A stretch of 63,976 bases of DNA, filler included, from Sandaracinaceae bacterium (GTDB lineage Bacteria > Myxococcota_A > Polyangia > Polyangiales > JADJQN01), in NCBI GenBank assembly GCA_947483975.1. It is 3 parts of 3 records of this genome, joined end to end, with 100 filler letters (N's around TTAATTAATTAA, not from the genome) between each part and the next. Parts side by side here need not be neighbours in the genome. Positions count along the whole stretch, not along the records: positions 1 to 24,132 come from CANKOL010000037.1; 2 more parts are not named here. The stretch is one strand, 5' to 3'. The position numbers and the translations under genes were made by a program. The notes under the pieces were generated by a model, which ran no database searches, had not been told where the DNA came from, and was given only the letters and a program-made list of their open reading frames with translations. Positions within the stretch are counted from its first letter, which is position 1, and every line of letters starts with the position of its first letter. Shown here piece by piece: positions 1 to 63,976 of this stretch.

Positions 1-132
1 CGCAGGTCAGGCGGCAGAAGCAGTCGCTGATCGATGTCGTACGGCAGGTAGCCCTTCGCCATGCGCCATCAAATACGGCCCGCGATCCAGATGTCGATCC
101 CCGGCGCGACTATTTGCCCGACACGCACCTAG
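1..132 (-). mobile_element. Left end of an IS1182-family element; transposase starts at 62 and runs off the window
   Basis: Minus strand from 62 reads MAKGYLPYDIDQRLLLPPDL, like IS1182/DUF772 transposase N-termini; candidate end CTAGGTGCGTGTCGGGCAAA at 113-132. Confidence 0.7.
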
Positions 133-257
133 AGCAGGTCAGGCGCCTCGAGCGCGAAGGGATCGACGAGCGCAGACGCCGCCTCCTCGAACGAGACGCC
201 GTGCTTCGCCTCGTTCGCTTGAGGACGAACCTCCCACCGCGTCCGAGAAGCGCGCGA

Positions 258-563
258 TTATGCGCGCCCGCTCCAGTAGCCCGGCTCGCGCCGGGTATGC
301 GCCACTGCGACGACGGCGCGCGTTCCGCCGACCGTCCCGACGATGATGAGAAATGGGAAACGTTTGAGGCCGAACGCGCGGTACTCGCGTGCGGGATCGA
401 GGCCAGCGATCGTTCGACCGCTTTGCGGAAACTGTGCGGCGCGCTCCACGCGCAGCCGAACCTCGTCGACGAACAACGAGCCGTACACCGGATGCTCGCG
501 CTCGTAGTTCGTGGCCGCCGCCTCGAGCTCATCGAGCGCCTCCGGCACGAACGGCAGGCGCAT
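258..563 (-). CDS. RelE/ParE-family type II toxin
   Basis: EALDELEAAATNYE...FPQSG...LKRFPFLII...VAVAHTRREPGYW pattern; overlaps the upstream antitoxin stop. Confidence 0.9.
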   Translation of the reverse strand: MRLPFVPEALDELEAAATNYEREHPVYGSLFVDEVRLRVERAAQFPQSGRTIAGLDPAREYRAFGLKRFPFLIIVGTVGGTRAVVAVAHTRREPGYWSGRA

Positions 564-793
564 CAGCGACCGAGCGCCGCTAGGAGCCGCGCGTCCACGG
601 CATCACCCGAGACGAGCTGCGACGCACCTCGCTCGACCGCCTCCACACGGCGGGCGAGCTCCGCTCGCCATGCGTCGGTCAGTGATGCCCCCGAAGCGTC
701 GAGGCTATCTTCCAGCGCCACGATGAGCTCCGCGCGCTCCTCCGACGGGAGCGCGAGCGCGTCCTCGAAGATCTTCTTCGCTGCCGAGGTCAT
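563..793 (-). CDS. Putative addiction module antitoxin (TIGR02574-like)
   Basis: ALALPSEERAELI..L.DSL...AWRAELARRVEAVERG; directly upstream of the ParE-like toxin. Confidence 0.9.
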   Translation of the reverse strand: MTSAAKKIFEDALALPSEERAELIVALEDSLDASGASLTDAWRAELARRVEAVERGASQLVSGDAVDARLLAALGR

Positions 794-849
794 ACCGCCA
801 TCGTAGCGGGCAGCGCGGCGGCTGGCCAGACGTGCCGGGCCTCAAACTG

Positions 850-917
850 CCGGGCCGACCGGCCTTCTCGCGCTTGAAGTCGCGGCGGAAGGCGGTCGTC
901 GTCTCAATCGGCCGCCT
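850..917 (-). pseudogene. YafQ-family toxin 5' remnant, start codon lost
   Basis: Reads (AGG)RPIETTTAFRRDFKREKAG, like YafQ N-termini MRTIE.TTAFKRDFKRE; similarity stops after ~22 codons. Confidence 0.65.
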
Positions 918-1053
918 TCAGCCTCGCCAAGAGCGACGCCGCGTCAGCGTGAGACCGAAGCGCCCCCGCGCGAGCCTCCTCGATCGCCGCCGCGGTCTTC
1001 GCGTTTGGGACGCGCGACTCGGAGGACGGCGGCTTCTTCGGCTTGGTCTTCAT
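904..1053 (-). CDS. RelB/DinJ-like antitoxin, C-terminal part only (short form or fragment)
   Basis: VPNAKTAAAIEEARAG..L...LLARLKAAD matches DinJ C-termini and overlaps the yafQ remnant. Confidence 0.6.
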   Translation of the reverse strand: MKTKPKKPPSSESRVPNAKTAAAIEEARAGALRSHADAASLLARLKAAD

Positions 1054-1171
1054 CTTGTGGTCGAGGTGAGCATAAGCCATGGACGTCGCTACCATGGCGC
1101 TCGTCGTCACTCACCGCGGGGAAGGCGCTGTGCCCAACGACGAGCACGCACCTTGAGGCAGTAGCAAGTCA

Positions 1172-3442
1172 TCACAGAAGCTCGACCTCGGTGAACATCG
1201 TGTGCTCGCCACCGTGAGTGATGTTCACCTGAATCGGGCTCGACGTCGGCGTGGTCAGCGTGATCGAGTACCACACGATCGTGGACCCCGTGCCAGTCGG
1301 GGCAAGCGTCCCGAGGACTGCGCCGGTCGTGGGGTTCACGAGATCTACGCGACTGGGAATGGTGATGCCGGCGACCGTGGTGGGCGCGATCGCGAGGCGC
1401 ACAGTCCTGACTACTCGCCCACCCAGCGGCGTGACGATGAAGCGTCCGTCGATGAATGGGGCCCACCCCACCCACGCGAGCCCGGTAGCGACTGAACAAC
1501 AGGTCACAATGCTCGTCCCGTCATTCAACTGACCGGTTCCGAGCGCAGCACTGTACGTGTCATCTGGATAACCTACGTTCGGCGCAACCACGTACTGATA
1601 CGTGAACGAGATCGGCCCCTCATTCATGCAAGTGCTGCTGCACCCATCCCCACTGACCAGATTCCCATCGTCACACGCCTCGCCGCGCGCTGCCTGCACG
1701 ATGCCATCGCCACAGCCGACGACGCACGCCCCACCGCTGCAGCCCAAGGTCGCGCTGCACGTAGCGGTCGTCGTGCTCGCCGTGCCGCGCGCGTTGCAGG
1801 TCACGACGTTGTTGCCGCTGCAGCTAACGGCGCTCGGCGTGCACACCCACGGCTGACACGACGTCGTCGCGGCGTCGCAGAAGGCGCTCCCCGCAGGGCA
1901 GTCGACGTAGGTCTCGCTCAGCCCGTCGAGCGCGCAGAGGAAGAGCCTCTCGGTCGCGCAGCGCGCCGTGCCGCCGGTGCAGATGCGCGTGCGACACGTC
2001 GCGCCCGTCGGCGAGTCCACGCAGGTCTGCGCGGCGCTGCAGTCGGTCACGAGCAGCCATGCTGAGCCGAGCGCGTTGCACTGCTGCACCTCGCCGGCGA
2101 CGCACTGGCTCACGGCGCCGGGCGTGCACACGCGCGAGTCGCAGCGGCCGCTGTTGCAGTAGGTGCCCGCGGGGCACGCGGTCGTCGTGCTCGAGGCGCC
2201 GCGCGCGTCGCACATCACGACGGAGTCGCGCGGCACGTTGCAGGTGAGCGCGCCGGGCACGCAGGCGCGCACAGTGCACGCCGCCGAGACGCCGCTGCCG
2301 GTGCAGAGCTGGCTGGTCGCGGCGCAGTCCGTCGTCGTGCGCGAGGTGCCCGTCGCGTTGCACTCGACGAGCACATCCCCGCTGCACGTGCGGCTCCCGG
2401 CGACGCAGGTCGTCGGAAAACACTCACCCGCGACGCAGGTGTCTGTGCCGCCGCAAGCCGTGACGCTGCCCCAGCTGAGCCCGTCAGCCGCACAGACCTG
2501 ATAGCCAGTCAGCGCGCACCGTCGGCTCGCGGGAGTGCAGAGTCGCGCGGTGCACGCGCCGCTCGCGCACGCGCAGCCGTACGGGTTCGCCGCGCACTCG
2601 GAGCGCGTCGCGCAGGGCTCGAAGGTCGCGCTCGCGCCGCGCGAGTCGCAGGTCAGGACGCCTTCGCCCTCGCACACCACCGACGACGGCGCGCACGCCT
2701 GCGCCGTGCAGGCGCCGGCGTTGCAGTATTGGGTCGCCGTGCACGTGGACTGCATCCGCTGCGTGCCAGTCGCGTCGCACACGAACGCCGTGTGATCATC
2801 GACGCAGCCAAGCTCGCCGGGCGTGCAGATCACGGGCGCGCACGCCGCCGTCGCGCCGGCGGCGACGCAGATGGAGCCCGTCGCGCACGTCTCGGTCGTC
2901 TGCGCGGTGCCGTCCGCGTTGCACGAGAGCACAGCGGTGCTGTCGGTGTTGCAGGCCTGCGTGCTGGCGTCGCAGACGATGGGGTCGATGGGCACACAGA
3001 CGAAGTGATCGCAGCGGAAGCCACCGGCGCAGTCGCCTGTCGTCGTGCACTCCTTCGTCGCGCACGCGCCGGTCGCCGTCACACAGTATTCGGTGGATTC
3101 ACAGGCGGAATCAGCGCGGCAGTAGAACGTGCAGACGTGATCGGTGCACGCCTCGTTGGTGGCGCAGTCCGCGACCGCGCTGCACTCGACGCAATAGCCC
3201 GCGGTCGAGTCGCAGACAGGCAACGACGAATCGCAGTCCGCCGAGGCTGTGCACGAGACGCGGCAGAGACCGCCGCGGCAGATCTGCCCGCCTCCGCAGT
3301 CTGCGTTACTCGCGCAGGACGTCACCGGACCGGCGTCGACGCCGGGCGCCGCCGGGGGCTTATCCGACCCGCACGCGCCCACAAGAGCGACCGTGAACAC
3401 TGCCATCAGCGCCCAACCGAAACGAAGCGCACGCGAACTCAT
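1172..3442 (-). CDS. Large cysteine-rich repeat lipoprotein with myxococcal Cys-rich (DUF4215-like) repeat and C-terminal beta-sandwich domain
   Basis: GGAGG RBS before ATG 3442; lipobox LVGAC; many C-x-C repeats; CGDGIVQAARGEACDDGNLVSGDGCSSTC motif. Confidence 0.85.
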   Translation of the reverse strand: MSSRALRFGWALMAVFTVALVGACGSDKPPAAPGVDAGPVTSCASNADCGGGQICRGGLCRVSCTASADCDSSLPVCDSTAGYCVECSAVADCATNEACTDHVCTFYCRADSACESTEYCVTATGACATKECTTTGDCAGGFRCDHFVCVPIDPIVCDASTQACNTDSTAVLSCNADGTAQTTETCATGSICVAAGATAACAPVICTPGELGCVDDHTAFVCDATGTQRMQSTCTATQYCNAGACTAQACAPSSVVCEGEGVLTCDSRGASATFEPCATRSECAANPYGCACASGACTARLCTPASRRCALTGYQVCAADGLSWGSVTACGGTDTCVAGECFPTTCVAGSRTCSGDVLVECNATGTSRTTTDCAATSQLCTGSGVSAACTVRACVPGALTCNVPRDSVVMCDARGASSTTTACPAGTYCNSGRCDSRVCTPGAVSQCVAGEVQQCNALGSAWLLVTDCSAAQTCVDSPTGATCRTRICTGGTARCATERLFLCALDGLSETYVDCPAGSAFCDAATTSCQPWVCTPSAVSCSGNNVVTCNARGTASTTTATCSATLGCSGGACVVGCGDGIVQAARGEACDDGNLVSGDGCSSTCMNEGPISFTYQYVVAPNVGYPDDTYSAALGTGQLNDGTSIVTCCSVATGLAWVGWAPFIDGRFIVTPLGGRVVRTVRLAIAPTTVAGITIPSRVDLVNPTTGAVLGTLAPTGTGSTIVWYSITLTTPTSSPIQVNITHGGEHTMFTEVELL

Positions 3443-3675
3443 GAGACCTCCAAAGTGATTGACTACGGGAGCTGCGAAACACGCGGGCGGCAGTCCGAGA
3501 CGCCTCCGGAGGCGGCCTGCCCCGCGCTCTCTGCGCAGTGACAACCGCGAACCCCGATGCTCGTCGCGGGACCGACCCGCCGACACAGCACCCATTGATG
3601 ATTGCCGATCTAACCCAATGGGTTCTTTCGCGTCAACCCTTTCCGACGTCTCGTACCGGCGACCGCGAACAGGCG

Positions 3676-4050
3676 ATGCCGCACAAGCCCGAGGACAAAG
3701 AGGAGGCCGACGCGCTCAGGCGCGCGCTGGGCAAGCGGGTGCGCGCCGCGCGGGAGGCGCGCGCTTGGTCGCAGGAGGCGCTCGCCGAGGAGATCGGCGT
3801 CGGCGGCGTGATGCTCGGGCGCTACGAGCGGGGCGAGAAGTTCCCGAGCCACCTCACGCTGCTCCGCCTCGCGGAGGCGCTCGGCACGACGACGGACGCG
3901 CTGCTCGGCGTGCCCGCCGCCGCGCGCGCACGACCGCTCGACGAGGCCAGCCTGCTCCGCGCCTTGCGGCGCCTCAGCGAGCCACAGCGCGCGGCGATCG
4001 GCGCGCTGATCAGCGCGCTCGCGGCGGCGCCTCGCGCCAAGCGACGGTGA
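3676..4050 (+). CDS. XRE-family helix-turn-helix regulator
   Basis: LGKRVRAAREARAWSQEALAEEIGV....LGRYERGEKFPSHLTLLRLAEALG; divergent from the lipoprotein gene. Confidence 0.9.
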   Translation: MPHKPEDKEEADALRRALGKRVRAAREARAWSQEALAEEIGVGGVMLGRYERGEKFPSHLTLLRLAEALGTTTDALLGVPAAARARPLDEASLLRALRRLSEPQRAAIGALISALAAAPRAKRR

Positions 4051-4227
4051 GCCAACTGCCGCCCATCGCTCGCTCGTGAGCGCAGGGCGAGGTCTCGACC
4101 GTCATCGCCTTCGTCGACGCGTAGCTGCCATCGAGGGCTGCGCGTCTGTGTTCGCTTCCGAGCTAGCGAGTCCGATGGTCAGTGCTGTGCCGGCGCTTCC
4201 CAACCAGCGGACCCGCTCGGCCTGACG

Positions 4228-4284
4228 TCAGGGCTCGACGACCTTCGGGGTCGCGCCGAGGCGCCTCGCCGCCTCCGCGATCAT
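4228..4284 (-). pseudogene. Probable internally deleted VapC/PIN toxin remnant (18 codons)
   Basis: ATG overlaps the antitoxin stop (ATGA); reads MIAEAARRLGATPKVVEP*, i.e. a VapC-like start MIA without the DTN motif. Confidence 0.45.
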
Positions 4285-4529
4285 CGCCGCTCCCGCGCGC
4301 CGCGGCGGATGGCAGCGCTCATCTCGTCGAGCGTCTTGGGGCGGCCCTGGTATTGCCCACAGCCGACGAGGTCGTCGAGCGTCGCGGCGTCGGTCGCGCG
4401 CACCAGCTGCAGGAGCACGCCGCCCGGGACCTCGAGGACCTCCACCTCCGCGCCCTCCACCATCCCACGCGCCTCACGAACAACGCGCGGGAGCACGAGC
4501 TGCCCCTTCGTGGAAATGCGGACTCTCAT
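4281..4529 (-). CDS. AbrB/MazE/SpoVT-family antitoxin
   Basis: MRVRISTKGQLVLPRVVRE..G...G.EVEV motif and C-terminal KTLDEMSAAIRRGA. Confidence 0.9.
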   Translation of the reverse strand: MRVRISTKGQLVLPRVVREARGMVEGAEVEVLEVPGGVLLQLVRATDAATLDDLVGCGQYQGRPKTLDEMSAAIRRGARERR

Positions 4530-4637
4530 CGGCTCACGCTCCTCGAGTAAGACGAGAGTGAGACAGGAGCGTCTATGGGACAAGCAACCGCGCCTTCAGC
4601 GGCGTCCTCTCCCCCACGCTGCGCAAACCGCGTCCGC

Positions 4638-4668
4638 TCGCCCCTCTCCCGTCGAGGGAGAGGGGCGA
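4638..4668. repeat. Perfect 13-bp-stem palindrome (REP-like or terminator downstream of htpG)
   Basis: TCGCCCCTCTCCC-GTCGA-GGGAGAGGGGCGA. Confidence 0.75.
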
Positions 4669-4716
4669 ACGCGCCCGGCGAAACCGGTGCGGGGGTGAGG
4701 ATGCCGTGCGCCGCGC

Positions 4717-6711
4717 CTACGCCCGGCTGACCGACTCGACGAGCAGCTCGCCCATCGCGCGCGCGAGCTCCGCGGGGTTCTCGGGCGGGCTGCCCTCGGC
4801 GAGGAGCGCCTGCGCGTAGACGAGGTCGATGAAGCGGTGGAGCGCCGGCTCATCGGCGCTCTTACCCGCGAGCGCGACGAGACCCGTGACGAGCGGGTGC
4901 TCGGCGTTCAGCTCGAGGACGCGCTTCGGCTTCGGCGCGTCGGGCTGGCTCGCGCGCAACAGGCGCTCGAGGTGCGGCGGCAGGCCGCCTGCGGGCGACA
5001 CCAGGCACGCGGGCGAGTCGCTGAGGCGCGTCGAGACGCGCACCTCCGAGACGTGCTCCGCGAGCCGCGCGCGCATCGCGTCACGGAGCGCCTTCGTGTG
5101 CTCGTCTTGCTCGGTCTTCTTCGCGGCGTCGACCTCGCCCTCGGCCTCCCCGCCGGCCTTGGACGCGTCGACGAGCGGCGTGCCCTCGACCTCGTGCAGC
5201 CCGTGCACGGCCCAACCATCGACCGGATCCGTCATCAGCACGACCTCGAGGTCGCGCTTCTTCAGGCCCTCGATCAGCGGGCTCTGCGTCAGCTGCGCGC
5301 GCGACTCGCCGAGCGCGTAATAGAGGGACTTCTGCCCCTCCTTCATGCGCGACTTCACCTCGAACAGGCTCGTCAAGCCGTCGCTCTTCGTCGTCTCGTA
5401 GCGCAGCAAAGGGAGCAGCTTCTTCGCCTGCTCGGGCTCGAAGTGCAGCCCCTCCTTGAACACCGCGCCGAACGTCTTCCAGAAGAGCGCGTAGTCGTCC
5501 GGGCGCTCCTTCGCGACCTCGCTCAGCAAGTCCAACACAGCTTTGACGACCTGCCCGCGGATCGTCTTCGTGAGTCGCGAGTCCTGCAGCAGCTCGCGAC
5601 TGACGTTGAGCGGCAGATCCTCACTGTCGACGACGCCGCGCACGAAGCGCAGCCACTTCGGCACGAGCGCGTCGGCGTCCTCCATGATGAAGACGCGCTT
5701 CACGTGCAGGCGCAGCCCGTGCTTGGAGTCGGGCGAAAAGAGATCGTTCGGCGCGCGGCGCGGGATGAACACGACGCCGCTGAACTCGGTCGTCCCCTCG
5801 ATCTTGAAGTGCCGATACGCGAGCGGCGGCTCCCAGTCGTGCGAGAGGTGCTGATAGAGCTCTTCGTATTGCTCCTTCGTCACCTCCTTCGGTGAGCGCT
5901 GCCAGAGCGCGGTGCCCTTGTTGACGCGCCGATACGCGGGCTCGGGCTCGACCGGCGCCGCCTCCGCAGACTCGCCCTCTGCGGGCTTGCTCTCGTCAGC
6001 GTCGTCGTCCTCTGCCTTGCTCGGCTCGTTCCGGAGCTCGATCGGCCAGCTGAGGTAGTCGCTGTACGCGCGCACGAGCCGCTCGAGCTCCCAGCCCTTC
6101 AGGTACTCGAGGTGCTCGTCCTTGAGGTGCAGCACGACTGAGGTGCCCTGCTCCGCGCGCGTCGCGGGCTCGAGGCGGAACGTGCCCTGCCCGTCGGACG
6201 ACCACCTCCACGCGTCCTCCGTGCCCGCCGCGCGGCTGATCACCTCGACGTGATCGGCGACGAGGAACGAGCTGTAGAAGCCGACGCCGAACTGGCCGAT
6301 CTGGCTGACGCCGCTCTTCTGCGCCGCCTCGAGCCGCGCGAGGAACTCGCGGGTGCCGCTCTTGGCGATCGTGCCGAGGTTCTTCTGAAGCTCCTCCTTC
6401 GACATCCCGACGCCGTTGTCGGCGAGCGTCAGCGTCTTCTGCGCCTCGTCCGGATCGAGGCGGACGCCGAGGGCGGTGCCCTCCGCGACGAGGTGCGTCT
6501 CGGTCAGGGCGCGAAAGCGCAGCTTGTCGAGCGCGTCGGACGCGTTCGAGATCAGCTCGCGGAGGAAGATCTCCTTGTTCGAGTAGAGCGAGTTGATGAC
6601 GAGCCGCAGGACGGCGTCGACCTCCGCCTCGAAGCGGTGCTCCTCGGGAGGCACCGCGCTCTCGGCGGACGGACTCTGAACGGGCGGGCTCTGAACAGGC
6701 GAGTTCTCCAT
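4717..6711 (-). CDS. htpG: Molecular chaperone HtpG (Hsp90)
   Basis: SLYSNKEIFLRELISNASDALDKLR, NLGTIAKSGT, IGQFGVGFYS, GVVDSEDLPLNVSRELLQ. Confidence 0.98.
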   Translation of the reverse strand: MENSPVQSPPVQSPSAESAVPPEEHRFEAEVDAVLRLVINSLYSNKEIFLRELISNASDALDKLRFRALTETHLVAEGTALGVRLDPDEAQKTLTLADNGVGMSKEELQKNLGTIAKSGTREFLARLEAAQKSGVSQIGQFGVGFYSSFLVADHVEVISRAAGTEDAWRWSSDGQGTFRLEPATRAEQGTSVVLHLKDEHLEYLKGWELERLVRAYSDYLSWPIELRNEPSKAEDDDADESKPAEGESAEAAPVEPEPAYRRVNKGTALWQRSPKEVTKEQYEELYQHLSHDWEPPLAYRHFKIEGTTEFSGVVFIPRRAPNDLFSPDSKHGLRLHVKRVFIMEDADALVPKWLRFVRGVVDSEDLPLNVSRELLQDSRLTKTIRGQVVKAVLDLLSEVAKERPDDYALFWKTFGAVFKEGLHFEPEQAKKLLPLLRYETTKSDGLTSLFEVKSRMKEGQKSLYYALGESRAQLTQSPLIEGLKKRDLEVVLMTDPVDGWAVHGLHEVEGTPLVDASKAGGEAEGEVDAAKKTEQDEHTKALRDAMRARLAEHVSEVRVSTRLSDSPACLVSPAGGLPPHLERLLRASQPDAPKPKRVLELNAEHPLVTGLVALAGKSADEPALHRFIDLVYAQALLAEGSPPENPAELARAMGELLVESVSRA

Positions 6712-7061
6712 CGGGAACGGGCTCCTCGCTGGCCGAAACGTGGAAGGTGGCCAGCAGCGGGCGGCACCATGCGCACGCGCGCGGGGCCGTCAAGGCAGCG
6801 CGGGGGGCCGGCGGACGAGAGGCGACACGTCGGCTGCCGTCCCACACGGCTGCGACCGAGAGGCAAGCCCAGATGCAGGACTCGTCACGCGCGGTCTGGC
6901 AAGTCGCCGCTGGGTGCATACCTCGCGTGCTCCGTGAGGGTGCTATCGGCGTGACGAGCGTGGGATCCGAGCCTAAGTGATGGGCCTCCCCGGGTCGGCC
7001 GAGACGAGCCCGCCAACGCCACACCCAACCGTCCCTCCCCTCCCCGGAGGGACACCTGCTG

Positions 7062-8390
7062 ATGGAGACGACTGTGACCGCACTCAAGACGAAACTGCTG
7101 GCCAAGATCGAGGAGCATCGTCCGCGCACCACCAAGCTCACCAAGGAGTTTGGCAAGGTCGTCATCGATGAGGTGACCATCGACCAGTGCATCGGCGGGG
7201 CGCGCGACGTGCGCTGTCTCGTCACGGACATCTCCTACCTCGATCCGCAGGAGGGCATCCGCTTCCGCGGCAAGAACATCCCGGAGACCTTCGCCGCCCT
7301 GCCGAAGCTCGATGGCGCCGAGTACCCGACGGTCGAGTCGTTCTGGTACTTCATGCTGACGGGCGACATCCCGACGGCCGAGGAGGCCGAGGAGGTCCGC
7401 CTCGACTTCAAGGCGCGCGCGAAGGTGCCCGCGTACGTGTTCGACATCCTGAAGGCGATGCCGAAGCAGGCGCACCCGATGGCCATGCTCTCGACCGCCG
7501 TGCTCGCCCTCGAGCAGGAGAGCAAGTTCGCCGCCGGCTACCAGAGCGGCATGAAGAAGCCCGACTACTGGGACCCGATGTACGAGGACTCGTGCGACCT
7601 CCTCGCCAAGCTCCCCGAGATCGCGGCCTTCATCTACCGCTGGAAGTACAAGAACGGCGACATCATCGCGCCGAACTACGACCTCGATCTCGGCGCCAAC
7701 TTCGCCCACATGATGGGCATCGCGAAGCCGTACGACGACGTCGCGCGCATGTACTTCATCCTCCACAGCGACCACGAGAGCGGCAACGTCAGCGCGCACG
7801 CGACGCACCTCGTCGCCTCGACGCTCTCGGACGCGTACTACGCGTTCAGCGCCGGCCTCAACGGCCTCGCCGGTCCGCTCCACGGCCTCGCGAACCAGGA
7901 GGTCCTCACCTGGATCAAGGAGTTCGAGGGCAAGCTCGAGGGCGCTGAGCCGACCGAGGAGAACGTCACGAAGGCGCTCTGGGACACCCTCAAGGCCGGT
8001 AAGGTCATCCCGGGCTACGGGCACGCGGTCCTTCGCAAGACCGACCCGCGCTACACGTCGCAGATGGAGTTCTGCGAGAAGCACCTCCCGAACGACAAGC
8101 TCTTCAAGCTCGTCAACACGATCTACAAGGTCGCGCCGGGCGTGCTCACGGAGCAGGGCAAGACCAAGAACCCGTGGCCGAACGTCGACGCGCAGAGCGG
8201 CGTCATTCAGTGGCATTACGGCCTCACGGAGTACGACTTCTACACCGTGCTCTTCGGCGTCGGCCGCGCGATCGGCGTCCTCGCCAACATCACCTGGGAC
8301 CGCGCCCTCGGCTACGCGCTCGAGCGTCCGAAGTCGGTCACGACCGGCATGCTCGAGGAGTGGGCGGCGGCGGGCGGCCGCAAGGGCTGA
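7062..8390 (+). CDS. gltA: Citrate (Si)-synthase, eukaryote-like type
   Basis: HSDHESGNVSAH, GLAGPLHGLANQEV, PGYGHAVLRKTDPRY, NPWPNVDAQSG. Confidence 0.96.
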   Translation: METTVTALKTKLLAKIEEHRPRTTKLTKEFGKVVIDEVTIDQCIGGARDVRCLVTDISYLDPQEGIRFRGKNIPETFAALPKLDGAEYPTVESFWYFMLTGDIPTAEEAEEVRLDFKARAKVPAYVFDILKAMPKQAHPMAMLSTAVLALEQESKFAAGYQSGMKKPDYWDPMYEDSCDLLAKLPEIAAFIYRWKYKNGDIIAPNYDLDLGANFAHMMGIAKPYDDVARMYFILHSDHESGNVSAHATHLVASTLSDAYYAFSAGLNGLAGPLHGLANQEVLTWIKEFEGKLEGAEPTEENVTKALWDTLKAGKVIPGYGHAVLRKTDPRYTSQMEFCEKHLPNDKLFKLVNTIYKVAPGVLTEQGKTKNPWPNVDAQSGVIQWHYGLTEYDFYTVLFGVGRAIGVLANITWDRALGYALERPKSVTTGMLEEWAAAGGRKG

Positions 8391-8444
8391 GCGTCACTGA
8401 CTGAGTAGAGGGGCTGCGCGAGCGGCCCTTCGTTCACCCGGAAG

Positions 8445-8466
8445 AGGCCGCGAAAGCGGCCTTTTT
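8445..8466 (+). terminator. Intrinsic terminator after gltA
   Basis: AGGCCGC-GAAA-GCGGCCT followed by a T run. Confidence 0.9.
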
Positions 8467-8503
8467 CGCGTCTGGAGCGCCGAGCGCGATTCAGCGCGGC
8501 ACT

Positions 8504-9250
8504 TCAGCTCGACGCGGGGTCGAGCAGCGCGAGCACCTGCGCGAGGCTCTGCGCGAGGCCGTTCTCTGCCGCGCGCGCGATCTCGCTCGGGACGCTCTTG
8601 CGGGCGACGGGCATGGGCGCGGCCGCGCCTTGGCTCTCGAGCGTGCGGCGAATCTGCGCGCGCGCCTCGTGGACGCGCCAGGCGATCGTGCCCTCGGTCG
8701 TCTCGAGCACGACGGCCGCCTCCTTGTGCGAGAGGCCCTGCAGCGTCGTCAGCACGACGGTCGTGCGCAGCACCGGCGAGAGGCGATCGAAGGCGCCGAC
8801 GAGGAGCGCGTACGTCTCGCGCAGCTCCACGACGCGCCTCGGATCGCCGCCGGCGTCGAGCTTGGCGGCGATCTCGACGCGCGCGTCCTCGAGGTCGACC
8901 GTCGGGCGGCGCTTCCGGTCGCGCTTGACGTTGAGCGCGCGGTGGAGCGCGATCCGGTAGAGCCAGGTGAAGAATTCGCTGCGCCCCTCGAAGGCGTCGA
9001 GGTTGCGATACGCCCGCAAGAAGGCGTCCTGCGTGATGTCGTCGGCGTCGCTGCGGGAGCCCGTCAGGTGGAGCGCGAGCGCGAAGATGCGCGGGCGGTA
9101 GCGGCGCACGAGGTGAGAGAACGCGCGCGCGTCACCGCGCTTGGCCGCCTCGACGAGGACGTTCGCCTCGCGGGCTCGTAGCTCTGCGTCGCTCAGCGGC
9201 GGGGCTGGGCTCGGCGGCGGCAAAGGTGGAAAGACGCGACTGCTCGACAT
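8504..9250 (-). CDS. ECF RNA polymerase sigma factor
   Basis: DADDITQDAFLRAYRNL..FEGRSEFFTWLYRIA (region 2); GLSHKEAAVVLETTEGTIAWRVHEAR (region 4). Confidence 0.93.
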   Translation of the reverse strand: MSSSRVFPPLPPPSPAPPLSDAELRAREANVLVEAAKRGDARAFSHLVRRYRPRIFALALHLTGSRSDADDITQDAFLRAYRNLDAFEGRSEFFTWLYRIALHRALNVKRDRKRRPTVDLEDARVEIAAKLDAGGDPRRVVELRETYALLVGAFDRLSPVLRTTVVLTTLQGLSHKEAAVVLETTEGTIAWRVHEARAQIRRTLESQGAAAPMPVARKSVPSEIARAAENGLAQSLAQVLALLDPASS

Positions 9251-9299
9251 GACTGCTTGGAATCATGCCAAGCCTCGCGCCTTGGGTAAAGAGCGGTGC

Positions 9300-9839
9300 T
9301 CAGCCCTTCGACCAAGCCGACTTCGAGCGATACGCGTGCAGCGCCTCGCGGACGACCTCGAGCGCGCGCTTGGCGTCGTACATCCCGTCGACGACGCTCA
9401 TCTTGTGCTCGAGCACCTTGTAATCCTCGAAGAAACGCCCGATCTCGAGGGTGACGTGCGGCGGGATCTCGGAGACGTCGCGGTAGTGCGAGAACGCGGG
9501 ATCGTCGACGGCGACGGCGATGATCTTGTCGTCGATGCCCTTGTCGTCGCGCATCGCGAAGCCGCCGACGGCGCGGACGCGGATGATCGTCAGCGGCACG
9601 ACGGGCTCCTGCATCAGCACGAGGATGTCGAGCGGGTCGCCGTCGTCGGCGTGCGACTGCGGGAGAAAGCCGTAGTTCGCCGGGTAGTGCACCGACGAGT
9701 AGAGGACGCGGTCGAGCATCAGCATCCCGGTACGCTTGTCGATCTCGTACTTGAGCTTGCTGCCCTTCGGGATCTCGACGACGGCGGGGAAGAACTCTTC
9801 GATCGCGTCGGGGACGAGGATGTCGTGGAGCGGATGCAT
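9300..9839 (-). CDS. ppa: Inorganic pyrophosphatase
   Basis: [30 protein letters not shown]. Confidence 0.97.
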
Positions 9840-9904
9840 CGGGGTCGAAGATGGGCGGCGCGGCGCGCGGCGTCAAAGAGCGCGTGTGCGCTATACCGCT
9901 GCGT

Positions 9905-11359
9905 ATGACCGCTCCGCGCCCGTACTACGTCGCTGGCCGTCCAGAGGCCCCGAACGGCGACCTCGAGGTCTTCGACAAGTACGACGGCTCGCTCGCCGCG
10001 CGCGTCGCGCTGGCCGACGACGGCGCGCTCGAGCGCGCGCTCGCAGCCGCGCTCGCCACGCGCGAGGCGATGCGGAGGCTGCCCGCGCACGCGCGCCGCG
10101 AGGTGCTGCTGCATTGCGTGGCGCGCTTCGAGGCGAGAAGAGACGAGCTCGCGCGGCTCCTCTGCGTCGAGGCGGGCAAGCCGATCAAGGACGCGCGCGG
10201 CGAGGTCGTGCGGTTGATCGACACCTTTCGTATCGGCGCGGAGGAGGCGACGCGCGTCGGCGGCGAGGTGCTGCCGATGGACATCACGCCCCGCGCAGAG
10301 GGCTATCTCGGCTTCACGAAGCGCGTGCCCGTCGGGGTCTGCGCGCTGATCACGCCGTTCAACTTCCCGCTCAACCTCGTCGCGCACAAGGTCGCTCCCG
10401 CGATCGCCGCGGGCTGCCCGTTCGTGCTCAAGCCGGCGAGCGCGACGCCGCTCGGCGCGCTGCTGATCGCGGAGGTGCTCGCGGAGACGAGCCTGCCGCC
10501 GGGCGCGTTCAGCGTGCTCCCGGCGTCGCGCGCGACCGCCGATCGCCTCGTCACGGACGCGCGGGTCGCGAAGCTCTCGTTCACCGGCTCAGCCTCCGTC
10601 GGCTGGGACCTGAAGGCGCGCGCGGGCAAGAAGCACGTGACGCTGGAGCTAGGCGGCAACGCGGCGGTGATCGTCGACGAGGACAGCGCGCGGGACGAGG
10701 CGAGCCTCGAGGACGTCGTCGCGCGCCTCGCGTTCGGCGCGTTCTACCAGTCGGGGCAGTCGTGCATCAGCGTGCAGCGCATCCTCGTGCACGCCCGCGT
10801 CTACGACGCCGTGCGCGAGCGCCTCATCGCCAAGGTCGACGCGCTCGTCGCCGGCGATCCCAAGGACGAGCAGACGAGCGTCGGACCGATGATCGATGCG
10901 CGAGAGGCGGCGCGCGTGCGGCGCTGGATCGAGGACGCCGTCGCGCGCGGCGCGACCAAACTCTGCGGCGAAGCGCCTGGCGCGACGGGCAACGTCGTCG
11001 GGGCGACGCTGCTCGAGGGCGTGCCGCGCGACTGCGACGTCGTGCGCAGAGAGGCCTTCGGCCCCGTCGCCGTGCTCTCGCGCTTCGACGACTTCGACGA
11101 GGCCCTCGCCGACGTCAACGCCAGCGACTTCGGCCTGCAGGCCGGCGTCTTCACGCGCGACCTGCACCGCGCGATGCGGGCCTGGGACGTGCTCGAGGTC
11201 GGCGGCGTGCTCATCGGCGACGTGCCGTCCTTCCGCGTCGATCACATGCCGTACGGCGGCGTCAAAGACAGCGGCCTCGGCCGCGAGGGCCTGCGCTACG
11301 CCATCGAGGCCATGACCGAGCAGCGCCTGCTCGTGATCCGCCCGGCGCCGACGCGGTAG
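9905..11359 (+). CDS. Aldehyde dehydrogenase family protein
   Basis: ITPFNFPL, FTGS, LELGGNA, GQSCIS, EAFGPV, PYGGVKDSGLGREG. Confidence 0.96.
   Translation: MTAPRPYYVAGRPEAPNGDLEVFDKYDGSLAARVALADDGALERALAAALATREAMRRLPAHARREVLLHCVARFEARRDELARLLCVEAGKPIKDARGEVVRLIDTFRIGAEEATRVGGEVLPMDITPRAEGYLGFTKRVPVGVCALITPFNFPLNLVAHKVAPAIAAGCPFVLKPASATPLGALLIAEVLAETSLPPGAFSVLPASRATADRLVTDARVAKLSFTGSASVGWDLKARAGKKHVTLELGGNAAVIVDEDSARDEASLEDVVARLAFGAFYQSGQSCISVQRILVHARVYDAVRERLIAKVDALVAGDPKDEQTSVGPMIDAREAARVRRWIEDAVARGATKLCGEAPGATGNVVGATLLEGVPRDCDVVRREAFGPVAVLSRFDDFDEALADVNASDFGLQAGVFTRDLHRAMRAWDVLEVGGVLIGDVPSFRVDHMPYGGVKDSGLGREGLRYAIEAMTEQRLLVIRPAPTR
11318..11355 (+). repeat. 38-bp direct repeat copy 1 (3' end of aldehyde dehydrogenase gene; attL-like)
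   Basis: Matches 23966-24003 with one mismatch. Confidence 0.9.
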
Positions 11360-11441
11360 GCGTCGCACAGCGCGGTGCCAGCGCGCTTCTGCGCCGCGGC
11401 GCCGACTTCCTCGCGCTTCCGAGAGTCGGCGGACCGCGGCA

Positions 11442-11477
11442 TTGCTCGCCATCATTATTCCGGTCAAAATGATGGCG
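11442..11477 (+). promoter_or_regulatory. Sigma70-like promoter overlapped by a 10-bp inverted repeat (operator-like)
   Basis: TTGCTC-N17-CAAAAT; CGCCATCATT-N11-AATGATGGCG ends immediately before ATG 11478. Confidence 0.6.
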
Positions 11478-12641
11478 ATGTTTACACGGCGCCTGAAGCC
11501 TCCCGCGCGCTCGTTCTTCCTGCTCGGTCCGCGCGGGACGGGGAAGTCGACGTGGCTTCGCGCGGAGTTTCCGGGCGCACGCACGTACAACCTGCTGCTC
11601 GACCGGGAGCTGCTGCGGCTCGAGCGCGAGCCGGGGCTCTTTCGACGCGAGGTCGACGCCCTGCCGCGTGGCAGCTGGGTGGTGATCGACGAAGTGCAGC
11701 GCCTGCCGTCGCTGCTCAACGACGTGCACGACGTGCTCTCGCTGGATGAGCGGAGAGTGCGCTTCGCGCTCAGCGGCTCGAGCGCCCGCAAGCTCCGACA
11801 GAAGGACGTGAACCTCCTCGCGGGGCGCGCGCTCTCCCGGCAGTTCTTCCCGCTGACGAGCGCGGAGCTCGGCGAGGCGCTCGACGTCGACGAGGCGCTG
11901 CGCTTCGGCCTGCTCCCCTCGGTGGTGACGGCGGAGAGCGACGGAGAGCGCATCGAGCTGCTGGAGGCGTATCGCGACACGTACCTCGCGCACGAGATCC
12001 GGGCCGAGGGGCTCGTCCGTCGGCTCGACGCGTTTCACCGCTTCCTCGAGGTCGCCGCGCTGATGAACGCGCAGGTCACGAACGTGTCGTCGCTCGCGCG
12101 GGATGCCGGCGTGACGCGGCCCACCGTGCAGGGCTTCTTCGAGGTGCTGGTGGACACGCTGCTCGCCACACTGCTGCCCGCGTTTCGCCCGCGCGCGCGG
12201 GTGAAGGAGGTCGGGCACCCGAAGCTCTATCTCTTCGACCCGGGCGTCGCGCGGGTCCTCGCGGGTCGCGTCAGAGAGCCGCTCGAGCGAGCCGAGCGGG
12301 GGCACCTCTTCGAGACGTGGCTCCACGGCGAGCTGCGCGCCGCGATGCACGACCTCTCGACGGGCGGCGCGCTCAGCTACTGGCGGACCCCCGCGGGCCT
12401 CGAGGTCGACTTCGTCTGGAGCCGCGCGAGCACGCACATCGGCATCGAGGTCAAGGCCACCGAGCGCTTCCGCCTCGAGGACGCCGCGGGCCTCGTCGCG
12501 CTCCACGAGCAGCTCGGGCTCGCCCGCTGCATCGTCGTCTACCTCGGCCAGAGCGCCCAGCGCGTCGGCGCCATCGACGTGCTGCCGCTCGGGCAATTCC
12601 TCGAAGAGCTCGCCGCAGGGCGCGTGCTCCGCGCGAGCTGA
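11478..12641 (+). CDS. AAA+ ATPase with DUF4143 and C-terminal nuclease-like domain
   Basis: GPRGTGKS Walker A, VVIDEVQR Walker B, LSGSS, LAGRA, PKLYLFDPG, YWRT..GLEVDFV...IEVK. Confidence 0.92.
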   Translation: MFTRRLKPPARSFFLLGPRGTGKSTWLRAEFPGARTYNLLLDRELLRLEREPGLFRREVDALPRGSWVVIDEVQRLPSLLNDVHDVLSLDERRVRFALSGSSARKLRQKDVNLLAGRALSRQFFPLTSAELGEALDVDEALRFGLLPSVVTAESDGERIELLEAYRDTYLAHEIRAEGLVRRLDAFHRFLEVAALMNAQVTNVSSLARDAGVTRPTVQGFFEVLVDTLLATLLPAFRPRARVKEVGHPKLYLFDPGVARVLAGRVREPLERAERGHLFETWLHGELRAAMHDLSTGGALSYWRTPAGLEVDFVWSRASTHIGIEVKATERFRLEDAAGLVALHEQLGLARCIVVYLGQSAQRVGAIDVLPLGQFLEELAAGRVLRAS

Positions 12642-12668
12642 GCGGGCGGGTCGCGGCAGCTCCGCAAG

Positions 12669-12806
12669 TGGAGGTGACCGTCCGGATCCGCGCCCAATCG
12701 ATCGCGCCCCGCGGCCGTCATCGGAGAGCACTTCCCCGCAAGCTCGCGAGGTTGACCGCGACACGCGGGAGATCGCAGTTCGGCGGGTCGGCAAGATCGG
12801 TTCCAC
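12669..12806 (+). repeat. ~138-bp direct repeat copy 1
   Basis: TGGAGGTGACCGTCCGGATCCGCGCCCAATCGATCGCG...GGCAAGATCG recurs at 22790-22927 with scattered substitutions. Confidence 0.9.
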
Positions 12807-12973
12807 CCCTGACCGCCTGCCGGGCGCAGATCAGTGGTTCGAATGTCCTACGCGCCAGAAAGCCAATACGCGCGGGAGACCCGCTCTTCGCTACTCCCAT
12901 CACCGCGCGTGCGGTGCTCGCGAGGACGACCGCGACCGGCATGCTCGCGGGATGGGTCGAGGCGGGCGCCCCG

Positions 12974-13276
12974 TCAGCTTGCGGCGAGCAGCGGCTTCGG
13001 GAGGCGGCCAACGTGCCCAAGGGCCTTGTAGAGATCCACGGCCTTCTGGGCGCTCAGCCAGAACTCCGGCGAGGTGCGGAAGCTCGCGGCGAGCTTGAGC
13101 GCCATCTCGGCGGTTACCGACGTGCGGCCGTTGACGATCCGGTTGACGACCTTCACGTCGCAGCCGAGGTGATCGGCGAGCTGCTTCTGCGTCATCCCGA
13201 GGGGCCCGAGAAACTCCTCGCTCAAGATCTCGCCAGGAGACGTCGGCTTTCGGGTCACGTTGCGGCTGATGCTCAT
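12974..13276 (-). CDS. higA: HigA-family antitoxin
   Basis: PGEILSEEFLGPLGMTQKQLADHLG...IVNGRTSVTAEMALKLAASFRTSPEFWL. Confidence 0.95.
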   Translation of the reverse strand: MSISRNVTRKPTSPGEILSEEFLGPLGMTQKQLADHLGCDVKVVNRIVNGRTSVTAEMALKLAASFRTSPEFWLSAQKAVDLYKALGHVGRLPKPLLAAS

Positions 13277-13289
13277 GGTTCGCTCCTGT

Positions 13290-13583
13290 TCATCGATGGT
13301 AGTCGATCACGTCCACATCCTCGGGCCCGGCGTCCGTCCACCGGAACACGATGCGCCACTGGTCGTTGACGCGGATGCTGTGGAACCCCGAAAGGTCGCC
13401 TTTGAGCGTTTCCAATCGGTTCGCCGGGGGTGAGCGAAGGTCGTCGAGCCTCTGAGCGTAGTGCAGCATATCGAGCTTGCGGGTCACGATCTTGGCCATC
13501 TGCGCCCAACCCTCACGCCGAAGGCGCTTGCCGTCGAAGAAGAAGTCCGCCACTTCGTGGCGGCTGAAGCTCTGGATGGCCAC
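13290..13583 (-). CDS. higB: HigB-family (RelE-like) toxin
   Basis: DLRSPPANRLETLKGDLSGFHSIRVNDQWRIVFRW...VDVIDYH; toxin-first gene order. Confidence 0.95.
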   Translation of the reverse strand: MAIQSFSRHEVADFFFDGKRLRREGWAQMAKIVTRKLDMLHYAQRLDDLRSPPANRLETLKGDLSGFHSIRVNDQWRIVFRWTDAGPEDVDVIDYHR

Positions 13584-13588
13584 GCCTG

Positions 13589-13617
13589 TTTATACCCCAA
13601 CAAGGTATACCGTGCAA
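13589..13617 (-). promoter_or_regulatory. higBA promoter with palindromic operator
   Basis: TTGCAC-N17-TATAAA; TATACC-N7-GGTATA overlaps it; GTG start 5 nt after the -10 box. Confidence 0.8.
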
Positions 13618-13667
13618 GGGTAGTCCGGACCTACGAACCCACACCGGCGAAGGCACCCGCGGTGCGC

Positions 13668-13963
13668 TCACCACCTCATCCGATACGCGCGGTAGCTCGC
13701 GCTCTCGCCGCCGAACACCGCAGCGAGCGCGCGCGCTTGCCGATGGATGAGCTCGCGCACGCGAGGACGCTTGCCGAGCCACGCGACGTGTCGCCCAAGC
13801 TCACGCCCCCAGGCTCGGGAGAGCGTTCGGCGCGAGGACGTCGAGAGCCAGCCACTGCGGCCGATACGCGGCCTGAAGCCCCTGCTGAAGAGCGAGATCA
13901 CCAGCCGATCGACGACGGGCGCCCGGAATTCCTCGACGACATCGAACACGAGGCTCGCCGAGC
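13668..13963 (-). pseudogene. cas1: CRISPR-associated Cas1, 3' remnant
   Basis: SLVFDVVEEFRAPVVDRLVI...IHRQARALA...YRAYRMRW fits the Cas1 C-terminus; 5' part replaced by IS91 sequence. Confidence 0.8.
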
Positions 13964-14758
13964 CGGCCGCGATCGACAGCGTCTCGAGCACGTCTTCCTT
14001 TCGCTACATGGCGCGCAGGAGCAAAGCGACGAGCACCTTGGGCGCGCCCTCCCCTCGCGCTCGACCGGCTCGCGCTTCGTGACGACGGAAAGGTCGTCTA
14101 CCGCTTCAAGAAGGCCTGGCGCGATGGCACGCACGCCGTCGTGCTCTCGCCTGCGGATTTCATCGCGCGCTTGTGCGCGCTGGTGCCGCCGCCGCGGTTC
14201 CACTTGATGCGCTACCTCGGCGTGCTCGCGGGGCACTCTTCGCTCCGTGCCGAAGTCGTGCCGAAGAAGCGGGCCGCGCTGCCTGAGCCTCCCAAGCAGC
14301 TCCCGCTGTTCGACGAAGATGACGAGCCGACGACGTCCGCGAAGGGCGCCGCAAAGAAGACGGCCGAGCCGTCGCGGCATCCGTGGCCGTATCTCTTGAA
14401 GCGCGTGTTCTCCATGGACGTGCTGAAGTGCGAGAAGTGCGGCGGCCGCCTGCGCCTCGTGGAGATCGCCACGAAGCGCGACGACGTCAGCCGCGTGCTC
14501 AGCGAGCGAGGCTGGTCGAGAGCGCCGCCGAGAGCGCCGCCCCTCGCCGAGCTGCCGGTTCACGGACAGCTTCGGCTCGCGTTCAAGTGAGCTCGACGAG
14601 CTGAGCGGCTGCGCGGAGCACGGCCAGGGAGACGTGCGCCCGGCGCACGAAAACCAGCCCGAAATGAGCGTTCGCGCCACGTCGAGGACCGTCTGGCAGC
14701 GCAGCATGGTCGCCGAGATTGTGCTCGAGAGCGCCCTCGCGTGCCGTTCATTCCTACG
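13964..14758 (+). mobile_element. IS91-family (Y2/HUH) transposase 3' relic plus downstream end region (copy A)
   Basis: DRQRLEHV..RYMARPPLALDRL..DGKVVYRFKKAWRDGTHAVVLSP.DFIARLCALVPPPRFHLMRYLGVLA; frameshifted, 31-bp insert, no 5' half. Confidence 0.9.
14010..14040 (+). repeat. 31-bp imperfect-palindrome insertion (empty copy)
   Basis: GGCGCGCAGGAGCAAAGCGACGAGCACCTTG; removing it restores codons Y-M-A-R-P-P. Confidence 0.85.
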
Positions 14759-15842
14759 GGGCGGCGCTGCTCGCCTGATCGGCGGCTGTTGGGCGCTCCG
14801 CCATGTCCTCCTCGCGGAAGATGCGCAGCGCCTCGATGGCGAGCCGCGTGAGCAGTGGTCCGAGCAGGAGGCCCCAACCACCAAACGCGACGACGCCGCC
14901 GAGCATCGCCAAGAGCACGATGACGCCATGCATCTGCAGCTGGCCCCACTTCGAAAACAGCGGGCGCAAGACGTTGTCGGCGCTCGACACGACGATCGCG
15001 CCGAACGCGAACAAGATGACGGCCTTGGTCGTCTGCCCGTCGAGCGCGAGGCCGATCGACACCGGCACCCACACGAGGGCGGTCCCGACCGACGGGATGA
15101 GCGACGCGAACAACGTCACCACGCCGAGCACCAGCGCGCGCGGCACGCCGAGCGCCAGGTACGCAACCGTCGCCAGCACGCCCTGCGCCAGCCCGGTGAG
15201 CCCGACGCCGATCGCCAGCCCGCGCCCCGTCTCGATGAACGCGCGGGCGAGCCGCTCCTGGTGGCGACGTGCGAGCGGCGTGTGCGCCTCGGCCCAGGCG
15301 TACGCGCGTGGCCCCTCGAGGAGCGCGACGTACGCGGCCGCGAAGAACACGAAGAGGCCGAGCAGCGCGTTCGCCGCGACGCCCGCGACGCCGGTCATCA
15401 GGCTCATGGCGCGCTGCCCGTTTTCTTGGGCGAAGCGCATGACCGAGGGGATGTCGAAGGTCGGGCCGCTCTCGATGCCGATCGGCTGCGCGCCGTCATG
15501 ACTCGGTGAGACGATCGCTTGCAGCGCGCTCTGTCCGGACTCGGACGTGGAGATGCGCCGAGCGAGCTCGATGGCGTCCGCGGTGAGCGCGATGCCGATG
15601 AACACGATGGGCCCGAGCACGAGCACGAACAGCGACAGCGTGAGCAGCGCCGCAGCCCAGCGGCGCCCGCGGAAGCGCTTGGCGAAGCGCTCGAGCAGCG
15701 GCCGCGCGAACGACGCGAACCACACGGCGAGCACGAGATACGGCCACAGCGGCAAGAACACCCAGAGCGTCCCCGCGACGAGCAGACCGACGACGACGCG
15801 GAGCGCGAACCGATGGGAGCCGGGCGTGATTGAGGCGGACAT
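14754..15842 (-). CDS. AI-2E family transporter
   Basis: Multiple TM helices; GLAQGVLA, SLIPSVGTALVWVP, DNVLRP, GGVVAFGGWGLLLGP. Confidence 0.92.
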   Translation of the reverse strand: MSASITPGSHRFALRVVVGLLVAGTLWVFLPLWPYLVLAVWFASFARPLLERFAKRFRGRRWAAALLTLSLFVLVLGPIVFIGIALTADAIELARRISTSESGQSALQAIVSPSHDGAQPIGIESGPTFDIPSVMRFAQENGQRAMSLMTGVAGVAANALLGLFVFFAAAYVALLEGPRAYAWAEAHTPLARRHQERLARAFIETGRGLAIGVGLTGLAQGVLATVAYLALGVPRALVLGVVTLFASLIPSVGTALVWVPVSIGLALDGQTTKAVILFAFGAIVVSSADNVLRPLFSKWGQLQMHGVIVLLAMLGGVVAFGGWGLLLGPLLTRLAIEALRIFREEDMAERPTAADQASSAAP

Positions 15843-16731
15843 GCACGCCGAACAGCATCTTGCATGCCACGCATCGTTTCCGCGCGCGCCATGCGCGCGT
15901 GTATTGCATGGCGAGGCCCGCGAGGCCGAGAGGGCTGCGGCGCCACACACGATGTGAGTCGTTACGACACGCTGAGTGTCATTAGGCATCGCGCGTAAGA
16001 CTTCCGAACGCCCTCCGCGCCGCGTCTCCACGTGGCAGTCCCCGCTCCATGCACCGGTGAACCCTACGCGAGGGTGCTCCGAAGCACAATCTCGGCGTCG
16101 ATGCGGGTCCTCTGGACGGTCTTCGGTGACGCGGGAGTTCTTGCTTTCGGCGGCTTTTCACACGCTGGGCGCACGTCTCCCTGGCCGCGCTCTGCGCAGC
16201 CGCTCCGCTCGTCGAGCTCACTGGAAGGCGAGGCGCAGTTGCCCGTGCGGGGACACCGGCAGCTCGGCGATGGGTGGCGCTCTCGGCGGCGCTCTCGCGT
16301 AGCCGCGCTCGCCGAGCACGCGCGCTACGTCGTCGGGCTTCTTGGCGATCTCGACGATCCGCAGCCGGCCGCCGCACTTCTCGCACTTCAGGACGTCGAC
16401 GGCGAAGACCCGCTGCAGCAACCAACTCCACGGATGCCGCGACGGCTCGGCCGTCTTCGTCGCGGCTGCCTTCGCGGACGTCGTCGACTCGTCCGCCTCG
16501 TCGAACAGCGGGAGCTGCCTCGGCGACTCGGGCTGTGCGGCAGTCTTCTTCGGGACCACCTCGGCACGGAGCGACGAGTGCCCCGCCAGCACACCGAGGT
16601 AGCGCATCAAATGGAACCGCGGAGGCGGCACCAGCGCGCACAACCTGGCGATGAAGTCCTCGGGCGACAGCACGACGGCGTGCGTGCCATCGCGCCACGC
16701 CTTCTTGAACCGGTACACGACCTGCCCCAAG

Positions 16732-18801
16732 ATCGAGTAGCCGCCCCCGTCACCGGGGGCGGCTCTCACAGAACCGTACTTGTGCTGTTCACATACGGCT
16801 CTTCGGGACCGCAGGTTGTGACCCCCGCGGCCGGCCGGTTCACGACCTCGCTTCATCCCAGCACAGCGTGAGCTGCACCGGGGCGACGTGTTGCTCTTGC
16901 AGCCGGCGCCACTGCTTCACGATCGAGACGAGCCCACGTTCCTCCCAGAGGGAGTTCCCGAGTGCTCGATGAACCGTGCTCGCATGGCTGAGCGCCCAGG
17001 TAGACTTTCGACCCCCGTGCACGCTCCACCACGCCGTCTTGCGCTTGCTGCCGAGCGAGATGAGCCTCTTCACGATCGTTCGTTTGCGTTTCCAGTGGCG
17101 GAGCTGAATCGCGCGCAGCCGTCGCCGGATGTGCGCGTCCAGATTGGAGAAGGTTCGTTCCATCGCGGTCGTGCAGATCCCGAAGAAGCCCACCCAGCCG
17201 AGCACGTACGCGTTGAGCCGGAGGATGCACGCACTGAGCGAGCCCCCTTGGTTTCGCGGCGTGTGCTCGCGGATAGCCTCGTCGATTCGCTTCTTCGAGC
17301 GCACCGACAGCATCACCTCGACTCGACCGTCGAGCGGCTCGCGCCGCAGGCGGAAGCCAACGAAGTGACGCTCTTCGGGGCGTGCGACGGCGCTCTTCTG
17401 CTCATTCACCTTGAGGCGCAAACGCCTCTCGATGAACTGCTTGATACTCGCCATCACGCGCTGTCCTGCTCTCTCGCTGCGAACGTAGATATTCGCGTCA
17501 TCCGCGTAGCGAACGAAGCGGTGTCCACGGCGCTCGAGCTCGCTATCGAGCTCATCCAGAACGATGTTACTCAGCAGCGGTGACAGAGGACCGCCTTGCG
17601 GCACTCCTTCCTCTGTCGCCACCACCACGCCATCCGGCAGCACCACCTTGGCCTTGAGCATGCGCCCGATGAGCACGAGCAGGCTCTTGTCTTGCACTCG
17701 CTGAGCGAGCTTGGACATCAGCCGCTGGTGATTCACTCGATCGAAGAACTTCTCCAGGTCGAGATCCACCACCCACTCATACCCCTCGTTCACATACTCG
17801 ACGGCCTCGGCGATCGCCGTATGGCAGCTCCTTCCCGGCCGAAACCCGTGACTCGAACGGTGGAATGTAGGCTCGTACAGCGGTTCGAGCACTTGCCGCA
17901 CAGCTTCCTGCACCACTCGATCGATCACGTTCGGAATCCCCAGCCCTCGCTGACCGCCGCTCGCCTTCGGGATCCACACGCGTCGGATCTCTCCGGGCAT
18001 GTAAGTCCCTCCCGATTGCAGCGCGTTGGCCAGCTTCGGCAGCCACTCGTCGAGATGCTCGCGCATCGCGGCGACCGTCAGACCGTCCGGACCGGGTGCT
18101 CCGCGGTTCCTCTCCACCTTCGAAAATGCCTCCATCAATCGGTCCGTCACTGCATCCATCGTCGCGACCGTCGCTGTCTTGCTCGTGGTCTTCGGCTTCG
18201 GCGTCGCGCGTGTCGCAGAGCGTTCTAGGGAACACTCCGCTTCAGCGTCGATGCGCGCTCTCGCGCGCTCTTCGGCTGTCCCGGAGAACAGAGAAAGCTG
18301 CTTCGGTGCTTCGTCGACCGGGATCGCCTCACCTCCCGAGCGGGGCTCGACCTCGCGCGTTACAGCCGACTTTCGCCGGCCTTGTGGCTTGTCGCGATCC
18401 TCTGACTTCTGGCGGGTCATCGTCCTTCGTTCTTGCGTTCTACGGACTACCGCTTGCGCGGGGCCCGCCAGATCTCCCTGGGTCAGCTGCAACAGATTTC
18501 GTGGCCAACCCGTCGCCACTACGCCCGCGGCTCCGATGCATTTCGGGCTTCGCCGCTGCACGCCGGCTCACCCGCCGCGGACGCCTTACGGCGCTTCACT
18601 TTCGTTCGGGTCGGTCACGCACCTAGGGTTCCATCGGACCCCCCCCTCGCGGGCCCAACAGGGGTCTGCCCTTCGGCTTCTCCACTGCCGGGGACCTGGT
18701 GCTCCAGATCGACGCCCTTTCCTCTTCGGTGTCGGGTTCCCTGCATCAGGGCCCCGGGTTTGGACTCTCACCTTCCTATCTGCTGCGCCTGCCAGGCGCA
18801 C
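16732..18801 (-). ncRNA. Group II intron, probably class C (IIC)
   Basis: 5' GTGCGCC at 18801; domain V-like AAGAGCCGTATGTGAACAGCACAAGTACGGTTCTG; domain VI hairpin ending CTACTCGAT at 16732; compact domain I. Confidence 0.92.
16840..18420 (-). CDS. ltrA: Group II intron reverse transcriptase/maturase without endonuclease domain (start may be 18159)
   Basis: GAPGPDG, RGLGIPNVIDRVVQ, HGFRPGRS, DLDLEKFFDRVNH, PQGGPLSPLLSNI, RYADDANIYVRSERAG. Confidence 0.97.
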   Translation of the reverse strand: MTRQKSEDRDKPQGRRKSAVTREVEPRSGGEAIPVDEAPKQLSLFSGTAEERARARIDAEAECSLERSATRATPKPKTTSKTATVATMDAVTDRLMEAFSKVERNRGAPGPDGLTVAAMREHLDEWLPKLANALQSGGTYMPGEIRRVWIPKASGGQRGLGIPNVIDRVVQEAVRQVLEPLYEPTFHRSSHGFRPGRSCHTAIAEAVEYVNEGYEWVVDLDLEKFFDRVNHQRLMSKLAQRVQDKSLLVLIGRMLKAKVVLPDGVVVATEEGVPQGGPLSPLLSNIVLDELDSELERRGHRFVRYADDANIYVRSERAGQRVMASIKQFIERRLRLKVNEQKSAVARPEERHFVGFRLRREPLDGRVEVMLSVRSKKRIDEAIREHTPRNQGGSLSACILRLNAYVLGWVGFFGICTTAMERTFSNLDAHIRRRLRAIQLRHWKRKRTIVKRLISLGSKRKTAWWSVHGGRKSTWALSHASTVHRALGNSLWEERGLVSIVKQWRRLQEQHVAPVQLTLCWDEARS

Positions 18802-18939
18802 GTGCTCGTCGCTTCGCTCCTGCGCGCCATGGTCACGAAGCGCGAGCCGGTCGAGCGCCAGCGGAGGCCGCGCCATGTAGCGCAACACGTGCTCGAGTCG
18901 CTCCCGATCACGGCCGTCGATCGCGACCTCCGCGTGCAC

Positions 18940-18994
18940 CACGTGCTCGGCGTGCTCGGCTCGCTTCGCTCGCTCTGCGCGCGCTCTCCGCGCG
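18940..18994 (-). repeat. 55-bp imperfect-palindrome insertion with GAGCGAAGCGA core inside IS91 copy B
   Basis: Absent from the homologous IS91 fragment at 29791-29877 (GGV-N-VHAE). Confidence 0.75.
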
Positions 18995-19225
18995 GTGTAC
19001 GCCGCCGTACTCCGCGAGCGCGCGCGCCTCGGGACGCACGGCGGCGGCCATGGGCGCAGCGGTCACGGGCGCCCAAAGAGCGCGAGGGTGCGCGCGCTCG
19101 TGGCCTTCGTCGCGGGGCCTGCGCAATGGCCATAGGAATCAACCCGCTCGAGTGCCGTGGTTGACAGCGGCGTCTAAGGCTGGTCAGATCGTGTTGATCT
19201 ATTCACAGCAACCTGGAAATCGTCC

Positions 19226-20323
19226 ATGCCAAGCATTTCGCACCTCCTATGCTCACGTTTGCAAACGGCTCTCAGTGTAGTTCTACTCTACGTTTGCCTC
19301 TTCTTCGGTGCGTCTGGTGCCTCCGCCCAGGTGCTCGCCTACGGGACAACATACACGTCAAGCGCCGCGAATATTGCGACAAAGTCCGGGAGCTACATCG
19401 CGTTCAGTGCACCCGCTGGCGGAGCAGCCGGGCAAGTTTTCAACACGACGATGCCGGCCGGCGCAACATACGACAAGGCGCAAATTTGGCTCACCGGGTT
19501 CCGCGCGTATTACTCGCAGTCGCTCGCCCCACTGAAGATCTATAAGGTGAAGGTGGCAGTGTCAATCGTATCGTGGAACAGTTCTACAGGTGCGTTGTCT
19601 TGGCGACTCGATGGTGAACTCGGAGATGCGGCCGGTGCTGCAACCCCGTGGAAGATGGACTTTCTCTTCCAGATCATGACGTACGCTGGCACTGCGATGA
19701 GCGTTGTCGAATCCGCGGCGCCCACCTGTAGTGCAGCCGCATCCGGCACGAGCATGCATGCCATCACCGGTGCTCAGCCTGTAGGAATGAACATCGCCGG
19801 TATTGCGCTGAAGTCGTTCAACCTGTCCTTGATGGCCCCTGGCGCGGGCATAGACATCCGGGAGATGGGGGTCAACGTAAGCACGTTCTCGCTTGTAGGC
19901 ACGACCGCGACTGTCACTCTGAATGGTGTGTTGAAGGACGATTCACCGACGGAGTTCATGCGCGCAGATGCGACCGTGGTGGCTATTGCCGGAACTTCTT
20001 CCAACACGGCAATGGTGGTCAGTGGTGACAATGTCTTCAATACAAATACGGCTTTTGCCTCCGCCGGCGCGACGAACTCGCCTGGTGGTATTGCAATTAC
20101 AGGGGCGTACGGGGGCCTTCGAAAGTGGAATGTGGCATGGTCCGCGGGAAACGCACGACCGATCTGGCGCGTGGACGGTGGCTATGCGAACATTGCGGCT
20201 AATATCCCAGCCAAGCAGTGGCTAGCGACCTGGATCGGCTTCCTCGGAGACAGTTGGGGAAGCACTACGTCGACGACGACGTTCTCGTCGACCGCTCGCA
20301 CCGTCGTTGGGTTCTTGCGATGA
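19226..20323 (+). CDS. Secreted protein with three ~100-aa internal repeats (possibly H-type-lectin-like)
   Basis: Signal peptide ending ASA-Q; repeats WLTGFRAYY..GELGD / ALKSFNLSL..GVLKD / GLRKWNVAW..GFLGD; AT-richer codons. Confidence 0.75.
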   Translation: MPSISHLLCSRLQTALSVVLLYVCLFFGASGASAQVLAYGTTYTSSAANIATKSGSYIAFSAPAGGAAGQVFNTTMPAGATYDKAQIWLTGFRAYYSQSLAPLKIYKVKVAVSIVSWNSSTGALSWRLDGELGDAAGAATPWKMDFLFQIMTYAGTAMSVVESAAPTCSAAASGTSMHAITGAQPVGMNIAGIALKSFNLSLMAPGAGIDIREMGVNVSTFSLVGTTATVTLNGVLKDDSPTEFMRADATVVAIAGTSSNTAMVVSGDNVFNTNTAFASAGATNSPGGIAITGAYGGLRKWNVAWSAGNARPIWRVDGGYANIAANIPAKQWLATWIGFLGDSWGSTTSTTTFSSTARTVVGFLR

Positions 20324-20961
20324 CCCGGAACGTCGGCCTGCTCTTGCTGTTTTTCTTCATCGCCGCTTGCGGTGATGATGCCGCTGCGCCTTGCGTGGCT
20401 GACACGGGTGTGAATCCAGTAGACGCAGGCGTCAGGGACGCCACGATCGGCGACGCGGGGCCACTCGGCAGGGGCAGTGTATTGCGCGGTGCGACGTTCG
20501 ACTACGACTGCAGTGGTAGTAGTGGTTCGATCCAGGCGCACCTGCGTTTCGACGACGTGGTACCGAGTCGTGGCATCGCCGGAGCGTTCGAAATTCGCGC
20601 CAGCGTCATTCAAGCGATCGCGATGGCATCCCCGACAAGTGGCATCGATGGGCTGCAAATCGACGTAGTGGATATTGCTTGTCTCGCGCGCTTTCGTGAG
20701 ATTTCTGGTGGTGCCCAGTACCTCGATCTGGCGTGTAATACGGGTGCGCAGCTCGGCCCCATGTTTTTACTCGACGTTCATGGGGACATCTCTGGCAGTG
20801 GCCTGTTGACGCACGAGGTCGGGCTTGCGGCTGCGTCGACTAATGGGTTGATAGCTTGCGACCCACAGGCATCCACTTCTGCGCGGGCAAGCTATTCGTT
20901 CACCTTCTCTGTCACACCAAGCTTTGCGATAGTTAACGATGTAGTGAGTCTCGGCGGTTGA
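20320..20961 (+). CDS. Hypothetical lipoprotein
   Basis: ATGA overlap with the upstream gene; MTRNVGLLLLFFFIAAC lipobox; DAG linker. Confidence 0.8.
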   Translation: MTRNVGLLLLFFFIAACGDDAAAPCVADTGVNPVDAGVRDATIGDAGPLGRGSVLRGATFDYDCSGSSGSIQAHLRFDDVVPSRGIAGAFEIRASVIQAIAMASPTSGIDGLQIDVVDIACLARFREISGGAQYLDLACNTGAQLGPMFLLDVHGDISGSGLLTHEVGLAAASTNGLIACDPQASTSARASYSFTFSVTPSFAIVNDVVSLGG

Positions 20962-20979
20962 TTCTGCGAGGAGAACTTA

Positions 20980-22755
20980 ATGTCGCTTCGAGTCTGTATG
21001 TCGGTCGCGCTCGGGCTACTCGCGCTCGGTGGTTGTGGGACGGCACCATCCGTCCTACGGGACGGTGGTCAGGACTTCGGGGATGCGGACCTTGGTGTTG
21101 ATTCTGGACTCGACACGGGCGTCGATGCAGGTCGTCCGCCGGGATGCCGTCCGCTCGACGACACGATGGCTGCGCTGGTCACGGCGCCCATCACGCCGCT
21201 GCTCGATCGATCGACTGACGTCCAACTCGCGCTTCCATCATCGTTGACGATGGAGCCGTTTGCACTGATGGCCGCCGACCCTACGACGACGGGCGCAGGG
21301 ATCGGCAGTGGCGAAGGGATCGAGCTGTTTTGGGCGGTGTTGCCGTCGGTGAGTCGCTATGCAGCCGATGAGGCCCGCGCGATGGAAGATACCCTCGGGG
21401 CTGCGGTGACGGCTCGGGCGGGCGCTCTGCGCCACATCGCGGGCGCGCAACTCGCGCCCGAGTCCGACGGCACCGTATTCGTCGTGAGTGCCGGCGCGAC
21501 GGTGTTGCTTGAGTCGGCGTCGTCGATGGCCTCGTTGCGCGATGACTGGCTCCTCGGTGTACTCGGTGGTCGAGCGCGCGCACTGTCGGGCCCGCCCGCC
21601 CGCAGTGACGCTCCGCGCGAGGAGATGGTCGCATCGACCATGGTTGCGCGACGCTCGACCGGTAGCAGCGTGCTGGTCGGCGTGCTCGCTGACCGGGTCC
21701 GCTATGACGATCGCTCTAGCTCACTCCGCGCGCTAGTTGGCTCGCTGACGGACGGCACTGTGCTGGGTCACGCGAACGAGTACCTCTCGCTCGAGTGCGA
21801 GGCATCCGAGGCGACGGGTACCATTCAGGTGGATGTGCTGTTGCGCCGCACGGGCGGGTACGGGCCCTTCACGAGTGATCTCCCGTGGGTCGCCTTCGAG
21901 GACCGACTCGATGACTTCGAAGGAGCGCTCTTCGATTCTCTCGTGTCCAGCGGTTACGACGCGCGCATCGCGATCGCTGACGATCCCCTCACGAGCGAAG
22001 CGACCATCGCTCCGACATGCCCGCTCCCCGGTTTCATGCCTGTCGATGACCCGAGCGCACGCGATGCGTACGTGCGTTGTCTTCGTGATGGATACGCCGA
22101 GTATCCACTGTTCGCGGCGACGAAGGCAGTGGCAGGAGCACTGCCGCGTTCTGATACGGATATGACGAAGTTTCGATCGGGAGCGACCGCCGCATTGGTG
22201 CTTCTCTCTACTGCCTCACACACGTATGAGTACGCCGATCTCATCTTCGGTGTCGGCAGGTTCAGCCGGACAACGGGAGTCAGCCCCTCGGGAGCACGGT
22301 TGCTCGACATCGCGATGTCACCATACATCAACACCTTTCTCGAGCAGGGCATCACCGTCGAGACCATTGGCCCATTCGGGGAGCCACATCCTCCGTGCTA
22401 TTCCTGGATGCGACAGCGTGACACGGGTCGGCTACTCGGATACTTCGATGTCGCGCTGAGTACGGGAGGGCAAGTGCACGATCTTTGTTACGAGGCGCCG
22501 CGCATCGCCACGGACGCCATGGTCGCGGCGCTCGGCTCCCGCGCACGGCCATATTCACTCAATCACCGCCCGATCAGCGCCAGCTTGACTGTCGGCAGCA
22601 GCACCCGAGTCTACGCGCCACGTCCCGTCGACGGCTTCGAGTACACCGGCGTCGCGAGGAACGCCGTGACCGTGTACGGTGAGACGGTCGCGCCAGGCGC
22701 CACTGCCAAGATCGGCGTGGCGTATCTACGCTGGAATGACACGGTGCCAGAGTAG
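20980..22755 (+). CDS. Lipoprotein with degenerate vWA-like domain, resembling the C-terminal half of gliding protein CglD
   Basis: GAGGAG RBS; LALGGC lipobox; C-terminal PYSLNHRPISASLTVG..PR..DGFEY..VAYLRW. Confidence 0.6.
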   Translation: MSLRVCMSVALGLLALGGCGTAPSVLRDGGQDFGDADLGVDSGLDTGVDAGRPPGCRPLDDTMAALVTAPITPLLDRSTDVQLALPSSLTMEPFALMAADPTTTGAGIGSGEGIELFWAVLPSVSRYAADEARAMEDTLGAAVTARAGALRHIAGAQLAPESDGTVFVVSAGATVLLESASSMASLRDDWLLGVLGGRARALSGPPARSDAPREEMVASTMVARRSTGSSVLVGVLADRVRYDDRSSSLRALVGSLTDGTVLGHANEYLSLECEASEATGTIQVDVLLRRTGGYGPFTSDLPWVAFEDRLDDFEGALFDSLVSSGYDARIAIADDPLTSEATIAPTCPLPGFMPVDDPSARDAYVRCLRDGYAEYPLFAATKAVAGALPRSDTDMTKFRSGATAALVLLSTASHTYEYADLIFGVGRFSRTTGVSPSGARLLDIAMSPYINTFLEQGITVETIGPFGEPHPPCYSWMRQRDTGRLLGYFDVALSTGGQVHDLCYEAPRIATDAMVAALGSRARPYSLNHRPISASLTVGSSTRVYAPRPVDGFEYTGVARNAVTVYGETVAPGATAKIGVAYLRWNDTVPE

Positions 22756-22789
22756 ATCGGTGGTCAGCGTCGAGCGATGGTGATCTCGA

Positions 22790-22927
22790 TGGAGGTGACC
22801 GTCCGGATCCGCGCCCAATCGATCGCGCCCCGCGGCCGTCGTCGGAGGGCACTTCCGCGCAATCTCGCGAAGTTGACCCCAACACACGAGAGATCGCAGT
22901 TCTGCGGGTCGGCAAGATCGCTTCCAC
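22790..22927 (+). repeat. ~138-bp direct repeat copy 2
   Basis: Aligns with 12669-12806. Confidence 0.9.
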
Positions 22928-23004
22928 TGCTCATGGCGCTCCAGCGTGGAGGACGCGTCCGTGAGGTCGATTTCATCTGCCCATGCCTGCCGCTGCCTCT
23001 CGCG

Positions 23005-23332
23005 CGATGTGCTCGAGCGCGCCGATTGCCTCCGACTCACCCGGCGCGAACGGGCGCACCGTCGCGTTTGCCTCCCGGCGCCTGTCGCACGATGTGCTCC
23101 ACCGCGCTGTTTGCCTGCGACTCACCCGGCGTGAACGCGCGCACCGTCGCGTTTGCCTGCGCCAGCCTCGCGCACGATGTGCTCCACCGCTCCGTCTGCC
23201 TCCGACTCACCCGGCGCGAACGCGCGCACCGTCGCGTTTGCCTCCCGCGGCCTCGCGCATGATGTGCTCCACCGCGCCGTTTGCCTCCGACGCACCCGTG
23301 GTCGAACGCGCGCACCGTCGCGTTTGCCTCCC
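23005..23332. repeat. Tandem repeat, 85-bp unit, ~3.9 copies
   Basis: Units start 23005, 23090, 23175, 23260 (YGATGTGCTC...GCACCGTCGCGTTTGCCT). Confidence 0.92.
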
Positions 23333-23775
23333 GATGCCTCGCGGGTGGTGCGTCGTATCGTCCGGAGGCAGCCCGGGTCATTTCGCGCGCCGGCGCGGCA
23401 CCTTCGCCGATGCCTCCGGGAGTGCCCGCCACGATGCCGCGCACCACCCCGGGGGCAGCCGCGGTCACTCGCCGAGGTCGCCGTGACCGTCGGCCCGGGG
23501 GGTCGCCGTCACACCCGTGCGATGCCGGCGACCACCCGACAGGCAGCGCCAGGCACTCGGCGCCGATCGCGCCCTTCGTCGCGAGGCGGTCGCTGGCAAA
23601 CGTCGAGATCGCGGCCTTCGTCGCGAGGCAGGCGCAGGCAAATCCGATGGTCGGCGCCGTCGTCTGGAGGCAGCGGCAGGCGGTCGGCGGCGAGCCCGCA
23701 GCTCGGCGCGAGGCAGTCCACGCGCCTAGCGAGCGCGTGCCCGACCACCGCCGCGCACCGAGTCCCTTGCAAATC

Positions 23776-23903
23776 GCCTCCATCAGCGCAGGTCGGGGGA
23801 CGAGCGGAGCACCCGTGCGCTCGACGAGCGACACCCGCTCATCCCGCTCGAGCTCATCGCGCAGCACCTCGCGAGTGGAGGCGCCACGTGTGGCGAGCAC
23901 GTC
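23776..23903 (+). repeat. Dispersed ~128-bp repeat (also 33221-33349; partial inverted copy 30914-30953)
   Basis: Shared GCCTCCATCAGCG...GCACCCGTGCGCTCGACG...CGCGAGTGGAGGCGCCACG.GTGGCGAGCACGTC. Confidence 0.85.
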
Positions 23904-23965
23904 CCCCGACCGGCGCGGTCACCTGGGACTCCAGGAGCGCCTCGCGCCCGTCACCGAGCCGCGAG

Positions 23966-24003
23966 GAGCAGCGCTTGCTCGTGATCCGCCCGGCGCCGAC
24001 GCG
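23966..24003 (+). repeat. 38-bp direct repeat copy 2 (displaced dehydrogenase 3' end; attR-like)
   Basis: Encodes the same EQRLLVIRPAPTR and is followed by an in-frame TGA. Confidence 0.9.
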
Positions 24004-24132
24004 CTGAACGACTGCTCAGCCCGGCGGGTCTTCGTCCTCGATGATCGGCGGCATATCGCGCAGCGAGCCGACGACGCCGTGGCAGCTGCGGAGCGACTGG
24101 TCCGTGCGCGCGCAGCCCGGGCAGATGCTCAG

Positions 24133-24232
24133 NNNNNNNNNNNNNNNNNNNNNNNNNNNNNNNNNNNNNNNNNNNNTTAATTAATTAANNNNNNNNNNNN
24201 NNNNNNNNNNNNNNNNNNNNNNNNNNNNNNNN
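24133..24232. other. Artificial contig linker / assembly gap
   Basis: N runs around TTAATTAATTAA. Confidence 0.98.
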
Positions 24233-24380
24233 CACGTACGCTTCCAGCCGACGGCTCGCGTCGGCGTCCTTCCAGGTCTGCATGCCGAACGTAGATCACA
24301 CCTCGCGTGTGAAAGAGAAATTTCTCGCAGACGATTCCTGGATTCACGAGCAAATTCAGGCGGTAGCTGTCGCAGTAGTG
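24233..24380 (-). mobile_element. Left end of a probable IS701-family element; transposase starts at 24283 and runs into the gap
   Basis: End CACTACTGCGACAG resembles IS701 termini; ORF MQTWKDADASRRLEAYV; AT-richer than the interrupted gene. Confidence 0.6.
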
Positions 24381-26099
24381 GTAGGTGCGGACATATGCGG
24401 GGAGGTCCGCGCAATCCGGCTGCAGGTTGAGCCCGCCTTCGGACGGTGGGAGGTCCTCTCCCGCGCCACGATGATTCCAGAGGAAGTTGCGGATCCGGTC
24501 GGCCGTCGCGAGGCTCAGCGTCACCCACACTCTGCCTTCGAGTCCTCCAAAGACCGTCGTCACCCACGCGGAGAACAAGGCCTCCATACCCGGCGTCCAG
24601 ACGCGGACCGGGAGAGTGGGTGCGTCACCCGGCCCGACCCAAAACGGCTGCTCGGCGAGGGGGGCAGCCCCTCGTGTCAAACGTGCCAGCCAGCGTCCCG
24701 GCGAGGGCGCGGTCCAGTCTGCGGCGTAGAGAAAGGGCCCAAGGCCGCTTCCCCCGATGCGGGATAGCGCGGGTCCAGCGACGCTGTGTCCCGCACGGTC
24801 AGTGAATCCAACCGCGATGCCGTCGAGCGCCTCCCACGAGGCCACTCGGACTCTCATGGGGGCAGCGGGTTCCCGCTGCACATACGGACTCACCACCATG
24901 CCGACTCTCTCGGCGGTGCGATTGCGGGCTGAAGGGCCCAGCGCGCGGGGCGGTGAAGGAGGCGGATGCCTGAGCGCAGGAGGCGGAGGCCTGAGCACGG
25001 GAGACCGATGCCTGAGCGCAGGAGGCGTCCCCTCTGCTGCGAGTTCGGCGCGCAGCGCTGCGTTTTCCTCAGTGGGCGCGGAGTGCGCGAGGCTGCGTCG
25101 GCGCTCGCTCAAGGCGGCATGCGTCAGCCGCGCGATGCGCGTGCGGAGTCGCTCGAGGACGCGTCGAAGCGCTTGAGTGTCTGAGTCCGCAGGCGAGCCG
25201 ACGAGCAGCGCGGAAGTCCGCAGGATTTCGCGCCGCGCCTCGCGGATGGTGGCCCACGGAGGCGCGCCGACTGGGACGTCCGCGAGGCTGTCAGCCAAGG
25301 ACGGCGGGAGCGTACCCAGCAGCGCCGTGAGGCTGGCGAGGTCCTCCACTGAGGGCCATCGGCTCGGGGGCCCGTCGCGGAGGAACGTCCGCACCAGCGC
25401 GTGCCCGCCGGGCGTGGCCGCGAGCGTCGCAGCGGTGAAGCCCCGCTTCCGCAGGCCCGCGCGCACCCACGCTTCGAAACGACGCAGCTCCGGTAGGGTC
25501 AGCATCTCCTCCACGCGCGTGAGGAGCGCGCTGACGTCGCGGTGGGCGGCGTCGCGCCGCAGCGCCGCGCACGTGGTCGCGAGCGGCGCGTCGTCGAGGA
25601 GTCGAGTGAGGCTCTCGCAGACGCCGACGAGGGTTTGTGGGCGCTCCAAGTCCTCGCGCTGCAGCCAGTCGCGCGTCTCTTGTCGAAGGGCCTCCTCGAC
25701 GAGCGCGGCCACGCGTCGTCGCGCGAGCGCGCTATCGGATGCGAAGCAACCGCCGAGCGACGTCCCGCAGCGCCCGGCGAGGCGGCTCTGGAGCCCTCCC
25801 CAATTCCTCGCGGCGATGAGCCCATCGAGACCGTGAAGGTCGAGCGCAGCGTCCGAGGGACCGGGCGAGTCGTGCGCGCTCGCCTCGCGCGGCTGCTGGG
25901 CCCGCGCCGTGCCGTGGAAGGGCGCAGCGACCACGAGACTCACGCCGAGCAACAGCGGCGCCGTGAACAGTCGGCCTACGAGGGGACGCGTTGGCAGTCG
26001 TCCGCGGTTTCTTCGAAAATGCGCGGCGTCGGGCGCGCGCGGCGCATGCCTTCCCAACGCCTGCGTCTTGTGGTGCGGCACTCGGCAGGCGCGTATCAC
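24381..26099 (-). pseudogene. Large secreted hypothetical protein interrupted by the IS (start uncertain)
   Basis: Hydrophobic signal-like segment LLLGVSLVVAAP; LQPDCADLPAYVRTY motif cut at the IS end. Confidence 0.55.
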
Positions 26100-26210
26100 G
26101 CTTTCGGCCGTTTCGGGGATTGTCCTAGAAGGCCGGATCGTCGCGGCCCGGCAGCGGCGCCCGTAGTTGCTGCAAGCGACCCCTCGCGCAGGGCCGTCAG
26201 CGCCCGCGCG

Positions 26211-26279
26211 TGGGCTGCTGCGGCTCGCGTTCGGGTGAGGTCGACGAGCTGAGCGGCTGCGCAGAGCGCGGCCTGGGAG
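26211..26279 (+). mobile_element. Short IS91-family relic (copy D: last codons plus 3' flank)
   Basis: LLRLAFG* followed by TCGACGAGCTGAGCGGCTGCGCAGAGCGCGGCC as in copies A, B, C. Confidence 0.75.
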
Positions 26280-26312
26280 CGGTCACCCCAACGCCGGGAA
26301 GTTCGCGCAGCG

Positions 26313-27905
26313 CTACGGGCCGCCGAGCTGCCACTGCCCCATCAGCTGCTCGTTCGCGCACGCCGCGCTGAGCTGCCCCTCCGAGCATGCGGAGCCGTAG
26401 AGTCGGCGTATCTCGGGGAGGTCGGCGGTCGGATCCGCCGCGCCGCGCAGGCGTGTCGCGCGGCGCTCGCAGCTCATCCAGTCGGAGCGCTCGCACGCGG
26501 TCTTCTCGAGCTGCACGGCGCGGTCGTGTCGCGCGGGTGTGCCGAGCGCGAACCATCGCTCGGCGAGCTGGCCGCACGCCTGCGCGCTGCCCGCCGTGCA
26601 CGCGCGGTCGTAGGCGGCGTCGGCGTCGGCGGTGGACGCGCCGTCGCGGTCGAGCGCCCGCGCGAAGGCGAGACACGCCTCCGGTGCGGCTGAGTCATCG
26701 GGGGACGAGCAGCGCTGTGCGAGCGCGGTGCGCTCCTCGGAGGGCAGCAGCTCGCCGTCCCACCGCCGGCGCGGCGGTCGAGCGGGCTCGAGCCGCGCAC
26801 CCTGGAGCTCGGATACACGGACGTCGTAGAGCGCCGCGGCGGCCGCGGGGATCGTGTAGACGAAGAGCCCGGAGGCGGGGCAACTACGGTCGAGCCAGAG
26901 GCCGTCGCTCTCCGTGAGCGCCGTCCGCTCGAGGGACGGAATCGCGACGCGCGTCACGGCGGCGTCGGGGCTTGCGTCGGCGATGCGTGCGAAGGTCAGC
27001 GCGACGTGCGGCGGGCCGAGCGCGTCGAAGTCCACCGCGACGAGCACGCGCTCCCAGCCGTCGCCCACTCGCAGCAGCGCTGGCGACTCGGCGCCGGACG
27101 CCTCCGGGAGCGCGACGGGCTGCGCGAGCCACGGCGGGACGACCGCGAAATACGGCGCGATCGCCGGCGTCGCGTCTCGCGTCATGAGCGCGCGCTCGGC
27201 CGCCAGGAACGTCGCACGCTCGGGCGGCAAGAGCGCCACCGAGCGCTCGTCGACGCGTAGCGGAGGCGACCTCTCCGTCGCGCCGAGCTGCAGGCTCTCC
27301 TCGGCTGCGCGGGCCTTCGCCTCGAGCGCGGCTCGCGCGTCTGCGGCCTCCGCGCGCGCGAACGCGTCGCGGAACGAGGCGTCGATCAGCGTGTTGCGCG
27401 TCAGGGCGCGCTCGTCCAGCGTCGGACCGCGCGGGCCGGCGGCGAGCGCCCAGTGCACCTCGGGCACGAACGCGTCGTGCTCGTTGGGCGCGAGGCGCAG
27501 CGTCGCGTGCACGTCCGCGGCGCCGCGCGAGCACCACTGCACCTGCTCGACGTGGAGGAACGCCGTGCCGTAGCCCGGGCGCGCGAGCGGCGCGCCGAAG
27601 CTGTCCTCGAGCTGAAAATCGCCGAGGGCGGCGAGCCCAGTCACGCCGACGATCAACGCGACGCACTGGTTCGCCTCGACCGCGAAGTCGAGGGCCCAGG
27701 CGCGGTCGTGCGTCGCCTCCACCCCGTGCCGCAGCGGGCGCATCCCGAGGCGCGACGCCTCGAGCGTCTCTTGGGCCATGCTGCCGTCGAGGTCGGCGGC
27801 CAGCACGGGCCTGCCGTAGTCCGGGCGCGCGGCGTTGGTCACGATGGCGCCGAACGTGAGCGCCACCGTCGCCGCGACGAGAGGAACGACGAGTCGCCGG
27901 TTCAC
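26313..27905 (-). CDS. Exported protein with C-terminal Cys-containing Sel1-like repeats
   Basis: GTG start then hydrophobic signal; AYDRACTAGSAQACGQLA, LYGSACSEGQLSAAC. Confidence 0.7.
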   Translation of the reverse strand: MNRRLVVPLVAATVALTFGAIVTNAARPDYGRPVLAADLDGSMAQETLEASRLGMRPLRHGVEATHDRAWALDFAVEANQCVALIVGVTGLAALGDFQLEDSFGAPLARPGYGTAFLHVEQVQWCSRGAADVHATLRLAPNEHDAFVPEVHWALAAGPRGPTLDERALTRNTLIDASFRDAFARAEAADARAALEAKARAAEESLQLGATERSPPLRVDERSVALLPPERATFLAAERALMTRDATPAIAPYFAVVPPWLAQPVALPEASGAESPALLRVGDGWERVLVAVDFDALGPPHVALTFARIADASPDAAVTRVAIPSLERTALTESDGLWLDRSCPASGLFVYTIPAAAAALYDVRVSELQGARLEPARPPRRRWDGELLPSEERTALAQRCSSPDDSAAPEACLAFARALDRDGASTADADAAYDRACTAGSAQACGQLAERWFALGTPARHDRAVQLEKTACERSDWMSCERRATRLRGAADPTADLPEIRRLYGSACSEGQLSAACANEQLMGQWQLGGP

Positions 27906-27973
27906 GCGACGGACGTTCGCACGCGAGCGCAGGCGCCGTCCACGGCGGCGGGCGTTCGGGCTACCATCGCGGC

Positions 27974-29362
27974 GTGCTTCGCCCTTCGTCCGAGTACGCT
28001 CGTGCGCTCGTCGCGCTGCTCGCAGGCGTGCTCGCGTGCGGAGTGAGTGCGCGCGCCGCGGCGCAGGAGTCCGGCGGGAGCTTCGGTGGCTCGCACTTCG
28101 GCGGCGGTGGTGGTGGTGGTGGTGGTGGTGGCTCGAGCTTCGGTGGAGGCGGCTCGAGCCATCACGAGTCGTCCTTCGGTGGCGGAGGCTCGAGCTACCA
28201 CAGCTCGTCGAGCAGCCACGACGACAGCGCCGCGCGGCGCGAGCGCGAGCAGCGCGAGCGCGAGCAGCGCGCAGAGGAAGAGCGGCGGCGCGAGGAGGAG
28301 CGCGCGGCGGCTCAGCGCAGGCGTGACGAGGAGCGTCGCCTCGCCGAGGAGGCTGCGCGGCGCGAGGCCGAGGAGGTCGCGCGCGTGCTCGCGCTCCCGC
28401 CGGCGGCCCGCGTGCGCGAGGTGAGGTGGAGTGAGGACGACGGGCGCCCGCTCGACGGCTCGCTCTCCACGTCGTGGTCGCCGCCATCCGCGCCGGTGGT
28501 GCACAGAGCGTGGACAGTACAGGGCCGCGCGGCTGACCCGCGCTCGAGCGCGCCCAGCTCTCTCCGAGGCCCCCCGAACCTGCGCCTGGGGGCCGTGGGT
28601 GGCGGCGTCGCGTTCGTCTTCATGCTCGGGCTGCTCTCCTTCGGTGGAGCCTTCTCGCGACGGCTGCCCGACCCGGATGCGCTCGATGGTTTTGCGGCGG
28701 CCGAGCCGCTCGCCGAGGTGCGGCGCGTCTCGCTCGCCCTCGACTGGACGGCTCGGCGCGCACTTCAGCGCGACCTCGCCACCCTGGCGAAGTCCGTGCA
28801 GACGAGCTCCCGCGGCGGGCTCGCGAGCGCGCTCGCCGCGACGCGGGGACTCCTCGAGAGCCACGCGGGCGCGGTGCGCTATGCCGGCTGGCAGCGCGCC
28901 GCCGCGGTGGGCGCGAGCCGCGCCGAGGCGGTGTTCAACGATCACGTCGTCAACTTCCGCGCGCGCTATCGGGTCGAGGCCGTGCGAAACGCGACCGTCG
29001 GCGCCACGCCGGAGCTGCGCGGCCGGGCGAACGAGGGCGAGGGGCTCGTCGTCGTCTCGATCATCGTGGCGGCCGCGCACGAGCTGCCGGCGCTGCCGGC
29101 GGTGGACGCACCCGAAGCCATCCTCGCCGCGCTCCGTTCGCTCGCGCTCGGCAGACCCGACGACCTCTGGGCGCTCGAGGTCATCTGGTCCCCTGCGGCG
29201 GAGAACGACCGCCTCTCCTCGGCCGAGCTCGAGGTGCTCTATCCGGAGCTCGCGCGCACCGATGGTCGAGGCGACGTCGGTCGCCTCGCGTGCCGCTACT
29301 GCTCGGCGACATATCCCGCCGAGCTCGGCGCTTGCCCCGCGTGCGGCGCGCCGCGCGCCTGA
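27974..29362 (+). CDS. DUF1517 domain-containing protein
   Basis: SGGSFGG Gly-rich N-terminus, TM helix, VVVSIIVAA, ALEVIWSP...DRLSSAELEVLYPEL, C-terminal Zn ribbon. Confidence 0.85.
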   Translation: MLRPSSEYARALVALLAGVLACGVSARAAAQESGGSFGGSHFGGGGGGGGGGGSSFGGGGSSHHESSFGGGGSSYHSSSSSHDDSAARREREQREREQRAEEERRREEERAAAQRRRDEERRLAEEAARREAEEVARVLALPPAARVREVRWSEDDGRPLDGSLSTSWSPPSAPVVHRAWTVQGRAADPRSSAPSSLRGPPNLRLGAVGGGVAFVFMLGLLSFGGAFSRRLPDPDALDGFAAAEPLAEVRRVSLALDWTARRALQRDLATLAKSVQTSSRGGLASALAATRGLLESHAGAVRYAGWQRAAAVGASRAEAVFNDHVVNFRARYRVEAVRNATVGATPELRGRANEGEGLVVVSIIVAAAHELPALPAVDAPEAILAALRSLALGRPDDLWALEVIWSPAAENDRLSSAELEVLYPELARTDGRGDVGRLACRYCSATYPAELGACPACGAPRA

Positions 29363-29475
29363 GGCGCTCGCGCCACGCTCGGGAGGGCTCCTCGGCGAAA
29401 ACGACGATCAAGCTCGCTGTGCGCTTGGCAGGCTGCAGCCACCACGGCGGCTCGGAGGCGCGCGTCGCGCTCGGC

Positions 29476-29750
29476 CTACTTCGTCGCGGCCGGAGCCTGC
29501 GCAGTCTCGAGCACGCGCATCATCTCCTCGAGGTCCGCGTGCATCTCGTCGAACGCCACCGCGATGCGGTAGGGCCAGAGCCCCGAGCTCTCCGTGTTGG
29601 GCTCGCAGCGCACGATGTGTCCGGTGACCGTCTGAGTCGGGACGACGTTGGCGACCCGGAACGTCACGGTGATCGAGCCGCCGACGGCCAAGCGGCTCGC
29701 TGCGACCATCAGCATCCCAGTGTCGCTCACGTTGCGACTGACCGCGACGC
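29476..29750 (-). pseudogene. PilZ-domain protein, 5'-truncated
   Basis: RNVSDTGML (D/NxSxxG) ...VTGHIVR...IAVAFD; RxxxR start missing next to an IS91 fragment. Confidence 0.65.
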
Positions 29751-29790
29751 AGGCGCACGCCCAGCCGCGACGCACGCACGCTCACCTCTG

Positions 29791-29877
29791 CGAGCGCGCG
29801 CTCGCAGAGTATGGTGGCGTGAACGTGCACGCGGAGGTCGCGATCGACGGCCGCGATCGGCAGCGACTCGAGCACGT
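29791..29877 (+). mobile_element. IS91-family transposase internal fragment (copy E)
   Basis: ERALAEYGGVNVHAEVAIDGRDRQRLEHV. Confidence 0.8.
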
Positions 29878-30579
29878 TCGTATCCGCTGCACGACGCGGT
29901 ATAGCGGCGCGGCGCTCGGCGAGGCCATCCTACGAGCGTGAGTCCGACCTCTTCAGCGCGGAGTCTACTGCTCGGTCGCGCTGGCCGTGATCGGCGGCGG
30001 GACGGTGAGTGGCAGCGTCTCGCTGTCGAGCTGGGCGGCGTCGAGGCGCGCGCCGTGGGGAGCGTCGAGGACGCGTTGGGCGGCACGCCTGGAGGTGCAC
30101 GGCGTCGCGCTGCGCCGCGACCTCGGGCGACGAAGGCGCGTTGTATTGAGTCCGTGCCCGACCTCCTAGACCGCTCGTGCCCCGGCCATTCCTGGCGCAG
30201 GCTCGTGGTGCCCCAGCCTCGTCGGCGCCGCGCAAAGCTCGTGCGCGTGACTGCGCGCGTGCCGACCGAGCCCGAGCTCGCTGAGCGCGACGGCGAGCCA
30301 TCGCCACAGTGCGCGCCTCGAGACCCCACAGCCGGCGCCAGCGCGCCCGCTGAGCTCAGCGCGCCGAGCGACGAGCACGACGGCCACATCGACGTGCTCT
30401 ACGCCGCCGACACCGCGGCGCCCGACGAGCCAAGAATCTCCCCCCTGTGCTCACCGTTCATCAGGTCCGGCGTGTTTTGCGTCACTTCGGCAAGCCCACC
30501 GACCCGCCACCGCTCGCCAAAGCCCGCGACCCCGCCGACCACTGCGCCGCGTAGCCCGCCGTGGCCGCACACCCCTCGT

Positions 30580-30960
30580 TGACTCCACGGACCGCTCCGC
30601 GGCGCGTACGGCTGCACCGCTCTGCCTTTCGCACGCGGAAACGCCCAGTTCTGCGAACACGCGTGCCACCGCGTTCTCTCGCAGGCCGCTCTCGGACCCA
30701 TTGAGGGCCGCAATCACCGCGGGCACCTGGCTGGGGTCACCGCGTTGTGCGAGGGCGATCGCGGCATAGAGGCGCGCTTGGGCGTCCAGCGTTCGGCTCT
30801 CCGCCAGACGGCGCAGCGCGGCGTTGAGCTCACTGCTCTTGGGCGCCGTCGGGCGCACGTTCACCGTCTCCATGATGACCGTGCGCAGGTCATCGCCGGT
30901 GGGCGCGAGGAACCGGGTAACGTGCTCGACACCCGTGGCGCCTCCACTCGCGAGGCGCCG
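30580..30960 (-). pseudogene. Fragment of a helical (HEAT-like) repeat protein
   Basis: ARLYAAIALAQRGDPSQVPAVIAAL...LRENAV; no convincing start. Confidence 0.4.
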
Positions 30961-31124
30961 CGCGGTGATGATCATGGACGACGTGCGAGCGCCGCTCGTC
31001 GAGCTCATTTGAGGGCGAGGCGACGTCGTCGACGAAGCACACCGCGCGAGAGACGAGCGCCACGTCGCGGGCGACGGTCGATCGCGAGGAACACCGCACG
31101 CAAATCGAACAACGCGCGCCGCGC

Positions 31125-31853
31125 TCAGGGCCGAGCGACGCAGCCGCCTGCACAGCCCGGCGATCCGGGGGCACAGCTCGGTTCGCACTGATACGCGCAG
31201 CCGGGGATGCCACACGGATAGCAGCAGGACATACCCGCGCCGCAGGCCGTGGCGCTCGCAGGATCACAGCCGCTCGGACCGTCGGGCACGCACGCGCCAG
31301 TGGCGTCGTCGCAGTGCGTGCCTGACCCGCAGAGCACGCCGAGGCAGAGGGCAGAGCCCGCGTCTGTCGCACCGGCATCCGGTACGGCGGCGTCCGGCAT
31401 CCCTGCGTCCATTCGAGGGTCCGGCAGGCAGCAGATCGAGAAACTCGGCTCGAAGCCGGTGTTGTCGACGGCGCACGCTAGTCGGGTGAGGTCCAGACCC
31501 GGCCCGACCCACGTCTGGGTTCCCGCGAAGTCGACCAGTTCGCCAGCCGGGCACATCGCCGTGTAGCCGAAGGCCCCGGGGTACGCGGCGACGACCGTGC
31601 CGGGGCACGCATCACACACCGTGGCGACGGCCGCATCCGGGCACACGATCGCGCCGCAACTCGTGCAGGGGTCCCCGCCCTCGTAGCGACAGCCCATCGG
31701 CGGGGCAGCGCACTCGACGATCACGCAGCCATCGACGTTCGCATCCGCGACGCCGCCATCGTCGACCGCGATCGGTGTGTCGGGCTCACACGCTTGCAGC
31801 AAGACGCCGAGCGACACCGCAGAGATCAGAAGCCAAGTGGTTTGAAATCGCAT
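31125..31853 (-). CDS. Cysteine-rich lipoprotein
   Basis: GGGAG RBS; LLQAC lipobox; CCYPCGIPGC motif. Confidence 0.8.
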   Translation of the reverse strand: MRFQTTWLLISAVSLGVLLQACEPDTPIAVDDGGVADANVDGCVIVECAAPPMGCRYEGGDPCTSCGAIVCPDAAVATVCDACPGTVVAAYPGAFGYTAMCPAGELVDFAGTQTWVGPGLDLTRLACAVDNTGFEPSFSICCLPDPRMDAGMPDAAVPDAGATDAGSALCLGVLCGSGTHCDDATGACVPDGPSGCDPASATACGAGMSCCYPCGIPGCAYQCEPSCAPGSPGCAGGCVARP

Positions 31854-31874
31854 GTTCGAGTCTCCCATGAGCGG

Positions 31875-32155
31875 GCGCGTAAGACATCCGAACGCCCCCC
31901 GCGTCGCTTCTCCATATTCCAGGCTCAGCTCCATGCACCGATGAAATTTATGCGAGGGTGCCCCGAAGCACAATCTCGGCGTCGATGCGGGTCCTCCGGG
32001 CGGCCCTCTGCGACGGGGAAACCGTCACTTTCGACCGCTCTTCACGCGCAGAACGCACGCCTCCCTCGCCGCGCTCTACGCAGTCGCTCAGCTCGTCGAG
32101 CTCACTTGAAGGCGAGGCGCCGCTGTCCGTGGGCGAGCCGCGGCACCTCGGCGCG
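31875..32155 (-). mobile_element. IS91-family oriIS-like end with last transposase codons (copy C)
   Basis: AHGQRRLAFK* then ~230 nt homologous to 15991-16217, ending GGGCGTTCGGATGTCTTACGCGC. Confidence 0.88.
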
Positions 32156-32216
32156 AAGCAACTCACGCGGAGGAAGCCAACGGAGGGGCTATGCCATCCT
32201 CGCTCATGCCTGACCG

Positions 32217-32363
32217 GGGTCCTGCTCGTCGCGTTCTCCTGTCACAAGCGCTGCATCTGCCCGAGTTGCGGCGTGCGGCGCATGGACGAAGTCGGCGCCG
32301 CGCTCGTGGATCGCGTGCTGCCCGACGTGCCCATCAGGCAGTGGGTCCTGAGCCTGCCCCTCT
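32217..32363 (+). mobile_element. IS91 transposase zinc-binding domain fragment (copy F)
   Basis: LLVAFSCHKRCICPSCGVRRM....LVDRVLPDVPIRQWVLSLP. Confidence 0.85.
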
Positions 32364-32468
32364 CGCCGGCCTGCGCCGCGCGTGACCGGGGCGAGAGAAC
32401 AGCGCGGGAGCGCCTTGCGCAGACGAGCGCCCTACACCGCGGGGCCCTCCCCAGGCTACAGTCGGGTC

Positions 32469-33038
32469 ATGCCCGGCGACGCAGGCCTCAAGCGCGCGAC
32501 CTACGCGGACGTGCTCTCGCAGCCCGAGACGGTGGTCGCGGAGGTCGTGCATGGCGTGCTCCACACGCTGCCGCGTCCTCGACTGCGGCACGCTGCGGCC
32601 GCCTCGGTCCTCGGCGAGGAGCTCGGCCCGCCCTTCAAGCGTGGGCGCGGCGGGCCCGGCGGCTGGGTCATCCTCGATGAGCCCGAGCTGCACCTCGGCA
32701 GCGAGCCGGCCATCCTCGTCCCCGACCTCGCGGGCTGGCGGCGTGAGCGCATGCCGGAGATGCCGGACGCCCCCTACGCGACGCTCGCGCCCGATTGGAT
32801 CTGCGAGGTGCTCTCGCCGAGCACCGAGGGCTTCGACCGCGCGGAGAAGCTCCCCATCTATGCCCGCGAGGGCGTCAAGCACGTGTGGCTCCTCGACCCC
32901 GACGTCAGGACGCTCGAGGTGCTGCGCCTCGACGGCGAGACCTACCGCCTGATCCACACCTGGCGCGGGGACGCGGTGGTCCGCGCCGAGCCCTTCGACG
33001 CGATCGAGCTCGAGCTCGCGACCCTCTGGGCACGGTAG
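32469..33038 (+). CDS. Uma2-family (DUF820) endonuclease
   Basis: RATYADV, GGPGGWVILDEPELHL, VPDLAGWRRERM, PDWICEVLSPST, KLPIYAREGVKHVWLLDP. Confidence 0.93.
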   Translation: MPGDAGLKRATYADVLSQPETVVAEVVHGVLHTLPRPRLRHAAAASVLGEELGPPFKRGRGGPGGWVILDEPELHLGSEPAILVPDLAGWRRERMPEMPDAPYATLAPDWICEVLSPSTEGFDRAEKLPIYAREGVKHVWLLDPDVRTLEVLRLDGETYRLIHTWRGDAVVRAEPFDAIELELATLWAR

Positions 33039-33096
33039 CCATCGGCGAGCCGCTCACTCGAGTAGCACGCGTTCGGGGCGAGCGCGTCGAGCATGT

Positions 33097-33174
33097 TCAC
33101 TGTGCTTCATGCACGCCCCCCGCGCGCGCCTTCGTCGCGTCCCACTCGAAGTCCCCCTCGATGACCGTCGCCAC
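33097..33174 (-). pseudogene. BrnT-family toxin 5' remnant
   Basis: (M)ATVIEGDFEWDATKARA then diverges; FEWDxxKA is the BrnT start motif. Confidence 0.6.
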
Positions 33175-33403
33175 ACACGAAGCCCGACACGAACCGCGTG
33201 CGGACGGCCGGTTGGGAAGCGCCTCCATCAGCGACGACCGAGTGACGAGCGCAGCACCCGTGCGCTCGACGCGCGACACCCGCCCAGCTCGCCTGAACAG
33301 CGCTGCGCAGAACGTCGCGAGTGGAGGCGCCACGGGTGGCGAGCACGTCACCCGGCCGGCGCGGTCACGCAGGGCGTTTCGCAGACGCCGAGCGGGTCCG
33401 CGC

Positions 33404-33598
33404 TCACTCCGCCGCGGTCGGCTTCTTCGCCGGCAGCATGGGGCGGATCGCCTTGATGCCCTTGGCCGTCGTCTCGGCGACGCGCAGGTCGTACAGCTGC
33501 TGGAGGTTGAGCCAGGAGTCCGGCGTCGAGCCGAAGGCGCGCGCGAGGCGCAGCGCCGTGTCGGGCGTCACGCCGCGCTTGCCCGCGAAGATGCCCAT
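33404..33598 (-). pseudogene. HigA-family antitoxin C-terminal remnant
   Basis: GKRGVTPDTALRLARAFGSTPDSWLNLQQLYDL; HTH start missing. Confidence 0.8.
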
Positions 33599-33736
33599 GG
33601 ACGTGCCGCCGACACGAGCAGGTGTTGAGCGCCGCGGTGAACCGCGTGGCGCACCTTCATCTACTCGTGACGCAGGACTTGGGTGCGAGTAGCGTGGCGG
33701 CTTGCGGTCGGCGCGTGCTGACCTCGGAGGCTCGCC

Positions 33737-34069
33737 ATGTTCTTCCTTTCTCCTTCATTGGCACGTCGTTCGTTGTTCGTACTCTTGCTTGCCGCAGCGG
33801 CCGCACCGCTGAGCGGCTGCCACTTCGCGGATGGAGATTGCGCGCCAGCGTGGCCCGGTGGGCGGACGATGCACTTCGTGATCTCGGAAGCTCGCGCCGC
33901 AGAGATCGTCGCGGGTGAAGCCGACGGGGGCACCCGTCCGACGTGCCGCGACGAGTGCTACACGGTGGTGCCGCCGGGCGGGGCATCGCTGGGCGGATGC
34001 AGCCTCGATGGCTCCGCGGATGGCGGCGTAGGGCTGACGTGCGTCTTCTGGGCGCCGGCGTGCGTCTGA
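33737..34069 (+). CDS. Small Cys-containing lipoprotein
   Basis: GGAGG RBS; LSGC lipobox. Confidence 0.65.
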   Translation: MFFLSPSLARRSLFVLLLAAAAAPLSGCHFADGDCAPAWPGGRTMHFVISEARAAEIVAGEADGGTRPTCRDECYTVVPPGGASLGGCSLDGSADGGVGLTCVFWAPACV

Positions 34070-34316
34070 GTCTTCGTGATTGTGCTCGCCAACCCCGGCC
34101 CCGACTGCTGCCGCGTGGGTGGTTGAGAACGCCTACGCGCCGCCGACATCCGGCGGCGGTGCGGGACACGGCCCCGAGGGCGCGGGCACGGCGCTCCACG
34201 AGCGGCGCTGCTGCCAACCGCGCGTCGAGGCTGCGCCGAAGCTCGGCGACGACCGCGTCTGCCCAACGCGGCGAGAGCTAGCGCGGCCCGCGAAGCTCAG
34301 CGTAGGCTTGCTCGCC

Positions 34317-34763
34317 ATGACGCCCTCCACGCTCCGTGCCTCGTATGCCTCCGTCGTGCTCGCCGCCTGCCTCTCCGCGTGTGGAGGCGCCGACGCCCCG
34401 AGCGCCGCGGGGAGCGACGCCGCGAGCGGCGAGACGACCGAGAGCGCGGGCGGCGAGGCGACCGTCGTCGGCGAGGTCGCGCCGTCGCACGGCGGCGCGC
34501 TCTGGGGGGTCTACGTCGTCGTCGCCGCGCCGGGCGCGCCGGAGCTAGAGGCGGCCGCCGCGCCGCTGCGTGAGCGCGGCATCCTCGTGTCGGTGGGCGA
34601 GCTCTCGTGTGATGCGGGCGCGACCGAGGCGCTCGGCGCCGACGCCGAGGCGCACGGAGTGTCGGTGATGTTCGCGACGCGCGAGGCGGCAGAGCGCTTC
34701 GCGCAGACGCTCTCGACGCCCCCCGCCGGCATCGCGCAGGTCACGGTCGGCTGCGCCGACTGA
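34317..34763 (+). CDS. Hypothetical lipoprotein
   Basis: LSAC lipobox; typical codon usage. Confidence 0.7.
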   Translation: MTPSTLRASYASVVLAACLSACGGADAPSAAGSDAASGETTESAGGEATVVGEVAPSHGGALWGVYVVVAAPGAPELEAAAAPLRERGILVSVGELSCDAGATEALGADAEAHGVSVMFATREAAERFAQTLSTPPAGIAQVTVGCAD

Positions 34764-34852
34764 CGGCTGCGCGGACTAAGAAGGGCGCCGACTGACGGCT
34801 GCGCAGGCTGCGGGCTGCGCCGGCTACGGGCTGCGCAGACTGACGGCTGCGC
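34758..34852. repeat. Short repeats GACTGACGGCTGCGC (three full, several partial)
   Basis: Direct reading. Confidence 0.7.
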
Positions 34853-34895
34853 CGTGTGCCGACGGGACCAGCCGCGCCACCAAGAACGCTCCTGA

Positions 34896-35016
34896 GGGTC
34901 CCGGGACCCCATCGGTCGTTTTCAAAAACCGCTCGGGGGGTGCCGGGACCCCATCGGGCGTTTTCAAAAACCGCTCGCAGGGTCCCGGGACCCCATCGGG
35001 CGTTTTCAGAAATCGC
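34896..35016. repeat. Tandem repeat, 42-bp unit, ~3 copies
   Basis: Units start 34896, 34938, 34980; GGGTCCCGGGACCC palindrome plus TTTTCAAAAA tract. Confidence 0.9.
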
Positions 35017-35200
35017 GGGGCGCGTGCGGAGAGCCCGCGCGTCGATCGTGCGCGCGAGCGAGTCGGCTCACTGAGCCGCGCTGCGGATCTTCGCGGCAGC
35101 GGAGGCGGCTCTGAGCCTGGCCGGTCGCGTTGATGGCGGACCGGAGTGGAGTATTCGGCCCTTCCCTGCCCGACGCGCTCACCTTTCACGCCAAACCGCG

Positions 35201-35371
35201 CCGACCAAGGTTGAGGTCGGCAGAGGTCGGCACCGACCAAGGTTGAGGTCGGCACCGACCAAGGTTGAGGTCGGCAGAGGTGGCACCGACCAAGGTTGAG
35301 GTCGGCACCGACCAAGGTTGAGGTCGGCACCGACCAAGGTTGAGGTCGGCAGAGGTCGGCAGAGGTCGGCA
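35201..35371. repeat. Array of six 22-bp hairpin units plus 10-bp half units
   Basis: CCGACCAAGGTTGAGGTCGGCA at 35201, 35233, 35255, 35286, 35308, 35330. Confidence 0.95.
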
Positions 35372-35486
35372 AACGTCGTCGGAACGGCCGCGGTCACCGG
35401 CCGATGGGCGACGGAATCCCTCGTGGGCAGGAGCGGAGCGTCGGGACGGGAGCCGGGGGCGGGCCATCGGCTCGCGCGGCGTATCC

Positions 35487-36116
35487 CTAGTCCGCGGCCG
35501 CCTTGTGCCCCACGCCGACGACCCAGCGCCCGATCGTCTCGACCGTCACGTCGACGAGCGCGGCGCGCTCCATGACCTGACGCATCTCCGCTGGCCCAAA
35601 CGCGCGGTCATGCCCCTCGAGCCCGCGCACTGCCTTCTCGGAGGGGGCGATCGCGAGGTCGACGACGACCGCATGACCTCCCGGCTTCAGCGTGCGCGCG
35701 AGCTCCGCGCACGCGCGCTGCGGGTCGGAGAGGTGGTGCCACACGGCGACACTGACCGATCGGTCAAACGTGGCGTCCGGGAGGTCGAGCGCGAGGTTGT
35801 CCCCGAGCGCCACCGAGACCCGCTGCGCGAGCCCGCGCTTGGCCGCGAGGGTGCGCAGGCGCGCGAGCATCTCGGTGGACACGTCCACCGCGGTCACCCG
35901 GCCCGTCGTGAGGCGCTCGGCGACGAGCAGCGTGTGGAAGCCCGACCCGCAGCCGGCATCCAGGACCAGCTCGTCCCCGCGCAGCGCGAGCAGCTCGAGG
36001 ATCCGCTGGTCGGGCTTCCCCATCCTCCACTCCAGCACTCGCCGGAGCGGGCTGGTCAGGAACCAGGCGAAGAAGCGCCCCTTGAGTCCGGAGAATTCGG
36101 GCGTCGCGGCGCTCAT
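35487..36116 (-). CDS. Class I SAM-dependent methyltransferase
   Basis: VLDAGCGSG, VTAVDVS, LARTLKPGG. Confidence 0.92.
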   Translation of the reverse strand: MSAATPEFSGLKGRFFAWFLTSPLRRVLEWRMGKPDQRILELLALRGDELVLDAGCGSGFHTLLVAERLTTGRVTAVDVSTEMLARLRTLAAKRGLAQRVSVALGDNLALDLPDATFDRSVSVAVWHHLSDPQRACAELARTLKPGGHAVVVDLAIAPSEKAVRGLEGHDRAFGPAEMRQVMERAALVDVTVETIGRWVVGVGHKAAAD

Positions 36117-36329
36117 CGCGGCACCTCGCTCGACGCTCGGCCAGCCGGGCAGTCAGGCAAAGAAGCGCCGCGCGACGGCGACGAGCAGAGAGCGAGAACG
36201 TTCGAAGTAGTAGCTGAGCTGGTCATGCGTTCCTCGCGGTGGAGGCCTCTGCCGGGAGTGTCGCACGCGCCTACGCAGCGGTGAGTTCGAATGTGGAGGC
36301 GAGGTGCCGGAGCTTATCGACTCACGCGA

Positions 36330-36482
36330 TCAGATGGCCTTGAGTGGGCCCTTGCAGCTCGGGCACCACCCGTGGCCAGGGTTCTTCGAGCAATGCCCCT
36401 GCTGGCAGGTGATGGTGCCGCACTTCTGGCAGCGATAGAGGTTCCGGTGCTCTCTGCAACTGGGACACGTTCCTGAGCTCAT
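36330..36482 (-). CDS. 50-aa Cys-rich zinc-finger-like microprotein (not in ORF track)
   Basis: AGGAGA RBS; MSSGTCPSCREHRNLYRCQKCGTITCQQGHCSKNPGHGWCPSCKGPLKAI. Confidence 0.7.
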   Translation of the reverse strand: MSSGTCPSCREHRNLYRCQKCGTITCQQGHCSKNPGHGWCPSCKGPLKAI

Positions 36483-36984
36483 ATCGAGTTCTTCTCCTGG
36501 TTGTTGGGCAGACTTGATGATCTAGTCCAAGAAGGCTTCGGTGATGTGAGCAGCTCCGCAACCGACGAAATCGCGCAGCACTCGCCTCACGACGGGAACG
36601 ACGCTAGCCCCAGCGCGCGCGGTCCGTCAACTGTGGACCGTGTGTCAGAGCGAATGCGTGATTGCGAGTCGGTACCGCCCATGCCTGGAGTCGAGCGTGC
36701 AGACTACAGACGCTGACGCTCCTACGGCCCGTGCGCGCGCTGCGCCGAGAGGCGATGTGCTGCGACTGCCCCGCCGAGCGCGACCACGACACCATCGCTC
36801 GCCGCCTCGCTCGCTCGGCGCGCGCGGGAGCGCGGTCGACCCAGCAGCGAGGGCGGCGCGGGCGGGAGCGGCTGTGCGCCGCACCTCCGCTCGACCCAGG
36901 GCGACCGCACCACCATCCCGAGCACGCTCGTGCTCGTCTCGCTCTTCCGCGAGTCCTGGGCTGCGGCCGTCGCGAAGACGCCGC

Positions 36985-38136
36985 TCAATACGGCGCGCAC
37001 GAGGCTGTCGTGCAGTCGGAGCTCGCCGGGTAGAAGTCGGCGCACTTGTCGTTTGGCGCGAGGCTCCACTGGCAGGTGGCGGGGTCGAGGCGATGGAGGC
37101 CCTGGATGAACGTCCACGCGAACGGGGTCGACGGGTCGGTGCAGAACCACGGGGCGTCTTTGCAGGGCTGCGAGGCGCGCAGATAGCCGCGGTAGTAGAG
37201 CTTTTCGCTCACGACGAGCGCGCTGCTCTCGAGGACGATGTCGCCGTAGAGGGAGCTCACCGACGAGCCGCCGCCGACGCACGTCGCGCCTCCACTCGCG
37301 GGCAGGGCGGACACGTTCTCCACGCGAATCCTCGCCCCGGCCCACTCGCCGTGGAAGGTGATGTCGGCAGGGTCCACGAGGCGCGCGACGTCGCTCGGCG
37401 CGATGACGGCGGCCTCCGGGACCGCCGTCGTGCCGACGCGCGTGGCCCGGCAGACGTTGGCCAGCTGCCACTGAGCGGCCCCGGCGCCGGGGGTCACGCA
37501 GTCTGCCGGCAGGACCTGCGCGGTGTCGCCGAAGAGATCGAGCACGTCGCCTGGCTGCACGTCCTCGGGGACGGCGGACCCGACAGGCGCGACGCCGAGC
37601 TGCGGGCAGTACGCGCTCGCGCCACCGTCCGGCGTCGACGCGGGCGTCCCGAGCATCACCACCAGCAGGCCAGTGTACGGCGCGGCGATGGTCAGCCCGG
37701 GGGCCGACACGAACACGCCCCACAGGCAGGTGCCGGTCGCCGCGGTCCTGCGGACCAGGAAGAGCTGCGACGTCGCCACCACGCTCTCGAGGTGGACCCG
37801 GACCCCGGCGCCGACGACGCCCTGCGCGATCTCCTGCACGGTCGAGACGCGCGCGCCGCCGCTGCATAGGTCTCCGCCGCCATCGGTGAGCGCGCCGTCC
37901 GGCACCTCGGCGTCTGTGGGCGGCGCGGCGTCGGGGCCGGCGTCGACGCCACCACAGTCACACACGCCCCAGCGCGTCCCGTCGCTTGCGCAGACTTGAA
38001 CACCGTCGGCGCCGCCGACGCACGGACAGCGCTGTACGCCCCCCGCCTCACACACCGGCGCGGCCGGGTCGCTCGAGCAGCCCACCGAGCCGTACGTCGC
38101 GGCCAGCACCAGCAGCACCCATCGATGATTGGTCAT
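36985..38136 (-). CDS. Cys-containing lipoprotein with possible OB-fold-like domains
   Basis: SVGC lipobox; CPCVGGADGVQVC module; TVQEIAQG, VQPGDVLDLFG. Confidence 0.75.
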   Translation of the reverse strand: MTNHRWVLLVLAATYGSVGCSSDPAAPVCEAGGVQRCPCVGGADGVQVCASDGTRWGVCDCGGVDAGPDAAPPTDAEVPDGALTDGGGDLCSGGARVSTVQEIAQGVVGAGVRVHLESVVATSQLFLVRRTAATGTCLWGVFVSAPGLTIAAPYTGLLVVMLGTPASTPDGGASAYCPQLGVAPVGSAVPEDVQPGDVLDLFGDTAQVLPADCVTPGAGAAQWQLANVCRATRVGTTAVPEAAVIAPSDVARLVDPADITFHGEWAGARIRVENVSALPASGGATCVGGGSSVSSLYGDIVLESSALVVSEKLYYRGYLRASQPCKDAPWFCTDPSTPFAWTFIQGLHRLDPATCQWSLAPNDKCADFYPASSDCTTASCAPY

Positions 38137-38311
38137 CGTCCAACTCCCCCTCTGGCGCGGCACGAGCCGCCCCCGGCTCGTTGTGCCACGGCGTCGCGGC
38201 GCTTGCAGCCGGGCCGGCCGCGGCGCTGCGCCGAGACACAGGCCGCCGGACGGTCGGCTACGCAGACTGACTCCCGCGCAGCCTGACGAGCGCGCCGACT
38301 GACGCCCGCCC

Positions 38312-39955
38312 TCAGCGCGGGATGCAGGCGTTGCCGTAGATCGTCGTACCCGACGCGACGGCCTTGCACGCGTAGCCCGTCGGGCAGCCGCTGTCGTCGG
38401 TGCACGCCGCCGTGCAGAGCTTCGGCTGCCGCGCGGCGCGGCGCACGCAGAGGTTGCCGAGCCCGCCGCAGTCGGCGTTGGCGCCGCACGCCTGGCCGAT
38501 CATGTCGAGCGCGGCGTACGGGTGCAGGCGCGGGTCGTCGTCGATGCCGTGCATGCCGTACATCGTGTGGAAGCCGCCCGCCGAGTTCGCGTCGAGGTTC
38601 GCGAGGAGCGTCTTGATCGTGCGGGGGCGGTGCCGACCGCTCGAGTCGCGCTCGATCAGGTGCGTGATCAGGCTCTGCACCGACGCGGGGGTCGAGGCGT
38701 TCGAGAAGGACGTCGTCGTCAGCACGTCGAGGTTGTGGAGCGCGGTCTTGTTCGGGTTCCGACCGAAGGCGGCGCCGATCATGTACGTGTCGCAGCCCTC
38801 GGCGACGACGACCTGATAGCGGTCGGCGGGCATCTCGACGCTCGTCATGTCGGCGTCGTCGAGGTCGCCCTCGGCGGTGCGGCGCCAGTTGGCGAGCGCG
38901 AAGCCGTAGAACGGCCCGCTGTGGCCGCTGTAGACGATGACGTCGCGCGTGCGGAGGCTGTCGCGCATATCGTCCTCGAGGACGCGCCCGCCCGCGTCGG
39001 TGTCCGGGTCGGTGTCGCTGCCGGTCTTGCCGTAGAAGAGGCGGACCTCGACGCGCACGGTGCGGCCGTTGGCGTTGAGCGAGCGCGTGAAGGGGCCGCT
39101 CGTGCGGTTCAAGAGATCGAAGCTCGCGACGGGCGCGGTGAAGCCCTTGGTCTTGAGCCAGCTGAACATCGCTCGCGCGTGGGAGACGTGATAGGCGCTG
39201 TGGTAGTCCCAGCCGAAGTGCACGTCGATGTCGAGGACGCCGTCGGCGAGCATCTTGTTGAAGTCGAGCCACGCGTCCTGCGAGGCGACCTCGGGGCGGA
39301 GCGTCAGCGTCAGGTCGCGCTTCTGCGCGGCGGGCACCGTCGAGGGGTTCCACTCGGACCAGGGCGCGTCGCGGTACCACTCGCTGTTCGTCTCGAGGCG
39401 CGCGAGGTCGGCGTTGCTCGGCAGCCCGACGGTGAGCACGAAGCTCTTGGTGCCGTCGGCGGCGGTCCGGACGGGGAGCAGCGTCATCAGGTTCGAGCGC
39501 CCCGCGAGCAGCTGCGTGAAGCGGAAGCTGTACGTGCGCGCGTCGACGGCGCGGACGTCGAGCTCCTCGTAGGAGCCCGCCTTCGCCATCGCGCCGAAGC
39601 CGCCGTACTGCGCGTTCGCCTCTTCGCTCTCCTTGTCGACGAGGTACTGGTTGAGGAACCAGGCGTTCGCCGTCTGGCGCAGCCCGATCAGCTCGTGGGC
39701 GCGCGCGAGCTTGCGGGCCGCCGTCGCCGTCGCGAGCTCCGGCTCGAGCGTCACGGTGTCGGTGCCCTCGACGATGAACTCCCGCGCGCTGACGGAGAGA
39801 AAGTCGTCCGCCTTGCCGTCGGCGACGACGAACGCGTCCTCGACGCTCTCGAGCGTCGGGTCGATGCCCGCGGGCTCCGTGCCGAGGTCCTCTGCCGCAC
39901 AGCCGGCGAGTAGAGCCGCCGCCATCCACGTCCCGAGCCAGAGAGTGTTGCGCAT
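38312..39955 (-). CDS. Myxobacterial lipoprotein with possible His/Cys peptidase-like dyad and C-terminal Cys-rich tail
   Basis: LAGC lipobox; DGKAD motif; VIVYSGHSG ... VVVAEGCDTY. Confidence 0.8.
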   Translation of the reverse strand: MRNTLWLGTWMAAALLAGCAAEDLGTEPAGIDPTLESVEDAFVVADGKADDFLSVSAREFIVEGTDTVTLEPELATATAARKLARAHELIGLRQTANAWFLNQYLVDKESEEANAQYGGFGAMAKAGSYEELDVRAVDARTYSFRFTQLLAGRSNLMTLLPVRTAADGTKSFVLTVGLPSNADLARLETNSEWYRDAPWSEWNPSTVPAAQKRDLTLTLRPEVASQDAWLDFNKMLADGVLDIDVHFGWDYHSAYHVSHARAMFSWLKTKGFTAPVASFDLLNRTSGPFTRSLNANGRTVRVEVRLFYGKTGSDTDPDTDAGGRVLEDDMRDSLRTRDVIVYSGHSGPFYGFALANWRRTAEGDLDDADMTSVEMPADRYQVVVAEGCDTYMIGAAFGRNPNKTALHNLDVLTTTSFSNASTPASVQSLITHLIERDSSGRHRPRTIKTLLANLDANSAGGFHTMYGMHGIDDDPRLHPYAALDMIGQACGANADCGGLGNLCVRRAARQPKLCTAACTDDSGCPTGYACKAVASGTTIYGNACIPR

Positions 39956-40112
39956 ATCTGTGGATAGAGCAGCAACCGTGCCGAGCACATTCCTCAATGA
40001 TTGCGGGACATCAAAGTGACCAAGGTTGAGGTTTTGGCTGGACCAGTAGCCACCGTCGGCCCCGGAGAGTGGCGGCTGGAGTGGCCAGCGCCCGGCGTGT
40101 CGCCGGCTCGGC

Positions 40113-42158
40113 TCAGCGTGGCGGCGCGCCGAGCTGCTCTTGGAAGAAGCGCACCCACGCGTACGCGAACGCGTCGCGGTTCTCCTTCTTGTCGTAGCCG
40201 TGCCCCTCGTTGCGCGCGAGCATGTACCAGACGTCGGCGCCGTTCTCGCGCACCGCGCGCACGATCTGCTCCGCCTCGCCCGCCGGCACGCGCGGGTCGT
40301 TCGCGCCGTGCGCGACGAAGAGCGCGCTCCGGATGCGCGCGGCGTTGTGCACGGGCGAGATGCGCGTCAGGAACTCGCGCAGCTCAGGGACGCGCTCGTC
40401 GCCGTACTCGGCGCGCCGCAGGTCGCGGCGATAGGGCGCGGTGTTCTCGAGGAAGGTGATGAAGTTGGCGATCCCCACCATGTCGACGCCCGCGCGGAGC
40501 CGCTCCGGATAGGTCGTCAGCGCCGCCAGCACCATGTAGCCGCCGTACGAGCCGCCGTAGACGCCGACGCGCGCCGCGTCTAGCTCGGGGCGCGCGCCGA
40601 CCCAGTCGAGGAGCGCGCCGAGGTCCTTGACGGAGTCCTCACGACGCACGCCGTCGTCGAGGCGCAGATAGGCTTTCCCGTACCCGTCCGAGCCGCGCAC
40701 GTTGGGCACGAGCACGGCAAAGCCCGCCTGCCCGACGAGGAATTGCCGCACCGGATTGAAGAGCGGGCGCGCCTGCGACTCGGGCCCTCCGTGCACGTCG
40801 AGGATGACGGGGAACGGCCCCGGACCCGCGGGGCGGTAGTACGCACAAGGGAGCTCGCGCCCATCGAAGCTGCGGAAGCGCACCTGCTCCGGCGCGACGA
40901 AGCGACCGCGGTCGAGCCCGCCGACCTCCGTCTCCGTCCAGCGCTCGACGCGCGCCTGCCGCATATCCACCGTGTACGCGTCGCCGGGCGCCGTCGCGGA
41001 GTTGAGCGAGAACGCGAGTCGGTCGGCGTTGCGCGCATATTGCAGCCCCGTCAGCACGCCACGCGCCAAACCCGGCAGCGCGACGGGCGTGTGCCGCCGA
41101 GCGCGAGTGTCGAGCCGGTGCAGCACGCTGACGCCGTCCTCGTTCGTCGTGAAGGCGAGCGTGCGACCGTCGGGAGAGAGCGCGAGCTCCTCGACGTTCC
41201 AGGGGATATCGCGCGTGAGCGAGCGAAACGCGCCCGTCGCGAGCGTCAGCTCGTAGAGCTCGACGAAGTCCCCCTCGCGGTCGCTCGTCACGTAGACGCT
41301 CGCGCCATCGCGCGAGAAGAGCGCGCTCCGATACGCCGCGACGGGCTCGGGCGGCGTGACGCGCGTGACCTGCCGAGTCGCGAGGTCGACGACGTGAAAG
41401 CGGGAGTCTGTAATCGACACATACTCGGCGACGAGCAGCTTGCTGCCGTCGTGCGAGAAGGACTCTGCCGTCCACTGCCCGACGCCCTCGACGAGCAAAT
41501 GCGCAGACTCGCGCGTGCGCCCGTCGCTGACGTACACGTCCATGTCGTGCCCGTTGCGGGCGTTGCCCGCGTACGCGAGCTTGGCTCCGTCGTCGGAGAA
41601 GACGTGCCCGAGGTGTCGGCTCACGCCGTCGGTCAGCAGCGTCGTCGCGCCGGTGCGCGCGTCGAGCCGATAGAGCTGAGTGTTCTCGTCGCCGCCCGTG
41701 TCCGTCGCGTAGACGAGCGAGTCGGGCGCGCCCGGCACGAGCACGCCGGACTCGACGGGCTCGGGCAGAAACGTCAGCTGCGTGCGGGCGCCGCGCGGCG
41801 TGCGCAGGAGGTGCAGCTGATACGTGCTCGCGAAGCGCGTCGAGAGCAGCATCACCGCGCCGTCGTCGCTCAGCGACTCGACGTACGCGTTGCGCGAGTC
41901 GAGATACGGCGCGAGCGCGGCGCGCAGCTCAGGCGTGGTGTCGGGCACGCCATCAGTGACGAGCTGCGGGAGCTCGCGCGGCGCCTCGAGCAGCGCGCTC
42001 GGCGCAACGACGGGCGCGGCTGACGCGGCGGGGGCGACGGCGATGGGTGCGGCGGGCGCCGCGGGGCACGGGGCGGGCGCAGCGCCGCAGCCGAGCGAGA
42101 CGAGCACCCAGAGACCGAGCACCCAGAGACAGAGCGGAGAGAGCCTGAGCGGCGGCAT
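40113..42158 (-). CDS. S9 (prolyl oligopeptidase-family) peptidase, lipoprotein
   Basis: HGGPES, PNVRGSDGYG, GGSYGG, HGANDPRV, EGHG; beta-propeller N-terminal part. Confidence 0.95.
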   Translation of the reverse strand: MPPLRLSPLCLWVLGLWVLVSLGCGAAPAPCPAAPAAPIAVAPAASAAPVVAPSALLEAPRELPQLVTDGVPDTTPELRAALAPYLDSRNAYVESLSDDGAVMLLSTRFASTYQLHLLRTPRGARTQLTFLPEPVESGVLVPGAPDSLVYATDTGGDENTQLYRLDARTGATTLLTDGVSRHLGHVFSDDGAKLAYAGNARNGHDMDVYVSDGRTRESAHLLVEGVGQWTAESFSHDGSKLLVAEYVSITDSRFHVVDLATRQVTRVTPPEPVAAYRSALFSRDGASVYVTSDREGDFVELYELTLATGAFRSLTRDIPWNVEELALSPDGRTLAFTTNEDGVSVLHRLDTRARRHTPVALPGLARGVLTGLQYARNADRLAFSLNSATAPGDAYTVDMRQARVERWTETEVGGLDRGRFVAPEQVRFRSFDGRELPCAYYRPAGPGPFPVILDVHGGPESQARPLFNPVRQFLVGQAGFAVLVPNVRGSDGYGKAYLRLDDGVRREDSVKDLGALLDWVGARPELDAARVGVYGGSYGGYMVLAALTTYPERLRAGVDMVGIANFITFLENTAPYRRDLRRAEYGDERVPELREFLTRISPVHNAARIRSALFVAHGANDPRVPAGEAEQIVRAVRENGADVWYMLARNEGHGYDKKENRDAFAYAWVRFFQEQLGAPPR

Positions 42159-42302
42159 GATGCGCGCGAGTATAGGCGGCGCTTCTTGGCGCGCGGAGAC
42201 GAGACGGGGCAAACTCTCGCCGCGCTCGCGCGGGGTCTCGCGGGCGCTCTCCCATCGGTCCTCAACGGTCGCGCGCACGCCGCCGCGACGGAGCTTCTCT
42301 TC

Positions 42303-43265
42303 ATGCGCCACACCCTTCTCCTCACCTCGCTCTTGGCTCTCACCGCGGTCGCGCTCGTCGGCTGCGGCGACGACGACGCGGCCCCGCCGACGGCCACGCC
42401 CGTCGCGCTCGCCGACTTCTGCCCACAGTTCGTCGACGCGATCTGCGACAACGTCGCGCGCTGTTCGTGCAGCGCGACCGCGGACGCCGACTGCCGCGCC
42501 GACCTCACGGACACCTGCCCGAACAGCATCGTCGGTCCGGACATCCGCGCGCACATCGGGAGCGGCACCGTCGTCTACGACGCGAGCGCGGCCGGCGCGA
42601 TGATCGCGGGAGTGCGCGCCGAGACCTCGTGCGACAGCCCGATGACGACCTTCGGTTGGCGGATCGCGGACGTGTTCACCTTCGGCGGGATGCTCAACGG
42701 CACCGTCGCCGCGGGCGCGACCTGCGACGCGGGCAGCGGCGACTCGCCGATCGGCGGCGAGTGCCTCGACGGCGTGTGCTCGGGCGGCAGCGGCGGCGGC
42801 CCAGCGATCTGCGTCCACCTCGCCGGTATCGGCGACCCATGCGGCGCGGGGATCAGCTCCCTCTGCGTCAACCTCGACGCGAGCTTCACGTCGCTCGAGG
42901 GCACCGATCTGCTCCTGCGCTGCAACGTCGCAGCGGGCGCCTCGACGGGCACCTGCGCGGCGCTCCTCGCGAACGGCGCGGCGTGCGCGGCGGTCCAAGA
43001 CTGCGCGAGTGGGCGTTGTGAGGCGGGGGTCTGCGCGCCCGCCCTCGCGGTCGGCGAAGCGTGTAGCGGCTCGCCCGAGTGCCTCAGCGGCTTCTGCGAC
43101 TACGCCGCGACGCCCTCGGTGTGCGCCGTGGCGAGCAACGTGGCCGTCAGCGGCGCGTGCACCGACGGCGCTCAGTGCGTCAGCGGCGTCTGCCGCGGCA
43201 ACGTGTGCGTCGCCGCCGTCTGCGGGCTCTACAGCGAGCCGGTCCCGCCGCCCGCGGGCCCCTGA
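42303..43265 (+). CDS. Cysteine-rich lipoprotein
   Basis: LVGC lipobox; repeated G.AC....C.SG.C units. Confidence 0.85.
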   Translation: MRHTLLLTSLLALTAVALVGCGDDDAAPPTATPVALADFCPQFVDAICDNVARCSCSATADADCRADLTDTCPNSIVGPDIRAHIGSGTVVYDASAAGAMIAGVRAETSCDSPMTTFGWRIADVFTFGGMLNGTVAAGATCDAGSGDSPIGGECLDGVCSGGSGGGPAICVHLAGIGDPCGAGISSLCVNLDASFTSLEGTDLLLRCNVAAGASTGTCAALLANGAACAAVQDCASGRCEAGVCAPALAVGEACSGSPECLSGFCDYAATPSVCAVASNVAVSGACTDGAQCVSGVCRGNVCVAAVCGLYSEPVPPPAGP

Positions 43266-43290
43266 GCCGCTGAGGTCCTGAGCGAGGTCG

Positions 43291-44553
43291 TCACTTCACG
43301 GGGCGCTGCTCACACGGCGCCGCGTCGAAGTCGACGACCTCTTGGCAGGCGACCGGGTCATTCCCGGTCGTGGCGAGGCACTGCCCCTGATTGCCGTTGC
43401 CTTGGAATTGCCCGCGCAGCACGACGAGCTCGCCGCAGTTGCGGATCGTGAGCCGGTAATCGACGGGTCGACCGTTGACGCAGCTCATGTAGTGCGCGAC
43501 CCGCACGCGATACCGGCCGGCGGGCGCCATGCCGCTCGCGAAGTAGATGTGCTCGGTGTCGAGCCCGACGTTGGCGTTGCACGCGGCGTTGGCGTCGAGA
43601 TCGAGGTGCCCGCTCGAGGGGGTGTCGCGGTTGCCGTAGTAGATCGTGCCGCCTGAGGGGTCGTCGACGTAGAGGTCGAGGTCCGTCGGCTCGCTCATGT
43701 GGAGCGTGACCTCGATCTGCCCGGCGCCGACCGGGAGCACCTCGACGAGGCGCGTGATCGGCGGGCCCGCGCGACCGGCGCGGTCGACCGTCTCGGTCGT
43801 CATCATCGTCTGAAACGGCGCGGTCGCGAGGGCGATGCCGCCGGGCGGCAGCGGCGCGCGGATGCCGAAGTTGACCGTGAGCTCGCGAGCGCCCTCGCCG
43901 AGCACGGAGCCGAGCTCCGTCTGCTGCTCGGCCTGCACGTAGAACGAGCCGGCGTAGCCCGCGAACTCGACGAAGACGCCGCGGATCTCGGGTCCGCGCC
44001 CGTCGAGCACGTTGAAGAGGACGTCCTCCGGCACGCCCGCGAGGAGCGGGATCGGGCGCGTCGGGTTCTCGCGCGGGCCGTTCGCGAGGGCAGGACCGCC
44101 GGACGAGGCGGGCACGCCGCCGCGTCGATACTCGCCGCCCGCGACGACCCACGGCGTCTCGGGCCCGCCGCCGGTGAACGCCGAGGTCGGCTGCCGCTGC
44201 GCGACGGACGACGTCGAGGGCACGAGCGCGTCGAGCGTGGCGCGCGGCCCCGGGCGATAGCGCACGCGCATCTCCTCGCGCAGCTGCTCGGGCGTCGGCC
44301 CTGCCGGGGGCGCGAGGCCCAGACCGCCGTCGAAGGGCGACAGATGACCCGTCAGCGGCGCCTCGCCGGTGACCGCCTCGGCGAGCGTCGGCGGCTGCTC
44401 GCGCGAGAGGCGAAGCAAAAGCGCCACCGGCGCCGCGATGGCGACGGCGACGAGGACGAGCCCGCCGAACACGACGAGCGCTTTCGTGGCGCGCGAGGGC
44501 TCGCTCGGGTCGGGCGGCTGTGCGCTGGTGCGCGGCTCACGGCGGGTACGCAT
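43291..44553 (-). CDS. Membrane-anchored protein with YfaP/DUF2135-like C-terminal domain
   Basis: N-terminal TM; TDLDLYVDDPSG, GHLDLDANAAC, EHIYF, GRYRVRV. Confidence 0.8.
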   Translation of the reverse strand: MRTRREPRTSAQPPDPSEPSRATKALVVFGGLVLVAVAIAAPVALLLRLSREQPPTLAEAVTGEAPLTGHLSPFDGGLGLAPPAGPTPEQLREEMRVRYRPGPRATLDALVPSTSSVAQRQPTSAFTGGGPETPWVVAGGEYRRGGVPASSGGPALANGPRENPTRPIPLLAGVPEDVLFNVLDGRGPEIRGVFVEFAGYAGSFYVQAEQQTELGSVLGEGARELTVNFGIRAPLPPGGIALATAPFQTMMTTETVDRAGRAGPPITRLVEVLPVGAGQIEVTLHMSEPTDLDLYVDDPSGGTIYYGNRDTPSSGHLDLDANAACNANVGLDTEHIYFASGMAPAGRYRVRVAHYMSCVNGRPVDYRLTIRNCGELVVLRGQFQGNGNQGQCLATTGNDPVACQEVVDFDAAPCEQRPVK

Positions 44554-44592
44554 GGCTCTGTCTACGTCTGAGCGAGGTTGAAGCGTTCCCGC

Positions 44593-46479
44593 TCAGCGCG
44601 CACGCGGGGCGCGGCCGCGCTCACGACGCGCGCGGTCGACGGCGCGCTGCTCATGCACGATCCGCCCAGAGAACGGCGCCGCGATCGCGTCGCCGGTCTC
44701 CTCGAGGAGCGCCCGAACGCGCGCCGGCGTGAGCGCCGGATCGACGGAAATCAGCTTTGCGGCGAGGTTCGCGACGTTCGGCGAGGCCATGCTCGTGCCC
44801 GAGAGCGGCACGTGCGCGCCCGACGGAATCACGCTGTCGACCTCGACGCCGAGGTCGAAGAGGCGCACGCGCTCGGGGTTCGAATTCGTGAAGGTCGCCC
44901 AGTTGCCCCACTTGTCCACGGCGCCGACGACGAGGACGTTCGGCGCGTCGATGGACGCGGGCACGTCGTCGTACTCGAGGATGTCGCGGTTGGAGTTGCC
45001 CGCCGCGACGACGAAGAGCGTCTCGGGGCACTGCGCGAAGATCCACGCCCAGTTCTCCTTGCGGCGCGCCTGGATCGCCGCGGCGCGCGCGCGCACGGCG
45101 TCGTCGGTCGCGTAGAGGTCGGGCTGATGGCGCAGCGCGTCCTCGAGGTAGTCGACGCTGAAGCCGAGGCTCGCGTTGATGACGCGCACATGATTGGCGC
45201 GGACGTACGCCGCGATGCGCTCGATGTTGGCGCGCTCGGCGTCGAGCTCCGCGTCGGTCGGACCGCGCTCGAAGTACGTGCGGCTCTCGCCCGCCCACGC
45301 GCTCCGGAAGATCGCGAGCTTCGCCTTGGGATTGCCCGCGAGCAGGATGCCCGCGACGTGCGTGCCGTGCGCCCACTCGCCGACCTCGTCGAGCGCGCGA
45401 TCGGTCGCGCGGAGCGCGTCGACGTCGGTGATGCTGCGCTCGAGCTCGAGCACGCGCTGCGCGTCGGGGGACGACGCCATGCCCGCGCGCAGGTCCATCA
45501 CGCCGCGGAGGAACGGCGTGTAGCGCTCGAGAATCTCAGGCGCGGGCTGGTAGGTGTACGCGGTCTGCTCGGGGAGCGGATCGGAGATGACGCCGTGCGC
45601 GCCCGCGGCGTCCGTGAAGAGCTGCGACTCGAAGAGCGTCGGCTGCGAGCCGGTGTCCCAGACGCCGACGACGACGTCCTGCGCGTCGCGCGCGCGGGTC
45701 AGGTCGACGGTCGAGAACGCGAAGAGCGCGTCCGCGGGGCGCGCCTCGTTCTCGGCGCGGACCGTGGCGATCGCGGCGAGGAAGTGCGCGCGATTCTGCA
45801 CGATGCTGCGGAGCACGCCCTCGAAGTAGAGGACGCTCCCCGCCGTCTCGAGCGCGAGCATCTGCTCCTTGGTCTGCGCGACGTTCGCGTCGACCTGCGC
45901 TTCCGTCTGAAAGAGCTGAAAGACGACGGTCGCGGCGCCGAAGCGCGGGCGCGGCAGCTCGCGCAGCACCGTCGCGATCGCGGTCTCCTGCGCCGCACCG
46001 TCGTCGCCCGCTTGTCGGCGTTTGAGCTCGGCGAGCAGCGTCGTCGCGGCGAACGCGGAGTTGCGATTCTTGGCGCGCGCGCGGACCAGGCGAATGGTCT
46101 TCTCGGCGTCGTCGAGGTGCCCCGTCGCCGTCGCCGTCACGGCGAGATCGAGCAGCCGCTCGACCGCGCGCCCGGAGAGCAGCGGCGCCGTCGTCGGGGC
46201 TGCGCGATAGGAGTCGAGCTGCGCCGGGTCGAGGTCAGGCTGCACCTCGCGGAGGCGCGCCATCGCGTGCTCGCTGACGAACGCGGCGAGCTCGGGCGTG
46301 CCGAGCCCGTCCCACGGGCTGCGCGGCGTGGGCTGCGTCGCGACGACGTCGGGCGGCGGCACGGTCGCGTGCGGCGCGGGCGTGATCGCCGCGGGGCCGC
46401 CGCAGCCGAGGAGCGCGCAGAGGAGCGCGGGGAAGAGAGCCGAGCGAGAGGGGGCGAGAGAGGCTGTCAGGCGGCGCAT
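44593..46479 (-). CDS. S8 subtilisin-family serine peptidase, lipoprotein
   Basis: VGVWDTG, HGTHVAG, AAGN, GTSMASP. Confidence 0.93.
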   Translation of the reverse strand: MRRLTASLAPSRSALFPALLCALLGCGGPAAITPAPHATVPPPDVVATQPTPRSPWDGLGTPELAAFVSEHAMARLREVQPDLDPAQLDSYRAAPTTAPLLSGRAVERLLDLAVTATATGHLDDAEKTIRLVRARAKNRNSAFAATTLLAELKRRQAGDDGAAQETAIATVLRELPRPRFGAATVVFQLFQTEAQVDANVAQTKEQMLALETAGSVLYFEGVLRSIVQNRAHFLAAIATVRAENEARPADALFAFSTVDLTRARDAQDVVVGVWDTGSQPTLFESQLFTDAAGAHGVISDPLPEQTAYTYQPAPEILERYTPFLRGVMDLRAGMASSPDAQRVLELERSITDVDALRATDRALDEVGEWAHGTHVAGILLAGNPKAKLAIFRSAWAGESRTYFERGPTDAELDAERANIERIAAYVRANHVRVINASLGFSVDYLEDALRHQPDLYATDDAVRARAAAIQARRKENWAWIFAQCPETLFVVAAGNSNRDILEYDDVPASIDAPNVLVVGAVDKWGNWATFTNSNPERVRLFDLGVEVDSVIPSGAHVPLSGTSMASPNVANLAAKLISVDPALTPARVRALLEETGDAIAAPFSGRIVHEQRAVDRARRERGRAPRAR

Positions 46480-46552
46480 GGGGGCGCATCGTCGCAACGA
46501 TCGCTTGGAGCTGCAACGAAGCGACAGGCGCGGCGCGCGCTCGCGTGACGGC

Positions 46553-47101
46553 TCAGCGCCCGCGCGGCGCGCTCAGCCAGGCGGCGAGCGCGGACGAGGA
46601 GAGCGGCTGCCCGTCGGTGATCGGCGAGAACGTGGTGCGCGCGACGCGGCGCCCCGTCGCCTCGAGCACGACGAGCGTCGCGAGCTTGCGGACGTCGTGC
46701 GCGTGCCGGAGGCGCGTGTGCCCGAGTCCGTCGCGACCGACGTTGACGTAGACGGGCACGTAGCGCTGCGCGAGCGCGGCGCGCGCGGGCGCGTGGTCGA
46801 GGGCGCGCACGACCGCCTCGCTGTCGGCGTCGCCGAAGCCGAGGAAGACGAGCAGCACGCGCTGGTCGAGCTGCGCGGCTCGGGTCTGCGCGGCGCCGAG
46901 CAGGATCGCGAGCGACTCCTCGCTGTGCACGGGCCACGGGTTGAGGCGCGGCCCCGCGTCGACGACGGCCCCTGCGTCGCCGGGCGTTGCGCCGTCGGAC
47001 TCGCAGCCTCCACAGCCGCCGGACATCGCGAGGAGCGCGAGGAAGAGGAGCGCGCTCAGCCGCGCAAGAGCGCGCCGAGGTCTTCGAAGGGCGTGGTGCA
47101 T
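46553..47101 (-). CDS. Thioredoxin-fold exported protein lacking CxxC
   Basis: RVLLVFLGFGDADS, YVPVYVNVG, TLVVLEATG. Confidence 0.6.
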   Translation of the reverse strand: MHHALRRPRRALARLSALLFLALLAMSGGCGGCESDGATPGDAGAVVDAGPRLNPWPVHSEESLAILLGAAQTRAAQLDQRVLLVFLGFGDADSEAVVRALDHAPARAALAQRYVPVYVNVGRDGLGHTRLRHAHDVRKLATLVVLEATGRRVARTTFSPITDGQPLSSSALAAWLSAPRGR

Positions 47102-47865
47102 GGAGGTCCGGGGGCGAAGTGATAGTGCGCGACGCCGGCAGGCGCGAGCGCGAGCAGCGTGGCCGAGCAGGTGCCGTAGATCGGTGTGTGCACGCAGACC
47201 GCGTCGAGGTCACGGGCGAGCTCGCGCGTGAACGGCGAGCCGGGCGGCGGGCGCGGCGCCGTGTCGAGCGGGGGAAGCTCGTGACTCGCGAGCACGGCGC
47301 TGAGCGGGGCGACGAGCGAGGCGAAGGGCGCGCCCCGCTGCGCGTGCGCGAGCGCTTGGGTGTCGACGAGCGCGCGCGCGCGGGTGGCCTTCGGGAGGAG
47401 CGCCGTGTCGAGCACGTCGTTCGTCAGCACGTGCACGCCGCGGGGCACGTCCTCGAAGCGCAGCGCGGCCGCGTCGCTCCTGGCGTACGCGCAGCGCAGC
47501 CCGCGCGCGTCGCCGTAGACGAGGTTGAAGTCGTTGTACTCGCGCGCGTCGAGCGAGCGCAGATAGGCGTGCGCTTCGTCGGGCGTGCGGCACGCGAGCA
47601 CGCCGAGCGTCACGTCGCCGCGCGAGCGCCTAGGCTGTGCGGGAGGCCGCCAGGTGCGCTGGTTCGTCAGCCCGACGAAGAGCCCGTGCGCGTTGACGCC
47701 GAGCCAGGTGCCGCCCGCGCGCAGGTCGCGCCCCCCGAAGGCGTGCGTCGACTCGAGCAGCGCGGCGGGCCCCGCGGCCTCGCGGGCATAGAACTCGTCG
47801 CGGTTGGCGGCGACGAGGACGGGATAGTCGGGGTGCACCCCGACGAGCAGGACGAGCGTGCACAT
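47056..47865 (-). CDS. NRDE (TANGO2) family protein
   Basis: MCTL...AANRDEFYAR, GRDLRAGGTWLGVN, SRG, YGTCS. Confidence 0.95.
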   Translation of the reverse strand: MCTLVLLVGVHPDYPVLVAANRDEFYAREAAGPAALLESTHAFGGRDLRAGGTWLGVNAHGLFVGLTNQRTWRPPAQPRRSRGDVTLGVLACRTPDEAHAYLRSLDAREYNDFNLVYGDARGLRCAYARSDAAALRFEDVPRGVHVLTNDVLDTALLPKATRARALVDTQALAHAQRGAPFASLVAPLSAVLASHELPPLDTAPRPPPGSPFTRELARDLDAVCVHTPIYGTCSATLLALAPAGVAHYHFAPGPPCTTPFEDLGALLRG

Positions 47866-47871
47866 CGAGGC

Positions 47872-48224
47872 TCAGCGTACGAGACGACCGAACACGATGT
47901 CCGTCTGAACCGACGCGCCAGAGAGCGTGCCATGCCACGCGTACGCATTGCCGTGCCCGGCGCCGTCGGTGAGGAACATCAGCGTGCCCTCGCCGTAGCC
48001 GCCGTCCGCGTCGTTCGCGCGCGTGTCGTCCTGGTGCGCGACGCTCGTCGCGTCGGCGATGCGCACGACGTACGCGCCCGGCAGCCACGGGACGGGCACC
48101 GGCGCGGCGAGCACGAAGCCGACGTGCCCCGTGTTGCGCGCGGGCCAGTCGTTCGGGCGCAACCACGCGAAGACGTCGCCCGGGCGCGCCTCGGAGATGC
48201 GCGCGAGCCGCAGCCAGCCGCCGC
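47872..48224 (-). CDS. 3' part of a hypothetical protein with NlpC/P60-like motif, cut by the gap
   Basis: ARPGDVFAWLRP...TGHVGFV. Confidence 0.55.
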
Positions 48225-48324
48225 NNNNNNNNNNNNNNNNNNNNNNNNNNNNNNNNNNNNNNNNNNNNTTAATTAATTAANNNNNNNNNNNNNNNNNNNN
48301 NNNNNNNNNNNNNNNNNNNNNNNN
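48225..48324. other. Artificial contig linker / assembly gap
   Basis: N runs around TTAATTAATTAA. Confidence 0.98.
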
Positions 48325-49186
48325 CGCGCGGCTCGAGGCGCAGGGCGGCGCGCAGCGACTCAGCCGCGCGGTCGAGGCGCGCGAGGGCAGTGCCGTCCAT
48401 CGGACCGGCGAAGCGCAGCGCCTGCCCGAGATTGAAGAGGAGCGCAGCCCGCTCGCCGCGGGGGCGCCTCGCGAACTCCGCGCCGCGCACCAGCGGGCCG
48501 AAGAGCGCGGCGCCGTGCGCCCAGTCCCCAGCGTCCAGGCGCTCGAGCGCGCGCTCGCACGCCGGATCGCTGACCTCGACCAGCGTGACGCTCACCGCAC
48601 GCTCGCCCCCGTCGACGAGCCCCCCGACCCGCTCTGCCAGGTCGAGCACCGCCCGCGCCCGCATCGCGAGGGGCTCAGAGCCCTCGTCGCGCGCCTCGAT
48701 CGACGTCTCCTGCAAGACGCGCCCGCTCGGCCCGTCCTCGACGCTGAGGCGAGCCACCGCCCGCAACGTCGGGATATCGGCGGTGTACGGACGGGTCGAC
48801 GGGTAACAGCCCCCCGGGTCGCAGGCGGTCAGCGGGTGCGAGGTGAAGTCAGGCCGCTGCGCTTCGTCGACGAGCACCTCCACGAGTATCACGACCGACA
48901 CACGCTCGATGCCGCCCGTCGCCCGCAGGGCAGTGACGCGCTCGAACGTCGCGCGTCGCACGACCAGGCGCGCGCTCTGCGGCGCGAGCGGCGCAGCGAG
49001 ATGCTGCACGAGCGCGTCCGCGACGGCGCCGGAGTCGGCGTCATCCGCGGCGAGCACATAGACCTGCGGAAAGGCCCGCAGCGGCAAGGTCGCCGGGCGC
49101 ACCACGCGCGCGGCGACGACGAGCGTGTCTCCGCAGCCCGCCGCGACGAGCGCAGCGCACGCTAGCGCGACGCAAAGAGCCCGCAT
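48325..49186 (-). CDS. Lipoprotein with C-terminal TPR-like helices, cut by the gap
   Basis: AAGC lipobox; LLFNLGQAL...ALRLEP. Confidence 0.7.
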
Positions 49187-49236
49187 CCCGCCAGGATGCA
49201 CAGACTGCGCGGCGACGAGCAAGTGGCGCGCGCGCC

Positions 49237-50997
49237 CTAGCCCACCTGGAGGTCGCCGCAGATCACTCGGTCGCGCCCGGTGCGCTTGGCGCGGTAGAGC
49301 GCCTCGTCGGCCCGACGGAGCAGGTCGTCGATGGACGAGTCCTCCGCGTGGAGGCTCGTGACCCCGACGCTGACGGTGATCGGCAGCGATCCAGCGCGGG
49401 TCTCGAACGGCTGGGCGCGAACCGCGTCAAAGAGGCGAGCGACGACCGTGCGCGCCCCCTCCGCGTCGGTGTCGGGCAGGATCACGCAGAACTCTTCGCC
49501 GCCCCACCGGGCAGCGACGTCGTGCCCCCGCAGCCGCCCCTGCAGCCGGCGCGCAAGCTCGACGAGCACTTGATCGCCCGCCTCGTGGCCGTGCTGATCG
49601 TTGACCGCCTTGAAGTAGTCGATGTCGAGGAGCGCGAGGCTGAGCGGCCGCCCATAGCGCCGGGCCCGCGACAGCTCGGTGGCGAAGAACTCGTCCACGT
49701 GCCGGCGGTTGTGGAGCTTCGTCAGCGCGTCGGTGCGGGCGAGGGCCTCGAGCTCCGCGTTGCGCTCCCGCTCCCACGCCGCCTCGCGCGTGGCCTTCTC
49801 CGCCTCGACGTGGAGCGCGAGCAAGCGCAGGCGGTCAGCGACGCGGGCCTCGAACATCGACTCACGGAGCTCGATCGACGCGCGCAGCGCCGCGAGCGCG
49901 CCCCGCAGGTCGCCGAGCGCGTCCCGAGCCTCGGCGAGCAGCGCGTGGGCCTGCCACGCGGTGTTGCGAAACGTCTCGCCTTTGCAGAGCGCGAGGCTGC
50001 GCTCGAGGTACGGCACGGCGCGCGCAAAGCGGCGCGCCCTCGCCAGATGGCGGCCGACGGTCATCTCGAGGCGCGCGACCTGGAAGCTGTCCCCGGCTCC
50101 GCGGAACCACTCGAGGCTGCAGTCGTAACACGCGACGCTCGCGTCGAGGTCGCCCTGCGTGGCGTACATCCCGCCCTGCCCGGCTTGAAAGAGCGCGACG
50201 CTGTGCGCCCACTCGAGGGACTCGGCGAGCGGCAGACCCTCCGCGTAGCAGGCCTGCGCTTCGCCGGTGCGCCCGAGCTGACAGAGCGCCCCGCCGAGGT
50301 TGCAGAGGCTGTGCGCGACCAGGCGCGCGTCGCCGAGCTCGCGCCCGATCTCGAGCGCCCTCCGCGTGTAGGCCTCGTAGGCGATGCCGTCATGCTCGCC
50401 GTGCAAAAACCCCAGGTTGCCGAGCAGCTTGGCCTCCTGCCGCCGAGCGCCGTGCTGCCGCGCGAGCGCGACGCCCTCCAGCAGGACCGCGCACGCCTGC
50501 ACGTCGTCGCCCTGCATCACGAGCACACGCCCGAGCGCCACGAGCACGACGAGGTGCAGGCTCGAGCGCGCGTCCACTCCCGACTCTTGGCGGGCCTGCT
50601 GCAGCAAGACCGCCGCGCCCTGCAGGTCACCGAGCTCATCGAGCGCCGCACCGAGGCAGAGCCGCGCCTCGCCCCCCTCACCGGACTCGGGTAAGGGCGC
50701 GGTCGCGAGGGTGCGCGCGAGCGGCGGCGCCCGGCGTGCGAGCGCCCTCATCGCGACGAGCGCGGCCTCGTAGATGTCGACCTCCGCGAGCACGCGCGGC
50801 GTCCGTGGTGTGGTGCTCGCCCCTCCTGCCGCGCTGCGTCGGTAGGCGTCCCACGCGTGGCTCGCCGCGTCGTCGCCCGCGAGCGTCGCAAAGTCGTCCG
50901 CCCACCGCTGCAACGGGTCCGGCAGTGTCCCTCGGCTCGCGTCGCGGACGCCGACGCGTGCTACGGCGAGCGCGGTTCGGCTCTCGATCGACGGCAT
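49237..50997 (-). CDS. TPR-repeat diguanylate cyclase
   Basis: TPR-like helices; DALTKLHNRR, DIDYFKAVND, RGHD I-site, RWGGEEF, ADEALYRAK. Confidence 0.93.
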   Translation of the reverse strand: MPSIESRTALAVARVGVRDASRGTLPDPLQRWADDFATLAGDDAASHAWDAYRRSAAGGASTTPRTPRVLAEVDIYEAALVAMRALARRAPPLARTLATAPLPESGEGGEARLCLGAALDELGDLQGAAVLLQQARQESGVDARSSLHLVVLVALGRVLVMQGDDVQACAVLLEGVALARQHGARRQEAKLLGNLGFLHGEHDGIAYEAYTRRALEIGRELGDARLVAHSLCNLGGALCQLGRTGEAQACYAEGLPLAESLEWAHSVALFQAGQGGMYATQGDLDASVACYDCSLEWFRGAGDSFQVARLEMTVGRHLARARRFARAVPYLERSLALCKGETFRNTAWQAHALLAEARDALGDLRGALAALRASIELRESMFEARVADRLRLLALHVEAEKATREAAWERERNAELEALARTDALTKLHNRRHVDEFFATELSRARRYGRPLSLALLDIDYFKAVNDQHGHEAGDQVLVELARRLQGRLRGHDVAARWGGEEFCVILPDTDAEGARTVVARLFDAVRAQPFETRAGSLPITVSVGVTSLHAEDSSIDDLLRRADEALYRAKRTGRDRVICGDLQVG

Positions 50998-51138
50998 GGA
51001 ACCAGCCTGGGGCAAATCGCCCGCAACCGCAATCTTCCACTGTGGGCGCAGCGATCTTTCGCTCGCCGGCGGCGCGCCAGGTACCGCCGGGCGCCCGCCG
51101 CGGCCTCCGCGAACCACAGACCGCTCTCCGCGACGCCG

Positions 51139-51280
51139 ACTCGCGTCTGAGGGCCAAAAATCGCGAGGCGCAATCTGCACTTGCCTCAACTCGAGACAAA
51201 ATCGCGAGTCTCGCGCCGCAACTCGCGTCTGATGGCCAAAGATCGCGAGGCGCAGTCTGCTTTGCCTCGATTCGGGACAA
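51139..51280. repeat. Two ~60-bp imperfect direct repeats, 82-bp period
   Basis: ACTCGCGTCTGA.GGCCAAA.ATCGCGAGGCGCA.TCTGC at 51139 and 51221. Confidence 0.8.
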
Positions 51281-51610
51281 CGGACGCGACCCGCCACGCC
51301 GACTCACGACTGGGGCCCTCAGCCGGCGCTCTCGAGCCGCCCGTCGGGGCTGAAGCGTCTCATCCGGCACTCTCGATGCGCCGCTCGCCGGCTGAAGGGC
51401 TTCGGAGGTTGTAGGCGTGGCGTTCCACGCGCCGCCGGAGCGGCACGTTGAGGTCGCGCGGCGTGTGCTCGAACGGCGGCGGTCCACGGGTCGCCCGGGG
51501 CCGACCTGTCAACAATGTCCTTGATTTATGGCGTCGAGAGTGAAATTCTGCTTGTGGCGCGATGCAGACCGGCGCTTTGCCTTTCCGTCGCGCAAGAGAG
51601 TGCTGAGCCC

Positions 51611-52843
51611 ATGAAGCTTACCGTATCGGCCGCATCGGCTTGCGCTCTCTTGCTCTGCAGCTGCACCATCATATTTCCTGCTAGCGCGACGCGGACTCCG
51701 CAAGCGACCAGTGGTGGTTCGCCGACGCCGACGCCGGCGCCCACTGCAGCAGCGGCAGCATCGCTTCTGGTCTGGGGCTACGGGAGCTCTGGTCGCGAGG
51801 CCGAGGGCCTGCGCGGGTCGGTCGGGCTGAGGAGCTACCTGCTCGATGGCGCTGACGGTCACGTCCTCGGCTCGACGGACGGGCTAGTGGTCGCGCAGGG
51901 TGGAAGCCTGTGGCGCATGAAGGGCAACCTGCTGGATGAACCGGCGCAGATCGGTTGCGCCCCGTCGCGAGCGGCGCGCGTAGCCCTCGAGCGTCGCGAC
52001 ACGGCCGCGCCTCGCCTCTCGGTGGTCGCAGACGACCGGCTCTTCGCCGACCACATCAGCGATACCTCCTCACCTGGGGAAGGAGACCGCGTCGGGGCCC
52101 GAGGGAATGAGTACCAAGGACTGTCGGCGAGCGATGCTGCGCTCGCACGCCTCGGCGCGGAGCAAGATCGCGCGGACCTAGAGGGGCGCGCTGAGCCCGG
52201 GCCGGAGCTCGACGAGGCCTCGTCGACGCGACTCGACGAACTACGCGAAGGCGCGTGCACGAACTTTCAGGACAGCATCGAGGTCGCTTGGGGAGCGGGC
52301 CCGCTCGTGGGAATCGACGTGGTGCGCTACGGCTACGGCGGCAACCCCATGAGGTTCGGGTTCGCTGCTGCCACCGCCGACCTCGGTCGCGCGACGGCCG
52401 ACGATGCGGTCGTGAAGGCCGATGCGCGCCCGTTCCTCGCGAGCGTCGCGCGCCGCGCCACCGCACAGCTCGCCGCCGAGTGGTCCAGCGAGTGCGCAGA
52501 AGAGCTCGCTTGGTCACGACAACAGCCCGGCTGGGAGGCCGGCAGCCGGCTCGTGCTGACGGGCTGGCGCTCGCGACTCGTCGGCGCGCGAATCGTGCTG
52601 GACGCGCGCGTCGCGACCGACGCCAGCGACGCGTGCAGCAACGACTGGCGGATGAACGAGTCGCGCTTCACCTGGCTGCTCGATGTCACCCCACCGACGG
52701 CCCTCGCCCCACACTTCGCCGCGCCCGTACCGTCGGTGGTGCAGGTGTTCCTCAGCGCGCACACGGAGTTCCAAGCGCGGGGGTTCTCCGACGCGAGCGC
52801 CGTTCAGCGCGACTCGCTGCAGCGGGAGTTCGCCAGCCGCTAG
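51611..52843 (+). CDS. Hypothetical lipoprotein
   Basis: LLCSC lipobox; Pro/Thr linker. Confidence 0.7.
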   Translation: MKLTVSAASACALLLCSCTIIFPASATRTPQATSGGSPTPTPAPTAAAAASLLVWGYGSSGREAEGLRGSVGLRSYLLDGADGHVLGSTDGLVVAQGGSLWRMKGNLLDEPAQIGCAPSRAARVALERRDTAAPRLSVVADDRLFADHISDTSSPGEGDRVGARGNEYQGLSASDAALARLGAEQDRADLEGRAEPGPELDEASSTRLDELREGACTNFQDSIEVAWGAGPLVGIDVVRYGYGGNPMRFGFAAATADLGRATADDAVVKADARPFLASVARRATAQLAAEWSSECAEELAWSRQQPGWEAGSRLVLTGWRSRLVGARIVLDARVATDASDACSNDWRMNESRFTWLLDVTPPTALAPHFAAPVPSVVQVFLSAHTEFQARGFSDASAVQRDSLQREFASR

Positions 52844-52963
52844 CGCGCGTCACGCAACGGCGCCCACACGCCCGAGCAGGCGCCGTGCGCCCTGCGGCGA
52901 CGAGCCGGCGCCCCTCTGGGCGGGACAACGCCGAGGGCAGCTTGCTTCCCGGCCCGAGGAACG

Positions 52964-55276
52964 ATGAGCGAGAACCGCGTAATCGCAGGCAAATACGAAC
53001 TCCTCTTTCCTCTCGGCCAAGGTGGAATGGGCATCGTGTGGCGCGCGCGCCACTTGACGCTGGGCCGCGACGTCGCGCTGAAGCTGATTCACGATGGTGG
53101 CGGCGATCCGGTCGCGGTCGAGCGCTTCCTCCGCGAGGCCCGTCACGCGGCGTCGGTGCGGCACCCGAACGTGCTCGACGTCACGGACGTGGGGCGGACG
53201 GTGGATGGCCTGCCGTATCTCGTCATGGAGCTCCTCGAGGGCGAGAACCTCGGGGCGCGGCTCGCGCGCGGACAGCTCACCGTCGCGGAGGTCGTGCGCC
53301 TTGGCGTGGACATCCTGCGCGGCCTCTCCGCCGTGCACGAGGCAGGGCTCCTGCACCGCGACCTCAAGCCCGAGAACGTGTTCCTCGCGATGGAAGCCGA
53401 GGAAACGGTGGTCAAGCTCGTAGACTTCGGCATCTCGAGGAATGTGGCGGAAGCCGCCTTCATCACGAACATCACCGTCCCCGGCACGGTGATGGGCACG
53501 CCGGCGTATATGTCAGTCGAGCAGCTGCGCGGGGAATCGGAGCTCGACGCCCGCAGCGACCTGTATTCGGTCGGCGTCATCCTGTACGAGGCGCTCGCGG
53601 GCAAGCGCCCGCACGTCGGCTCCTCGGTCGCGGCCCTGATCGCCGCCAAGCTCGAGCGCGATCCGGTGGCGCTGCTGTCGCTCCGGCCGGAGCTGCCCGG
53701 CGCCTTGTGTGGGGTCGTGCACCGCGCGCTCAATCGGCAGCGAGAGCAACGTTTTGCCTCGGCGCGGGAGATGCGCGACGCGCTGCTCGGCGACCCTGCG
53801 CTCGCGGCGCTGCTCGCGGCGCGCGCCCCAGCTCCGATGCATCCCTCGCCGGTCAGCGCGCGGCCGGCCCCGACCACGCCAATGGAGGCTCCCGGACAGG
53901 CTGTCGCACCGACGGTCCCATGGGCAGCCCCCGTCATGGGCGCCGTGCCGCGACCCGCGCCCGTCGCCGCGACTGTCCCGTGGCGAGCGGCCCGTACGGC
54001 GGCTACGGCCGCAGAGCATGCCGCTCCGACGTGGGTGTACGTACCGCGACGGTCGCGCGCGCCGCTCGTGGTCGCGGCGAGCGTCGTGCTGCTGAGTTTG
54101 TTCGGGCTCTGTGCCGTGGGCGGGGTAGGCCTCTGGCTTCGGAATCGGAGCGGCGAAGTGTCCACGGCCACTGGCGCTTTCGGGCATGTATTGCCCTCGA
54201 CAGCGGGACCGGGCTGGACGCTCGGCCCACCCGCCCCGCTCGCGACCCTCGCGGCGCAGTGGCGCACGATCGCGTCGGGACACGCGCGAGAGGCGGTGCG
54301 TCTTGCCCCATACGCCGGTGGGCAAGACTACCAACCGATGATGCTCGCGGGCCCAGACGAGGGCTCAGCGGCGATGGCCGCGCAGAGCTTTGGCGGCACG
54401 GCGACGCGCAGCGCGGTCCCGCAAGACGGCTTGCTCACGCTGTCGCTGCTGACGACGGGCAGCGTCCATTTGCGGAACACGCCGGCACCGAGCGCGGCGA
54501 AGCTCGATGCCTTGCAGGCGGATACGGTCCTGGTGGGTGTCCGCGGCAGAGTGGGCGGCTTCGAGTCACCAACGGAGGCGGCGAGCCCCTGGTACTTCGT
54601 CGTCGCCGGAGCGCAGCTGAACGGGTGGTCGTCGTCCGCGCTCCTACGCGCCGACGACCGGTGCCTACCGTCGTTCAATCCCTTCCTCGAGGAGGTCCCA
54701 GCGCACGAGCGCGCCGCGCTCGCCGCGGCCGTCGTCGTACGCGCGTTCCCGGACGTCTCGAGCGACGAGGGCCTTCAGCCCGGGTACGTGCTCAGGGCCT
54801 CCGCCCCCCTTACGCCACGCTCCTACGTCGGCGTCTACGCGGAGGGCCCGGACTGCACGCTGTCACGGCTCAGCTTCTATGCGGCCGACTACCCCGTGAT
54901 GCGCACGTTCGTGGTGGATGCGGAGCGGCCGAACGGACCGAAGCTCCTGCTGCTACGCGGCCCGGCGCTGGCCCCGCCGGACGAGCACTGGCAGGCGTTT
55001 CGTGTGGGAAGCGCGGAGATCGTCTGGGACCAAACGCTCCGATCGAGCGAGACTACTCCGTGGTCTGAGCGCGTGTTTGTGAGCCCCTTCGACTCCCATG
55101 CGCGCGACGTAAACCGACCTTTCTGGCCTGTGCGCGTTCGCCAAGGCGCTACAGGTCCATTCGAGTACTTCCGCTGGGACGGGCGGCGACTGGAAGCCGA
55201 AGCGCCCGCCAATCCCTGGTTGGACTCCCCTCCGGAAGGGAACGTCCCCGAGGAAGACAACTCCTTTGGCGAATAG
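52964..55276 (+). CDS. Membrane Ser/Thr protein kinase with extracytoplasmic SH3b-like domain
   Basis: GQGGMG, VALK, HRDLKPEN, DFG, GTPAYMS; TM helix; VHLRNTPAPSAAKL. Confidence 0.93.
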   Translation: MSENRVIAGKYELLFPLGQGGMGIVWRARHLTLGRDVALKLIHDGGGDPVAVERFLREARHAASVRHPNVLDVTDVGRTVDGLPYLVMELLEGENLGARLARGQLTVAEVVRLGVDILRGLSAVHEAGLLHRDLKPENVFLAMEAEETVVKLVDFGISRNVAEAAFITNITVPGTVMGTPAYMSVEQLRGESELDARSDLYSVGVILYEALAGKRPHVGSSVAALIAAKLERDPVALLSLRPELPGALCGVVHRALNRQREQRFASAREMRDALLGDPALAALLAARAPAPMHPSPVSARPAPTTPMEAPGQAVAPTVPWAAPVMGAVPRPAPVAATVPWRAARTAATAAEHAAPTWVYVPRRSRAPLVVAASVVLLSLFGLCAVGGVGLWLRNRSGEVSTATGAFGHVLPSTAGPGWTLGPPAPLATLAAQWRTIASGHAREAVRLAPYAGGQDYQPMMLAGPDEGSAAMAAQSFGGTATRSAVPQDGLLTLSLLTTGSVHLRNTPAPSAAKLDALQADTVLVGVRGRVGGFESPTEAASPWYFVVAGAQLNGWSSSALLRADDRCLPSFNPFLEEVPAHERAALAAAVVVRAFPDVSSDEGLQPGYVLRASAPLTPRSYVGVYAEGPDCTLSRLSFYAADYPVMRTFVVDAERPNGPKLLLLRGPALAPPDEHWQAFRVGSAEIVWDQTLRSSETTPWSERVFVSPFDSHARDVNRPFWPVRVRQGATGPFEYFRWDGRRLEAEAPANPWLDSPPEGNVPEEDNSFGE

Positions 55277-55341
55277 CCTGGGATCCTTTGGCGCAACGCG
55301 CCCCATCGGTGCAGCCTCCTCGCGCGGGAAGACGAGGAACC

Positions 55342-57999
55342 ATGTCGACGAAGGTTGAACGTTCGACGTTGTCACTCGCCCAGGTGGGGGTCATCACCGT
55401 CGGGCGCGACCCGAGCCGGGCCCACGTCGTCGTCGACCACCCCTCGGTGAGCGGAGCCCATGTTCGCTTCGACTTCACGGCGAGCACGGTCACCGACCTC
55501 GACAGCCGCGCGGGCACGTTCGACCGCTCCTCACGACGGCTGCCAGCGGGCCAGCCGATTCCACTGGACCTCGAGGGCGGCTACTCGCTCGGTCCAACCT
55601 GGGTATCGAGCGCGGCGGTGCTCGAGCTTTCGCGCATTCCTCAGGGATCGCTGCCCAACGGAGCGGCGCTGCCGGCGAACCTGGCGGTCGCGAGCGAGGC
55701 GCCGCGCGGTGGCCCCCCCGACCTCGAGGTCAGTCCGCACACCACCGTATTCGGCCGCTCCGTCCTGAGCAGCGCGAGCAAGGCCACTGTGATCGTCGGG
55801 CGAAGGCCCGATAGCGACATCGTCCTGCCCTACCCGCAGGTCTCGACTCGGCATCTGGCGGTCAGCCGTGCGACGGGCGGCAACCTCCTCGTGGTCGACC
55901 TCGGCAGCACGAACGGCACCTACATCGATGGTCGGCGTCTGCTCCCAGGCCACGGAGTCGCGGTCGCGCCGAAGACTCGAGTCCTGGTCGGTCCGTACCC
56001 TGTCGTGATTGATCTACAGGACCGCGCCATCACGGTCTGCGCAGATCGAGTGAGCGAGTTCGAGGGCGCGAACCTCGTCGAGATCGAGGCGCTCGAGCTC
56101 TTCCTCCGGCTACCCGATCGTGACAAGCGGCGCGCGGACAAGGTCATCCTCAACAAGGTCACGTTCAAAGCGCTCCCCGGGGATCTCATCGCGCTGATGG
56201 GCCCGTCCGGGGCGGGCAAGACCACGCTGCTGACCGTCCTCAACGGCTCCCTTCGCCCAACCTCGGGCGAGGTGCGGGTCAACGGAGAGAGCCTCTACGC
56301 CATCTACGACGCGCTCCGCGGGAGCATCGGCTACGTGCCGCAGGACGACCTCCTCTACGCCGAGCTGACGGTCCGTGAGGCCATCACCTACAGCGCGCGG
56401 TCTCGCTTGCCCTCGGACTACTCACCGGACGAGGTCGAGCGTCGCGTGGAGCAGACGCTCGAGGACCTCGGGCTCGAGCACATCGCCAACACGGTCATCG
56501 GGTCACCCACGAGGAAGATCCTCTCGGGCGGCCAGCGCAAGCGAGTGAACATCGCGCTCGAGCTCGTGACCGACCCTGCGCTGATGTTCCTGGATGAGCC
56601 GACCTCGGGGCTAGCGGCCGACGACACGGTCGCGCTGATCGACCTCCTTTCCAGTCTCGCCAAGCGCTACGGCAAGACGATCATCGTGACGATTCACCAG
56701 CCGGCGAAGGAGGAGTTCGAGAAGTTCAACCTCGCGCTCATCCTCGCGTTCGGCGGCGAGCCCGTGTACTTCGGGCCCACCGGAAGGGAGGCGTACGAGT
56801 TCTTCGCGCGCTATCGGAGCCAGGCCACCGACAACCCTCGGGATATGTTCTTCCAGCTCAAGAGCCGAGAAGACGAGGCCGTCGAGCGAGGGCACTGCGC
56901 GAGCAAATCGGAGGCACGGCTGGTCGCCGCCCGCGCGTGGCGCGAGGAGTTCTTCCGCCCAGACAACCCAGTATATCGCAGCATGTATTCGGGCCACCGG
57001 GAGCCGGGGACTCCGGGGCCGGTGCGCCCGCCGACGCGCGCGCGAGGGTCGCGTGTGCGCCAGTTCGCGCAGCTAGTGTCGCGCTACGCGAAGATCAAGT
57101 CGCGCGACGTCTCCGGGCTCGCCGTGATGTTGCTGCAGGCGCCCCTGATCGGCGGGCTGCTCGCGGCGGTCTTCCACAACTCCCCGAAGCTGCCCAACTT
57201 GTGGTGCCAGCAGGCTGTGCTCGCGCTCGAAGCGAAGGCGAAGTGCGCGGGCCCGGCGCCCGGGCGTTTCGTCGCGGTCCACGACTTCAAGGCTGCCCTG
57301 TTCGTCTTGTCCATCAGCGCGCTCTGGTTCGGCGTCAGCAACGCCGCGCGCGAGGTGGTCTCCGAGACGGCGATCTACCGACGCGAGCGGATGGTGAACC
57401 TATCCATCGGCAGCTACGTGATGTCGAAGTTCGCGCTGCTGTCGGGGTTCTGCGTCCTGCAGTGCGCGGTGCTTCTCGGCCTCGTCTACACCGCGTTGGA
57501 CCTCGGCAACGGCACCTTCGAAGCGTTCTTCCCGATGCTCGGCTCGATGGTGCTGACGTCCGTCTGTGGCGTGTCGCTCGGGCTCTTGATCTCGACCGTC
57601 GCGAGCTCCTCCGAGGCCGCGATGGCGCTCACCCCGATCGTGCTGATTCCCCAGGTGGTGCTGGGCGGACTCCTCGTCCCGATGACGAACAAGCCGTGGC
57701 TCGAGGTGGCCATGTCGGCGATGCCGTCGCGGTGGGCGTTCGAGGGCGTGCTCGCCGCCGAGCGTCGCACGCTCGAGGGGCCATGGGGCATCACGACATG
57801 CGCGCCGCGGGGCCTCGCAAACGTTGACGCGCACGGGACTTTCCACTGCGCGTCCGCGGAGGTAGCGGGGCGTGGCTCGGGCGCCATGGGCTTCGAGACC
57901 TGGGCCTCCGGCCTAACGCACCACGGCGCGCTGGTGGTGATGTGCTTGCTGTGCCTCGTGTCGGTGGGGCTGCTGCTCCGGCGCCGGGACACGATCTGA
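55342..57999 (+). CDS. FHA-FHA-ABC ATPase-ABC2 permease fusion (Rv1747-like)
   Basis: Two FHA motifs (GRD..VSGAH; GRR..VSTRH..STNGT), GPSGAGKT, LSGGQRKR, LDEPTSGL, C-terminal TM helices. Confidence 0.95.
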   Translation: MSTKVERSTLSLAQVGVITVGRDPSRAHVVVDHPSVSGAHVRFDFTASTVTDLDSRAGTFDRSSRRLPAGQPIPLDLEGGYSLGPTWVSSAAVLELSRIPQGSLPNGAALPANLAVASEAPRGGPPDLEVSPHTTVFGRSVLSSASKATVIVGRRPDSDIVLPYPQVSTRHLAVSRATGGNLLVVDLGSTNGTYIDGRRLLPGHGVAVAPKTRVLVGPYPVVIDLQDRAITVCADRVSEFEGANLVEIEALELFLRLPDRDKRRADKVILNKVTFKALPGDLIALMGPSGAGKTTLLTVLNGSLRPTSGEVRVNGESLYAIYDALRGSIGYVPQDDLLYAELTVREAITYSARSRLPSDYSPDEVERRVEQTLEDLGLEHIANTVIGSPTRKILSGGQRKRVNIALELVTDPALMFLDEPTSGLAADDTVALIDLLSSLAKRYGKTIIVTIHQPAKEEFEKFNLALILAFGGEPVYFGPTGREAYEFFARYRSQATDNPRDMFFQLKSREDEAVERGHCASKSEARLVAARAWREEFFRPDNPVYRSMYSGHREPGTPGPVRPPTRARGSRVRQFAQLVSRYAKIKSRDVSGLAVMLLQAPLIGGLLAAVFHNSPKLPNLWCQQAVLALEAKAKCAGPAPGRFVAVHDFKAALFVLSISALWFGVSNAAREVVSETAIYRRERMVNLSIGSYVMSKFALLSGFCVLQCAVLLGLVYTALDLGNGTFEAFFPMLGSMVLTSVCGVSLGLLISTVASSSEAAMALTPIVLIPQVVLGGLLVPMTNKPWLEVAMSAMPSRWAFEGVLAAERRTLEGPWGITTCAPRGLANVDAHGTFHCASAEVAGRGSGAMGFETWASGLTHHGALVVMCLLCLVSVGLLLRRRDTI

Positions 58000-58037
58000 A
58001 GGGCCACCGCACCGGCCGTCGCGGTGGCCAGCCATCG

Positions 58038-58604
58038 TCACTCGATTTCGCGAAAATCGATGAAGAACAGCGCATAGCCCCGATGGAAGAAATAGCGACC
58101 GGGCCCCTCGAACGGGAACGAGAACTGGGAGAGCGGGGTCTCGGAGGTCGACTCCGCCGACCAATCGTCGGCCTCGCGGCTATCGTACTGGACCCGAACG
58201 TAGGTGTTGCGCCGATCGGCGAGACGAACCTCGACGGTGTCTCCGAGTTTCAGGCGGAGCGGGTAGCTCGCTGAGAGCGTCGGAGCGTTCGGCGCCTGAC
58301 CGACCTCCGTGCGCTGACCGTTGAGCCGGACGTACAAGTGTAGGTCAGGGAGGCTGCTCCGCTCGGAGGGGTTGTGCTCCGCCCCGCGGGCCGTCGCGGG
58401 AGAGACTTCCACCTCGAAGCGAGTATCGAAGTTGAGGGTCTCTCCCTCGTCCATGGACGACGCCGACGTCGCATTTTGCGCCACTTGTCCCTCGATCCAT
58501 CGGGACTGCTCTTGCAGACCGCGATTCACGAACGACGAACCGCATCCCGCGACGAGCACGGACGCAACGAGAACGAGGCTAGACGGGGCGGTTCGGTGGC
58601 TCAT
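58038..58604 (-). CDS. Hypothetical lipoprotein
   Basis: LVAGC lipobox. Confidence 0.65.
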   Translation of the reverse strand: MSHRTAPSSLVLVASVLVAGCGSSFVNRGLQEQSRWIEGQVAQNATSASSMDEGETLNFDTRFEVEVSPATARGAEHNPSERSSLPDLHLYVRLNGQRTEVGQAPNAPTLSASYPLRLKLGDTVEVRLADRRNTYVRVQYDSREADDWSAESTSETPLSQFSFPFEGPGRYFFHRGYALFFIDFREIE

Positions 58605-58967
58605 GAAAGAAAACTCCAAGGGTGGTTTCCGATAGGGCGTTCCCACCTACAACAGGCGCGAGACACCGACGTCCGAGCGCGTGCTGAGGTGGCGGGCTCT
58701 TACCGGGGAGTTGATTGGGAGTGGGTGTTATCTTCGATCGCGCAGGCCAGCCAGACGCGCCCACCCATCGAGGCATTCACACGCGGAGCAGAAAGTTACC
58801 GGAATTAGAAAAGCGGGCGAGGCGCCGACTTCCGCTCTCGCGGCTCGCGACTCAGCGACAGCTGAGCGAGAAGATTGCCGAATGGCCACCCGAAATTGCT
58901 TGTCTGCGCGAGCCCTGGTCCGGTAGATGGAGGGAGCATCCGCCTCACTGGCAATAAAGGAGCACCC

Positions 58968-60014
58968 ATGATCCGTTCTCGATGGAAGTTGGCCGTCTCG
59001 GTTCTTCTGGCCCTCGTTGGCGCGTGCGGGACGTCCTCGGCGCCCGCCGGGCAGCCGCCGCCCGCTCCGGCTGTGGCAGCTGTCGCGCCCGTTCCCGTCG
59101 TCCCACCGCCGCCCGCTGCGCCGGCGTTTCCGCTCGCGCGCGGCGGCGGTCACTTCGTCGCCTGGCACCAGAGCACGAAGGCGATCTACCGGAGCGACGA
59201 CGGGCACACGTGGACGCGGCTCCCCGGCGAGGCTGCGCTGCAGTACGGCTGGACCCCTTGGCTCGCCGCCGACGCGGCCGGCACGCTCTTCACCACGAGC
59301 CTCGGCAGCCGCCCCGACCTGCAGCGCTCGACCGATGGGCTCGCGTGGACGGCGGTGCCGACGACGACGCCCGAGGGCGAGCGAGCGTCGTTCGCGCTCT
59401 GCGCAGGGCCAGCGAACGAGCTCTTCACGATCACGAGCACCGGGCAGACGTTCCGCACGACCGACGGCGGCGCGACCTGGACCGAGGCGGCGCGGGCGCG
59501 GCCCGTGGGCGCGCGTGGGTCGGGCGGCGGCTTCGGCGGGAGCTGCGCCTACAACGCGGCGGGCGACAAGCTCGTCGTGCAGGGCTGGTACTTCGACCCG
59601 CAGGGGCCGGTGCTCGCCGTGTCGTCGGACCACGGTCAGACGTGGACGAACGTCCCCCCGCCGATGCCGCGCAACGAGGCGACGGCCGTGATGTGGGCCG
59701 ACAACGCGCTCCTGTTCGGCAACTACGAGAAGGTCTACCGGACCGAAGACAACGGCGTCACCTGGACCGAGAGCACGCCGAGCCCGCTCTACGCGACGGG
59801 CGCGACGAGCCACGGCTACAACCGCTGGTACGCGAGCGACGGCGCGAGCATCGTCGTCGGCATCGAGGCGCCGAGCACGACGCTGTCGGGCGCCTTGTTC
59901 TACTCGCACGACGGCGGGCGCACGTTCGAGACGCTGCCGCTCGACTACCACACCGACCCGACGCCGCGGGCCTCGGACGACACCATCCGCGTCACGTTCG
60001 TCCCGCACGCGTGA
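58968..60014 (+). CDS. Lipoprotein with BNR/Asp-box repeats (beta-propeller)
   Basis: AAGGAG RBS; LVGAC; SDDGHTW, TTDGGATW, SSDHGQTW, TEDNGVTW, SHDGGRTF. Confidence 0.88.
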   Translation: MIRSRWKLAVSVLLALVGACGTSSAPAGQPPPAPAVAAVAPVPVVPPPPAAPAFPLARGGGHFVAWHQSTKAIYRSDDGHTWTRLPGEAALQYGWTPWLAADAAGTLFTTSLGSRPDLQRSTDGLAWTAVPTTTPEGERASFALCAGPANELFTITSTGQTFRTTDGGATWTEAARARPVGARGSGGGFGGSCAYNAAGDKLVVQGWYFDPQGPVLAVSSDHGQTWTNVPPPMPRNEATAVMWADNALLFGNYEKVYRTEDNGVTWTESTPSPLYATGATSHGYNRWYASDGASIVVGIEAPSTTLSGALFYSHDGGRTFETLPLDYHTDPTPRASDDTIRVTFVPHA

Positions 60015-60217
60015 GCGCGCCGAGCAGCCAGCGGTCCGGCCCGCACCTCGCCACCGCGCCGACCCTCGGTGCGGCGGCGATCGGCTCGGGGCGAGCGGGC
60101 ACGCGGGCGCGGACGTTTCTCGGTCCGAGAATCCGGGGTCTGCGCCCCCGAATGCGGTCCACGGCGGGGGGCCACCTTCAGGTAGCCGCCGCCGGGTCCG
60201 TTCCGACGAGGCACCGG

Positions 60218-61228
60218 ATGCGGAAGCCCCTTCGAATGACCGGCGGGCTGGTGCTCGCGGTCGCCGTGCTCCTGACGGGCCCGACCACCGGGCACGGACA
60301 GGCGCGCACCGCCGAGCAGCTGCTCGACGCGGGGGTCGCCGCTCGACGCGCGGGCCACGATGACGAGGCGCTCGCGCTCTTCACGCAGGCCTGGGAGCGG
60401 CAGCCGACGGCGCGGGCGCGCGCGCAGATGGGCGCGGCGGAGCAGGCGCTCGGCCAGTTCGTGGAGGCCGAGGCGCACCTCGCCGAGGCGCTGGCGGGGC
60501 ACGCGGACGCCTGGATAGACGAGCGACGCGCGACGCTCGAGGCCGCGCACAGCGCCGTCGAGGCGCGACTTGCTCAGCTGGAGGTGCGCGTAGAGCAGCC
60601 AGGGGCGCGGCTTCGGGTCGATGGGCTCGAGGTCGGGGCGCTGCCGCTGGCGCGGGCGCTGCGGCGGATGCCGGGCACCGTGACGATCGAGGTGAGCGCG
60701 GACGGCTTCGCGCCGAGCGCGCGCTCGGTGACGGTGACGGCGGGCGAGCTCAGCCGGGAGACCTTCGTGCTCGTGCCGCTGACGGTGACGGGCGCGGTGA
60801 CGGCCGGGCCTGGCGGCGGCGCACCCGGACACGTCGGGACGGTCGGCGCGGCACCGGACGGCGCGAGCGGCTCCGCGCTGCCGCTGATCGGCTGGATCGC
60901 GGGCGGTGTAGGTGTGGCGGGCGTGGGGCTCGGCTTCGTGTTCTACGCGCAGCGTGAGGCCGGAGTGCGCGCCTACAACGACGACGCGCGCTGCCTCGTC
61001 GGCGGCAAGACGCGCGGCGAGAACTGCGCAGCCGACGCGAGCGCGGCGCGGACGGCCGAGACGCTGATGCTCGTGAGCATGATCGGCGGCGGCGCGCTGC
61101 TCGCTGGCGGGCTCGGGCTGGTGCTGCTCGGTGGAGGCGGAGGCGACGCGGAGGCGGCGCACGCGAGCCTCGAGTGCGCCCCGACGTTCGGCCCCGTCGT
61201 CGGCGCGGCGTGTCGTGGGAGCTTCTAG
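60218..61228 (+). CDS. TPR + PEGA domain membrane protein
   Basis: Signal peptide; EALALFTQAW..EAEAHLAEAL; PGARLRVDGLEVGALP..PGTVTIEVSADGF; two C-terminal hydrophobic segments. Confidence 0.88.
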   Translation: MRKPLRMTGGLVLAVAVLLTGPTTGHGQARTAEQLLDAGVAARRAGHDDEALALFTQAWERQPTARARAQMGAAEQALGQFVEAEAHLAEALAGHADAWIDERRATLEAAHSAVEARLAQLEVRVEQPGARLRVDGLEVGALPLARALRRMPGTVTIEVSADGFAPSARSVTVTAGELSRETFVLVPLTVTGAVTAGPGGGAPGHVGTVGAAPDGASGSALPLIGWIAGGVGVAGVGLGFVFYAQREAGVRAYNDDARCLVGGKTRGENCAADASAARTAETLMLVSMIGGGALLAGGLGLVLLGGGGGDAEAAHASLECAPTFGPVVGAACRGSF

Positions 61229-61231
61229 GCG

Positions 61232-62653
61232 ATGCCGATCCTGACGTCCGCGGAGCGCATCGGCACGACCCTCGCGGGCAAGTACCGCCTCGACCGCATC
61301 CTCGGTCAAGGGGGGATGGGCACGGTGTTCGCCGGCGTGCACGAGTGGACGAGCCGTCAGGTGGCGGTGAAGATGCTCAACGCAGACCTCGCGGCCGATG
61401 ACGTCACCGCGCAGCGCTTTCTGCAGGAGGCGCGCGCCGCCGCGGGGCTCGAGCACCCGAACGTCGTCGACGTGCTCGACATGGGGCAGGCGGAGGACGG
61501 CGCGGTCTACCTCGTCCTCGAGCTGCTGGTGGGCGAGTCGCTCGCCGACCAGATCGTGCGCGGTCCGATGTCGGTGCAGGCGACGCTCTCGCACCTGCTC
61601 CCCGTGATCGACGCCCTCGGGTCGGCGCACAAGCACGGGATCGTTCATCGGGATCTGAAGCCGGACAACATCTTCCTCTCGATCACGCCGCAGGGGCGCG
61701 TGATCCCGAAGCTGCTCGACTTCGGCATCGTCAAGGTCGCGGGCGACAAGGCCACCAAGACGAAGGTCGGCTTCATCGTGGGGACGCCCGAGTACATGTC
61801 GCCCGAGCAGGCGCAGGGCAAAGCCGACATCGGGCCGTCGAGCGATGTGTGGTCGATGGGCGTCGTGCTCTTCGAGTGCCTGACGGGGCAGCTTCCATTT
61901 CAGGCGGAGACGCAGACGGGCGTGCTCGTCGCCGTCGTCACGCAGCGCGCGCCGAGCGTGCGCACCCTCGGTGTCGAGGTCCCGCGCGCGATCGCGGCGG
62001 TCGTGGACCGTGCGCTCTCGGTCGAGCCCGAGGCTCGGTTCCCGGACGCCGCGGCACTCGGCCAGGCGCTCGAGGACGCTGCGCGCGGGATCGACCCGGG
62101 CGACGCCGTGCTCGCCGGGCGTGAGCAAAGCACAGACACCGCCCACCGCCCGCGAACGCGCGGGCTCGCGGCGACGCGCGCCCAGGACGAGGATGAACCC
62201 CGCGCGGCGTCCGACGTCGGGACGGCGGCGAAGAGGCGGTGGGTACCGCTGGTCGCAGTCGCGGGCGTCGTATTGCTCGTCGCCGCGGTCGCCGTCGCGT
62301 TCAACGCCAGTCGCGGTGGCGCGCAGCCTGGAGCGAACCGCCCCGGCGGCGCGACGCTGATCGCGGCGACCGACCCGGTCGGGACGCCAATCCATGCGGG
62401 CGACGCTCGCGTGCTCGCGGCAGCCCCCGCGCACGACACCGCCGAGCCGCGCGCGGCCGAGTTGGCCGACGCGGGAAGCACGTCGGCAGCGACGGGTGGC
62501 GGCAGCGCCCCCCCAAGCATCCCGTTCGGGAAAGCGCCGCCTCCGATCGAGAGGCGCGCCACGCCGCTCGTCGGCCACAGCGGGCCGCCGCGCGCGACAC
62601 GACCGCACCCCGTCGCGCAGCGGGGCGCGAACGGTTCGCCGATCCTCGACTGA
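61232..62653 (+). CDS. Ser/Thr protein kinase with TM helix and C-terminal GANGSPILD motif
   Basis: GQGGMG, VAVK, HRDLKPDN, DFG, GTPEYMSPEQ. Confidence 0.95.
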   Translation: MPILTSAERIGTTLAGKYRLDRILGQGGMGTVFAGVHEWTSRQVAVKMLNADLAADDVTAQRFLQEARAAAGLEHPNVVDVLDMGQAEDGAVYLVLELLVGESLADQIVRGPMSVQATLSHLLPVIDALGSAHKHGIVHRDLKPDNIFLSITPQGRVIPKLLDFGIVKVAGDKATKTKVGFIVGTPEYMSPEQAQGKADIGPSSDVWSMGVVLFECLTGQLPFQAETQTGVLVAVVTQRAPSVRTLGVEVPRAIAAVVDRALSVEPEARFPDAAALGQALEDAARGIDPGDAVLAGREQSTDTAHRPRTRGLAATRAQDEDEPRAASDVGTAAKRRWVPLVAVAGVVLLVAAVAVAFNASRGGAQPGANRPGGATLIAATDPVGTPIHAGDARVLAAAPAHDTAEPRAAELADAGSTSAATGGGSAPPSIPFGKAPPPIERRATPLVGHSGPPRATRPHPVAQRGANGSPILD

Positions 62654-62704
62654 GTTTCCAGCCGAACGACGAAGCCTGACGACGTACCCAGAAGGAAGAC
62701 CTCG

Positions 62705-63976
62705 ATGACCCGCCGAAATGCCGCTTCCTGCCCCGCGACGCGGCTCGGCGTGATCCTGTCAGCGCTGCTGCTGTCCACGGCTTGCACGCCCTTCAAGAGC
62801 GCCAGCGATCGCGGACCGACCGATGCGGGCGACCTCGGGACTGCGCCGATGGACGCCACCGTCGACGCGCCCGTCGACCCGACGTTGGACGCCGCACCCG
62901 ACGCACCGTGGGACGCCGGACCCGGGCTAGACGGTGGTACCGACGCTGGGCCCACGCTCGACGCGGCCCCCCCGGAGCCGGACGCGTGCGTGCCCGCGAC
63001 GGAGATCTGCAACGGGATCGACGACGACTGTGACGGCGCGATCGACGAGGCGCTCAGCTGTGCGACGGTCGTGGAGCTCGCGCTCGGCGGCAGCCACAGC
63101 TGCGCGCGCCTGGACGACGGCACCGTCCGCTGCTGGGGCGACAACGCCTTCGGCCAGCTCGGCGACGGGACGACCACGCGGCGCCTCACTCCGGTGGTCG
63201 TCCCGGGGATTCTCGGCGCGACAGCGCTCGCGGTCGGTGGCAGCCACAGCTGCGCCATACTCGCCGACGCCACCGTCCAGTGCTGGGGGTACAACATGAA
63301 CGGCCAGCTAGGCGACGGGAGCATCGTCGCGAAGTCGTCTCCGGTGGTCGTGGTCAGCCTCGTCGACGCGGTCCAGCTCGCGCTCGGTGAGAACCACAGC
63401 TGCGCCCGCCGGACGGGCGGGACTGTCAGCTGTTGGGGGGCCAACGTCACAGGTCAGCTAGGCGACGGGACTGTCACGGGCAAGACCCTGCCAACGCCGG
63501 TGATGGGGCTCACGGGCATCGTCGAGATCGCGGTGGGCGCCAACCACGGGTGCGCCCGCGCCGGGACCGGCGCCGTCCGCTGCTGGGGCGCGAACACCAG
63601 CGGCCAGGTCGGCGATGGCACGACGCTCGGGCGTTCGGGCCCGGTCGCCACGGTCGGGCTCAGCGGCGTCGCGGAGCTCGCGCTCGGGCGCGACCACAGC
63701 TGCGCCCGCGGGACCGACGGCGCGGTCGTCTGCTGGGGCAGCAACGCCAGCTTCCAGCTCGGCAGCGGGACGATGACGAGCAGCGTCACCCCGGTCCCAG
63801 TGAGCGGGGTCGTGGACGCGGTCGAGCTCGACGTCGGCGGCGCGTGCAGCTGCGCGCGGCGCGCCGACGGCACGGTCTCGTGCTGGGGTGCCAACGCCCA
63901 CGGCGAGCGCGGCGACGGGACGGTCCTCAGCGGCCCGCTGTCGTCCTCGGTGACGGGGGTGAGCGGCGTCCTCGAG
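62705..63976 (+). CDS. RCC1/BLIP-II repeat lipoprotein with putative metal-binding motif (runs off the window)
   Basis: LSTAC lipobox; EICNGIDDDCDGAIDE; repeated HSCA...GTVRCWG.N..GQLGDG. Confidence 0.93.
   Translation, partial: MTRRNAASCPATRLGVILSALLLSTACTPFKSASDRGPTDAGDLGTAPMDATVDAPVDPTLDAAPDAPWDAGPGLDGGTDAGPTLDAAPPEPDACVPATEICNGIDDDCDGAIDEALSCATVVELALGGSHSCARLDDGTVRCWGDNAFGQLGDGTTTRRLTPVVVPGILGATALAVGGSHSCAILADATVQCWGYNMNGQLGDGSIVAKSSPVVVVSLVDAVQLALGENHSCARRTGGTVSCWGANVTGQLGDGTVTGKTLPTPVMGLTGIVEIAVGANHGCARAGTGAVRCWGANTSGQVGDGTTLGRSGPVATVGLSGVAELALGRDHSCARGTDGAVVCWGSNASFQLGSGTMTSSVTPVPVSGVVDAVELDVGGACSCARRADGTVSCWGANAHGERGDGTVLSGPLSSSVTGVSGVLE

Follow-up and report, generated by a model that had tools for sequence, protein, structure and literature searches.

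A single unit of 35 nt, CAT-GGCGCGCAGRAGCGWAGCGACGAGCAC-YTTG-G (CAT, a 27-mer, YTTG and G), recurs in 12 flank contexts, most of them in transposase genes of the IS91 family, and one of its copies is split by a group II intron. The explanation that we find best as a whole, and to which we give about an even chance of being right, is that the unit was spread by templated copying and by carriage on IS91, and that the intron arrived later and separately. We found no published description of the unit in print.

The unit in the window and in other genomes

The window, that is, the whole 63,976-nt stretch of Sandaracinaceae DNA analyzed (filler included), holds two copies of the unit. They occupy different codons of two homologous Y2_Tnp relics, each with a net gain of 31 nt according to alignment and Pfam, and lie 2.7-4.8 kb apart. 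Copy A (14007-14041, plus strand) is unoccupied and consists of CAT, the 31-mer that forms the core of the unit (14010-14040, an exact match, of the GCAAAGC variant) and G. It is located at the Y-M|A of relic A (13950-14590, plus strand), a 5'-truncated C-terminal part of an IS91-family transposase with an extra frame break upstream of the unit (Pfam Y2_Tnp, 1.5e-13; tblastn with residues 301-484 of protein P0001, 85%). In copy B, on the minus strand, the 31-mer is divided by a 2070-nt group II intron into 18828-18802 and 16731-16728. The left part, CAT and the 27-mer (18802-18831), constitutes the 5' exon of the intron; the window search detected its 27 nt at 18802-18828, the three mismatches to the 31-mer being the first intron bases. 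The right part, CTTG and G (16727-16731), starts the 3' exon, as indicated by alignment and by a joint of 16731 to 18802 in three runs; its CTTG (16731-16728) reads directly on from the intron. The first-pass annotation had reported the same 31-mer at two codons of two IS91 relics, one of them split by the intron. Both copies are confirmed here, and no match was obtained in any of 100 shuffles.

Relic B comprises the C-terminal 169 codons of a transposase (16221-16727) and the 3' non-coding IS end (16038-16727 in all, minus strand; Pfam Y2_Tnp; 95% to P0001). It is 87.6% identical in DNA to copy c of a second genome, G368, a similarity that reaches down to position 16038. A short stretch of the same relic (..HAEVAIDGRDRERLEHVLRYMARPPLALDRLALRDH; 18829-18939, minus strand) was recognized upstream of the unit by alignment and tblastn. 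It is bordered, exactly at the 5' truncation of the relic, by a longer related insert that we call unit 2 (..CGCGCGGAGAGCGCGCGCAGAGCGAGCGAAGCGAGCCGAGCACGCCGAGCAC-GTG; 18940-18993, minus strand). Unit 2 marks truncation and deletion junctions, and the same sequence recurs at no fewer than four further sites, within the IS91 genes of different loci. Y2_Tnp is detected on the window relics, and full-length relatives such as P0001 carry PF14319 and PF04986, which identifies the family as IS91.

Over the window, genome G368 and 22/23 metagenome loci, we counted 30 instances of the unit in both orientations (reversed in L094 and L093). Twenty-five or 26 of the 30 lie inside IS91 transposase sequence recognizable by tblastn, a set that excludes L079, L083, L093 and L098. 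All mapped sites fall at residues ~300 to ~430 of the 484-aa IS91 protein, in at least two codon phases. From the alignments, the unit can be shown to have entered IS91 genes at ten or more positions, in both orientations, always with a net gain of 31 nt and without target duplication; judging from these sequences, it is confined almost only to IS91-family (Y2 HUH) transposase genes of Polyangia-type bacteria. The genes concerned come from soil and lake myxobacteria. Copy number per genome ranges from one to five (five in G368), and in several genes, such as L095 and G368 C17, two or three units are spaced at 73-119 nt. The unit has the same ends (CAT .. YTTGG) in all 12 contexts. Its identity is 0.94-1.00, compared with 0.71-0.93 for ungapped flanks: the unit is much better conserved than its host genes. 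In silico removal of the 31 nt restores long conserved frames in L092, L097, L080 and L101, and alignment shows the unit to be often the sole lesion in an otherwise open transposase frame. The limits first proposed for the insert require adjustment. The net gain of 31 nt holds, whereas the conserved unit is really 35 nt (CAT, 31 nt and G), and the codon preceding the insert is GAY in uninserted homologues at two sites.

This distribution bears on the idea that the 31-mer is a purely local accident, resulting from one recombination between copies A and B. Their proximity, together with 7-10 nt shared between the junction at site A and the unit, is in line with such an event, and copy A may well be templated by a copy-B-type unit. 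As a complete explanation, the idea is refuted by the presence of the unit in a second genome and 22 metagenome loci, at ten or more positions beyond the two first noted, and its probability is practically negligible.

The 27-nt heart of the unit is also found outside IS91, in small GC-rich hairpin repeats of the same bacteria: in two-hairpin repeats beside tRNA genes, and as the apical loops of long intergenic hairpins after genes. The insert itself had been described as a palindromic hairpin, a view that folding does not bear out. Alone or in context, ten folds gave z values from +0.17 to +2.03 relative to shuffled sequences, save one 56-nt copy-A context (z = -0.95). Only a small GCRAAGC-type stem-loop is left.

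A group IIC-like intron in one copy

The intron of copy B (16732-18801, minus strand; 2070 nt) matches Rfam RF02001 at 18490-18654 (63.6 bits) and RF00029 at 16732-16803 (41.3 bits, for a gathering score of 40). It starts with GUGCG (18801-18797), in agreement with the GUGYG 5' end of group II ribozymes, and has domains V/VI at its 3' end. Contigs in three DNA runs (X8, X9 and X12) join 16731 to 18802, skipping exactly 2070 nt. The borders proposed earlier are thus backed by the Rfam matches, the GUGCG start and this exact skip. A 100% identical copy is present in L003/G002. The intron-encoded protein (16843-18423, minus strand) combines a reverse transcriptase and a maturase (Pfam RVT_1, 6.7e-42; GIIM, 1.8e-15); the Pfam search returned these two domains only and no endonuclease domain. 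Its best PDB sequence matches are GsI-IIC RT (2.3e-119) and a second IIC RT (5.7e-87), against 6.6e-40 for the IIA protein LtrA. By sequence, the protein is closest to IIC reverse transcriptases, which points to the IIC lineage.

IIC introns recognize IBS1 and a stem-loop, with splice sites 3-11 nt after the stem-loop (PMC1702495). The hairpin targeting suggested in the first-pass annotation would fit this pattern: the unit offers a putative small stem-loop, and the splice site comes six bases later. The sequence GGAGC-GAA-GCGAC stands 6 nt upstream of the intron and folds no better than shuffles; related introns follow other small hairpins. The EBS1 first proposed, GTGC at 18619-18622, shows no covariation with the exon in relatives having other exons (the aligned region is AGGTGC in four of five relatives and AGATGT in L038). 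A better candidate, tentatively, may be GUGC at 18558-18561 (minus strand), predicted to pair with exon GCAC from an alignment of only three to four sequences. There, L027 (exon ..GCAC) has GTGC and L029 (exon ..GTCG) has CGAC, so that the position covaries in two of three informative relatives.

Did the intron bring the unit? It had been suggested that the intron travels with its own target, so that the 31-mer, in effect its 27+4-nt exon flanks, would be a scar left by precise loss. The 31-mer does correspond to what directly borders the intron (27 nt upstream and 4 nt downstream), and exactly this site also occurs without an intron: the copy-B site is unoccupied in four of the IS91 copies in G368 and in contigs from three runs, of lake or sediment origin, that belong to three studies. 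However, none of nine related introns has the 27-mer upstream; these nine sit in other targets, most of them directly downstream of different small hairpins with GNRA or GAA loops. In G368, which has five units, the query matched through its 27-nt exon part alone and nowhere in the intron. Twenty-seven of 28 distinct unit copies are intron-free, a count in which the 22 metagenome loci say nothing on occupancy, since the pattern used to find them demanded the unoccupied form. A genome scan with no bias to unoccupied units retrieved the intron only in L003, where window copy B, the one intron-bearing unit, recurs identically. Furthermore, units occur reversed and as a longer variant, and the 27-mer is found in non-IS91 hairpin repeats without any intron. 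The scar reading is largely refuted, and we consider it extremely unlikely.

Because copy-B alleles occur unoccupied and nine intron relatives lie in other targets, the intron is better seen as a secondary colonist than as the carrier of the unit. We propose that an IIC-like intron, arriving later and separately, entered one copy-B unit by reverse splicing, attracted by a GCGAAGC-type stem-loop in the unit and, six bases beyond it, GAGCAC (IBS1); it would neither carry nor create the unit. Of the original notion of a miniature mobile hairpin that seeds intron targets, the recurrent module, which came into IS91 genes independently at many positions (12 contexts), the small stem-loop and the splice site stand, and a significant hairpin does not.

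How the unit may have spread

We suggest that existing units serve as donors for new ones: through templated copying over short homologies (copy-choice or patch gene conversion), the unit would be transferred to sites of similar sequence (S-A-Y|G-G), together with a few donor flank bases. IS91 itself, along with gene conversion between IS91 paralogues, would then multiply the copies and move them between genomes. This scenario is favored by microhomology at junctions and by co-converted flanks. At site A, CATGGCGCGC is native IS91 sequence, and the left junction shares 7-10 nt of identity with the left end of the unit. Intact proteins read ..RDDGQ.. and ..WRDGTH.. (GAY|GG), and every inserted copy has CAT in place of GAY; the change is seen at sites B and D and also at a unit-2 site. 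At site C, the copy carries GCGCGGCCAT, which is the left flank of the L091 B-site copy, beside an 8-nt near-match, ATMGCGCG. The genes that hold two or three closely spaced units, and the position of unit 2 at truncation and deletion junctions, point the same way.

Several observations sit less well with templated copying. Pure microhomology copying predicts ragged ends, and the constant ends of the unit match defined cleavage sites better. Restriction to IS91 genes would be accounted for only by a founder effect and local hopping, and sites B and D offer a microhomology of just 3-4 bases out of 5. G368 copies with flanks no more than 77-82% alike share the GCGTAGC variant, while window copy B, which is closer, has GCGAAGC; this would be compatible with either gene conversion or repeated insertion from a single master copy. 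Among the metagenome contigs, none was seen to skip the 31-mer at site A, contigs being prone to drop rare variants. No transfer from a donor to a recipient was seen directly; the mechanism is inferred.

An enzymatic origin is the main competitor of templated copying. The unit may be a genuine transposable element in miniature, non-autonomous and living as a 'hyperparasite' on IS91. During rolling-circle transposition, the Y2 HUH transposase of IS91, working in cis on its own DNA in single-stranded form, would cut and join a single-stranded segment of 31 nt that bears a small hairpin and ends in CTTG, much like a PATE or REP, only far smaller. The host gene is itself a HUH Y2 transposase; the ends are constant at 12 contexts, in both orientations and without target duplication; the sites cluster within the ~400 nt nearest the IS 3' end; and units are often the only lesion in open genes, with up to three per gene, suggesting insertion well above ordinary decay. 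The unit also ends in an imperfect stem-loop followed by CTTG. A study of the IS91 family (bioRxiv 10.1101/2025.01.24.634351) gives CTTG/GTTC as its target tetranucleotide and describes terIS as an imperfect subterminal palindrome beside the cleavage tetranucleotide. Two IS91 copies have left flanks resembling the GCACCTTG| of the unit, namely CACCTTG| and, in a G368 copy whose border is not sharply defined, perhaps CACTTG|. IS91 copies in G288 lack target duplication, and one of their left flanks ends in CTTG while another does not. Against this, HUH insertion should spare the flanks, yet GAY became CAT at B, D and the unit-2 site; site C carries extra donor flank; the left flank is NCAT rather than CTTG/GTTC; and the unit is unlike either end of IS91 copies with definable ends. 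Where a HUH element would have a fixed target word, unchanged flanks and a subterminal hairpin, we find altered flanks and an insignificant hairpin. We know of no precedent for a 31-nt element with a single weak hairpin. This reading seems to us rather improbable. Slightly more doubtful is its fullest version, in which the unit (31 nt) and its sibling of 52-55 nt would rank as the smallest mobile DNA known, inserting through the IS91 Y2 HUH transposase into IS91 single-stranded DNA, disabling the transposase while riding on IS91, and serving as a landing pad for a group IIC intron.

We may also consider the unit as a tolerated or regulatory recoding cassette, the transposase still being made by +1 frameshifting (for example at the CUU-G of the unit end) or by translational bypass, as is the case for T4 gene 60 and for mitochondrial byp inserts. 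Apart from the unit, several of the genes that carry it are open and conserved, the insert sizes seen (31, 52 and 55) are all 1 mod 3, and the unit ends in CTT-G at phase-0 sites; for T4 gene 60, a bypass element that is mobile has been described (bioRxiv 10.1101/2022.08.31.505936). However, the units occur in several phases and both orientations; no identical pair of take-off and landing codons lies in register at a distance of 31 nt, and no stop follows the putative take-off codon. Some genes hold two or three units, others are relics, and RNA-library contigs fall only inside the intron and two other stretches, none over the unit. We regard recoding as highly unlikely.

Implications and comparison with known systems

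Either mechanism of spread, templated or enzymatic, provides a short natural target (mini-hairpin and GAGCAC) for probing IIC intron site choice. If templated copying is correct, the unit is a natural example of a quasi-palindromic patch repeatedly disabling a rolling-circle transposase, and a useful marker of IS91 dynamics. If spread is enzyme-driven, the known size limit for a mobile element would be lowered, and a 31-nt passenger, with a retroelement superimposed, would parasitize one transposon family; should the hyperparasite reading be true, selfish elements would be nested at three levels. For annotation, many 'frameshifted' Polyangia IS91 genes differ from intact ones by this single insert.

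The intron resembles bacterial group IIC introns (B.h.I1 type; IIC-attC lineage) in its reverse transcriptase and maturase without endonuclease domain, for which IIC RTs are the closest matches, and, it seems, in its placement 6 nt 3' of a small stem-loop, its relatives also lying 3' of small hairpins. It differs in that the stem-loop, in place of a terminator or attC site, is a mini-hairpin of the GCGAAGC type (5 bp), contained in a 35-nt insert by which a transposase gene is in turn interrupted; only one occupied unit was found.

The unit shares with REP/BIME sequences and their RAYTs, and with IS200/IS605-derived PATEs, as these are usually described, short GC-rich imperfect palindromes that are dispersed without target duplication and linked to HUH enzymes; the 27-mer module likewise caps intergenic hairpins after genes. 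In contrast, the unit lies within the coding sequence of one gene family, at one to five copies per genome and with altered flanks. MITEs and Rickettsia palindromic elements (RPEs) measure 100-150 bp and have terminal inverted repeats, target duplications or both; RPEs, in addition, are in-frame inserts. Like them, the unit is a small non-coding insert at many sites in protein-coding genes; unlike them, it is 31 nt net, shifts the frame, lacks duplication and is restricted to a single family of host genes. We rejected the unit as a MITE: the junction ambiguity is only 2 nt (GG), 4- and 5-bp duplication models give +30 where +31 is observed, and in place of terminal inverted repeats there are arms of which no more than ~8 in 12 positions agree. 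Translational-bypass inserts (that of T4 gene 60, from the same preprint, and mitochondrial byps as generally described) are similarly short (27-55 nt), frame-breaking and mobile in coding regions, whereas the unit is found in both orientations and is devoid of matched take-off and landing codons or a stop after take-off.

Template-switch and microhomology-mediated templated insertions are normally one-off events. Quasi-palindrome and template-switch mutagenesis and such insertions show the same clustered base changes and insertion beside an imperfect palindrome, the same junction microhomology and the same co-copied donor flank as the unit; what differs is that here one 35-nt product recurs, with fixed ends, in 12 contexts and across genomes.

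A conserved 35-nt unit recurs in IS91 transposase genes

The 31-mer GGCGCGCAGGAGCRAAGCGACGAGCACCTTG was located by exact match search at 14010-14040 (+), and its first 27 nt at 18828-18802 (-); shuffled versions gave no match in 100 trials. According to Pfam, both hosts, relics A and B, derive from Y2 transposase genes of the IS91 family and retain the C-terminal part; their alignment places the insert at two different codons with a net gain of 31 nt at each. At copy B, the 27 nt are followed on the minus strand by GUGCG; the intron's last base is 16732, after which CTTG (16731-16728) completes the insert. Two matches to group II domains are reported by Rfam, one at 18490-18654 and the other at 16732-16803. 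Contigs from three DNA runs of three studies contain a joint 16731->18802 that skips exactly 2070 nt, which fixes the intron borders and shows that an intron-less copy-B site exists in those communities. Match search, alignment and Rfam thus bear out the first-pass annotation, which had described the 31-mer at two codons of two IS91 relics with an intron inside copy B. At site A no contig skips the 31-mer, and neither the copy A nor the copy B unit is spanned by an RNA-library contig, contigs being unable to show absence in both cases.

Other parts of the window deserve mention. Further fragments resembling the same IS91 subfamily (blastn against the copies of a second genome, G368) lie at 26178-26279, 29794-29898 and 31928-32159. 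Two short neighboring open reading frames (ORFs) of 100 and 97 aa (12974-13583, -) may be a HigA/HigB-type antitoxin-toxin pair, and a putative membrane ORF of 425 aa (14754-16031, -) lies between relics A and B.

The same annotation had called for a search of the 31-mer beyond the window, and it is indeed present in G368 and at 22 metagenome loci. Scanned against a single genome for each species, a 22-nt core matched 10 loci, including a 2418-nt contig (L003) that matches window copy B, intron included, with 100% identity over the 1988 nt compared; the flanks of two planctomycete matches (L002, L010) are coding-like but unrelated, and we judged these two to be chance. With up to 2 mismatches, the 27-mer occurs in 7 of 401 sampled genomes of the same class (reversed control, 0). 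G368 harbors five copies of the unit, all within IS91 transposase sequence: four are empty and sit exactly at the copy-B codon, with flanks 77-96% alike, and the fifth lies 119 nt further downstream, at a third site. The right half of the unit, scanned against metagenomes, returned 23 loci, the full form CAT-27mer-YTTG-G being found in 22, under a pattern that demanded the empty form and is therefore uninformative on intron occupancy; L081 was put aside as a chance match. The 35-mer (up to 3 mismatches) was found in 5 of 400 genomes of an order-level sample, the IS91-type unit in G002 and G368 only.

Overall our collection comprises 30 instances, which fall into 12 flank groups; most of the evidence is from metagenome-assembled genomes and short contigs, and site counts depend on the search patterns chosen. 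An IS91 transposase is recognizable by tblastn around 25-26 of the 30 (L079, L083, L093 and L098 were not placed in IS91). Mapped sites range from residues ~300 to ~430 of P0001, a full-length 484-aa transposase; reverse-orientation units (L094/L085 and L093) lie in the C-terminal zinc-ribbon region. We conclude that the insert belongs to a conserved 35-nt unit that recurs in association with IS91. Searching the literature for stretches of 14-16 nt from either strand of the unit, in a corpus leaving out most subscription journals and preprint supplements, retrieved a single, unrelated paper and no description of it.

Junctions, host genes and mode of spread

Among pairs of copies at the same site, the units are 0.94-1.00 identical, versus 0.71-0.93 across 200 nt of flank. 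In many cases the unit is the sole defect of its host gene. In silico deletion of the 31 nt yields long, conserved, uninterrupted transposase frames in four loci (L092, L097, L080 and L101); this relies on tblastn and frame-by-frame translation, a crude open-frame test being uninformative in G+C-rich DNA. Another locus, L095, contains two units and one longer relative. One might suppose that such unit-bearing genes are read through by recoding; a literature search on IS91 and translational bypassing found nothing relevant, and we consider this explanation very improbable. The window copies and the unit-bearing copies of G368 are relics with further deletions. G368 also holds two intact, unit-free IS91 copies, 94% identical to P0001. 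These share 99.7% identity over 2654 nt (see L133 1511-2330, G368:C6), a stretch that includes an upstream opposite-strand ORF which we take to resemble IS3-family OrfA; a joint move or duplication, as one composite, is therefore conceivable.

Intact relatives read ..LRDDGQVVYRFKKAWRDGTH.. at the protein level, so that uninserted DNA at sites B and D is GAY^GG (caret, insertion point), while every inserted copy has CAT there; CAT^G is native at sites A and E. The left end of the unit shares 7-10 nt with site A (CATGGCGCGC). The site C copy carries GCGCGGCCAT, a sequence that flanks the site B copy of L091 on its left, and an 8-nt near-match adjoins it. Two loci, L091 and L095, have a total change of +33 at site B, and 12-14 nt of left flank are scrambled. 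No target duplication, models of 3, 4 and 5 bp included, accounts for the net +31. Nor does the unit resemble the IS91 ends that could be defined, namely the right ends of G368 and G288 and the G288 left end.

The unit has a longer relative, called unit 2 (CAY-52 nt-GTG, 52-55 nt, ..GAGCGAAGCGAGCCGAGCACGCCGAGCAC..), which occupies at least four other positions in IS91 genes. In the window (18943-18990, -) it sits at the 5' truncation border of relic B; it is also listed at L059, L134, L084, L089, L095, L091, where it accompanies a GAC-to-CAT change, and L087, where it marks a deletion junction.

Co-converted flanks, junction microhomology, local clustering of units and the presence of relatives at rearrangement junctions lead us to favor, at close to an even chance, a spread by copying: short-homology templated copying would generate new units, which hitch-hiking on IS91 and gene conversion among IS91 copies would then disseminate. 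The main rival, possible but a good deal less probable, is a genuine HUH-driven mini-element. The invariant ends of the unit and the high unit load in otherwise intact genes would suit this rival, as would a terminal stem-loop with CTTG that mimics the IS91 end and target signals given in bioRxiv 10.1101/2025.01.24.634351.

The 27-mer outside IS91, and the folding of the insert

Beyond IS91, the 27-mer forms the second hairpin of two-hairpin repeats of ~110-160 nt, with seven copies in G001 and ten of a variant in G263; the loci listed are L017/L021/L022/L020/L018 (G001), L060 (G288) and L061-L072 (G263). Some of these repeats directly adjoin tRNA genes or fragments, either at the 3' end of tRNA-Ser or 5' of tRNA-Asn. 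Covariation between genomes is seen in the first hairpin (GGTCTTCCCC/GGGGAAGACC versus GGCCTCCC/GGGAGGCC), and the repeats have a sharp end at ..TTGGGGCA. In the G263 repeat, the part that unit 2 resembles is the first hairpin. No Rfam family matches the native repeats. As CAC-27mer-CTGG, the 27-mer also makes up the apical loop in a set of long inverted repeats (L011, L143, L144, L146); these intergenic hairpins come from four genomes, and each lies just past the stop codon of a gene unrelated to the others. A side observation concerns L073/L074 (G263:C1:115000-145000), where repeat variants with a perfect GGCGC-GAA-GCGCC stem lie just 5' of successive large genes, 3-6 kb apart; these genes encode SpvB, TcdB-middle and RHS domains in a Tc-toxin-like array.

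The insert had been proposed to be a palindromic hairpin. This proposal did not survive comparison with shuffled sequences: alone or in five genomic contexts (ten folds), the unit folds no better (z +0.17 to +2.03), and one 56-nt copy-A context had the lowest score, z -0.95. All that remains is a five-pair stem-loop of the GCGAAGC type with two G.A mismatches. Stem-loops of this type are specially stable. The unit may conceivably have arisen in situ, if the stretch preceding site B was copied by fold-back; a candidate template there shows 12/13 complementarity, but its fold does not reach significance, and outside IS91 the 27-mer is common.

The intron as a later colonist

The intron-encoded protein contains reverse transcriptase and maturase domains only (Pfam) and is closest to group IIC reverse transcriptases among solved structures. 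Nine related introns were compared (70-88% identity over the 5' part), and in none of them does the 27-mer lie upstream. This speaks against the earlier suggestion that the intron travels with its own target and leaves a scar; that the 31-mer is what a lost intron left behind deserves hardly any credence. One of the nine, at L027, has only GAGCAC in common with the window exon, and most follow small hairpins of other kinds. The intron is thus a later, independent colonist of the unit. A weak joint (22 nt on the shorter side, two runs) places the intron 5' end (18800/18951) directly after ..GCGAAGCGAGCCGAGCAC of unit 2, as though a further intron copy followed GAGCAC in a unit-2 sequence; this is a hint that unit 2 can also serve as a target.

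The EBS1 candidate put forward earlier, GTGC at 18619-18622, is not supported: four of five aligned relatives have AGGTGC there whatever their exons, and L038 has AGATGT. In the same alignment, the GUGC at 18558-18561 varies in step with the exon across L027 and L029. The metatranscriptome library X19 contributes four contigs of 151 nt that fall within the intron and its ORF (16804-18304, -) and none on the adjoining exons, contigs inside the intron ORF being no proof of transcription.

Group IIC introns are described in PMC1702495 as recognizing IBS1 together with a stem-loop 3-11 nt upstream. The window intron, with a candidate IBS1 behind a small putative stem-loop, would fit this habit, as would the relatives that follow other small hairpins.
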